A stretch of 64,000 bases of DNA from Iphione sp. A-MEVVRFRX5 (lineage: Eukaryota). Positions 1 to 64,000 of this stretch are shown here, piece by piece. Every line of letters starts with the position of its first letter. Within the stretch, counting starts at the first letter, position 1. The DNA lies in the NCBI GenBank assembly GCA_976226885.1, contig OZ320316.1, positions 89,280,001 through 89,344,000 of the forward strand. Direction: 5' to 3'. The notes under the pieces are model-generated. The model saw nothing but the letters and a program-made list of their open reading frames with translations, searched no databases and had not been told where the DNA came from. The translations under genes were made by a program, and so were the position numbers.

Positions 1-3000
1 ACAGATGCATGTATGTATTGTCAAGGTTAGGGTGTCAACCGACTCACGCCTGCCCAGCAGAGGTGGAAGAACCACCATAGTCACCATGTTATTTCTAGAC
101 ACCCAGCACAAGGCAAATAATATACTTGTGCAGCAGTTTGCCGTAGAAGTGCCTGGCATAGATCTGAGCTCTTCCGAGGGGTTTTGGTGGAAAAAGCCCT
201 ACAGCCAGCTGGTCTTGCAGTTCGCTAAAGGAAGCGTGCCTTCACTGCTATGAGCACCCAGCAAATGCATAACGATTTGTCTGTTGGCACAGAAATGTTC
301 ATGTAAGAAGAATGTAAGATGCGTCAGTAGCCTAACTTGAAAGCTTAAGAGAACTATGCACTTTGTACCCAACCAAATAGAACCACAGTAACATCAAAGG
401 TTCAAGGAATCATCCCTATTTCTGCCCAGCAAACTTATGGTGCAACAAACTTATGGTGAATGATCGAGTTAACTGATAAGTCTGGCAATGCGACACAGAA
501 TTACAACACCAAAAATCTATGACATTAGGTGGGCAAGAGAGGAGGAAGTCACATGCGTGGTCAAAAATAATCGTAATAATAGTATAATTTTGCGCCCAAC
601 CTACATTCGAAATAAACATTTTTCACTTTTGTCTTTGGTCAAAACATGGACACGTAAGTAATATAACTAAAATGCCCCATAGACCACAATGACATTTTGC
701 ATACAACTGTAGTTTAATGCCTCAATTATCCTAGAGATGATCGGTGACCCTTTATTCCTCTTGCGGCAACTTAAGTCACAGCCGAGCTAACAATCGACAT
801 CACATACTGGACACGTAAAAGACGTCAGCAGCTGTAATTAAATACACTGTTGTACGGAAGTCATCATCTCCACATACACCACCACCTCAGCAAATTTAAT
901 GTCGTTGGCAGGTTCCCTGAAAAAACATATAGCTGTGTACATGTACATGAGGGACTCGCACAAAAACGTTTCGGTATATACAATAATCAGGTTTTCTTAG
1001 GAACATTTGTGATTCTAATATATGATCTGCCGCTAGTTGAAAAATCCCGAGCAACATGATTATCTAGGCAGAAAGGAAAACAGAGATAAAACTCCCCATC
1101 ACAGAATGGCTATTAGAACCCTGGCTATCATGACTATAATGACTGCACGACAAAACGTATACTTTTTTTTTTAATCTTACATCTGAGGGTGTATTATTGT
1201 GATGTATCTTTTATGCGAAATCACTAAATCCATGGTAGAACTTCGTATCACCTGATAAAACTAGTTGTTTTAACTCAATGCAATGTCTGTATTTATTGGC
1301 CTTTGTAGTAGACTTTGAAGACCGATTTTGTAACACCTTCTGTGTGTCACGTATTAGAAAATATTTTCATGTCACGATGGTCTAAGGAACAATTTGATGT
1401 ATTTGATGAGTTTGTAATTTTGGTTCTGACCTCAGAATGGTTTGAATAGGGAGTGGTCCTATTAGAGAGGGGTATTCATGTACATGTATGTGATTCTGTT
1501 CCTTCAAAATAGTCATATTGGGTAGGTGGTCCGGTTAGAGAGGTGGTTACAGTCTGGCAAGACATTGTAATTACTAAGTCACTACAGCATTTAGAGTACA
1601 TGTCCATTCAATCAAGAATACTAAGAAAAACGTGATGGCTTTTTGCAACCTTCCAACTCTTAATTTTTATGAGAAAAAAGCACGAGGTTCAAATCTACAA
1701 CGATGACTGTGCATTAGACGGTACACTGATAGAGGCTTGTTTAAGAGCAGTAAGAATACATAGCCAATATGGTCACTTTCCATATACATGTATAGAGAGG
1801 AAATCTGACAATACTGTCACCCACCATTCTGAGCGAAAGTGACCACAATAACCTTTCAACTGGCTGCTTGAGCTTTTTCAAATGCCAACCATAAATGTCC
1901 TCACCCATGTCCATTATTGTCTGAATGCTTTCTCACGGTCTCAAGAGATGCAGTTACATTTTTAGGCATTATTTAAGAGGTGTGCCTAACTGAAGTCATG
2001 GACTGGCTCTCTGATAAACCCTCACTGACACGAATCCTTTTAAATTTCAATGCTGATAATAGCTGATGCCTGTCTCAGCTTGTGCTTTTGTACTCTTGGT
2101 TCAATGAATGTACTCTGAATAAGTTGTATTTGATAATGTTCCTGGCTACCGTATCGTTTCCTGGATGGAAATGGCTTGACCATAGGATCAGGGGACTGTA
2201 GTGTTAAGATAACCGTACTACTAAGCATTATATATATTTACTCTACATATATAAAATGCTTCCTGAAAGTAGATCCAACAATACTGGAGATATCATGAGT
2301 GTGAGACTTCATCAAGAACTAAATGATTAGGTCTCTTTCATCTGATTACAGGCATTTCAATGCTTCTAAAATGCTGCAGAGTTGCATATTATTGGCACCA
2401 CATAAGGGAGAATGAAAGATGAAAAAAACTAAAGATTCTGGTGCTATTTCTTCAGCTTGATGTAGGTCACTTTGTATCATTGGGCCTGTGGTCAGTCATG
2501 TTGAACCAAGGTTGCAAACTTGACGGACTTCAGTCAGCCACACCTCTTATATGGTAGAGGAGTAATGTCTCATGATCCAAATAAGCTCAGTCAGTCTGGC
2601 CACTACCTCCCTGCTGCAGGGCCGGGGAGGGGGTGGATGGTGGTGGTTGGGGGTGAGGCTTATGACCTTGGTGGCCGTCTGACTTCTGGGGGCTGGAGGG
2701 GGATGGGAGGTTGGTGTGATCGCCACAGGTGCTTGTGAAAATTAAAAGTAAATCCTCCACTCCGAGTAAAAGTGGACACAATTTTCTTTCAATCTAAGCC
2801 GACCGTCATGAGGTTCTATATACTGTACCCAGATTATGGTCACCTGGATGCATCCAGCCTTATCTGAATGGGAAACTCAAGCTACATGTTCACAGAATTG
2901 ACATCTCAGATACATCAGTTCTGTATGTTTATATGGTTTTTTGTATATTTAGTTTCCTTTGCTTCCGTTACGTTTTATTGGCGGTAAACCCAAAGGGCCT

Positions 3001-3128
3001 ATGTAGGGTTGGCCATAGCAGCGTCAGAAAATATTTTTCAAGGCTCAAGTATAAACCGCAAGCCTGATATGTATGATTTGGGACCTACTTTGTTTACAGT
3101 TCTTACCATCAGGTTTTGAAAGGCATAG

Positions 3129-3144
3129 ATATATATATATATAT
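3129..3144. repeat. (AT)8 microsatellite at the element's left junction; (AT)4 lies at the right junction, 7285-7292
   Basis: Read directly: agATATATATATATATATgtctaac and tcacATATATATcgcc. Confidence 0.9.
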
Positions 3145-3189
3145 GTCTAACAATGACAACGCATCACAGGGAATGGGAACATTCACGCC
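3141..3189 (-). repeat. Split direct repeat B2
   Basis: atatgtctaacaatgacaacgcatcacagggaatgggaacattcacgcc, identical to 3333-3381. Confidence 0.92.
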
Positions 3190-3215
3190 TTTAATAAATA
3201 GATAAATACAATGTA

Positions 3216-3336
3216 AAAATTGAAACAGTCGAGTGTCGTTACGAATACATGACGTATGAGGGGTTGCATGGCGACTATCACAGTTACCATAGTCCTTTTG
3301 CGACATATATTAATATAATATTTATATATCACATAT
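3216..3336 (-). repeat. Split direct repeat A2
   Basis: 121 bp, aaaattgaaacagtcg...atatcacatat, identical to 7168-7288. It overlaps B1 by ATAT. Confidence 0.92.
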
Positions 3337-3381
3337 GTCTAACAATGACAACGCATCACAGGGAATGGGAACATTCACGCC
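3333..3381 (-). repeat. Split direct repeat B1
   Basis: Identical to 3141-3189; lies about 50 bp downstream of the YR stop codon. Confidence 0.92.
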
Positions 3382-3433
3382 CAAACCCAACTAAAAACAG
3401 AAGGAAATTGTTTCCTCACAAGACAAGAGGGAT

Positions 3434-4368
3434 TCAAATCTCAAAAAAAACATATTGTAAAACACACCACGAACGCCAGTTCCCTCTGTCCTTTATCACA
3501 GATAGATCAACTCCTTGACTTGCTAAAAAGGTAGTCCCACTTCTACGGAAACCATGTGATGAGACTCTGACTCCTGAAGTAACAAAATCACAAACAAACT
3601 TCAATTTCTGCATGAAGTTATCATATTCCAAATATACATCCCTACCACTACGCTGGTAACAAAAAATTAATTGTTTCTCATTCAGGAAGTGCTTGCCTCT
3701 CCATAACTTGAGCCAAGTCACCGCACACATCTGGTAAGAGTTACAGTAGTAAATTGGAATTGAATAAACATCAGATTTTGAGTACACACATTTCCCTCTT
3801 GAAACTTTAATAATGGCCCCAAACTCAGTAAACTCAACGTCCTCCCATCTTAACCCACTAGATGAAGTAAAATTTTCCTTCCGTAACAGACAACGGAAAG
3901 ATAACACGCATGCCAGCCAGAACATTTGGTCATTGACTCTTGAATGATCAAGATTATCAAATATCCGAAACATGTCCTTCAATGAAAAGGCATAGGCTCT
4001 AACTGGTGGCCGATCATTACATTTCTTTAAAGCCATTAAGACTTGAGAAACTCCAAAGTCACAATACAAAGGTGGCGTGAAACCTTTAACCTTCGACCAA
4101 TAAATAAGTCCTGAGAAATAATTCTTAATAGAACTATAACAAAGCGATCTTCCTAGATAAGTTAGGTAAATGCATGCTTATTAGAGCATGGAAAGGCTTC
4201 CAAATCGAATTCATTGCAGAAGTTCTCATAGTTCTCCAGCTGCTTCTTCCTGCACTTCAGCATGTTTGATGACAAGGCCTTCTCCCTCAAACTCCTCATC
4301 TCTCTCTTTAGATTCACCAGCTTTCCTGCAAATAGAATACAATGCATCTCTATAGCAGGCATTTTCAT
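3434..4368 (-). pseudogene. Tyrosine recombinase ORF of the Ngaro element, about 310 aa, frameshifted at about 4177-4180
   Basis: The N-terminal part (4368-4178, ...LREKALSSNMLKCRKKQLENYENFCNEFDLEAFPCSN) continues in another frame as ACIYLTYLGRSLCYSSIKNYFSG into ORF 3434-4069. That ORF carries catalytic-type motifs FRCLLRKEN, SSHGFRRSG and GNWRSWCVLQY. The first 143 nt overlap the pol 3' end. Confidence 0.88.
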
Positions 4369-6292
4369 ACCAAAGGTCGTGCTTCACTTTCCTTAAGGCG
4401 ACACAATCATTACCTCTAGAAAAGGCATCGACAATATAGTTGTCATTCGAACTGATGTACTCAACTCTAAACAGGATGTTTCTAAAGACACAACACCAAA
4501 AAATTTCTCTGAGCCACCTCATGCATGACCTGTTGTGACTCCCTCCTGACCGAAGCATGTAAAGAACGCTAGTATTATCAACTCGGATCAGGATAAACTT
4601 GTTCGATAGGGCTTCACCCCACCTCTTCAGGGAGACAAGGACTGCCCACAGTTCATACACATTAATGTGTTTGTCGTACTTGTCACACATGGGTGCATCC
4701 TCACGGTGGTGATCACAAATGTCCATAGGCCATGCCAAATCGGCCCATTTCCCAAAAAACCAGTCTTTGCCAAACCAGCCACTGAAGCCTACAGAGGAGG
4801 AGTCTGTTGTTACCACACTTTCAATTTGCAGGGTCTTGATAATCCTCTTCTTTCCGTTGAACATGTCCATTAGAGTTAACCACCATTGTAGGTCTTCTCT
4901 CACCTCATCACCAAGCTTCACATAACCCCTATGACCATTCATGCTCTTGACCAAATCATACAAGCTCCTTGTATAAGTTCTCCCTCCTTTCACGACTGTG
5001 GCGCAATGGGATAGCGATCCAGTCAGGCTCTCTACCTCTCTCTTGGACAATTTCTCTTTAGCTAGAGCATCTCTAATTTTGACTTTCACATTGGCCACTT
5101 TCTCTTCTGGTAGTGACAATTCCATTCTAACTGAATCAATACAGATTCCTAGGAATTTACATTTCGTTGCTGGAACACTACACTTTTCTATAGCCACATC
5201 AAAACCAATATCACATATCACACTGTTTAACATATCCTGGAAATAGGAACATTCAATTTGATTTCCAGCAGTAACCACAAAGTCATCTAAGTAGATTACA
5301 ATTCTACCATTACACCTGTACTGAAATTCAGAAACTATCAGATTTGACAAACAACTGAAAATGTATGGGGCACATTTAAGCCCGAAACATAATGAGTTAT
5401 TGACATAATATTTTTCGGGCTCATTCTCAAAACACCAACTGAAACCTTGAAATTCTCTATGGCTTGGGTTTACAAGTACAGAACGGTATGCACTTTTGAT
5501 GTCGCTAGTTGCTAGCCAATCACCCTCCATCAAGGAGTTACAAACATCATCCACAGACTTGAATGTGAATTCTTTATGAGTGCTCAACATAAAATTGTTG
5601 ATAGCCTTCCCTGGGGGCATTGAGCAGTCCGTAATTGGCCTAAGACGGCCATCACCTTTAGGAACTCCCCCCAGGGCATTCACACACCTAGGCCTAGGCT
5701 GAACCTCTGAAATCTGGCCCTGTTTAAGCTCCATTCTCACCTTCTCGTCCATCTGTGACCTAAAATTCTCATTCTTGAGAATTGAATCATAATTTTTACA
5801 AGCATATTCTGTCTCACAACCAGGGTCAACAATGTCAAACCCATCACTGATACCTTTCCACAGCTCCGTCACCGCCGTGTCACTAAGGCTCGACTGGTTC
5901 AGGTACACAAAACACCTGCAACATTTTTATGGATTAACGATTCCACCTAAACTGTGTGAACATTTACAAGAACCATCTATACACTCTGAGGATATTTCAT
6001 ATTTCTTGTCACCTATAACACTACTCACGTACAGCACCCTAGAATCATCACTTGACTCGTCCAAAACAAAACGGCGAAGCGCCTCCCGTACGCTCAATGC
6101 CGTCACTACGTCATCGCCAACGTTACCAATGTCACTTATGACGTCATCCTTGACGACCTCTCCATCATCAACAAACGGACCGTCTTTTTGAACGTCAACA
6201 TCAACATGCCAATAATTCATGCTGGGGATGAAATTAATAATAGATGACTCACAAAACTCCTCCTCTGATGGTGGATCAACTAGCGTTTCTAG
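4226..6292 (-). pseudogene. Pol (reverse transcriptase + RNase H) of the Ngaro element, with one internal TAA at 5929-5927
   Basis: RT motifs DIKSAYR, LCFGLKCAPYIF, IYLDDF. RNase H motifs TTDSS, INVYELWAV, RVDNTSV, IVDAFSR. Track ORFs 5927-6220 and 4226-5908 are in one frame separated by a single TAA, and that frame is open back to the gag stop. Confidence 0.9.
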
Positions 6293-7138
6293 TCAATCTT
6301 TCCTGCTTGACGACTTGGTCTTACTTGCACTGTCAACACCAGCTGACTTGCCCGTACCACAATCCGATGACTTGTGACCCGACTTCTCACAACTTTGGCA
6401 AACATGCCTGAATTTACAGGCCTGATCATCGCAGCCTCCACCATTATATTTGAAGCATACACCTCTGATCTTCTTGCCTTTCTTCTTGGCTTCTTTTGCC
6501 CTTGCTACGTCCACCGTAGCATCTAGGCTAAGGCATCGATGGACAAGGATCGTGTCTCCGTAACAAAAGCTGTTCACCTCTTCTTCTTTCGCCTTCTTTC
6601 TCATTTCAGCGTCATACTCAATCAACGATGAACTTGTATAAATTTTCGTTGATGCCCTATCAGCAACGAAGGCCAGATGATCGATATATCCACTCACGTC
6701 CCTCCCCTTGGAGATAAGATGCTTCAGGAGACCGATTGATCCCACAATCAGATCCTCGTACGTATCCACCTTCTGGGACTTCACAAATCGAGAAATCGAA
6801 AGGCCCTTCGATTTCTTACCTGACTTCTTCTTCCTCTTGCCTCTCTTGCTCTCCTCTTCACCACTATCACTTCCAGAATCTGAAGAGGATTCATCGTCAT
6901 CCGAAGAGCTGCTAGAATCTGGGGTCTTCTTCTTGCTCTTACTTGTCGGCTTACTGGCCACCAGCGCCTGCAACATTGTCTCCAACTTCTGGAAACGCCT
7001 CTCGACTAGATCAGTCTGTTTAGGATCCTCCAAAACATTTTCAGTGACTATAGGATGATCCTGACTCTCCCTCTTACAGTGCTTGCCCACAGGAGAAATA
7101 TGCTTGCAATCGCACTTCTTACAGAATTTCTCCATCAT
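6293..7138 (-). CDS. Gag-like ORF1 of the Ngaro element (281 aa from ATG 7138)
   Basis: N-terminal CKKCDCKHISPVGKHC motif, acidic/Ser-rich and basic tracts, and C-terminal CFKYNGGGCDDQACKFRHVCQSCEKSGHKSSDC (CCCH plus CCHC zinc-knuckle type). It sits first in the element. Confidence 0.85.
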   Translation of the reverse strand: MMEKFCKKCDCKHISPVGKHCKRESQDHPIVTENVLEDPKQTDLVERRFQKLETMLQALVASKPTSKSKKKTPDSSSSSDDDESSSDSGSDSGEEESKRGKRKKKSGKKSKGLSISRFVKSQKVDTYEDLIVGSIGLLKHLISKGRDVSGYIDHLAFVADRASTKIYTSSSLIEYDAEMRKKAKEEEVNSFCYGDTILVHRCLSLDATVDVARAKEAKKKGKKIRGVCFKYNGGGCDDQACKFRHVCQSCEKSGHKSSDCGTGKSAGVDSASKTKSSSRKD

Positions 7139-7167
7139 GAGTAACTCAGCAGCACGTCCTCTCACTC

Positions 7168-7288
7168 AAAATTGAAACAGTCGAGTGTCGTTACGAATAC
7201 ATGACGTATGAGGGGTTGCATGGCGACTATCACAGTTACCATAGTCCTTTTGCGACATATATTAATATAATATTTATATATCACATAT
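7168..7288 (-). repeat. Split direct repeat A1 (element 5' end) containing TATATAAA at 7280-7273
   Basis: Identical to 3216-3336; ends 29 nt before the gag ATG. Confidence 0.92.
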
Positions 7289-9628
7289 ATATCGCCCCTT
7301 ACCCCGGTAATCTATCTACATCTGATAGATACCGTATCCACTAAGTGATCTCCCCTTTATATATCTGTACACCAGTCCTTAAGACCTATTTGAAATAGAG
7401 TGAAAGTTCTGTGCCCAGTCCATAACGTATTTGGAAATACTATCAAAAATTGTTAAAGTGTTTACCTCTTCACATTTTATTGAAAAGGCCCATCCTTTAA
7501 AACGTTTCGAAATTATATTTAAGGTCAGTGTTTTATATCCCGCAAATTTGTGTTGACATGTTTTTAAAATGTTTTCACAAAACTGTCCGTGTGACCTTTT
7601 TGTAGCCTGTTTCAAATGGTTTCCATTTCACGTCTTTGTCAAAACTGTATGTTCTTGCTGCGCATGAATGAATTTAATACATTGAATAAACGTTCAGTAC
7701 TGCAATTACCTTTCATTTGTACACGTTGAGATAAGAATAACCCATTTCAGACATGTGCACTCCTAAAACCTCCAAACCTTTGAATGTTTTCACTGAAAGA
7801 CATTTGAACAGATGAATTCCATGCTACCGCAAGGAGATTGTGATGCAACTAGTTTACGTCGTGTTATGCCACAAAGTGGCCCATTTGGTTGGCATTAAAA
7901 TGGCTCTCCTTGACAGATACATGTAAAATTTAAAAGCCCGCCGGCGAGTGGCCATTTGCAATAATGTGCGGAAAGTAATCCAATCATTCCTCATAGACCT
8001 CCATGAATCAGTCAGACAATATTAACTGTGCGACACTGTCCCGATATTACTACACACGTGATGCCTTCTACTCCATTATACCCCGCTTGACTTCGATATC
8101 ACCAAAACATTGATGCTGGGAGCTTCATTATTCATTCGAACTTCGAAGACGAAATGTGTCATACAGGTACTACTTATTTTCAGCCATAATCAAGTCATCG
8201 TCCATCACGATCACGTACAATATTTATTCTAAAACAATCAATGATGCAAATTAATAGGTATCCCTCGGAGAAACTGGGTCACTGTTAATATTCGCCCACT
8301 GACCCAATTAGGCTGCATGCTACAGCACAATTGAACATGCTTTTTGTCAATTTGTGGTAATTTTCTGTTTCCCGACACCTCCCCTTGATGAGCAGTAGAA
8401 AGAAAATGCCTTTCCATGTGATGTAAATTGAAAGGCGCGTGGATTGTCCAACACCGCACAAGGCGACTTGAGCTTTTCACATCTGTGTATGCTATACATA
8501 GCTATCTTGCATAGGACCAGTAGCCATGCACCCATGGGTATATATGTATTCTGTGGCCGAAAACCATCACTAATCGAGGGGTGCAGGGGTGTACAGAAAC
8601 ACTGGAAGCAATCACATAGATATTGTATAGCACATGAAGGTACAATCTCATTTTCTCGGGCATACTCATGTCAAAATGGAACAAATTCATCCCCTTCCTG
8701 TCATATCTTTTCAAAATAGCACAATTTACACAAATGTGATTGTAGACACGTGTGTGCAAAACCAGCACACTGAAAAGAGAGAGGTAACAATCATTTGGCA
8801 CTACTATTTCACTCAACTATGGTACTCGGGTAACTTATCTATAAACATGTTTCTTTAGTGCAGTATGAAATTTCTTCATGTCCAGATATGACTTTAGTTG
8901 TGACGGCAGTTTGTTCCAATGCTGTGAGCCCTTGTAATGAAACCTTCTCTGAAACCATTTGGTCCTGGGTGTTGGCTGATATATTGTTGACTTCCTCCCA
9001 GTTTTGATGTTGTCTTTACAATTATAACATTTGAGTATGATCAACTTATGGATTATGCTAATCAGATGTACCTTGTAAAGATCCCATAAGGCACCAATTT
9101 TACCATCTTCCTTTAATTTCCTCGTCGACATAATCACACCAGCCACTTGGTGCAGGCTTGCATTCAATTCCCTTTGCAGCTCTACCTGAGCTCCTTCTTT
9201 GGCTGACATATACATGTAGAAGGTAATACCATATATACATAAAGCATTATGAATGCTTTAAACAATGTTATTCTATTATGATATGGTATTTGCTTTGCAA
9301 TCTTCCCTATGTAGTAGCTGTGTAACTTGATCTACCATCTTAGTGACTGGATCATTGGAATCCAAGACAAGACCTCATCTATAGTGAATCCCAGGAGTTT
9401 ACACTTCGCATGTTTAGCTATTTTCTTAACTTTAAGTCTCACATCAAGATCAAAAGCTCTACTCTTCCCAAAATGACATATAAAGTGACTTGCTTTCATT
9501 GATTTTTAACCCATTTGCCTCTGTCCATTCGGAGATCCTATTTAAACCATGTTATAATTTTATCCTTAGGGCCTCTACATTTTAGGCAGTTGCGATCAGC
9601 AAAATGTCATCTGTGTACATCACTATTA

Positions 9629-10395
9629 CAGGAGAAACTCACTTTGCGACCTCCTCACTTTGCGACCAAATCGACTATTGCGACCATTTTGGGTCGGAAC
9701 GGAAGCAATTTTAGTACATTTACCATATGATTACATATCGCTTTGCGACCATATTGCTTTCCGACCAAATTCACCATACGACCACACCTCCTAGGGTCAT
9801 TTTTAGTACATTTTAATATCACTTTGCGACCGCCCAGCCTGGAGGGGTGAGGCCGAGAGTGGTCGCGGGGTGTCGGGGGCGTCAACGGGGACGTCTCTGA
9901 TGTTCCTCGCACCTTGGAGAGGTAGCCCGAGAGTGGTCGCGGGTGTCAACTTCGACGACTTTGATGGTCTCTCACCCTGGAGGGGTGAGGCCGAGAGTGG
10001 TCGCGGGATGTCGAGGCGTCAACGGGGACGTCTCTGATGTTCCTCGCACCTTGGAGGGGTAGCCCGAGAGTGGTCGTGGGATGTCGAGGCGTCAACTTCG
10101 ACGACTTTGATGGTCTCTCACCCTGGAGGGGTGAGGCCGAGAGTGGTCGCGGGATATCTTATTTTTAATCTCATCTATATGCTAGAATAAATGGGCACTT
10201 CAGTTTGAATTATTTTGTTTTGTTTTTTATTTGTTTTTCTCTATTGAACCTTTAATATGGGTTATTGAACACTAACCAATTGATTTCTTTAGGAAACAAG
10301 GGGAGGGGGCCTCAAATTATCACTTTGCGACCATATTCAGAATTACGACCATTTTGGGCCGACCCAAGTGGTGGTCGCAAAGTGAGTTTCTCCTG
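9629..10395. mobile_element. Tc1/mariner-superfamily (pogo/Tigger-like ends) non-autonomous element (MITE), 767 bp
   Basis: Perfect 23-bp TIR CAGGAGAAACTCACTTTGCGACC (9629-9651 and 10373-10395). TA duplicated at 9627-9628 and 10396-10397. Multiple subterminal GCGACC copies and no coding capacity. Confidence 0.88.
9841..10155. repeat. GC-rich dimeric tandem repeat inside the MITE (A 75, B 63, A 74, B 72, partial A)
   Basis: Units start ggag(g/a)ggt at 9841, 9916, 9979, 10053 and 10125. Each contains gagagtggtcg(c/t)ggg. Confidence 0.85.
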
Positions 10396-11994
10396 TATAT
10401 TAACCATAATCGCTTCAGGAAGATCATTTACTAAAATCGTAAACCATAGGGGTCCAAGGTGACTCCCTTGAGGGACTCCGCACTTAATAGATTGAAGGCT
10501 CGATATGCAGTTATTGCATGCCACACACAAGAATGGGACAAACCATTTCAGCGACGATGATGGTACACCCAGTGTTGCAAGCTTTTCTATAATTTTTTCT
10601 ATAATTAGTGAATGATTCACCACGTTGAACACTTTGCTCATATCAATCATGGTTAGAGCACTGTGTCTAGTGTTGTCTACTACTTGACATATCTCGTAGG
10701 ATCATAGCTGCAGCTGTGTCTGTACCCTTCATGGTTATGAACCTGTGCTGTTGTGGACATAAGTTATTTGCAAGTAAATAGTCCCTTAGCTGGTCATGTA
10801 CCAATTTCTCAAAAATCTTGCCGACAATATTTACTATTGCGACAGGTCTGAATTTTTGTTGTCATTGCTTGCTCCTTTTTTGAATATTGGTCGTATTCTT
10901 GATATCTTCCAGCTTTCAAGGAAGATCCCCTTACTCAAACAAATTTTATACATATCACGAAATTGTTTGACGCTGCAAAGCATCACATCTTTTATGACAA
11001 ATGTAGGTATACCCTGTATCCCACTGGATTTATGGTCCCTAACTGCTTTCACCGCCCTTACAATTTGTCTATCACTGGGACAATTTCCCACCGACTATCC
11101 GATTGGTTTTGCAGCGGTTTTTATGTGAAATTCTTCTGATATCCTTTTGGCTTGGTTTACAAAGAATTCATTCAAGATGTTAGGGACCTTACCCAGTGGA
11201 ACTTGCTGACCATCTTCTATTAAATTTATGATATTAGAATTGTTACCTTTGTTTAGTAGTTCCTTGTTGATGACATGCAAGTAGTCCTTTGTTGACTTAC
11301 ACGAGCGGAGCTTACCTGACATATACTGTCTCTTCAGCGTATGCCTTAGAGCAGCTGGTTTAGCTTTATGAAATTGGGCTATTTGAAAATCATCAGGATT
11401 GCAAGTGCTTCTGTACCCTTTCAAATAAAAATCCCTGTTCACAATTACCTGCAATAGTTTGGCACTTACCCAGGGTTTTCTTGCCTTTTTTCTGCGATGC
11501 TTTGCTGGACACTGAATATGCAGTTCTTTTCGAACAGCCTCTTCAAGTTTTGTCCAGGAGCTGTTCAGGTCACTTCCCTCATCTACTAAACTGTCACGCT
11601 CTGTCTCTATTGCCACGAAGAGTTTCTGCTTATCCTAGTTTCTCCAGGAACGATATTGTACAACATTAGTCGTTTTACATTCCCGGGGTTTCTGTTGACT
11701 GTACATTGACTGCAAACAGACCCATATACCAAATTATGTATGCCTTGAAACCATACCTTAGATGCATTCCCGTTCCATATGGTAGTTTAAGGGCATTTAC
11801 AGATACTAGAGGCGGAGGTGGACCGGACAGAGCAGAAGTTAGCATTGTTCATTTTCCGTTTTCTGCACCCTCCTTGGGCTATCTTGAGCATCACTCATAA
11901 GTGCACTTCAAATACCACATGCGTGGACGATGCACATTATCCTCATTTCCGGCTGTATCTCAAATTATCTTTCTTCTTTCTACCCCTGTCTCTG

Positions 11995-12070
11995 CCGCCG
12001 TCTGCCTGTTTGTCTGTCTGTCTCTCTCTTTCCCTCTCTCCCTTTCTCTCTTTGACTCTCTCTCTCCCAT
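11995..12070. repeat. CT/CTGT low-complexity tract
   Basis: gtctgcctgtttgtctgtctgtctctctctttccctctctccc... Confidence 0.7.
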
Positions 12071-15000
12071 CCTCAAAAGAATCGTTTTGCTCTGTCGCCA
12101 ATGAAAACCTCTCAAATCTATTACGTGATAGCCCACTAAAAGTGTCTATTTATGAGCACCGTTGGTTGTGGATCCTTGGTGGCTATCTTCTGGTAGTTCG
12201 TTTTACTTAAAAGGAAATGACAAAACATTACATCAGGTACCAAAATCGCCCCGTTGTTCTTGCTGCAATCGCCCTCTGTGCCGAGGTGGACAATCCACAG
12301 ATCTCAATACGGTAGAACAATTATAGTTCGCTTTGACTTAGTGACTATGATTTTAGATGATACTGACGTTAAAGGTATGTAAACACAAGTCATCTTCCAC
12401 ACGATGTAGCATCAGCTAAGGGACGTACACAGAGTGATATGAAAGAGAAAGTCAGAGACAAGCACAGACAAAGATTTAAGTATCTGAAAAAGACCGGGTA
12501 GGCACCGTTATTTTCCAGTAAACCGTGCGTTTCTTATTGCCTATTTCAGTCGCCATCTCCTGTGAATACCTGGTCTATATTGCCGAACATTAAAATTAAT
12601 AGTCTCTATAAATCAAAGCTTGTTACTGCCACCCTCCCCCTCCTTCCTGCGAACACCGGCATACACACGTGCTGTAACAGAAACGAGTGCTACAATCTAT
12701 CCGGCAATTGCTCAGTTGTCAGTCCGATATGCAACGTAGTCATTAGCATATTCGAGCTAGCCGTAACTGATTGGCAAGAATATGTATAAAGTGCTGTTCT
12801 TAATGTATTCATGTTATCGATTCAGTGTGTTTTTGAAAGGCGAGGATTCAATAATCAATTCCCTTTGAAATTCTTTAAGAACAGACATGTACGTTCTGTA
12901 ATAATGTTTGTTTTATAAATTACAGAAATGACCTTTCGCTCAGGGACAGATATCAAGGGCGGCCCAAGGGACGATCTAGGTAGCTTTGATTGACCAATTA
13001 TAGTACTGTTCAAGGTCATGTAGGCGCTGCCTTCAGGCAAGTGCTTCTCTTTCATCTTTTTCCTAAGCTTACAGTTAAGGTTTTCTTTTAAAGCCTTTTT
13101 TCTTTTCTTATGGTCGATCTTTCTTGGATGCACATCGCGCGGCATTCGGTAATTTATCTGGCATCCTTCGCTCGTTCGGTATGCCTCGCTATTATCGCCT
13201 TGCCCACCCAGAGTCACTGTTATTTATCTATTTTATGGGCGCGGGTTTACAGGCATGCGTCCATGCCTCCCCCGCTGCATCATCATTGTGCGCTGTGCGC
13301 AGCCGCCACGTGATGGGCTGCGCCTATCTGGGCTCTAATAGCCCAAGGAAGATGGACGGTGAGGAGAGGACGATTTTACCACTTTTACCACCTTCATTCT
13401 ATGGCTCCCGCGTCACCTGGGCAGGTTTTTATTACATTGAATCACATCTTCGGGTTCCGCCGAAGCACAAACCAAAGTGGGACACCCACAGGCTTGGTGC
13501 TCCCTCATGGGAAGTTAAAGCAATAGTAAAAGCATGTGCTTCTGAGAGTGCTCTCTGGCCTACATGCGCTTTCCAGTAAGAATTCGATGTAAACGGATTC
13601 AGTTCACAGGCTTTGATGCTCGATATTTGACATGGAAAAAAGTAGGACGATGTTTGTTGTCCAACATACCTGAAAGAAGATGTCGGTTTCATTTGGTGTT
13701 ATTCCTTAATTTGTATACGCTAGAGTAACGGTCACTCCTCGCCACGTTACACGTGTGCGCTCGTCATTCCTGGTCCAACAAAGCGAGTTGGTTATGTGTG
13801 AATCTTCGTTTCTTTCTACTCATCTACCTACAGCGTGGCTCGTAATCACAGGTATGTGTCTGCCAGGCATCGTGCCGCCAACCACCTGATCATCCGCCCC
13901 TTCTAAAAGGACCGGCGAACGTCCGCTCGGACTGCGAGTGCGGTCACTTTTTGTGCCTTTTGGTAGCATCAATTGGCCTTTTCATTAAGAGCCCCGGCCG
14001 TTGGTCACAGTCAATAGTAGAGGCTGCAGTCCGCCATTAGCTACTGTTGACCACAGATCACGGGCGGCACGAAGAACATGCAAGTCGGACCGTGTCAAAC
14101 GACCACAGAGACCTGCAGATCGTTCTAACTCGCAGGTCTCATTTTGAAGGGGAAAATTGGACTTCTTCTTAGCATAAAAACTCGAGAGGTCAATAAGCGC
14201 TGGCATCAGGTGGCTGCATTGTGCTGTTGTTCTAAAGATATTACACGGCACTATGCTGTCAGGAACTTTCATAATTGCATCTAGTCGGTATCCTCAGTTC
14301 GGGAGGTTGCGCGCCCTAGAGCGAAATCCATTACGGTATGTTCTGTGATCTTGTCCGTGCAAAATTGGAGATATTTCTGAATAACTAGGCACGTGGTAAT
14401 TGATCAACATACACATAATGTATTTGTTACTACGAGGAACTTCCCTCGGTACCCGCGGGTAAAAGCATAGTTGCCGAACTGTATGAGAAGCTGGTCTGTT
14501 CAATAAGTGGGACTCTGCATGTACTACTCACATTTCGTTGGTGAATTGGCGACTGTTCCCCTTTAAACGAAAAGCTGACAGTACATGTACATTCTTTTCA
14601 CCAGGTAGAAATAACCTCAGATACAATGCGTGTAAGGTCCTGAGCGGTATTACGTTCACATTTTTTTCAAAACAGCTGTAGTATTCACACTGATGTTCCA
14701 GATGAAATAATGCACAGATTGTAAAGTTGTGTCGCCAGAAGTCATTACCGTGCAGACGTGGGATCCCCCACGTTCCCTTTTTGTGATATATGTCTACGTT
14801 GATATGTTGTCGGTGCGTGTCACATGATATATACAAATTTACATAGGAGATTAGATTTTCCAAATCGCAGTGTCGTGATGGATGCTATAACTCATGCAGA
14901 CGTTCGTATTTCATGAGTACTTGAATCCTCCTTTTGGCTGTCATAAGGTAAGCACCAGAGTATCATGCTCTGCGGAACATGAACAAGCTCACATCATGAC

Positions 15001-18000
15001 GTCTTGTTGGCCCAAATGGGCCTCCCACAGCCCTTTTGTGCCATCCACTATTCTTCACCCTTTACATCGGCTGTTCCGAGGCAGGAGAGCTCTACTTTTA
15101 TTCCCTCCTCCGCTATAGAAGGTAATGAGATGACACAGGGGGACGCAATCGAAGGGGCTCGCTTCGTTTGGTGCCGCCCAAGCACCCGGTTTTAGTCGCC
15201 TCTCAATAGACTTCAACTTTAGGCTATTCTCTGTGAAGTGAATGGAAGGAGAGGACCCGGGAAGAGAAGGGGTCTTTGTGAGTTTCCCTGGCTCATCAAG
15301 AACTGATGATGGACCTGTAATGAGGCCCAGATTCTGCGCCGGACAGAATTAGGCAGCGTCAACGAGTGGCATCCTGAAGGATTGCAAAAAAAATTGTCAA
15401 CATTATAAAAGACGTTCAGAAAGGATACGTTCGAAAGAAATTATATCTATCACAAGATATTTTAGGAACTGCGTCTTAAAATTTGCGATGAACAAAAAAA
15501 ATGTTATGTTATTGTGATAAATGTGCAAATCTCTTCGTTGCCAACTGTTAAATTGGTATTCATCAATTTTGGTCCATGATTGGTGAAACATGCCTCTCAC
15601 AACCATTCCCTCATTCAGTATACATTCTCAGAAACATGCACTCCCTGTCTCCTTACGCGTCTATGCTCATCGACGCGTTTGCTCAAACTGTGAATATTGT
15701 CAGTGCGGAACAGATACATGAGAACCAAGAGGCATACGGAAAGCAGTCACCCGTATGGTCTGGACAGAAGCCATGTGCCGAGTCTATGCTATACAAAATG
15801 TGCGGTTGCTAGGCAGCAGAGAGGAGGCTAAACTACGAAGTGTGTCCGCCCCGTGGGTCTGGCCTGACGCCAGTGGCGAGGACCCATACATCAAAGACTT
15901 GACACGACAGGACCCCTGAGGCCCTTAACCAAAGGGGTATGCGACATACACATGATCTGTTGCAATCGTCGGCAGAGGGTCTTGAGCGGCCCTGCAGGAG
16001 CGGGCAGACACTGATAGCCCCAGATGGAAGCACTATTACAGAAAGTGACTTGGAGTGCAGGCCCCTGTGGCTGTGATCACCATCCAAAGACGGACCAAGA
16101 TTACTCTCGTGTGAAATAGCCATGGAAAGAATGAGAAAGGATTGCGCAGAAGTGGTCTGACAGACCCTACGGTCGGCCTGGAGGTGCACGACTGGCGCTG
16201 AGAGAGGGACGCCTGATGTACTGAATAGCCCTATACCTCTTCGACGTAACAACTCGCTGCTGGAACCCGCTTGGATTGAGGTCCATTGCAAAGGAGCCAA
16301 GGAAACAGTAAACAACAGTGAAATGCATCATCAGTAAAATGTATGGTCGACGGTCACGATGAATCATGGCTCACGTCCTGACGTTATTAATAGAATACGT
16401 TCGGAAATCATTATTAGATTCAAATAACTGACAATGATTCATGACAAGTCAGCAGCTCTCTGTCCAATCATGCTGCAGGTGGGTCGCCTCGGGGCCAAGA
16501 CTTCCACGAGCTGACTCATGCGGGGCAGGATTAGATTAGGCGTCTAATCTATCATTGGGCATAACTTATCGGCCTTGTGCAGCCTGGGACGTTCGGGCGC
16601 GAAAAGTCCAGTCGGCCGAGCATTTCGTCCTGGAAGTTTAACACCATTCGACGCTTGCAGGGAGTTGAGATTTGACGCCTTGAGAGGTCGAGGAATTAGA
16701 AATGTAGCCAAATGACAGCCAATAGCCGTCCCATGCCTGGAAAGCGGTGCAAGATGGCCCCGTAAGTGGCAGACCGCTCCTCTGGGGGTCATCTCGTGAC
16801 TTTATGGCGATAGCGGCGATTGGCTTGAATCGCGCGCAGGGTATGGTAGTTGAGGGGGCGTGATCGGCCGTTTGGCCGAAGGAAAGTTGAAGGATGGGTG
16901 GGTCTTAAGGAAGGGCCATAGGGCGGGTGGCGGAAGTCAGCAGTAGGGAACCTACAGCTTTATGGTGATCAGCGTGCCCGAGGCAAAGTCCGCGCTGAGC
17001 CTACCATGCCTCTGAGGGACGGCCAGCAGGCAGACATCGAGCTGTTCCGCCGACCGACTCTGGATCAGCCGACCACAATGCTCGGTGGACTAGTCCTAGT
17101 TAAAGACCTAATTGACTACGCAGCCTAACGCACAAAGCGCCATGTTGCAGGGCTGTCTAGTGTCTATAGAAAGTCCCTAACGTACGGACCGATAATGTGT
17201 TTTCCATGTTTATGTAAATGACTGTAAGCATTTGTCTGAGTATGCATGCAGAAATTTGTAGTATCCAACGTATCTTCTGTAGGTATTTCCTTGGCAACGT
17301 CTCTCCGTCGATGGTCGGCCCGAAGCTTCTCCCAAATCATTTGTTATTCAGGTTTAGTCAGTGTGTGCGCGTTATGTCCTAAACATATATATTGTATAAT
17401 AATATATAGAAGGGGTCAGGTTCCATATTGGTGTTTGTGCATTGCGTTTGTGTAGCATTGCGCCTTCATTGATTGTAAGTATATATGGGAATGCAGGGCG
17501 GTGTCCTTTTGTTTTCTTTGGTGTTGCAGGATGGTCTTGCATGAAGGTCTTGTTTCAAAGTAAGACCCATACAACGGGATAATAACTCCGTAAATAATGC
17601 ATAACAGTAAAAATCAGACTCTTGAAAAACACAAAACAGCGTAACTCATGAAATGTATGACGATGTGCAGAAACATGTGCAAATGTACAAAATTTCAATG
17701 ACATGTACCTGGACCGAATGCTATTTCATGCATATGTTTGAAAATGATGATCAACGTACATTTTCAAGCAACACAAATACAAATGCATGAATACTAGGTA
17801 GGTATGAAAATGTGAAAACTGTTTACAGTTTGTTCGTAAAACGATGCAGTTGTGCGACGCAGTTACGCAATGCAGTCAAGCAAGTATGGACGAGGCTGTA
17901 CTTCCATGAATGCATGTTTGAAGCGTTCATGCCGGATGTGTGCATGTGGGGAAATATGGTAATATGTCAGAAAGCAGAAGTGTATCCATGAGTGTAGTGT

Positions 18001-18049
18001 GTGCATTTGTATTTAAGGCGTGTGCATTCATTGATGTCCTAAATTGAGG

Positions 18050-18440
18050 CTTTTAATCATTTTCATGAACCACACAGTAGAAAGCTGGATGAAATTGGGT
18101 ACAACATGGAAGTGAGACCTAGGGTCAGGCCTAGGCTAAAGATTCATATGCAAGTTTGTTCGATTTGTAAATAAGTTGCATAAAGATTAGAAAGATTTAT
18201 ATAGTTATAGCTGGATTTCAAGAAAGTTGCATGAAAATTGGAAAAATTACACCTTTGGCTCTGTTACACATTTTCTAGATGGCAAAGTTCACACATTTTG
18301 GGCTCAAGTTTAAGAAATTTCTGACAAATGGCAAGATTTACATCGTTAAGCCTCACTTTTACGGTAGGCAGACTGAAAGACAGACAGACACACTCACAAG
18401 TATACCGGAACCTCCAGGGGCATACACGGATATGCGTGGA
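18050..18440 (-). mobile_element. Possible degenerate Helentron-associated non-autonomous (HINE/DINE-1-like) remnant
   Basis: On the - strand: TATGCCCC (18424-18417), then a (GTCT)n run (18390-18379), then CCAATTTTCATGCAACTTT (around 18241-18223). This motif order resembles such elements; boundaries are uncertain. Confidence 0.3.
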
Positions 18441-21400
18441 AATACCCCATGGACTAGTGTACAGAAAAAGGTTATGTTTCATGCAAGCGCTCTACGTGCA
18501 AAAACACATTCATGGAGACACAGCCACTGAGTGAATGTAATCAAATTGCCTAGACGCCCATACAGTACATGTTCTCATGAGTGTGAACATGTACATGTAC
18601 TTTAAAACTGCTTAGGGTTGGATGCATTGGAACATTTTAATCCTAAATGAAAAGAGATGAGCTGGGACACGGTTTCGAAGGCCAATACCCTCGTATTATG
18701 ACCACAAATTCGAACTAGGAGGGTTTCGTTATGAAATAGATTTGGGTACTACATGGCGAAGAACCAATGATGTGAACGTTGGTATGGGAATAGGTTTTCG
18801 GTTTGCTTCTAAAGATTGAATCATTTCTCAATGCCAGGCGGATGGAACTCTTTTGATTAAATGAAAAGAATAGTATTCTGACGGAGTTCTATTATACTGG
18901 CGGCCCGGGTGGTCTCGGTAGGTGGTTAGGGCCCGCTCGCGCTTGCCCAAGCTGTCAGCGACCACCTCGTCCGGCCGCCGGTCAGTGTCAGGTGCTGGGC
19001 ACGGATTGATCCTCGGGGACGGCTCAGCTGACCGGTAAGGTGATAGCCATGAGGCCATCTGCCGCAACGACTGATGGCAAATCAACGCGCCGGACGCCTG
19101 GCCTCGGATTCCGCCGTCAAGGGGTCATCTCCATAACGACGAATTGCCAGCTGTATCTATCAGCATCTCCGTTCTCGTTCAAGCGAAGTCTTGTAGGTGC
19201 TTACCAGCCGCGGGGACAGCTGTACAGCCTGTAAATCCACGCTATTTGTGCAAACTACCAAATGCATTGGAATATCTCCCCTCAAATCTGGTCTGAAGTA
19301 TTTTCGAAAGAGGCCCAGTGACATAAACCGGCCGCCTTTCTCTGCTACTGGCAGAAACAAAATGACTATCCGTTTGATCAAAAATGCAACTAAAGATATG
19401 TTTACGCTTGATTTCTTCTGAAGAGTTCTTGAGTCGAACACGAATGGAAACGCCATGTGACATTGAACACACGACATGATCGCTGTAGTCTATGGAGACT
19501 GTAGGAAACAGATAACTGGGAATGAAATATGCTTTTCAGGCTATCATAATTAGCCACTGTATGGTATTCCTGAAGGCCAGTAAAATGAAACCTCGTTGAT
19601 GGCTAGAAAGAAGAATGTCATTCGCATATTTTACATTCCCTTTCGCTGCTTCCACACCCTGATTATCTCGTTTAGTGAAACATTAATGATACATATAGGC
19701 GGTCCTTACAGCAGGGAGATGTGAACTACTGTGCTGATGGGACCGTGCGCTTTACCTAAGCCGTCTGATATGGGATACGTCTACTTCCTGACAAGCTTTG
19801 AAGGCAGTTCTGTCTTTGACGCCTTCGGTTTCACAAGCGTGCGCCGAGACCCTCGCGGGACATCGGCGCTGACGGCCGTCCGTTTCCGCGCCTCTGGTTC
19901 CTCGATTTCAGTATGTGCCGACTGGCGAGCGAGTGTATGGACTGCGTGCTGCTGGCGTGCCAAGTGATGACCTCCTCCAGGGTATATCTCCTGAGACCCT
20001 TCCGGTGCTTGGCGCTGCGCCTTGGCCCTTGTGCCCGTCTAGACAAACCGGTCGCCTGCTTGGACATAATGCATGCTTGCAGTCTCACGCCAAGGGACGG
20101 TCACAATCGCTTCCTTGTCAACAACCTGTCATCTCTCGCGACTTTGAAGCCTCAATTAAGGCTTATGGTAGTGCGGCGTTTGCGACGAAATGGCCCCAAG
20201 CCGTCCTGAGCAAGCATCATAATCTCATCTGTACAAACAATTGGTGAAATGGCGATGGGCTTTTTCTGCTAAATCTCCCTATGATTTCATCAGCTATTGA
20301 CAGAGAATTTACAGGGAAGTTATAAGTCAAGATTTATATAAATATATATAAATATATAGATAAATCTAGACTACAAAGCCTGCTTTATCCATAGGGCTGG
20401 TGCAATTTAAGCCCATGAATAAATAGTTGAAATACACCTGACAAAGCCCTAAATCTCGTTGCAAACAGGATTAAGCTGTCAGTGAGAACGCAAGAAAAAG
20501 AGCAGTGTTACCTTTCAATTCAACTTGAGCGAAGGGAGAGTGCAAAATCTGAACTCTCACAATTCTCATAAAAACCATTGTTGCACAGTAGGAGACTATA
20601 TTACATGCAAAACGTTGGTAAACACGGAGGCGTTGTACATTGCGCATGTCAAGGAAATTGGCTTCTTGATTCTCATATGCATTACATGTCTATTACGATG
20701 AATTACATGTACATTACACTCAATCTTTTTCTTGGAGCAAGGTTGTGGAAATATTGGTAAAATACTAAGTTAAGGACTAGCTCCAGGACTTTTGTTACCA
20801 CAGCTACATGTACATTGCGCAGAGATTGAGACGCCTATAGAGTTACAGCAATATTCTTATATTTGAGATACAATTGCATAACTCCTGTACACTATTAATT
20901 ATGATCCATAGTTCACCAGTGGGCCGAATGCAGTGTTAGCCTTGGTGGGCTCTTACCTTGGTTGGACCATCGAGTACAGATCAATAAGCAATGCATTAGT
21001 TGAACCAATATACGTGTTCATCTCGCATCTGGTACCCGCCTTTGATCAATGAGCTGTAAGAACCACTGCCCTCTCCCTCCATGTTGTGGTACAGTTTGCC
21101 ATTGCACAAATCAATCAAGGGTAGCATCTGGTGGATGCCCTTTGCTGTCTGCCTAATCAGACTCTATTGTTTTTGGTAATGGGCTCTTGTGTTGAGCGAA
21201 ACCCCGCTAGCAGCATATGTAAGGAGACGTTGAAGCAACTTTGCATGGGAGGGGCACAATTACGCAGTGTCTGTAATTGCTTTTGGTTTATCCTGACGTC
21301 TGGGGCGTCCTCAGAGGCGTGATGATCACACCGAAACGTTGAAGGGTGCACCATGACTGGAATACAAAGGCATCCTTATATATCGCATGCCGACGTGCTC

Positions 21401-24400
21401 TATTGTATGAATGTGGACAATCAGCGATATGGCCCATATGACCTAAACACCATTCCTTATTCAACACGACTTATCGCCGGGTTTGCAACGGATCTGATGA
21501 ATTCCTATACAGTTCCCGACATCGCATTGTAATAGAAGGCATGTACGTATGTACACCCACTGAGGAAGTGAAACAAAGGATTCTACTCATTTAAGAAGAC
21601 TAGATTTCTTTAGTGGTGTTGATGACAAATAGTACACCTCCACAAAAAAAGCTGACTGTGAAATATCCACACTAAACGCAACGGTTTAAACCGCTGATTC
21701 TAAGACAATATCTTATTTGGCCTATCTCCATCGTTTCCCTTTGCCGCTTACACTCACTTTAGAATTATCCTGAATGTTCATTACGTGATTCATCAAGCAG
21801 CAGTCATAGGCCTCTCTCAAAGGAGCTACGCATAGACGCATACAAAAGGTAGCCAGGACTGCATAATTGTCTCACTAAGAGGTATTTCATCATTGAACTG
21901 ATCATGTTCCGGGTGCACAATGTCAGACAGACTCGATAGAAAAAAGATTGAGCGAAAGAGGGAGCAGAGGCATTTGAATAGGAAATCCGCTACTTTGGAA
22001 GCCAATAAACCAATCAGCGTAGCCTGTATATAGCTTGAGCCCAACACAGTGCTGATTGCATGGTGAAACCTCAAGTTCAGGTGTTAATATTTTAGGAGTT
22101 ACATCACCTGACATTTGGACCTACACGGGTCGATTAGTTTAGTGGTCAGTGTGTTTACTGGTAATAGTATACACGTCCATGTACTACACTTTAGTAACTA
22201 CACTGTATCTGTAACGGGTTTTGTTAAGTAACGATTTATTGAGAACGCATTTCAAAATGATATAAACATTTTTTTATGTTCAGGCCCCATTATTTAAATC
22301 GCCCCTTGTTACCTGCGTGCTCAGCATTAGGACCAAGTTTTCTCTTGTCCACTTCATGGAAAACTGTCATCATTTTTGCACAGAAGCCCAAACTGAGAGA
22401 TGAGATTGTTATCGTTTTTCCCATCTCCCGGGGGAAAATTACACTGATAATTCCTCGTTAATTTCTTCCATGTGGCTGGAATCCTTCCTGTTTGCCTCCT
22501 TACCAAGGTTGTTATCGTGGTCGATCATCATGAGGCTTGTCAATACAATCTTTACTCGGTACGTCGGCCAGGGAGTATCCTAATGCATGCAAAAAGAAAA
22601 TAGGTCTAACGAAATTGGGTCACGATGAAGGAAACCTGCTCCTCAGAGAAACATTTCCATTTATTTCTACTCATATCAGATTCTTGGTGTGTAATCGTTA
22701 GCAGTAATAGATATTGCACTTAGTAATGTTATACTTCCAGATAGTGGAACATGCGCTTCCGAAGAGTTCCTGACTGGCATTAAATCTATATTCTGATTTT
22801 GTAGGATACCCGGATCATCATAAATTATACAAGTGACCTATGCAGAAGGCATGTTGTATAAAAGCAAATTTGTTTCCTACTTTTATACTTACGCCACACC
22901 TGGTGCTTCCATCCCAGGTCCTTTGAGTAGAGCTTGCTGTGGCCAACTACGAAGGATGCAGTGAGGGAAGGAAAGGCACAAGATAGGAATTGTTCGTCTG
23001 TGCCAGAAAGGCCCGAAAGCTTGACCCCCTCTTGCACCTCACCAACGATCCGCCGGTTGCCCTGCCATAACTTGTCACTAAATGACCGACCATCAAGCTC
23101 CATGTAAATCAAAACTTGCTAAATCCTGACACGATCACAGGAGGAAACTGCTTCAAGGCATAGCGAGTGGCACCCATAGACGATAAAGGCCATACATTGT
23201 CGCTCGGCCGCCGCCGGCAACGGCCGTGGCTCAGCGTGCAAGAATATCGCATCATTGACCTGTGGATTTATAGCCACTTGATGGATTGTTGGAGAGCCGC
23301 TCGTATCAATAATCGGGCAGGGATATCCTCCTGCCGTCTTCCTAATCTGGCAGTTAATACATCCAAACTCCCTTAAGTTTAAAGGTGTTCCAGTGAGTTG
23401 GTGTAAGATGCACAGGGCACTTTTTAACATTAAAGGCGATCTGGTGTCTCGTTATGAAATTTCTTCCACATAACGAGTTCTGTAATCCATAAAGTTAAAT
23501 CAGAGAATGTGTTATGAAATAAATGCGGCAGTGAGTTAAAATTGAAAAAGCGTATACGCCTGTATCATCCTTTTGGTGTTTCAAAAACCTACAGAAGTTG
23601 CATTACGACTGCCCACATCTATACATACATATTTAGAGCCATTCTTAGAAACAGAAACGTCTTTATCATTTAATCTTGGTTCTTTCGATAAATTTCCCAG
23701 TGCTCTATTAACACGACCATGAATCAGTCGTCGCTTTGTATTTGCCGATTTAGAACAAAAATATAGACAATTCTCATTGCAATCCCACTATACATTTATC
23801 ATCATTCAACAGATGGCAGCTTTGACCGGACGTTTAATACAAAACTGTTTTTTTTAGGCTAGCAGATGGTCCGTTCGTTAGCACCTCAGCGTTACAATCG
23901 CTTCGTACGTAACAGTTCGTAGGTAGTACAAAACTTTTGCTCAGCTGGATGAGTGAATGACTGGGCTGGCAACAAGTAAGCGATGTGTGGCCTTTGTCAA
24001 GTAAAATGAGACATCCACAGAATGCCACTGAAGCAGATCTACTTATAGCCAGATGGTAGGCGTTAGATCCTCCTGGTATAGCTACAGTCAAGTGACACTT
24101 TTTGTCAGTTTTAAATTGATATATTGTGGCGCCTTTGAGTAGTCATGGGGACGACACTTAAAGTGGCGCCTATATAGACAAAGTGCTAGGTATGTCAAAT
24201 ACATGTACACCGCACGATCATAAATAAGGTATAGGTTACATTCACCCTGACAAAAAGATAGGTGCATCTCTGTCACCTTCCTATCAGTTTGCCGAGAGGA
24301 AATCGTTGCCTAAAATGACACACAAAGGAGCATATTTTGACTGGGTAAGGCTATTCGGCCCCTTTGTAACTTGAGGTGGATAAACGCCTACACAAGGTAT

Positions 24401-27400
24401 GCAGGAGGTGTGGGTTCTTGCTTACTGCGTCACATATAACTGCCATTGAGTGGAGATAGCTTTTGCCCCAGAATAGGACAGCTGTCTTATAATGGACCTC
24501 CAATGGATGATAAACAGTTTTGGATGGTCCGTCGGTGTTATTTGGGGAAAGTGATCACCTGTTTGTTGGTAGCTTTGAACGTACAACAACTATCAGCACT
24601 GTTTTCTGATATTTTATTCGTTGGTGTTACTTAATAGTTAAACAACAGTTTTTGCTTTTTATAAATTACATAACTTCTTCTTAATAATTTGCTTTACCTC
24701 ATCTCCAAAACAGAATAATGCGTTTCACGGTGCTGTATTTAAGATGAAGTTACCGCTGTGTAATAAGCCAGATTTCGGTTCAGCGAATTTACGAGTTTCT
24801 TTAATACGCCTAACTGGAGAGGCATCTGGTCATCGTGAACATTAGTTTTTGGTCTGGGTTTAAGCGGCCTAATCTGGCAATGTTATTATGCTGAGCTTTT
24901 GCTGGGAACGTGAAGAAAACTGCAATAAATTGTAATGGATTTACATCTGAATTTATTGCGACCAATTTGCCTTTTTAACACTGAACTGTCCCCCGGTAGC
25001 ACATGGCTGGTCATCATTGACAAGTCTTCAGTGCAGACCCGGTATCCTGTTACCATTTGACCATCACACGATCAGGAACGGCCCCAAAGAGGGCTGGCCT
25101 GGCTTTCAAGCTGGGAGTGGGTCAGATAACGACCTCTCGTCGCATGACCGTACTATCCGCAGCAGGCAACAAAAGGCTGATGCCACGCCGAACCCATTTA
25201 CTGCCTACGCAGCCAGTGCTATTATCGCAGAGGCGTCGCCTATGATCTCGGCTTTACCTTTGCCAAGATGACTCCAGACGTCAGACAACAATCGGGCCAT
25301 ACAGCATCCAATATTTGGCCGATTGAGAAAGCTGCACTATGTTTGTTATGGTCCGTAAAAAACGCTCAGAATGGAATAAAAAAAATATTACAAATAGAAT
25401 GAATTCATGTTTCGTGTTTTTCATGTAGAAACGATCCACGAACCATGCCTTACAAACAGCTGTAAGTGAGCACAGTACGCTTGGGTTTAAACAGGTCCAG
25501 CCTAATGGCCAGTAATTCATACACAGGTTTTCTTTTGTGCCTTTGTATTGTTTAGCCGACGGGATCACTTGTCTAGGGTCGAATGGCTGCCGCCCCCTTT
25601 ACGACCTACCCGCCTCTCGGTGATTTAAAGATAGTCCAGAGGTAGTCTAACCCCAGTGGGCATTCATCTTGTGTCCCTTGTCAGTCAGCAGGAGCAGTAA
25701 ACACCTTTACTACAAGGGTCAAGCATTAGACACATTTCCTAGGAACGGTGATAGACAATTGTTCAAAGGTTAAGGGTAGACTAAGGTGAATGGTACACTA
25801 AAGGGTTAACAGTACAATACATACAGTTATTTCCTCTACAGACACACCGTGTGCATATATATGATTTTCAAGTAGTAATTTTGTGCCAAAGGCACTTGTT
25901 AGCCAAAACGTTACAGAGGACTCTGTACTGCGTTCCTAAAAACAACCTGTTGTACAATGAAAGTAATAAAATGTTGTGCTCCAGTATGTACACTCACAGT
26001 AACAACACAGCAGAGTTTCGTTTTGCAATCTACCTTCTCAGACGCACGGGGAAGATATTGGATCACCTTTGCCTTCGGGGCTTATGCTTCGAATGGACAA
26101 AAATCCAAAACTATAAGGTATGCAGCTTTCCAAATTTGGAATATGTATTCTCTATACTGGCTGCTAGTTCCGACCTCATTTTATATGGATAATTATATTG
26201 TAGAAAATGTGGTAGAAATCTTACAAGAATATATTTGCACACTTGTTTCTCCGGTTGAATTACGTATAAGAGGTAGAAATGGACTACGATGCCTCTGTCC
26301 ATTAGAGTACCTCTGTTATATGTATTACCCCTTCTACAGTATTTCCATTTAAATGGTCTGTTTATAAATATATGCGTTGTATTATTCATTTTGTCACAGA
26401 AAAAAACAGACAGTTGGAATGTTTATTTGCATCCACTCTACAAAGGATCGTGGAGTACCTGGGCTAAATTCAAAATCCTCCGGTTGGCAGGGAGCACACC
26501 AATGAACAGGCAAATTTGATTCGTCCCTCGTACATGGAAATATTAATAAATCACAGAATTTCAACTATTGTTTCTGTTTTCAGTTTTATTGACATGCACT
26601 TTACGTCATATAGATATCTGAAATAAGGCGCGTTGTTCTCTGGATTTGTCTTATTATATCTATTGTTGTGACATTTTCAAGCAGCTTCAAGTGAGTGGTT
26701 TCGAAAAATCTTTGGTAAACTTTATCATTCCAATGATGTCCATAAAAGGAAAGTGCATATTACATAATTCTGTCTTTTACATGTTGGGTAAGAGGTCCAC
26801 ATATGGTTAGGCGCGTTGATGTGCCTGATGACATATCCAACAGTTGCATGTCGGGTGGACCAAAGTTCAGCTTGACAAATTTGTCTGTTGCGCTATGATT
26901 CTGCATTATATTGGTGTGATTTATTCAGAAATGATGGGGTAGTTATGCTAACTCTCACCAGCCAGTGTTCCTGGCGTTATATGTATGTATGACGTATATA
27001 TTATACATCTATGTGTGTGTCACAATTACTCAGCATCACAGGAACGATAAACAATTTTAGCCGTGTGCATAAAGCCTGTGTGAATGGGAACGCTAGCTAA
27101 ATCATCAGTAATGAGGACGGATCGACGAGCAGTTTGATGTAAACCGTGTTTGCTTTACGACGACTTATGTTTCTGCGGACAAAGCGTCCCTCTTTTCAGA
27201 TCCACACGAACGTTTATTTACAGCTTAGTTTCGGTTCATTTTCCGGTGCGTCCTGTACCACGTGTTTACTCAGTTGCTGCAGAGGGCTTTAATTGGAATG
27301 CCCGTAATGCCCACACCTGTAGAGCGAAACGTGATTGCTAAAATAAACTGTGTACCTAGAGTAATGTATACATACACCAAGCATGCTAAGCTGCAAGTAC

Positions 27401-29379
27401 ACAAGTCTGACAGCACGACATGGGTGGCTTTGCACTGGTCTAATGAACCGACCCTATACCTCCAGTGAAATCAGATTATATCAAATTTTATTGCATTAAC
27501 CTAAGTCCCAGTGGTTTGGCCAGGCTTGTGCCTTATAATTATTTCTTAGCGTCGAACATGTAAACTCACTTGTTTATTGGATTACATATACTTACACAAA
27601 CTACGTGTGCACGTACATGTAAATCCCTTACGTTTTTCGTACAGTTACAGACACCTCTTGGTTTACTCTCGGATTAGAATTTTCATGAAGGGCCAATTGC
27701 TGCCAACTTTTGAAAGAAGCAGCTAGTTCGCCCCGCATGTTCACTTAAATGTGTTCAGATGACTTGTCAATTCAGAGGCATGGTCACGGCAGTCAGTCAC
27801 TTTCACGTACCAAGTCTCTCAGGCACTCTCAAAAATGCAGTTAAACATAGCTTGTACACAAAGAATGATATTTTCACATGACCAGCCGTAAATCTATCCA
27901 GGACTATATATTATGCCGCTAGAACAAAGGAATGTGATACAGCATTGGGGTTATCATAAATGGTTTATTTTTTATACCGTGGGGTTATATTGGTATTTAT
28001 TAAGTTATTTCTATGCCAAAAGCAACAGCAGTCTGCACTAGGCACTGGTCTATGTAGAGTATATTTGTTTATTTAAAGAAAATTCCGGTTTCTGACTTTT
28101 GTTAATATCTGATATTTTCACCTCATTCCATGTCACAAATTTTAAGTGTAATCATATTTTACTTTTTGCTCGAACATTTGTTTTCATTAGCTGCCACATG
28201 GTGCCATCTACTTGGATACAACCTCTGATGACCCAGTAAGTACATTTCCTTGGATCCTCATTGGATCCTCCTGGGTCTACTTGCCATAGACTTAAACCAA
28301 GCATCCCCGTTTTTCCCATGTTGATGATACTCAAATATAGTCCTCGGCTGGCCGTTTACTAACGATGCACTACTTCGTGAAGCATTCATGATTTAATGAC
28401 ACCATAGAAACGGAAGATTATATGAAATAAACGACTTGGGGTGCACATGGACTTTAATTTACATAGACTGCCAACCTGGTAACACTTGAACCAAAGTATT
28501 GAGCAGACTTCGATATGTTTTCCCCACTTATAAACGTTTTATGTAACCGGAACAATGGAAAGATAATAAATAAGCAGCGTTCACCCCAGAGTTCCGTAAA
28601 ACTGTGAACTGGGAGCAGGACACGGCTTCAAATGACCCCAGTCGTCTCTATTTCTCATGGAAACCTTAGCAGGAAACCTTTTTGTAATGTACTGTTTGCC
28701 TGAGTGTATTGCCAGTATGAGGTGGTCTGAGTGAGATCGTTCTCCTCGCATTCACTTGGACTTTGCTGTGTTATTCTTCGGAAGCCTCCAGGGCCATTAA
28801 CTTTGGAACTCCTAGCCCTCCAGAGCAATCACTGCAAAGTGAGTGTTCACGCCAAACACACTACGGCTGATGTTGCCACTATACGCGCACCCATTTAATA
28901 AGTGACTTCGACCAATCGAGGCTATGTGAACGTCTAAATCTCTGTTATTACTAGATTGATATAGCGTGTTTCAGACTTCCGAATAGACAACCACATCATG
29001 TATATTCTCAAGCAGGCGGCCTGACTGTACAGCCCCAGTATGAGAGAATACTCTCTCCACTCCTTTATTAAAGGGCATTGTATAATATGCATTGGCAAGA
29101 GCCTATGCTGCCATGCAATTATTCACGTATGAGACATTGCATACAGCAGTGCAAAAGTAGGGTTATGCATCCTCTTACAGAGGAGCAAAAAGAATGGATC
29201 ACCTGCCTCGGGAAATGCGAGAATAAAAACGATAAAAATCGGCTCTCTGCCGAGATGGATCTTCAATTTCAATCCGAAAATGTCATCTTCATGCACAAAT
29301 CAGGTTTTCTATTTTTCACAGTCGTCGGTGTTTGTCTTATTTATGGAATAAACCAATTTCCTCCCCGGCGGCACAGGTT

Positions 29380-29960
29380 TTAGGACTGCGCGCCATGTCC
29401 ATTTCCTTTCTGGAATCAGCGCGGAATTAACCCGCATTGTTTGTTGTTTGCTCTCTGAGTAACCAAGCATAAAGTTTACCGCTAACACGATAGTTGGCCT
29501 CCTCCCGATCGACTGTCTGTGGGGAGTCTTACCTAGAGTGCTAGTATTTCGCGGCCAACTCCCAGCGCGGCGTGCCCGTCATTGTCGTTCTTGGGTCGCG
29601 TCGGCCTAGTAGGCTATACCGCTCGCCCTACCCGTCTACCGCCGCCCGCCGCCTGCCGCCGCCCACCGCCGCCGCCGTGTCCATTAGTGGGCGGGCACAG
29701 CGGGTTCCCGCTGCCGGTCGTCATGATATGAACGCGGCCTAACTACACGCTCATACACTAGTGTGCCCCCGCCAAATCGGCTTTCGGTCTCGCACCTGCC
29801 GATTGCAGCCTTCACCGGGAGACTAATGCTCTGGAGGTTGCTCCACGGTCGGTGGTGTCACTCCAGGGGATGGCACCTGAATGGCGAGCTGGTGCCGCTC
29901 TATCACGCTGCATCGAACCGGCTTCATTCGGTGGAATACGGCTTTTCCTGGCCTGAAACA
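29380..29960 (+). promoter_or_regulatory. CpG-rich region with (CCG)n-like tract; candidate promoter or 5' non-coding exon of the protocadherin
   Basis: Locally high GC and CpG, ccgccgcccgccgcc... at 29639-29677, and GC box GGGCGG at 29689-29694. It lies about 1.7-2.2 kb upstream of the ATG. Function is inferred only. Confidence 0.3.
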
Positions 29961-30970
29961 ATTAGACACACCCGGGAAATGAAGCAGGGATTATCACAAT
30001 AACGAAATCTCTCCCACTGTGCTGACTGTAATCCGCCTAGTACAATAATTAATTATGTTTTCGTATGCCATCAGATTCAATCAGTCCCCACGAGAGAAAC
30101 GAATGTTGGGGAAAGTCAACAATACAAACGGCGTTTAGCGTCGCCGGGCTTGAAAAGACAATTCACGAACAGCATTGTTTTCACCATCCCCCAAATTTGT
30201 CCCAATAAGGGGAGAGGCTCTTGAGCCGTAAATAGACTGCGAAACGGCATGTCTCCTGTAAAAGATAGGGTGGTATCGAGTTATCTCAATGGAAAGTTCA
30301 ATTCTGGGTCGATGTCATACACGAGAACACAAAAGAATTCACCAGGGATGGTATTTCGTGCCTCGAGGCCATTGTTTATGTCAGTTATATTTTGGACCAC
30401 CTGATGGAGCCATACATTTTGTATTTGTATCCCTAACGTTCTGACACAATTACTGCTGAGTGGCATACTTATGGCGTAGTCACCTGAAGTAAATGCATAG
30501 AGTATCAGTGAGATGCGATTAAAGCAGGTATACACTGCTTGATTTGATGTGTCGGCGAGACGTACCGTCGCAATTAAAGATGACTGTCAGACCTAGGCGC
30601 CTAGACAGTATGCGCCATCTGGTGGTTGTTCTTTGAATGTTTAGTGTGTTTTTGTCGTCACGCGTGTGGCGTATACCATCAGACAGCCACATTTCACCTT
30701 CAGAGGGTGAGCTAAAAATATTCCCTTTTAAGAAAATCCTACCCACAAAAACCCCCGTTTCTTTATGTAAAACGCTTCATGTCACGTATATCGCATCACT
30801 TTTATAGAAAACACGCACTTCCATTCATTTATTCTCCATTGTCAGTCAATAACCATCATGTTTTATCGCAGAGTCTTGCTGAATGAGGTGTTTACGGTCT
30901 TTGCTTCTCTACCACACCCCCGCCCGCCTTAAACTTTTACACCACCAGCACCCAAGGTACTTAAAAGCCA

Positions 30971-30993
30971 TTCTATGCTTCTGCTTTTTGTAG
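30971..30993 (+). other. Candidate splice acceptor opening the large protocadherin exon
   Basis: ttctatgcttctgctttttgtAG, followed by a GC-rich 633-nt stretch up to the ATG. Confidence 0.4.
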
Positions 30994-31626
30994 AGTGCGC
31001 TGAGCTGAGACCCCAGGTGACCGGAGCGTGGCGGGGAGCGGCGGGTACGGAGGCGGCGCGAATCTGCAGTGGGCCACCAGTCCCAGCCAATACTGGGGCT
31101 CTACTCGGAGAGACCACGTGGCCGGCGGCCTAGTCACAACAGCCAGCCTGCACGAACCTTGCCAAGGCCCACCAGTCATCTACAGACAGGAGGGCAGGGC
31201 GCGTCTCCAAAAGCTACCGGTGCTGTCTGGCAGAGAAAATAGCACAGGCTACCCAGTGTCATCTGGTATTAAAGGTAAAACGTACTGCTGAATGGTGAAC
31301 ATTGCCTGTCGGATAGAGCCGTCGCTGTTTGACGTAAGTCCATACCTGGGCGCAGAGAGATCAGCCAGTGCCGGCGAGGGAAGCAGAGGACAGGCGGATT
31401 GCAAGGGTGGATGCAGCGGTGAGCTTAAACCATTGATCCTGCCCCGCCTACGCCTAACATCGGTCCCTGCCGGACCACTGTGGGCAATTGCTTTACGGCA
31501 AGGCGGTAACTGCCGGGCTGGGGGCTGGCGAACACGCCAATGTACAGCGGCACGGAGATTGTCACTCCAGGCATTGGCCCCGGAGGAGGCGCCTGACACT
31601 GAAGAACACATGGAAATTCCACCACC

Positions 31627-34347
31627 ATGGAGGTACCACGGAAAACGATAGCGGTGGTTCCCTTCCTCCTTCTTGTCCTGCTTCTCCACTCTTCGGCAAG
31701 CAGGACACTCCGGAGGAAGCGGCAGAGTGAGATTCTTCATTGTCAGATTCTCGAGGAACTACCAGCTGGGACGTTAGTCGGAAACATTATAACTGACGCA
31801 CGTTTGAATCTGAAGTATAATGGGTCGGAGCTGTCCAAGCTCCGCTTCAGCTTTCTGACCCAGCCCGATCTAGACCGCGAATACTTTGCCATAGAGACTG
31901 CGACAGGTATTATCACAACTACTGACAGAATTGACAGAGACAAATTGTGCACCCATGGCTCGGAGTGCTCCGTTAAGTTCGACGTAGCTGTGCGACCTGT
32001 GAAAAATTTCCAAATCATAAAAGTAACAGTGGAGGTTCAGGATGTCAATGACAATGCCCCATATTTCCCACAGAGTAGAATTACACATCAAATCTCGGAG
32101 TCGACCTTACCAGGGACAAGTTTCAGCATACCTGCGGCCAAAGACCCTGATAGTGCAGCGAATGGCGTTCAAAGGTACGAACTTGTGTCAAGCTCCAATA
32201 AGTTTGAGCTTAAAGTCAGAGAAACTGCCGACGGCGCCACCGACCTGCGACTGGTGTTGATGGATGAGCTTGATAGGGAACTTGTGGACTTCTACCAGGT
32301 AAAAATTCTCGCCCACGATGGGGGTGAACCATCCAAGTCCGGCTCAGTTCTCATCGATATATCAGTATTAGATGCGAATGACAATGATCCGGTGTTTGAA
32401 AACGCCACTTACGAAGTCGTTGTGAAAGAAAACGTGCCAATCGGCACAACTATATTCCGTGTTACGGCCAAGGACCCAGACAAAGGTGCAAATGGTGAGA
32501 TTATTTATCAGCTTTCTCGGCACACACAGCAGAATTATGGCGATCTGTTTGATATTGATAGCACAACGGGTGAGATATTTGTCAAGGGGCCAATAGACTA
32601 TGAGAAGGGAGCGATATATCTCTTGTCTGTGACAGCATTCGATAGTGGTCCTGACTCTCTACCTGCTCATGCTACAGTTGTTGTGAGAGTTCAGGACATG
32701 AACGACAACGCTCCACAGATAACGGTGAACACTCTAACCACAAGTGGGGATGCCCAGGTAGCAGAGAATACACCCCCTGGTACATTTGTTGCACATATAT
32801 CAATTATTGATGGTGATAGTGACAAAAATGGGAAGTTCAGCTGCGTACTAAGTGACACGCATTTTCATCTCCAGAAGCTCTATCTGACAGAGTACAAAAT
32901 CGTCACGTCTGCTATATTTGACAGAGAGCGGCTTCCTTACTTCGATCTTACCCTGGAGTGTAGAGATAAAGGGGTACCGCCCCAGAAATCCTTCGCACAT
33001 ATTCGAGTCACGATACTCGATGATAACGACCACACGCCCCAGTTTTCCCAGCCCATGTACACGGCTACTATAATTGAGAACAACCTGATAGGAGAGTTCA
33101 TCGTCGCCGTCACTGCCAGCGATCAAGATATAGACACGAACGGCCGCCTCAAATACGAGCTCGATGAAGATGCCCGTGGTCTGGTCGCCATCGATGAGGA
33201 TACCGGAAGTATCACCGCCAACGTCATCTTTGACCATGAGGAGCTGTCTGAACTGCAGTTCCACGTCATCGCCAAGGACCAAGGCTCCATCCCCCGTTCG
33301 ACTACGGCCAAAGTGCTCATCAGCATCGTCGACATCGACGATGAGATACCCCGCTTCCAGCAGGAGACATATGCATTCGGTACATTTGAGAACCAGCCTG
33401 CCAACATCGAAGTGGGCCAGGTAGTGGCTAAGGACCGCGACTCGGAGCCCTACAACCACTTCTCCTACTCCCTGGATCCCAGCCGCAGTCCAACGGACGT
33501 GTTCAAGATCGATCCACAAACCGGCAGGATCCACACACAAAAGGTTCTAGACCGGGAGGAAAAGCCGGTGTATTATATGGTCGTTGTCGCAGCCAGCGAC
33601 GAGGATTATAGCCAAAGCAGCACGGTAAGCGTGTCCGTCTATGTGGCAGACAAAAATGACAACTCGCCTGTGTTCGACTTCCCCAGCACAAAAAATAACT
33701 CGCTGAGGATTTCCAACAAAGTGCCTCTGGGCCAGGTCATCACTCGACTGCGGGCACACGACGCAGACTCGGGTAAGAATGCCCGTCTGAACTATTTAAT
33801 CACCACGGGGAACAGCAACAGTGCTTTTGCAATAGACCCTAGCACAGGGGCAATCTCTGTAAATAAGGACCTGGAAGCCCATGATGGTGATAGATTCTTG
33901 CTGCAAGTAATAGTACAGGATCAGGGTGAACCATTGCTATCCGCACTGGGTGAGCTCAATATTTATGTGACTAAAGTGGCAGGCTATGCCAAGTCGAGGT
34001 CTATGAATCTTTCAAAAGACAACCTGATTATCGTCATAGTCTTCGTGGTGGTCACTGCTATTATCTCCATGATCATCATAGCTACCATAATTATTATCAA
34101 AAGAAGGGACACAGAACAAAGACATAATGACGAGAACAACAAGAAGGAGCTCCAGCGCATGCTTCCACCACTTGAAGACGTCAATGGTGCTCCTGGCGGG
34201 AAGGTCAAGGCATCAAATGCCTACGTCACTGCAGTAGAAATGGACAATTTAAAAAGTAAAAGCCTTGCTGCTGGAGCAGGTGAAAATGGCAATGCTGCAA
34301 AGGCAGCTTTGCAAGCAGATGGTAGCAATAGCCAACGACAGGAAGAG
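31627..34347 (+). CDS. Protocadherin (7 EC repeats, delta1/lophotrochozoan-like), large coding exon; 3' exons not found in window
   Basis: Kozak accaccATGG and a hydrophobic signal peptide. Seven cadherin repeats with DxNDNxP-type linkers (DVNDNAP, DANDNDP, DMNDNAP, DDNDHTP, DIDDEIP, DKNDNSP) and DRE/DYE/AxDxG motifs. EC1 C-x5-C (CTHGSEC), TM LIIVIVFVVVTAIISMIIIATIIII followed by KRR. Phase-0 donor GAG|GTAGGT at 34347/34348. Confidence 0.93.
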
Positions 34348-37300
34348 GTAGGTTAAGATGTTTGATTAATCCTCACTCTTTTCCCCACTATTCCATGTTT
34401 CTTTGAATTTCAAATGATGCTGTTGAGATGAGTCGGCTTATTCGTGAGAGAATGGAAGGCATTTGTCAGAGAGTTTTTTTTTTTAAGTTTTCCTAACCGT
34501 TACATTTAAGCATGTTTTCTTTGGTGCCAAAGGTATTTAAATGTTACCAATTATTTCCCATTAATCCGGGATGGAGTTCCTATATGGTAACACAGTACAA
34601 CGGTACAATTTGCATCCAGCGCGATTGACAAAAACATGTTACACAACAGAAATGAAAAGCTGAGCTCCTGCTTCACTTTAAATTGGAGAGGCATGGGGAG
34701 GTACATGTATACACTCTATGTGTTTGCATACGATGCGCACACGCCTACGTTCTGGAAAAGAATACAGATATTCGAAGTTGGATGATAAAGATCACGTGCA
34801 CGGCAACAGACAATGACGAATGTCTGTAAAGGACCCCGCTGAGGGCCAAGATGTATCATCCTCCTCGACTAGGCGAACCAAATTGGATACCGTGATCTTC
34901 ATATAGATCACTTCACACAGAACGCAGGTCGCTAGGGCTCATGCTTGCCCGTATCTGTCTGATTTGCATACACCGCCCATGAAAGTACCGGTGCAGACAG
35001 CCCGACCGACCTATGATGAGAGTGTTTGCGTCTTTGCAACTGGCTGAAATAACACTGGAGTTGGGAAGACATTAAAAAGTGATAAGACTCAGAGATCGAT
35101 TCCTGTAGCTTGCCTTTCATGCTTGATTAATTGTACAGCTGACAATCTGTGATCAATAATGGATGATCGCTGGGGATCAATCAGGGATCCAATCATGATC
35201 TAGGTCCATCAAACCCTCGGCATGAAGCGTCGATGTGGCCGCCGCCGAGACCTGTTCATGACACGGATCAGATCACCACTACAACATACATGCTTGGCAC
35301 AAAAGTCGCTGACAGCGCTCTGTCAAAACACACCAACAAAACCACTAGCTATCCCAACAGAATCCAATAATAGCCCGTAGTTGGCGATAAGGGCATCCAA
35401 GCCCAAGGCTTTATGAATTTCCTTTGATATGCAATTTAGAGGAAACCGCTTCTGGGACAAGAGTGAATGTTGTGAGGAGCCTTTATTACAATAGATGAGT
35501 ATCTCCTATCAAGCGGAAAGATCACGCATGCTTATGTGTACATGCACGAACTCTGGGCAATAGTTGCACCTTCAAACCATCACCGCGGAAGGATAAAACA
35601 TGCTCATGATAATTTATCTACAACATCAAAGTTTACCTTCCCGTTCGGAAAGTCTTTCACCGCAGTTTTATGAGCGTAAATACTAAGATTACAGACATCA
35701 GGTTACAGATTAAGAACAAAATTTTCATAATGGCACACGAGATCTGTCAAAGCAGGTCCCATTGTCTTGGCGTGCAACAGTACATAACGAGGACTATACG
35801 GAGGTGTATGCATGCACATGAATATAGATTTATCTTTCTAGGCTGGTAAAACAGTAGACACAGTATCGAGTTTCATTAAACGTAGATAGCTGTAGCTGAA
35901 GAACACGAAGAACCTTCCTGCTAGTCAGAACCCGACTATGTATAGTACGAATGTACATGTTTATGTAATTCCAATATCACTTGTTGCTAAAGTTGTGGAC
36001 ATTCTGCCTATTATTTCTTTCATGTAACCGAAAGGTGCCCTTTTAACAAAAATATTCGAGAACATCACACTCAAATTCGCTTGTGAAACGAGTCTTTCCA
36101 GTAAACTTCCACGATTCAAATTAAGATTTTACTAATATTTGCAAGTCTTCTCACAAAAAGACTTGTTGCGGATGGCCAGGTAATGTTATCTATATTTGCC
36201 GTCGGCATTATTATCAAGAGGAAAGCTACCCTGTCACTGCTTCAATATTTGAATTACTAAACCACGGGCACACCTGAAGCATCGAAAGCAATGAGTCTCT
36301 ATCGACCGCCTCCTGTTGCAGGATTAAAGTAGCCTAAGCGATTAATGTGGAGCTCAGTGAAAACCGGATACCTGTAGTCGACGGGATATTACTAGATAGG
36401 CACTAAGTATGCAGGATAACGGACCGGTTTAGCTAAGCCAACACATGCCTGTTATTGTCCCTACATTAGCCCTGCTGTTGCGACCAGCGCATTCTGCAGA
36501 ACACAAGCTAACGGGGAGGTTTTGATGGGAACTAAAAACGCTTTGAAAAGAAGCGTTCAAAGCATTCTCTGAGGGAAGTGGAAGTAATACTGAGTTTGGT
36601 CGTGCTACCGCTGAGATTTGTAGAATGGACGCAGAATGCTCTTTTTGAATTGATGTAAGCTTGATGTATTAGCTCATTCTCATAATATTTTCGAATGATA
36701 AGAAAAACGTGTGGTGACTTAATGTACTAGATATTGTGCAGTAGAGGCTAGGTGTGTGTAAATAGATGCCAGTCTATCCTGACACCTGTTCTCTTTTCGA
36801 AATCCGTGACCCAGCTTTTAAGGCACCATCAACAAATGGACGCCTCTCCATCCGCGCCACAACAAAATCGTTTGATATCACATAAAGCCCCCGGCATTCT
36901 TTACTGACCTGAAAAGGTAGGAAGGTGCTGCGGCAGCGATTCTTCCCTAGCGATTGCTAGCATCGCCAATATTCACACCATTCTAGCAAACCCTACCTCA
37001 TAAAAACCTCATTGTGGCCTGTTTCCTGGTGCCGGTAGCAATGGCGAGAGCTAGCTTCCAGGATGCCGGTAGGGATGGCCTGCGAGTAAGGACAACGGAT
37101 GCAGTGGCCATCACACGACGTATGAGCTGCGTTTGTATAGCCTTGTTTGGCTAAGTGATCAGGACTAGCGGTGCACCAAAGGAATCCAGAGTCAGTCCTA
37201 CATTTCGGCAGCAAACGTTTACCATTTGAAGGGGTGAACTTGATTAAAGAACTTGCCCCTGCCGCTGACGCGTTCACTGAGAGGACTGAATCAACGAAAC

Positions 37301-40300
37301 ACACTTGGAAATTCAATTGGTGTCACCTGCCGAGGCGTAATTGAATGAACTGGCTTTGATGTAGGAGAGGGGATGATGAAACCTGCGGGACCTGACCTGT
37401 GCACTGACTCCCTTGGTACGCAAAGAAAAACAGCATAGTATATATAGCGCACTACAATATCATTTGGGGATTTGATGGTAGTCTCTCATTGAATACCTCT
37501 CCATAACGAAGGGTTTTTTTGAGTAATGCTCGTGCTAAGCGGGGCTTCTGCGGAGTAAATCTTTCCACACGTCCACAACCTTTCTACATCCATCAAGCCT
37601 TACGGTACGCCCCTCCTCCTCAACACCTTCGGTCACGGAGGGCATCGTGCATTCATCTGGAGGCCCAGGGATTCAGTCCGGATCCCGCCTTCTGTCACAC
37701 CTTCCCTGGTGGCGAGTTGCCCTTGTGGCCTTGCCTAGGCTCTCCCAGGGAGTGTCAGGCGAGCATCCACAGTCCACCCGATCCCTAATTAGTGTTGGCG
37801 ACAATCGCAGGGATTGATGCAAGACGGAAATAGCCCTGGACAGCTGTAGATGTCCCGCACGAGTTGACCCCCTTCAGCAATTCTTTAAGACTACAGACTT
37901 TCAATGGATGAATGTCTGTTTCTCCTCTTGGAGTATATTAATAATTAAGTACGAGGTACGCTAATGACGTTCTTCTTACATGTAACAAAGTGAAATTGTC
38001 ATCGGTGTCTGTTAGCTGCTTTCCCCTGGGTATTGTATTCGTCACTGAAAATATAACGTCAAAAGCTGTTTTGTTGGTTCACTGTTTTAGCCAGTACATC
38101 ATTTGCAACACAACTAATACAGACACCTTTGAACAATGAACACCGAAGACCTGTATTGTGCTCTTTGTGGGTATTGTTGCATTTTGTTAAATGCACGCTC
38201 TCAAATCAGGGGTTGGTAATGGACACAGTATAGGGGACGTTCACTTTGTTCCATTCATTTAGTCGCCAATAGGTCCGCAGCTCAGATAATGTGGGCTCAA
38301 GCCGAAGTGATATTCTTTTGTTCTTGCAACGAATCCTGTCATGATTATATGGTGGGCCGTGGCTTTCACGGCACACTGCCCCTTAGGGACATGGTCGAGG
38401 AAGATGCGGCAACCTCACCTGTACAGGGGGACAGGTGATTGAAAGAGTCTGTTTTCAGTCACCCCATGCGTTGTTGGGCGAAGGTATCGAAATGGTGCTC
38501 AATAGCTGGCCTTTTAGGTAGCGTGCTTGTGGCAGGTGTCAAAGATCAAATGTGTCCGCGATCGCATCGTTTTGCCGACCGCCTATTTAGATTTTATCAT
38601 CCGTGCTGAGATCGCACCGCTTAGGTCAGGCCACCTTTGTCTCCTATTGTCAGAACCGGCATTGTCACCAGGGAATGCTCGTAGTGGTAGTCGGTGGCCG
38701 CAGCCATTTCAGTACGTCTGGTGTTCGGCCGCTTGAGGATTCTGGGTGTAAAGCGGTCAACATTCACAGGCCTGCTAGCCGGCAACGGCCTGTGATCACC
38801 GCCTTCTTCATCTGGCTTGATTCCCCTTAATTTTCTGATTACGACGAACCAATCTTCGCCCACACCGAGTCCCATCTTGAATTCCAATTGGAAGTAGAAT
38901 GAAGGATCGTGTATCTATTTGGCGGACATCGACTGGGACCTAGTCTCATTCGATTAAAAAGTCAGCCTACCCTCTAGTGAAGGGGTAGGAATGCTCTTTC
39001 CGGCTAAGCTTTGCAGAGAGTGATGTTAGTACCGTCCCAGTAAGGTGAAAGAAGTACACGGGAGCAATTATTTTACGTTGTCCTCTTCTACTCTCTGGAC
39101 CGTTTGATTAGAAATGGGTCTTTGAAGTGCCTCTTTGAAAGCAGAGCTTCAAAGAGTAACATTATTTCTGTTACAGACAAATGTTAGCTAATGTTTAAAT
39201 AACCGCCAGCACGACTGCTCTCCAGTGGCACTGCGCTGGCAAATGCAGTGCATATCAATATGTATAATTGTTTCGAATCGAAGATGTAAGTGGGGATTGA
39301 ATGCTTCTTGCTGGCCAGCTTTGACCAAACGTTTATACAGTATCATCATCATTCGGCTCAATAAAAACATGCTTGCGTTTTCCTTTTCGCCCCAGGATAG
39401 AATTCATCATCATTATTGCAATCCATTGGACTCGGCTGCCGTTTGGGAGTCGGTTGTCGAGCCTGCGGCACGGGGTAAATAAGTGATAATGGATAGGTAT
39501 GCTCAACACCCGGGTCTGTTACCAAGTAATAAGCCCTAGTCAATACAATGCAACGGTTATAATTAAGTCCTAGAAATGCCGAAGGGAAGCCAAGCCGACC
39601 CGGTGGTAAGAGATCGGGGCCAGTCGACAATGTGATAATCTCTTTCATCCGATTAAAGAACATGTTCGGACTCTGATATCAATATTCCATTAATTGAGAT
39701 GTGGGGTCTGCGAAACTAAAAATGGTGACAGGAGATGGAAGCCGCATCACATTTTGGTTCTACCAATACAGTTTAGGCATGGGCTTTTGCCGAGATAGGG
39801 TGGTGCCTTTCACTTTAAAATTCGTCACCAAATGGATGTCTCCTTGGTATTTAGTTGTCCTAATATTGAGCCTCCCTTGACGCCGCTTTGGAAAATGACA
39901 AATTTTAATGTTCTATAAAAAGGCTCCGTTGCAAGTGCTGCCTCTAGTGAATGTCGAACGAGGAGAACATTTCCGTTTGGTACCCCTCTCTGCACCTTTG
40001 AGAGGAACGGTAAGACCTGCTCGTTGAAAAAAGACATCAAGCAATAGAAGTGACCTTTTTTCATCCGTCTGGTACAGCAGAAAGAACGGCGAGTAAGTTA
40101 ATGTAATGGCCCTCTCAGACGATGCCAAGAATTATGGGAAAGGACTCGGCAATAACCGTTTGAGGTCCTTTGTACGTTAGAACCCTGTTCTAGAAGCGAA
40201 AAATCGTCTTAAATCATCTATTTGTTGCATCTGGACAGCTTTAAACAAATGTAATGAGGAACTCCAGAGTGTGTACATCTAGATTCTTAGGCCCAGTTTT

Positions 40301-40743
40301 CATGTGTGTATTGGGGGTCCATAAGGCATCCATGCCCATCACCAAGCCGTTCTTTTTACCTGCGGCCCCAGGTATCCTCAACACACAGGGGTGTCTTTTT
40401 AGTTTGCATTGAGGTGTGGCAAAAAGTGATGAAAATGATGAGGAACTGTATGAAAAATGATACGTTGGAGGTGAATAAGTATGAAAAATCGCGAATTTGC
40501 TTGGATATGTGCATATATGTGCAGATATGAAATGAAAATAGGTGAATTTGACCAGGAAACAGCAGATATGGGGGAAAAGACCTTGCTTTCGCTTGTGTTG
40601 GTGTTTGTACATGAAATTATCAAACTCAACAATAAGCAACAGACGCCCAATGCACCGCAACACACACACACATAAAAGGCACCCTACATTGTAGTCAGAA
40701 TGATCTATAAAATGCATGGAAAAACACTGACACCAACGCACAT

Positions 40744-40879
40744 GTGATAGATACATAAGGAGTACGTGGCTGTATGCAATATATTGTCACGGCAGGGATT
40801 AGCACGAGGCGCAGCCGAGTGTGTAGCCCTGCCGTGACAATATATTGCATACAGCCACGTACGAGCTTATGTATCTCAC
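40744..40879. repeat. 136-bp near-perfect palindrome (hairpin-type element)
   Basis: Perfect 36-bp arms at 40762-40797 and 40827-40862 (gtacgtggctgtatgcaatatattgtcacggcaggg). Outer arms gatacataag/cttatgtatc and gtga/tcac. The 29-bp centre contains CAC-GA-GGC-GCA-GCC-GA-GTG. Confidence 0.9.
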
Positions 40880-40903
40880 TTAAAGCAAGGCCCCCTCTCT
40901 ATC

Positions 40904-42147
40904 CCTCTACAGAGCATTACAGGATACAAACAACAGGTCACACACACCTCTACAGAGCATTACAGGGGACACACAACAGGCCACACACACCTCTACAGAG
41001 CATTACAGGGGACACACAACAGGTCACACACACCTCTACACAGCATTACAGGGGACACACAACAGGTAACAGGCAACTCTACAGATCATTACAGGGGACA
41101 CACAACAAGTCACAGACAAATCTACAGAGCATTACAGGAGACACACGATAGGTCACAGACACCTCTACAGAGCATTACAGGGGACACACAACAGGTCACA
41201 AACACCTCTACAGAGCATTACAGGGGACACATAACAGGTAACAGACACCTCTACAGAGCATTACAGGGGATGCACAACAGGTCACAGACACCTCTACAGA
41301 GCATTACAGGGGACACACAACAGGTCACAAACACCTCTACAGAGCATTACAGGGGACACATAACAGGTCACAGACACCTCTACAGAGCATTACAGGGGAC
41401 ACATAACAGGTCACAGACACCTCTACAGAGCATTACAGGGGACACATAACAGGTCACAGACACCTCTACAGAGTATTACAGGGGACACACAATAGGTCAC
41501 AAACACCTCTACAGAGCATTACAGGGGACACATAACAGGTAACAGACACCTCTACAGAGCATTACAGGGGACACAACAGGTCACAGACACCTCTACAGAG
41601 CATTACAGGGACACATAACAGGTCACAGACACCTCTACAGAGTATTACAGGGGACACACAATAGGTCACAGACACCTCTACAGAGCATTACAGGGGACAC
41701 ACAACAGGTAACAGACACCTCTACAGAGCATTACAGGGGACACATAACAGGTAACAGAGACCTCTACAGAGCATTACAGGGGACACATAACAGGTCACAG
41801 ACACCTCTACAGAGCATTACAGGGGACACACAACAGGTAACAGACAACTCTACAGATCATTACAGGAGATGCACAACAGGTCACAGACACCTCTACAGAG
41901 CATTACAGGGGACACACAACAGGTCACAGACACCTCTACACAGCATTACAGGGGACATACAACAGGTAACAGACACCTCTACAGAGCATTACAGGGGACA
42001 CACAACAGGTAACATAAAACTCTACAGAAGGTTACAGGACACACACAACAGGTCATACACAACTCTACAGAGGGTTACAGGGGACACACTGCAGGTAGCA
42101 CACACCTCTACAGAAGGTTACAGGACACACACAACAGGTTACACACC
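40904..42147. repeat. Minisatellite, 43-bp unit, 29 copies
   Basis: Consensus cctctacagagcattacaggggacacacaacaggtcacagaca. Units counted at a 43-bp period, except 41 bp (at 41549) and 42 bp (at 41590). Edge units are more diverged. Confidence 0.95.
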
Positions 42148-42223
42148 CATGTACAGCCCAACAGAGTGATTTTGTCCAACAATGAATTTGTCACCACTAC
42201 CAACATGCACTTCTCAGAGTAAA

Positions 42224-42448
42224 GACTCAATAGCTGAATGGATAAGAGCGCTAGACAGGCAGAACAGACATACGTGGGTTCGAATCCCCAAGCAGCAGAG
42301 GCAATGAAAAATCGTCCAGGCCACTCCCTTGCACTGGGCTGACCAAACAAAAAATCACTCATCCATAACTGTTGTGTAACCCCATGGTACCGTGCTGTAC
42401 GCGGAATACAGCCACGGTCACCCAAATAGACGCAAAGAGAAAAAAAGA
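42224..42448 (+). mobile_element. tRNA-derived SINE
   Basis: A box TAGCTGAATGG (42231-42241) and B box GGTTCGAATCC (42277-42287) at tRNA-like spacing. No acceptor stem; a unique body follows, ending in an A-rich stretch. Confidence 0.55.
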
Positions 42449-44559
42449 TGGCCGCCGTGCTTTAAATGGAACCCAGGCCTTAATAGTACCATAATGCATG
42501 CCTAGGGGTCATGTTATGCTGGGTGTGAATGAGTACAATTTGTAAGACCTATCACACATACATATTTATGGGGAATTACTGTATCATGACAATTCCCTGG
42601 ACCTTTACCATGTGTATAGATCTGGAGTCCGTAGTCCAGAATCTGATATTGGAAATGAACAATGCCAATAGACATTAGAAGTATATGTATAGGAAATGAA
42701 TATTCTTAGGCATCTTAAAGCACAAGAATATAGGGAAAAAGATGTCATAAGATATAGCCAGTCAAGTTAATTTGTATATTATTACTTGAAAAATATATGT
42801 ACAATTTACACAAAGCTGGAGGGATTTTCTTCAGATCTGCGCAAGAAAATAGAAAATACATAATGTACACAGATTTGGGAGCCACGAGGCCTGAAATAAT
42901 GCTTTCCTGGATGGATCCCATATATGTTTTGTAAAACCAGATACATGGTAAACCGGCCTTACTCAGATGAGAAGATTTTAGAAAGGAATTCACTATATAC
43001 TGAATTGTGCAAGAATAGACAGAATAACATCATTTTAAGCAGAAAAAACGCCGATTCTACAAAGTGCTTGGTTTCTCAATACAGGTCCGAAACCTGCAAG
43101 CGTCCTTAAGTACTTTAGTGAAAGAAAGACTGTTTAGAGATATGCATACTTTTTTAGATTCCTCATAGAAAACGTGGCTAGTAATGATGGGTGTGTTTAA
43201 GAAATAGACACGAGCAACACGATATTACGGTTGGCAAAGTTGGAACATACTATGTTCATTTAATTATTTGCAGTGGTTTTAGACAGATAGTAACGATGGA
43301 CAGACATCGCATATGCATATGTTTCATCAGGCAATATTCTTTTAATAAAGGTTTTGCCTCTTTGAACAAATGAATTATTAAAGAAATGTCAATTATTCAT
43401 TATCCCTCCCAATACAGTGGCATAGAGAAATATGGAAGTCAGACATTGAACAACAGCTAGTGAAACTAGGGCAACGAAATTTGGCGGTCTGCTAAATTCA
43501 CTACCTGTCCTCTAAAGTACATAGGGAAGTAACCCGTGTTCGTGTATTGGGACTGCTAAAGTCAGCCAGGAGGCACTGGGGCCTCTCCAAATCAGGCGTT
43601 GGTGATGTGCTGTTGAGTCATGGAGACTTGCGTGTGGATTATCCATATATCTTTCTGTGACGAGACTGGGCTGCTTGCTAATCACCTTACGGCATACAAG
43701 GGCCATGGTTCTATGCCAAGTAGGGTGGCGAGTTCGTTGTGTCCTGGCGTTTAGAGGAGGTACTGTTAGAGTATGGATGTCTGCTCCAGACAAACCCTGC
43801 TTGTATCTACTCCTGTGAAGTTCTTTGAAGAGGACGGCCCGCAATAGCAACACCGCTGTTCTTCATATTTGCTAACGGCAGGGAAAATTCAGAGAGATGA
43901 CGTACAGCCATAAGAAAAGAAGACTGACGGTTTGTTTTATCATATCGCGTGTTCTACCGACTGGTCCGATCGTAGAATCTTCTTGACAGAGTGGAAGATA
44001 GAACGAGGAAAAACAACAGGTGTCTTCATTTCAGGCGCAAAAGACAGCTGTGGGCTATTAGCGAGTTCTGTCATTTAATACCTACTTTACTCGTTCTAGC
44101 AGTGGGTCTTGTGTGGTACAAATCCTACTATGAAATAAAGGCTAAGATAGAAAATGAATAATTATCATACAACGTACATAAAAAGGCGAATTTGTGTACC
44201 ATGAAATTATACATATATTTGAGAACGTTCTTCTTTGGAGAATGAGAAATTGTTTCTGTTGACCAGATAATTTGCTCTTTACGTCTGGAATGTTTTCACA
44301 TGCTTAAAATAATGAAAATAAATTTTTTACTTCGAAACATTGCGCACATCTTTAAGGCAGTAAAATGAAAATTGTTCTGATTTGTACAGGCTTTAGAAAT
44401 ATGTATCACATGTATTTACAACTGCACGCACTTAAGAGACCTAGACTTGGTAACGCAAACGATTTTAACAATATCATAGTATCAGTCTAATATTCTTTTC
44501 GAATAGATACATGTATGGGAATTTTCTTATACATTTCCTGTCTGTCCGTTATTCTGCCA

Positions 44560-44632
44560 GTCTGGTTATCCGTCTCTGTCTTTCTGTTTATATCTCTGTC
44601 TCTCTCCCGCCTCTGTCCCTCTTTCTCCAGCC
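44560..44632. repeat. CT-rich low-complexity tract
   Basis: ctctgtctttctgtttatatctctgtctctctcccgcctctgtccctctttctcc. Confidence 0.6.
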
Positions 44633-47600
44633 ACACATGAGCCATTGTCTTCGTCTCCCATCCCTTTTCTACAATCGCTCCAAAGGCAATCAAGTACATC
44701 GCCTATACATGGTCTAGCGATTCGGACCTGTCCTGTGGATTCTCTTGAAAGGCATTGATTGAGGAAACACGAAAATCGCCGGATCTTAGAGAAGCCCACT
44801 AAATCGGAGGCAGTGTGTGCAGCCTGAAGAATCCTGGCGGGCTCCTACAGGTGAGGCCTCTGTCAGGCTAGGTGCGTGGTGTTAGATCAGAGTAGCGTGC
44901 AAGACTGAATCATATCCTGTACCGATCCTGAGCAGTTGAGTCTTGCTTGCCCTCAAAAGGAACACTGTCAGGATCAATGACGGCGCGCTGGTAAAGCTAT
45001 GGTCCCTGGAGGCCATCTTAATTAAAGGTAATCAGTGTGACGGACAAGGGTGTGGAATTAAAATCCTGAGGGAGGCTCCCAAGGGCATGTCTGCCATCGC
45101 TAGCCTGAGCTACCTCTCCTTCTTCAGCACACCCACATGGGAAGAGGCGTCAGTGGTAGACAAGGAAAAGAAAAAACGTCAAAACTCGAAAGTGAACTGC
45201 CTGCTGTGTGACTGCATAATTCGTGTCACGCACTAGCTTTGTTTTCTCCAGTTGCTTACATTTGAGGCAAAACTTCCATGCTTGCAGTTAGTCTTAAAGT
45301 TTCAACATTGATATGTTGATGAAGTTTAGATATCTGCTGTATTCTTCTGATCGATTGGTATTCGTGTACGAGCAGATTTTTGGTAAGACAAGAAAATATT
45401 ATTTTGTTAAAATAGTTAATCTTGCCAAAAGAATAATATGTAAATTAAAGTGTGTTTTCTGTTAGGAAAGAGGAAACATAGCTGAAATGCTGCTCCTGTA
45501 AACTTTGGGTTGGCAACTCGTCCTTTCATCCTTGTAATGAACGTCTGAATGGATGGATCCCACTAGGAATGCAGGTCCGTGTCAAATATTCACAAGCCAG
45601 GACGTTGGAGCGCAATTGAATTCGACAAGAAATCAGCAGGGAGAATGATCTGGGCAGATTACTTTAGTATGACCTTTTTCAACATCGTTTTTACTCAAAA
45701 TCTAATGATGACATAACTAGTAATATCATTAACATGCAGTCAGTCACTGCATCAATTATTAAGTATTGCGGTGTCGCAGAGGGGATTTCTAGTTCTAGAG
45801 AAAAGATGTTTGAAAGTTAAGACCACCAACGATCATCAACATTATGTTTTTCCTTTTTCGCAGCAAGACTCTAAACTAGCAGTCAATGTAGTGGGAAACA
45901 GCCACATCCACATCATTAGTCATGTGGTGTCCCCGAACAGCCCGTAGCCCGTCCACCTAGAGAGACCCCACGGTCAGCGTTGCCTGCAAATTTGAAATGC
46001 TGTTAATGGCCAATACCGTTAAGCCATGTTGGAGACATGCTGAAAATAGACTCCTATTTTGGCATAGCATGACGCCGTGGGGTATGGCTGGGGTGAGCTT
46101 TGAGCACCGTTGAAACTTGGTCTTCTGAACCTGTTGTGTTCGAGCCAAGACTGTCACTTGGCTTTTACGCTCAGACATGTCGGCCGTAGACGCATGAAAG
46201 GACCATTTGAAGAGAAAAGAGCCGACGGACATGGCTTCAGGTTTATCTGCGAGTGATCGAGCAAAATTGAAGACGTCCACGAAGCCTTGAGCTGCTCACC
46301 CAGGTCGAGGTAAATGGCAGGGTGGAGAGCCGCGTGCCAATTACGCCTGGCTTATCTAAGCCACATCAAAGAGAGTTGAACATCCTCAGGTGAAGCGGGG
46401 CTTTTGGCAGTTACCAAAAGCACATCACGCCATAAAGTATTACGCTTAAGAAGTCTTGCTAGCCCAGTTTTATCAATACATGTATATCTCACTATGTATG
46501 TCAGTATAATAAAGATATGTACATGAATACGGAAACTGCCTATATGAAATTAGTTTTCTCTATAAACTACATGTATCCTCGTACAATAAACTACTTCGTG
46601 TATACTTGTATACATTTATATATTTTCCTGTCTGTATTGCCCAACATACATGTAAACACATCTACATGTATTTCCATGCGACAGTCTGTCTCTATCATCA
46701 CTACCATCACTCTCTCTCTCTCCCTCTTTCTTGCTAGCTCGTCATCTGTAAAATATAATAGATTATACGTTATATGGGAACCATGCGTGAAGGATATTAT
46801 ATAAAAGTTAAAATATTAATGCAGTCAGCAGAGTGGTAGCCGTGCAGACATATGATAAAGCCCTAAAATGGAGATCTTCAGTGCCTAGTCGTTTCATGGG
46901 TGGGAGGGAGACTATCTACGCTGCTTCTACCCCACTCTTTGCCTACCCTCTAACGCAGACTCCACACGAAAGTCAGGATCATTGGGGAGAGGATGATAAG
47001 ACCGCCGAGACGGCAAGCTGGCCCGGAGAGAGGCCTCTAGCGCTGTCAAGGCAGGCCACTTCCAGCAGACGCTGAAGGCTCGGCTTGTCATTGTCAGGGG
47101 GACAAAGTGTGCAATAATGGAAGCAGCAGCCATCTGAGGAATTCTCAGCGCCTCAGTCAGTCTTGCAGTTTGTTCTGTGATTTGTACTCGTTGCATAGAA
47201 GTAAGAGGCTGGGGCGTCCGGGGACATAGACCTTCTCTATAATTTAGCTTGGCTTGATAGGTGGTGCTGTCTGGTGCTTGGCAGAATGGAACGCCCATTC
47301 GCTGTTTATGTTGGACCTTAAGACACAAAAAAGAAGACGACACAAACAATAGAATGATCTTTGAACTTCCGACTTCTGTAGTATATGACTTTCCTCAGCT
47401 GTGAATGACTGTTAACGTAGCCATAACTGAAGAATTTCGTTTTGCTTTCGTAAAACGATGTACATTTATGTCCCTAATGTCCTAACTGCCTCTTTGTTGT
47501 TCAAGATTCAGCCGTGATGATATGCTTATCTTAATACATGGAGATAGGTATCTTGAATTTAACTTCCATCTGCGATTCGAATAAAGACTGAATCAGTGAA

Positions 47601-50600
47601 TCAGCGCCAGTGTCTTATGAGTCTCCAGAGGCTTCAATTGTGATCGTGCCCCATCAACGCATGCGCAGTGTGCTGGCTAGGGCATAAAACATCTGTCGGT
47701 CGTCACTCCATCGTCCGTTTTCCGGGATCTTCCACCACTTTCACTGGCCGCAGTCAAAGTGCTGCCATCGAGCGCCACTAATGAACTATGATCGATGGAG
47801 TCGTCACGGAGACTCCTATGATCTCGGTCGACCTTAATGAATTATTATGGAAAGGCCGACTTTTGATCACCCAGCGCTAGTCTGCCATATGCCGGTGACC
47901 ATTAGGGCTGGGTGGACACCTCTGGCCGGACGGTGACAGTCGCCGACAGCGCCCGCTCGGTGGGTGGTCAATCAACGTGTAGGCGCGCTCACGTCAGCAC
48001 TGCCGCCGTCAGGCCAAGCGTCTCTGCAGAACGACCATACACCCAGGAAGCAACCTCTCCATCCTGAAAACAACTTCGAATGTGTCAAAAGGAAAGAAGC
48101 GTTTGACGCATGGTCATTTCCGGCGAGATTTATCATAGCCGATGGCGATTAGCTTGGCAATGATATCATTCACAAATGAAAGAGCTTTGGCGCCATCTGC
48201 ATGGATTAATCAACGTTTTTAAGGGACAGTGTGTAAAGTTAAATACACATGATGGGGCGACTATTCCTGGCGCTAATGCCGCCAGAGCCTGCACTGTTAG
48301 TGTTGGTTCTTCCACCTTTTGTCATCTGAGAGTGACGAAACAATACAAAAAGTGTCACCTAACAAGCGTATTAATCCGTCCGTGAACAAGTTTCACTCGC
48401 TTCCGTGTGAGGTGCTTTCAATGGGCATATCAGTTTCACAGCAAGCAGTTAATTGCTTTTCAGAATCGCTCCCTCTCCGACTTGGCGCCCATGTCCGCCC
48501 GGCACTGATCGCCATTGAATCGATAATGGTTCGACTAGTGACTAGTTAGTTGGAGGCCTCGCGGGCTAATAGCAGGAACAAAGAGCCAGGAGGCCGCCTG
48601 CGTTAGGGAGAGGCGAGGACCAAGGCTCCTCTGCTGTGTGTGATACACTCTCCATACATGATGCCATTTTCACATGCGTCCATTGAACGTGGAGCCCATA
48701 ATGGCGCTCCCGTGCACGCATAGGACGCCATTGCTGGAGTGCTTCTCATGATACATTGTTATTGGTACATTTGTGCCGCCACCTACCGGGCGGGCGTGAC
48801 TTCAGCGTCAAGGTCCGGACACGTCAACGCGTCCGACATTGTGCGCCACCGTAGAGGGCATCGCATGTGTTAGACACACTGCATGACTCAGATGGTTACA
48901 GGAGAACCCTCCTCTGGCAAGACAAAGCTCAGTACAGGTGAACCGGCCTTTGTTCTGCTACACCCCGCTGTGGAGAGACCCTGGAGACATTTAGTGACAG
49001 CAGGCACCCCTGCTGCTTGCACACTGCCGTCTTGGGGCTATAAGGGAGGCGGGTGGTCTGCTTAAAGTATGAGTGTCCTCGAGGGCGGAATAACACTATG
49101 CTTCATTATGGACTCAGATGATTAGTTCACTGCTCCCTTGAGAAAGCTCTTTTGTGATACCCAATCAAAATGTGGTGGATCAAAATCAATTTTAAAAAGG
49201 AACGCTCGCTTTGAAATGGGTTGATATTAAATTTGTGGATCAGCGATCCCTTATTTTCTCACATTAAAAGTCAAATCAAGGTTAATGCAAATGGTCATCA
49301 TTGCCTTTCTCATTTTATCTGGACATCGATCTAATCACGCATGGGCATCTGGGAATGTGTCCAGGCCTTTGTATCTAACAGAAGCAATTATCAATCAATT
49401 ATCCGACGCCATTTTCTATTTAATACATTACCACCCTCAGGCAATTAGCTGCACAAAAGACTGAACGATGGGATGTGAACTTCTGGGCGGTCCATTTGAC
49501 CCAAGGCCGGCTTGATATGTAAAGGAAACCCTGTGCTATGGAGCAAAATAATTGATGGGCAAGGACGACTAGGCGGTGAGCCCCGGCGAAGCAGCATTTC
49601 TTGTCCTCGTGAATTGTCACAAGTTGGATTCAGACCATGCCACCCACAACGTTTGATTGGTCATTCTCTGTTGAGGATCCCTATTTCCCACCCAACTCCC
49701 CATAGAGCTCCTTTATATACGCCCTCCCGTAGGGAACCGAGTCTCGACAGGTGCTGTCGTTCTCTAAGAGGCCCCACACTAGGGTGTACCTCCTCTAGGT
49801 CAGCCGATAGGTCATCCAAAACCTTTTATGCCCGCAACCTAGTACAGCTGTATGTAAACAACGGTAGGTGAAGCATAAACAAACCTCTAGCACAATGGTT
49901 CACTCCATGGGTTAATTGGTTGTTCTGAGCCTGGGTTTACTACGTTGGTGTCTCCTCCGTTTAACCTAGAATAGGTCATAAAAGAGATTTATCGAAAGTT
50001 ATTCTCCTTATAGCGCCGTGAGGTGACATGTTCTTAAATATTGTCGCAGTAGTAGATTTATATGGCACAACCTCACTTTACTGCATCGCTGTAAAGCTAT
50101 AAATATTTTATCATCTGATAACGGGAATGATGAAAATGCGACTTAGTACGTAATAATGTCGATTTAGTACGTCTCCCAGACACAACCGGTGTCGGGCGAT
50201 GACAGAAAGGTAATTTGAAGCTGACCTAATTCCGCAATGATGGTAATGGAAGTTGAAGGTGCGATTGATTTTGTCGCAGACTTCAATGAAATTTGCATGA
50301 ACGATACCTCGGCGACATTCAGTCGGACCTCCATAAAGAGGCTGGTCGGTCCGGCGCGACTGCTGCGCGCCTTCTCGCGCCTTCCCAGGTCGTCCCCACC
50401 GACGCCTATCCCACGGCGGTTTTATAGCAGGCGCTGATGCATACGGGCTCGTCCTGATGAATTTCATAAGCGATGAGGAGGTGAGGGATCAACAGTGAAA
50501 AATATGCAGATAAGGACACTGTCCTTTCTTGTCGAGTCGCCGCCAAGCAGCCGCTGGCATTCTCCTGTCATAGGTTGCGCTGCTATGGTGACCGTGTTAT

Positions 50601-52630
50601 GTAGTGTGTGATGGGGGCATATTGACCGGCATTGGAGGTAAGGACCTGTTTGGCACATTCGTTCACTTATTAGCATTCATTCATGCCAGCATTGTTTGAA
50701 AGCTTCAACACCAGGGCTGAGGAGAATTTCAATTTCTTCGGTTTAATTGTGCAAATGTGCTTGACGTCGATGGGGCTAAGGATACAGACTCATGAATGTA
50801 AGGGATAGAGATGCATCAAGCCGTGAACCAGCCAGTCTGGCATGAAATCATTGAAAACATGTGACAGCTGCTATTGTCATGAGCATTGATTCTAATTCCA
50901 CCTAGAGAAACATATACTTTCCATTTGTATATTAGCGGTTCGTCTTTACGATGGAACTGTTCACGCGGGGAGGAATGCCGCATTTCAACACAGAACCCTG
51001 TTTGAGATGATCCACCTCTCTCCTTTTTACAATGAACAACGTAGTCCTTTGAAACTCTATTTCTGTATTCCCTTTAAAAGAAGAATTCTCCAGTGAATGA
51101 AATTCTCCGTGGGCAACGTTAGGCATTTTAATGATCTCGCTAGAAAGGCAGTAAGGGCTTGCCTAATTTCTCCCATGAATAGCAGTCAACAGGCGGGTGC
51201 TTGGCTGACCTCTTCACGTCTCTACCCAGAGTAGACTATGAATTTTATGAGAGTGCTTCGGCCGTCAGGAAGGCCATGTTCATGGTGCTCCGTTAGTAAA
51301 TACGCACGCCGGATTTATGCAGGGACTCTACAGCAATAAAACGCTTCACACGGGAAATATCTTTTCTGTGTGCTTGATTCTTCTTGTTTAAGTGCTAAAC
51401 AGAATCTCGAGTAGGGCCATTTCGTAGGGGAACGTTAGACGGTGGTCAATATTTTTGCTGGGCGAAGAAGAAAGTACAGAAATCGAGTCACACGAAGGTA
51501 CTATCAACAGCCAAACGAGAAGAATTCTCTGTATTTCTGTCGGATATGAGCAGTCATGGCTGTAATAAATTCTATACCGTTAATGTTTTTCAAGTAAAAT
51601 CGTCCTAAAAATACCGACCAAAGCTACAGGGAAGTGTAATATCCAATTCACTTAGCTACAAAGTGACGAAAAAATGACTCAACTGAAACATTATTCCAAG
51701 TTGGGAACGATCAGCGTTTCCTCTGACCGAAAGAGCCTGGGCAATCTTTTTTTTTGGCAAATGGACAAAAAACACCTGAAAGTCCCACCAGTAAATCAAA
51801 ACCTTGCATCCATAATTCGTGAAAAGCAAACAGTGATGACAAACAAAGAACTAAACCATAACGCAGGTGCTTGTTGCTCACTTAGGATAATACGTATAGT
51901 CACAATACACATGGTTCTGAAGAGAGATCCATAAGTATACAACAAACAGGTCTATTGGCCACATTGTAAATTTATAAAGAGCAAGCGACGCAAATATAGT
52001 GTGTCGGTACAGGAACGAACACCCTGCACATTATATGCATATTTTCTGTTGGATTAACATGAATCTGGTGTTGTTAGTGGACCCTCAACTTGTGTTATAT
52101 ACATCATCAATGGCAAAATGTTGGAACAGTCCTACACACTGGGAGCTATGACTGCTTTTGTCCTAGATTCTAACGTGTACGTACAAGGGTGGAGAAAACG
52201 TTCGTGTGTTTCTAAAGTAGACAACATTGAAAAAAGAGAGGAATTAAATATGATACAACGTAGAACCTCTTGGCCGGAAAACCATTTCTAGAGTGGGCGA
52301 CCTTCTGTCAGCAAAGCCTTTATGAATAATTAGTTCCCCCCAAACAGTGACTTGGGGCAGAAACCATCCAGGGCGTAGAGGGACAGAGTTTCTTTGTTAG
52401 CTGCTCATCTTATGACGCGAAGAGGCATTCATAAAAAGAAAATGTTTTTCTTATGTAGAACCGTGGCAACGTGTTGGGTGGGAAAATAACGGTGTTCAAG
52501 AATCATCCCTACCCACCACGTGTGTTGCTGATGAGAGCTGTACCTACATGTATATTAAGATGAAGCATCTAAATTTGTTGTTATTTTTATTTTTTATGGT
52601 TATAGCATTTGAATTATCTCCCACCTCTTA

Positions 52631-53181
52631 GACCCGGTTTCCATGTGTCCGGATTTTTTTCCATAATAAAAATAATCTGGAAGATTTGGCCAATACTAAC
52701 GACAAACGCAGAAGGCCATGGATGCCTGGTTTTCATGTGTCCAGGCCCAGGGAGGCCGAGAGACTGAGGAGAGGCTAGGGAGAGTCAAAAATACAGTCCT
52801 CTCCTGCCTGCAGTCTCTTTTCTCTATGTATACGCGTGTGTGAGTCTGTGTTGTATGTATGCATATATCATGTGTTTTTGTGCCGATCGCAAGAGATTCT
52901 GTCCAGAAATGTCAATACTAATTGTCTTTTATGCCGATCACCAGAATTAACATAAACTAACATATATTAGACAGTGTTCCTCTTTCTTTAAACACTCATT
53001 TCCCTACCCTCCTTATCTGTGCGTGTCCATAGTACAGAGATTGGCAGTGGACTGTTGTCAAGCTATGGACACCTCTGGACTACGTACCCCTGACTATGGA
53101 TCCGGCATATTGAATAGCACAAGCTGTTCTGTCTGATGGAGACATAGTCTGGAAAAAAGCTGGACACATGGAAACTAAGCC
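52631..53181. mobile_element. PIF/Harbinger-type MITE, 551 bp
   Basis: Imperfect TIR: left GACCCGGTTTCCATGTGTCCGGATTTTTTTCCA versus right (reverse complement) GGCTTAGTTTCCATGTGTCCAGCTTTTTTCCA. TTA duplicated at 52628-52630 and 53182-53184. An internal TIR-like copy lies near 52728-52745. Confidence 0.7.
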
Positions 53182-56100
53182 TTACTGTCGGTCATCGATT
53201 AAACTTAAAATCATCAAAATCACTAATTTTTGACCGAAATAGTGGAGATTTCGATGTAGGTAAAAACCCGAAATTATTTAAAACAATGGTCTGACAATGA
53301 CTACTTTCAACGACAGTTATATAATGCTGCCTTCTCGCTAATTAGGTCTCCTGAAGAATGATACCTGATAAAATATATCTTTTCCGTGTTGCCCGTTAAT
53401 GGCACATAACTTCTAAAGTTGTACTGTGATATATTTGATGACTCCGTTCAATGTAGCTGGTAACTGATTTTGACCGTTTCTTTTAAGATAACTTCCTCCT
53501 CAGACCACAGTTTGAGAGCATGTGAGGTCCACTGTAGAGAGGAAATAGCTTAGAAATGAAGTCGTTGCCTAATAGCATAAATCCATTATGGGGTCCATTC
53601 CCATCACAAACAGTGCATTGCCACTACAAACAAATCATTCCTGGCAGATTATTGACTGTCCGTGAGAAGTTGTAAATCGACGGTGACACATTTTGTGTCA
53701 CTTCCAAAGCTATCTGCAACGAAATCAGCCGCAGGGTGAAGGCTAGTTTTTCTCCACGCCCTAACCTTTGGTACCATGATATTATGGCGCTTATTGATTA
53801 GACACATGTTTCCAAGGCCGCCGGCCATTTTGGATCAATCTTACCAAGTAGCAGTAGACGCCATTGCCTACCGCGGCCACCCTTCGTTCGAAGTACTTGA
53901 AGAGCTGAGGATAATCTTGCCCTTGGGTTCCGGCTTCCTCATTGCCTCGTGAAGCCGACGCCCTCCTGTTTTGTTTAGGTCATTAAGTGGCAGATCGTAT
54001 TTATTACCGCCTTAATTATGATATGGCTGCTGATGACACTCCTGATGGTATGTGGGGTGGGGACCTGCTTATCCATCTTCCTTACGGTCTTCCCCCTGCA
54101 GCCCATCCATCAGCGGGTGCCTCGCTATCTCACTCACCTCTCCCGGCACTATCCTCATTGTCGCGCAGTTCACACCTTTCTCTTAGCTCCCGCTGCAGCC
54201 TGCCTTGTTTGTGGTCTGGTGCTGTAACAATTCATCACCATCAGTGTTGGTCACCCATGCCAAGTGAGGTCGTCCTGTGCTTTTTTCACCATCAAAGCTA
54301 AGCCAATGATATATCTCTAATAGGTCATCACTTCTTCCTGCGATCCGTGCAGACGGTAGATGAAATCACTGACTGATGCGAACTAGTAGGTTGCACGGCA
54401 CATGCCGATTGCATTTGTTCATCCCACTCCATTGTTCCACACAACTTACTCCTACTCAATATGATTTAATTTGTATAGATAATTCTCTCCCGCGCGTTCC
54501 ATTTTTATGCTTGGCATATTCTTCCACAATTACAACAGACCACCTTTCTTGAGTCCCTCTCCCAGCTAAATGCCATTAAAGAATTATATCACCGCAGCAT
54601 TTAGTTCGTCCAATGACATTGAAGCTTTTAGAAACAAAGTAACTTGCCTAATATTTATTTGGCTCTCATGTTTTTTATATCGTAGGTTGGAAATTCCGTG
54701 TTCTTAGATGAAGCACTCTATCCAAAAAGCAATATTAATACAGTATCTCCGCCTAACTGTAGAGGCCAAACCCACTCCTAACTATTTATTTCATCATCAG
54801 TATTAAACCTACATTTTCCGGACTATCTTGCGCGAAGCACCTAATACACACCTTTACATATTTCAGCTGGTCTTCTCTTTGAACATGGGCATTCATATTA
54901 ACGACGATCGAGGATGTATAATTTTACCATTTCCGAGAATGGTTACGTGTTAGCCCCGACCTCTTCCTAAAGCGAAACCACATTACCATAGTTCTATATT
55001 GTGCTCTGACTATCGAGGAAAGCCTTCTACCGAAATAACAACCCATCGTGGTATTGTTAACTGATGCCCGCCGTCGCTCTCACACCTACAAATCATCGCT
55101 AGCCCCTAACCTAGCTGCACTTTGCTATGAGCACCTCTGATACAGGCCATCACAAATTGAGGTGCATAATACATGGTTGTATTAGCTATATCACACCTAT
55201 GCTGCCTGGGCCAAGTTCATGCTTATGATTAAGTAATAATATACTGTTACACACCTACTATTACCAGCACTTGATTTAACTGAAAACGTAGCGCCTGAAA
55301 TGCATGAGGACAGACATTAATACATAGCGGTCAAAGGTAGAGAGACTATTCTGTTTAAATGATGGAATTTATTCATCAGCATAACCACAAAGCAGCTTCG
55401 CTCGTGTAGTGTGCTATCACGTTTCAGGCGAGTTGACGACAATTAAACGTGGAGTAGGTGATAAATGTAGAATCGTTACGACCTGGTTGAGATGGATAGA
55501 GAATGAAATGCAATGCGTAGGTGTTATTCAGAAAAAACAGAATTGCATTTAGAGAATCATTGTCGATAAAGGTCAATAGGTAATAAAGAGCTCCGTTGAT
55601 GCTCCAGTGAGTACGTTGCGATATAAACTTTCAAGGCTACAAGGTTCGATGATGAACCCCACGGAAATCAAGATGTCCGATAAAATATGTCACTTCCGCC
55701 TGTGGCCGTTGCTAAACGTACTTCGAAGCTTAAATCCCAAGATGATTCCTGTGCTACGTTCTGTTTAAGGGGATAAAAGTTGCAATAAGCCAAAATCGTG
55801 ACTACCCCTTTGGCTTAGTTGATACTTCATCGCCATTAGAACATGCAATATCATGATTAAAAGGTCTGAGACAAAATCTACCAGAAGTTGCGTCAGTTAG
55901 CGTTCCACAAATTACAAGCTGCTGCTGGTGATCCCATAGTGTCTCATGCCTTTTTCAGTTTTCGTGTCTTATAGTTGTATTCACCGTGAACAAAGCGGCC
56001 TAAATTGGGCCATTTCAGCTCGGTCGATTGTAGGCATCGTGCGGCCTTGCAAGTCTTGGGGCAACCCTCCGGTCCAGTACATGCAGTATGCTTCGTTATC

Positions 56101-58388
56101 CGTGCGAATTTTGTTTGCTTTCATGAGAGGATATTGATCTAGTTGGCGCACAAATGCCTCATCATGGAGGATGGCACCCAAGAGCGAATATGGATTGAAT
56201 AAATGCCAGATCTTTTCTTCCACAGCGACTACTGTCTCACTCCTTTTTCCCAAATGGCCTGCCAGCTGAGTTACCATAAACATTTGTTTAGAGGTGTATT
56301 TTTTTATCCGTTTCAATCATTTTAGCTGTCAAGCGCCTACTTTTGGTCCCAAGGCATTTCATAAAAGCGCCCTATTTGTGTTGATCTATTTAGGTTCACA
56401 TCTGCAGGGTGGCTTTACTTAAAAAGATTCCCTTTTTAAAACATCAAGTTCAAGATTAATATTTTTTAAATCATACGTTGATTATAACAGAAGCAGTATT
56501 GGTAAGGGCAGGCCTTCCCGGACGGGGATTACTTTTCACAGATTCTTGGAACATAAATTTATTTGTAAATATCATTAAATTGTCCAGTATGCTATTCTTA
56601 TTTATGAGGCATACGATTTAAGCCTGCAATAGATGTCTCTGACCCATGTAATCCGGAAGCTTTTCATGGCCCAGCTTCCTGGGCACCACGAAAAGAGAAG
56701 AGACCGTGTAGACATTGACTCCTCCCAATCCGATGTTTAACCTTATGCATCACCTCATCAGCTACACATGGCAGTAATGACAGAGTCGCCTCTGATTCAT
56801 GACAAGAATAAAGTGGAGGACGGCCACACCCAGTCCGGCTCCTTCTCCATGCCTACAGGTCAAGGGTGCAGCAATGGTGATGGAATGACTTTTAATTGCT
56901 TTTCCTTATTAGGCATTGGAGCCCACTGGTGCGAGGTCTCACGCGCCAAAACACGGGTGTCCTAGACTATATTATAGCCTGTCATATCACAGGGAGGTAC
57001 TTGTGATTTGCAGCGGATATTGGGGACCGTGGAAGCTATCACTTAGTGCCGGAGGGGCAGCGAGCTGGGCCAGAAACACAGGCAATCTGTGCCCTTTAAA
57101 GCCAGGCTGGGGAAAATTCCCACGAGACACCTGCTCGTTGTGCGCTGCCTTGCGTCCTACGAGCCTCTCTTGCCAATTATATTTTATTACACGAGCGGTC
57201 AGCACCATAGGCGAGAACCAGACAATTCACGTGTTGTACGTTGGCTTTTCTGTCCACGAGATCTAGCACCCTTGAGAGGAAGCCGATGTAGTCGGCAAAA
57301 AGGTGTGTGGGCATCTTGGGTAGCCTCTGATTGCTTTAACCATCGCCTCAGTTGTCGATGATGTAGAATTCTTTTCCTTAAAAAACGCTGCTACTTGATG
57401 ATTATGGATCGCAGGATAACACAAAGACGACAGGGAAATGATTGAATAGACTGTCGAAAAGTAGTGGAGATATGCTGAGTGGTCACGGCCTATGCTCACT
57501 TGATCTGTACGGCCATCTGCCCCTTTAAAGGGGGGTTATCTAGAGAGAGTAGTGGTCCCTAAGCCAACTTACAACAACTACTGATGGATGGGCATTCATC
57601 CCGGCCTATACCGGCGGAGTGTATCTATAAAAGACAGGAACTTTCGGTGCAACTTTCATACCGGAGCTCTTCTGTTGGCGTTTCGGCCTAGGGATCCATA
57701 GGACATCGACGGGAATGCCTTCTGGTAATTGTGCATCGCATGCAAGCCTGTACTTTACAGCACCAGAGCTTGATGTTATGCCTTTGCTGGATATATGCCC
57801 TAGTCTTCAATACCATGGCTGTCTCATAACATCGGTGATATTATTTAGTATGAGATTTATTTTTATTATTTAGTTCCTTACTGGAGATTGAATAATCTGG
57901 GGGCTGACATCTTCTCATGAAAGAGCAGCATGGGAACCGAGAGCATTGTCTGAACCGAGTATCTGCAATATTTGTTATTTCCGTTGGAATTCCATAAACC
58001 TTTGTCACAGAATGGCTGAAGACCCCTCGGTGAAAATAACAAGGATATCATTTATTCATGATGATAAAGTACTTCCGGAATCAAGAATCAGACCACAATA
58101 CACGTTCGTGAAGAGCGACCGAAGTTCAGTGGTACAAATAGAATTACTCAATCTTTATTTAAGAAGTCCGGAAGTGAAAATACATTAACAGCCAACACTA
58201 AACCCAACGTTGACTGATTGCAAGCCCTTGTTACGATATTCAATTCCATAAAACGAATTTTATAGTAAAATCGATTGTTTCGTCCACATATTTATCTAAA
58301 GCAGCTGATCAACGCTCTAATTAGCGTTTACACGTGATTTGGACGAACTTCTCGCCTGTGCAACACTGCCTCGATATAATGTAGTATG

Positions 58389-58444
58389 CAGTGGAAACTC
58401 TATTTAAGACCACTCCAATTTGCGACCAAACTCAATTTAAGACC
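58389..58444 (+). mobile_element. Solo left end of a MITE related to the 9629-10395 family
   Basis: CAGTGGAAACTCTATTTAAGACCACTCCAATTTGCGACCAAACTCAATTTAAGACC parallels CAGGAGAAACTCACTTTGCGACCTCCTCACTTTGCGACCAAATCGACTATTGCGACC. No convincing right end was found. Confidence 0.45.
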
Positions 58445-61400
58445 ATGGGAACAAAGGTATTGTAGTGTCTATAGGTGCCTGTATATATGTGTGTGTGTCT
58501 GTTAATATCACTCCTTTGCCACACCATGGATAGTTTTGTTGTGTGCTGCGCACTAATATTGTAAGATTGCTGTATACTAGGATAATCTGAACACAGTGCT
58601 CACAAAGGGTGCCACTTGGTCTTTTTATTGAATTATTTTTTACGGGGTATTGTTTTGCTGGCACATGTCTCCACGGAGCGATCGGGAGACCCAGTTCAGC
58701 AATGACCTTTACTAGCTAGACCTTTGTCCTAGACCTTTGTCCTTCTAGCACTCTCTGTGACCTTCTCTGCCTAACTCAGTGAGCGTTTTTTAACGCTTCT
58801 CAATAAGGCATCACTGCATACCGCTGGCTGTGTGTTGTACTCTTTACCGGTATGCCTTGAAATTGAAATCACGGTAACAGGCAAGTAATTCGATGCGCTG
58901 CCTCCTCACAGTCTTGGAGATGAAATGGCCGCCAGCATTATGTCCACTTTCGAAGAACAATGATCAAGATAATGGGGTCGAAATTGCATCTACACCCAGA
59001 AGACAAAACTCAGGTTAACAGTGGAATTGGGTGATCAGGGCGGGCACATGGCCAGGCCGATTAAATCGAGGATATGTGAACACTTTGTCTATAAACCTAT
59101 GTTTTTCCTTATAAAAGGAGCCGCTTTTTTAAATATGGTGGACGGGGGATGCATTGGACTCCAGCTTTTAGTTTTCAAAACGTGATCAGAAGATCTATTG
59201 CAGAATTACATTCCTTTAAATTAATCCGGTATGCGACAAAGTGTAAGACCGTGCAGAATCATTCAAAGGGGGCGAATAGTGTAATTAGATCAATGGGACA
59301 GGCAAACAGAATACTCTGATGCAAATTCGAATTGATTCAATCACCAAAAAAGGACGTGTGATAGTCGGATTAATGCGATGTAATCCAAGGGCGAACTGGA
59401 TCCTCGTACTTCACCTTCCTCAGAAGTCAGTCAACGTCTTTTCTCCTGGTGCAGTGACTGTCAGATGGTTTACTCCTTTGCCGTGTGGTTTTCCTTCACG
59501 TTGACACAAATGCGGGAAGACATTCATTTTACTCATGCTTTCAAAGAAGCCTTCTACAAAAGCTCTCATCATATATGTGCCAAGAGAAGGGAAAAACGTC
59601 AGCTTTATCACGCTAGACGAATCACTGTCGGTCGACAAACTTGAAGCCCTGCTCGTGATTATCGCTTAGGGAAGGCATACTGGAGCGTTTATTCTCCCTT
59701 TCTAAAAACGAAAGTCGTTTCAAAAGTTCGCCTGAGTTTTTTAAAATCAATTTTGGAATCGATAGTTTCTTGCCTGTGCCCCAATGTCTCTGATCATGGG
59801 AGTCGTGTGGTGATTGAGTCCGTTCACCTAGAGAATTCCTTTAATGTAATATGATGGTGTATAGATTTGGCTTCTGACCGACAGTCTGAAGCCAACTGTT
59901 CCACGGGTCCATGCATACTTGCAGCGCCTTGAAAGGTTAATACATCTCCCTTTATGTTTTCATACTTTGTAAAGCCCACATCGGTTCACTGCATCTTTCT
60001 TAATGTAATTAATGGTATTTTTAGTTCCCAGTCTGTGAGTGTTTACTATCGCGGGTACATTTCCAAAGACTAAAAGAATAACCGTTAGTGCCATATCTCA
60101 CAGAGAGAAATAGCTTCATTGAAGGCAGGAGATAGTGTATATGTGCTGCAGTGATTTCAAGAATTCCTAACGGAACCTATCGATTGTAAGATACGCCAAT
60201 GCCACCTATTTCAAGCGACTGCATATTGACAGGCGTATGCACTGGCTGACCTGTTCATGGCTGGGTTGGCAGGCTGTGGTTGAGCCTCACCGACAAACTT
60301 TAGTTGGCTATTAATTAATATTATATGCCATTCCCATTGTTCAGATTCAACTTGTTGTGCATGTTGTGAAGAGATGTGCTCTCCGGCCAGGAGTGATTAC
60401 CATTATACCGTGATGTCGGCCTGGTGAGTCAATCCAAATAGGGCGGGCCCAGAGACTGAATCTTTAATGCCCGGGAGCATCAAAGCTGGATTCCGCACTC
60501 CAAAGATTTCCTTATTGAGGCTCCGCATGTTACATTCTGCCGGGATGCCCCTTTACAGGCAGTAATTCTTTTTTATTTATTATGTTCTCTATCATGTATG
60601 TATACAACTAGTTTGCCTCAATCAACAAGACCAGGAGTCTCATGAATGGATCGTAAAATGAGTAAGGTATCATGTATATATTACAAGCAACTTTTAACAT
60701 TTAAAGATAGTTTGACAGGAAGAGTTATATGTTTCAATTTCGGTAGAGAGGAATCGGTGTAGAATTACTCTGGGTGAGGCCAATCAATCTCCGGGGCCAG
60801 GGAACTGTGTGACCAGGTGACTTCTATAACGACATAAACCTGTCAAACGGCATGTGCTTTATTCATCGACGGACAACTGACTGCCCAACGGAGTTGAGAC
60901 GGTCGTAGGCGGTCGTCAGAAATCGTTTCGGTGTAGGGGCGTAGGCCGGGGGCGATTTCAGACATGATCGAGGAGAGCCGATGGAACCAAACGCCAGACA
61001 CTTCATCCGCCGGCTTTGTCTAATCAGACACTGACTTGTTTTACTGCCTGCATCCGTGGGTGGTGCGACGTATTGGATTGCACATTTAGATAAATTCGGA
61101 AGCCTTCGATCCGAGAGAAGATGCATTCCGTTAGGGAACTGCCACATCGAGACACGGCACAGTTCAATGATTCCTCCTAACACTAGACCACATTTGGAAA
61201 ATAAATAAAAATAGTTGGCTTTATCTACATGTATATGTTCCACAAAAGTAGGTGTCACTCATACACCCTGACAAGGGTTTGCATGTCTTAATCTAGCCAG
61301 AGGTGGAAACTCAAGATGTATTATACTGAATACATGAAGAATGGGTCAGAGAAGCGAATTTCAGAGCTTTGACCTCACTAAGTGCAAACAGGAAACTCTA

Positions 61401-64000
61401 AAAGGGTGCGTCATTTAGACGGTCCTGGACATTCCTCTCATTTGTTCCGAACACACCTCCCCTGTGGTCAGTGACTCTAGGCAATATTACCTGACATCAT
61501 ACTGTTCCTGAATAATTCAACCCCGTAACTGCGCTATAGGCCGCGGCTAGTCCGGATCCAGTTGGAGTAGACATTGCGGCTAAATAGGTTATGGTTCACA
61601 ATAGGAAACTGCTCGCTTTGGTGCTGTTGAGGTTGTCACGGTATCATCTACCAGCCGCTACTGAAGGCCTCTAGATACCATGGCAAGTCGTGCCTCTGTA
61701 TCGGCATGCGCCTTTCATGATATGTCGGTCTGCAGCAGTGTACAGATGCGCTATAGGTATTAAGGTACATGATTGTAGAACGTGCACTGATCACAAAGAA
61801 GCGATCTGCCCCAAGGAAACCATCTTATACAATACGCATGATGACAGTGGAATAAAGCTATGAGGACTCACTCTGTTTTCATGGCTTTATCCAGAATCAT
61901 GAAGGACTGAACAGTGATTTTTTAAAAAACCTACTGCTACAAATCGATGCCTCTCTTTTCGTCTGAGACGTTGCCTACGCTTGCAGATATGCGCGTCCAG
62001 AATACGCATGTATGTACCCGCACATATACTCCGGAATTTTATATCACGCTCCTGCTCCAATGAAAATAATAAGAATACATATAACTCAACTAGCTTTATC
62101 CACAGGGAAGTACAAGAGGTTGTCGTATATTATTTGTTATTATTTGTTATGTGTGTATACCAGCCACATCTTAGAATAAAAGCAAGAACACTGTTGTTTC
62201 AATGATTGCATTTCATGGGACGTTATTCTCGAATAGACATGGTATTCAGGTTTCCGATTCGATTAGCGCAAAATACCAGGTCAGGAAACAAAAGGAAAGA
62301 ACGTCCAATGATATAACAAGCTCAAATAAATTTTTCTAAATTGACCATAATACTAGGGCGTACACACATGCAAATGATCGTCCTGACGAAAACCAATTCA
62401 AATTCAAACCAAGCAAAATTTAGCCTTTAAATATACTTCGGCCGGCACGTTCTTTGCAGGTCAGGCAATCGTGCCGTTCTGTAAGCCACGCAAGCAGTGT
62501 CCGTATCAATAAAAGATGGCACTTCCCTAAGCCACAGCGTTGCGACGAATAGGTGCAGACGGCCGACCACCAGCACGGTCCCCCTACCTGCATGGATTCC
62601 CTACCCTAGAGACAGAACAAAAGTACCCTTGCTTTACAAAACTCTACTGCTGCACACCTGGTTGCAGTTCGTTCGGATCGTTTATGAAACACATTTACCA
62701 ATACTTGCGCTGTGTTCGAAATACTTAACATTAATATCACCTTACTGGGACGAAACCCGTGATGCAGAAAACCACCATCATTCAGAAAGAGGCTACAGAA
62801 ATGGGCTCACACGCCGTAACGTACAAACGAGTTTTTATGATCGGGGGTGATCAATTAGTGGAAAACTATGGTGTGTGATGGTGTGTGTTAAGTTGGGTGG
62901 GAGTGGCCGAGATCAGGCCACGGGTTGCATGGCTAAGTTCACAGCCCGCCGCTGCCGCTTCGATCGGCCTCGGTGCGGGATGCGTAGATTAATTAGATCT
63001 GAGCCGGCGGCGAAGGCATCGGTGAGGAAACAGGTGCCAAGCAGCCTGATCCGATGGCGTTCGCACCTCGGGCCTGGGCTATTTGCCGCGTGCCCTGTGC
63101 CCGGCCCTGCCCGTGCTTGGCCAGAAGGAAGCCGAGACTCAGATGTGCCTCCCACTGCCCTGATCACACCTACATCAGCTGCACGCAGCCAACTGCTGCT
63201 ATCAAGACAGACAGATCACTACACACCGCGGGCAAAAAAAGCTGCCAAGGTGAAAAGGTTACTCATAATGAACTAAGCATGAAGAGGGACCTCTTCATCG
63301 ACTGGAAATGTATATACATATCGCCTAAGTTGAGCCTTTTGTCTGTGTGGGATATCTTGTGATTGCTGATTTATTTAAAAGGCGGACAGGCCTTGAAAAT
63401 GTTTTTAACATGAGTGTATAAGCAATATAATACCCCTTCTTCATTTTCACCTGCATGGCGGCTGATCAATGCAGACTGCTTCGGGTAACAAATATCGGGG
63501 AGGATGGCCTGGGTGTAATTGGTGAGATTAATAAATGCCTGGCTACACATTTATCATCAATGCTTTATTCCCTGTTGCGGTGTTTCATTTTGTCATTCAC
63601 ACGTTGTATAAACGGTGAGCATGGTGTAAGGGGTACACTAATGTACTTTATGATGTTGATCCAAACCGTCCCTTGTCTCGGGTAACTATTTATTATGATG
63701 CTCTCAATATGGGAGCAGGATATTAACCTGACTTAATGAATAATGGAAGCAGCTGAACTTTTTGTAATCTTCTAAACATCCGTATTAAGGGCGGGGATAT
63801 AAATAGGCACACTACAAGGAAGACAACCCTAGGCTATCAATACATGCAGTGGGAGATCCGCCGCTGGGTTTGTTTCTCATGTTTTCATGATGTGTGAGAT
63901 AGTCTCCCACAAAACTGGTATGCCAATTCTCTTAAGGATGGGGATGTTATATACATGTACAGTAAATGTAGCACGTTTGATGACAGTAGTACAAGAGGGG

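Follow-up and report, generated by a model that had tools for sequence, protein, structure and literature searches.

Ngaro elements (order DIRS), which are described from, e.g., Cafeteria and Xenopus (DIRS-53_XT), harbor split repeats, a gag-like ORF1, a reverse transcriptase (RT)/RNase H and a tyrosine recombinase, and do not carry a methyltransferase (PMC8547959, PMC3783388, PMC3266345, in the available excerpts). The repeats are found in the order A1-[ORFs]-B1A2B2 (excerpt of PMC8547959), and tyrosine-recombinase (YR) retrotransposons are described as lacking a protease (excerpts of PMC3783388 and PMC3266345). The RT of DIRS-1 is suggested to be able to act in trans (PMC7192593, excerpt). 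The arrangement of the reading frames is presented in different ways. In Xenopus Ngaro all ORFs overlap in different frames, and overlapping ORFs are also described in the accessible parts of PMC6681497 and 10.1101/2021.08.05.455354, while one overview states, in the part available, that overlaps are not usual in Ngaro elements (PMC3266345). The premise of the original prediction, i.e., that YR elements are usually described with overlapping ORFs, thus holds for Xenopus Ngaro but not for this overview.

Bypass of a stop codon between gag and pol is already known in other retroelements. In the gammaretrovirus MoMLV, the stop codon is UAG, accompanied by a purine-rich spacer and a pseudoknot, and the polyprotein is cleaved by the virus's own protease; the proposed purpose is the same as that considered below, i.e., to keep Pol at a set, low proportion of Gag with a single RNA. 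In the Candida albicans LTR element Tca2, gag and pol are separated by an in-frame UGA, Pol is obtained from the gag-pol RNA, and a purine spacer and a predicted pseudoknot are found at the junction, which alone gave no readthrough in yeast (PMC2194720, as far as the excerpt goes). A different signal is used in type II readthrough, which is found in alphaviruses (UGA CUA) and mammalian genes (UGA_CUAG, e.g., OPRL1 and MDH1) and whose sites carry a UGACUA or UGACGG hexamer. The excerpt of PMC13517186 lists UGACUA as the type II context and attributes at least ~1.3% readthrough to UGACUAG, and the efficiency of UGA_CUAG varies more than tenfold with the P-site or upstream codons (PMC9841425, part available).

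The literature searched, in which the founding Ngaro papers and Repbase were not included, contained no description of YR retrotransposons using translational readthrough, nor did it yield an account of how the downstream ORFs of tyrosine-recombinase retrotransposons are expressed. The term "readthrough" as used in the available parts of 10.1101/2021.04.08.439009 and PMC12440569 refers to transcription.

Here, we describe a locus in which gag and pol reside in one frame across a UGA, as in Tca2 and in contrast to Xenopus Ngaro. It differs from Tca2 by the UGA-CU context and the absence of a protease, and from the gammaretroviral UAG-G in that the stop is UGA-C in all three junctions available as DNA. 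Its sequence is exactly the UGACUAG of type II sites, with the downstream ORF in frame, while the relatives have UGA-CUU and UGA-CUG and therefore share UGACU only; an extended 3′ stem-loop, which type II sites require conditionally, does not clearly rise above shuffled sequences in any of the three. The element is very probably a damaged, Ngaro-type member of a clade that keeps gag and pol in frame across a single stop.

Structure and damage of the element

The window, i.e., the whole stretch of 64,000 nucleotides analyzed, harbors on its minus strand a Ngaro-type retrotransposon of 4.15 kb, at 3141-7288 (Table 1). The repeat order, A1-ORFs-B1-A2-B2, is that of Ngaro, and the gag-like, RT/RNase H and tyrosine recombinase ORFs follow each other in the Ngaro order on a single strand. 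The RT-RNase H frame closes at TGA 4228-4226, such that pol ends shortly past RNase H, and in the recombinase both His-x-x-Arg and the Tyr region are visible. A Pfam search of the element at E up to 0.1 revealed no methyltransferase or protease domain, and no inverted repeat was found within the element; the features of DIRS1-like elements, inverted terminal repeats with an internal complementary region plus a methyltransferase, were thus not encountered. Because the tree described below is without named references and split repeats also occur in PAT-like elements, the Ngaro assignment is one by structure rather than by RT grouping.

Table 1. Features of the Ngaro-type element, in window coordinates.
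Feature	Position	Strand	Evidence or remark
Split direct repeat A1, left element end	7168..7288	-	121 nt, 100% identical to 3216-3336
Split direct repeat A2	3216..3336	-	121-nt repeat, 100% identical to A1
Split direct repeat B1	3333..3381	-	49 nt, same sequence as 3141-3189
Split direct repeat B2, right end, adjoining (TA)n tract	3141..3189	-	49-nt repeat
Gag-like ORF1, 281 aa, Cys/His knuckle 21 residues before stop	6293..7138	-	Aligns with relatives' gags; profile of the alignment recovers similarly built gags
TGA that closes gag, sharing the pol frame; candidate for readthrough	6293..6295	-	Same layout in L001 and L003
3′ context CTAG	6289..6292	-	CT common to L001 and L003, AG not
10-bp hairpin around stop; real fold, not conserved	6274..6298	-	Folding and comparison with relatives
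Open acidic linker and start of conserved pol region	5930..6292	-	Cys-x-Cys-x-His motif at codon 109; first ATG 6220
Second in-frame stop TAA; private damage or assembly error	5927..5929	-	Conserved Leu position
Reverse transcriptase-RNase H	4226..5926	-	RVT_1 E 1.3e-16, RT_RNaseH E 0.0034; 306 relatives
Candidate splice donor within gag (behind codon 106; phase 1)	6814..6822	-	Best of 296 GT sites, crude score
Candidate splice acceptor at recombinase start, phase 1	4325..4343	-	Best of 330 AG sites; homology to L001 recombinase starts at this codon
Tyrosine recombinase, overlaps pol end, frameshift between 4183 and 4174	3434..4326	-	Phage_integrase E 2.3e-6; two frames in tblastn with L001 recombinase

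The original prediction described gag and pol as separated by one UGA only, which overlooked both the frameshift in the recombinase and a second in-frame stop, TAA 5929-5927. The latter is codon 404 and is located ahead of the RT domain, at a site that is Leu in 44 of 54 relatives (the motif-matching ones of 120 examined). Because of these two lesions, this copy cannot make the 970-aa fusion. A second copy of the element was not found within the window. The terminal repeats show zero differences over 170 nt, yet the coding region carries two disabling lesions, a combination that may reflect either errors of assembly or the recent mobilization, in trans, of a copy from an already defective parent.

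The element ends in and adjoins a (TA)n tract (window 3116-3145 and 7284-7296), and B1 and A2 share 4 nt of AT-repeat. Such ends are as expected if the recombinase uses a short AT core for integration and the target is not duplicated.

Elsewhere in the window, a 917-codon ORF at 31603-34356 (+) encodes six cadherin repeats and is protocadherin-like, which points to an animal as the host, and a tandem repeat array at 40838-42169 (+) gives rise to repetitive open frames. Fragments of a decayed LINE-like element are found at 10312-11634 (-), with an RVT_1 match (E 6e-10) in 10315-10701. At 9627-10397, 28-nt inverted repeats 715 nt apart flank five copies of a 71-nt unit; this region is possibly a small non-autonomous DNA transposon.

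The gag-pol junction in the window and in relatives

The junction reads AGG AAA GAT TGA CTA GAA ACG (6304-6284, minus strand). Counted from the gag ATG at 7138, the TGA at 6295-6293 is codon 282, in the same frame as RT-RNase H, and the first in-frame Met after the stop is the 25th codon (ATG 6220). The sequence thus agrees with the original prediction as regards a gag TGA-CTAG followed by 24 sense codons in the RT frame. The heptamer TGACTAG occurs at 5 of the 2535 TGA triplets on the two strands of the window.

A metagenome scan yielded three loci within the clade, one of which (L002) is a fragment that does not include the junction; a further locus, L006, does not cover it either. At the DNA level, the comparison thus comprises three junctions, those of the window, i.e., the discovery locus, and of L001 and L003, which belong to other families; pairwise RT identity among the three is 34-40%. 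In L001, where gag, pol and recombinase are otherwise open, the junction is TCC GCC TGA CTT TCG, and in L003 it is AAG GGG TGA CTG TCG. In both relatives the gag knuckle resides in the pol frame and exactly one stop, a TGA, is found before the pol core. In RNA terms, the UGA is followed by CUAG in the window and by CUUU and CUGU in the relatives. Among the stop triplets of the L001 and L003 loci, 13 of 158 and 7 of 88, respectively, are TGACT, which gives a joint chance of ~0.007 before the frame condition is applied. The proposed check of relatives for conservation therefore gave a divided answer: frame, UGA and CU are kept in L001 and L003, but the full CUAG and the hairpin are not.

In a quick IQ-TREE search of 70 RT-RNase H rows (support by SH-aLRT only, without bootstrap), the window, L001, L003 and the proteins P0109, P0139 and P0369 fall in a 54-row clade with SH-aLRT 98. 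The in-frame cases are spread over this clade, including its deepest branch, L001. The sister clade of 12 rows, which includes elements with split repeats (L004, L005), served as a control by frame only, with 10 of the 11 loci cross-checked. None of the 11 sister-clade loci having a 5′ part displays the layout with a single in-frame stop; the knuckle is in another frame in nine, and several stops lie between in the other two. With the window excluded, 2/2 in-clade loci versus 0/11 sister loci gives a Fisher p of 0.013, for kin that are not independent. The in-frame layout and UGA-CU recur in distant relatives, which makes a private mutation in the window, named beforehand as a refuting outcome, unlikely; fused calls in two or three more families point the same way.

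Six more distant elements (L009, L015, L017, L023, L024 and L026, the last not placed in the tree) have the gag stop ~190-600 nt upstream of the pol ORF, in another frame. The L001 contig has identical 89-nt ends (1-89 and 4304-4392) and assembles as a 4.3-kb circle, which represents a circular intermediate or a collapsed repeat. The bacterial-bin records G001, G002, G004 and G005 (loci L004-L053) hold many eukaryote-type retrotransposons, with 43 matches in G001 that include other RT classes; these are probably host DNA in the bins. Relatives were not found in viral_contigs.

RNA structure around the stop codon

The 10-bp hairpin proposed at 6298-6274 folds as claimed (-10.1 kcal/mol). Its z score is -6.1 in a 33-nt window chosen around the hairpin and -1.4 in 121 nt, and folds at least as good are reached in 15 distinct places of the element, by 3% of its 3877 33-nt windows. 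A comparable hairpin at the stop is absent from L001 (z +0.1) and L003 (z +0.8). With no counterpart in these relatives and equal folds elsewhere in the element, the hairpin was rejected as a conserved signal and is probably incidental, although it may still have a role, given that the viral stem-loop of PSIV starts within the stop codon (PMC13517186, excerpt). In the 120 nt 3′ of the stop, z scores against shuffled sequences are +0.7 (window), -1.9 (L001) and -1.1 (L003).

Gag proteins and fused gene calls

A profile built from seven gag-containing sequences retrieved 150 proteins, 147 of which were new. The Cys/His knuckle is present in 91 of the 147, and in 89 of these 91 the protein stops 4-21 residues past the knuckle; the corresponding distance in the window gag is 21. 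Directly before the stop, Lys is found in 71 of the 89 gags, compared to a Lys content of 20% in the rest of their tails (p 6e-33; P0202-P0348), while the three DNA junctions have Asp, Ala and Gly (window, L001 and L003, respectively) at this position.

Several gene calls continue from gag into pol. P0139 (1100 aa) is composed of a complete gag, a Trp, the linker and pol, and in its cluster all four full-ended gag calls viewed stop at the Lys that precedes the Trp. P0369 (1104 aa) has the same composition, i.e., a complete gag, as judged against P0370, a Trp and pol. The pols of P0139 and P0369 are 68% identical, from which we take the two to represent separate but related families. In a single further sequence, P0109, the Lys at which related gags terminate is followed by Gly-Leu. 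In P0139 and P0369 the Trp may be a TGA called as Trp, or a point change, either of which would imply an in-frame stop; these are protein calls, in which the identity of the stop codon is not visible. The residue after the junction is Ser or Asn rather than Leu in both, so CUN is not universal. Fused gene calls are a biased sample and make up one of 15 and one of four listed members of their clusters. The pol calls in the P0139 family begin at residues for which the fused call has Leu.

Other candidate fusions were set aside. P0161, a gag without the knuckle joined to pol, resembles a deletion and was dropped, and P0238, with Gln-Gln-Leu where the junction is expected, and P0256 resembled in-frame fusions by eye but were not counted. 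When compared with 171 pol N-termini (E up to 0.05), their tails gave no match, and the same was true of P0290 with its long tail. A search for longer fused proteins with a gag query scored 0 of 601 candidates, and one with an alignment query returned nothing useful in the range that it covered, 1618-4620 aa, which is outside the expected size.

Expression of the recombinase

In both elements compared, gag harbors the best-scoring donor and the top-ranked acceptor is found where the recombinase starts, all in phase 1 (window 6819 to 4326, minus strand; L001 1038 to 3273); the scores are from approximate frequency tables and serve for ranking only. Splicing between these sites is predicted to join the N-terminal half of gag in frame to the recombinase. 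Homology between the window and L001 recombinases begins at the acceptor codon, and a Cys-Cys motif is followed within seven residues by Arg or Gln in 71 of the 87 pol tails, compared to an expected 25%, an excess that a kept acceptor would cause. The recombinase is thus probably made by splicing.

Discussion

The explanation that we favor, and consider likely on the basis of these comparisons, is that intact members of the clade make a Gag-Pol fusion by occasional readthrough of the UGA. Most ribosomes would stop at the UGA to yield Gag, while a few percent would insert a residue at UGA-CU(N) and continue to yield Gag-linker-RT-RNase H, in which RT would be kept attached to Gag by the variable acidic linker. 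The fusion would probably stay uncleaved, because such elements are described without a protease (PMC3783388, available part) and none was found by Pfam. The recombinase would probably be made separately, by splicing from inside gag to the acceptor at the pol end. Readthrough is thus the best reading for intact clade members, but the fusion of about 970 aa that was originally proposed is not a product of the copy in the window. Several observations count against readthrough: no stimulatory structure is conserved (z -1.9 to +0.8), CUAG is not kept, and Lys is the last residue of most gags but of none at the three DNA loci. The Tca2 junction, which has the same layout but alone gave no readthrough, and the more than tenfold spread in UGA_CUAG efficiency also weigh against it.

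A further observation against readthrough is that in four of the six junctions with a located core (window, L003, P0369 and P0109) an AUG precedes the conserved pol region. It would fit a model where Pol starts at its own AUG (6220 in the window), either by reinitiation after gag or from an RNA that is spliced or starts internally, and where the common frame and UGA-CU are inherited but unread. In the window, ATG 6220 is preceded by an acceptor-like site that ends one base ahead of it, at 6222; splicing is also probable for the recombinase of the element; the L001 AUG is in a good initiation context; and Tca2 has a minor promoter at the junction (PMC2194720, excerpt). On the other hand, this acceptor is weak (rank 10 of 330 by the crude score) and in phase 2, while the best gag donor is in phase 1, so that the two do not join gag to pol, and splicing into pol from that donor was rejected. 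In L001 there is no AG dinucleotide between the stop and the first Met, and in both P0139 and L001 the first AUG is inside conserved pol sequence, behind a conserved motif (Met 195 and motif 120 in P0139; Met 20 and motif 11 in L001). Initiation at a separate AUG also leaves unaccounted for that the frame and TGA-CT are retained at 34-40% RT identity, and we regard it as unlikely.

The Lys residue that ends 71 of 89 gags (against 20%), the lack of a conserved 3′ structure and the Tca2 precedent would also fit a bypass of another kind, either non-canonical as in Tca2 or, in the Lys-ending families, a frame slip at the Lys-stop. This explanation is considered very unlikely: all three DNA junctions are in frame, and the fused calls of two Lys-ending families keep every gag residue and have Trp exactly at the stop, for which a sense reading of an in-frame stop is simpler than two deletions at the same codon. 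Still less probable, to a degree where we give it hardly any weight, is that the family encodes a single Gag-Pol ORF, with the TGA, like TAA 5929, being a nonsense mutation private to a decayed copy. While this copy does carry two other lesions and fused ORFs exist (P0109, P0139 and P0369), the stop is located where the gags of the clade end (89/91), the same TGA-CT is found in L001, where no break is seen in gag, pol or recombinase, and the fused calls are just one of 15 and one of four listed cluster members. Occasional readthrough of the UGA is accordingly retained as the preferred explanation.

A more comprehensive and clearly speculative model would have a large Ngaro-like clade obtain three proteins with one promoter and no protease: termination would yield Gag, a leaky stop an uncleaved Gag-RT-RNase H, and splicing a half-Gag-recombinase. 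The leak would be signaled in either of two interchangeable ways, by UGA-CUN in some branches and, in most of the others, by a conserved Lys codon preceding the stop, and the clade would then constitute a natural library of readthrough contexts.

The type of mechanism is already known, and the copy in the window is dead as regards the readthrough fusion. Because pol calls in the clade start at arbitrary codons, a leaky stop would change how these elements are annotated. A leaky stop that is conserved would also place this order among the retroelements whose Gag-to-Pol ratio is set by recoding.
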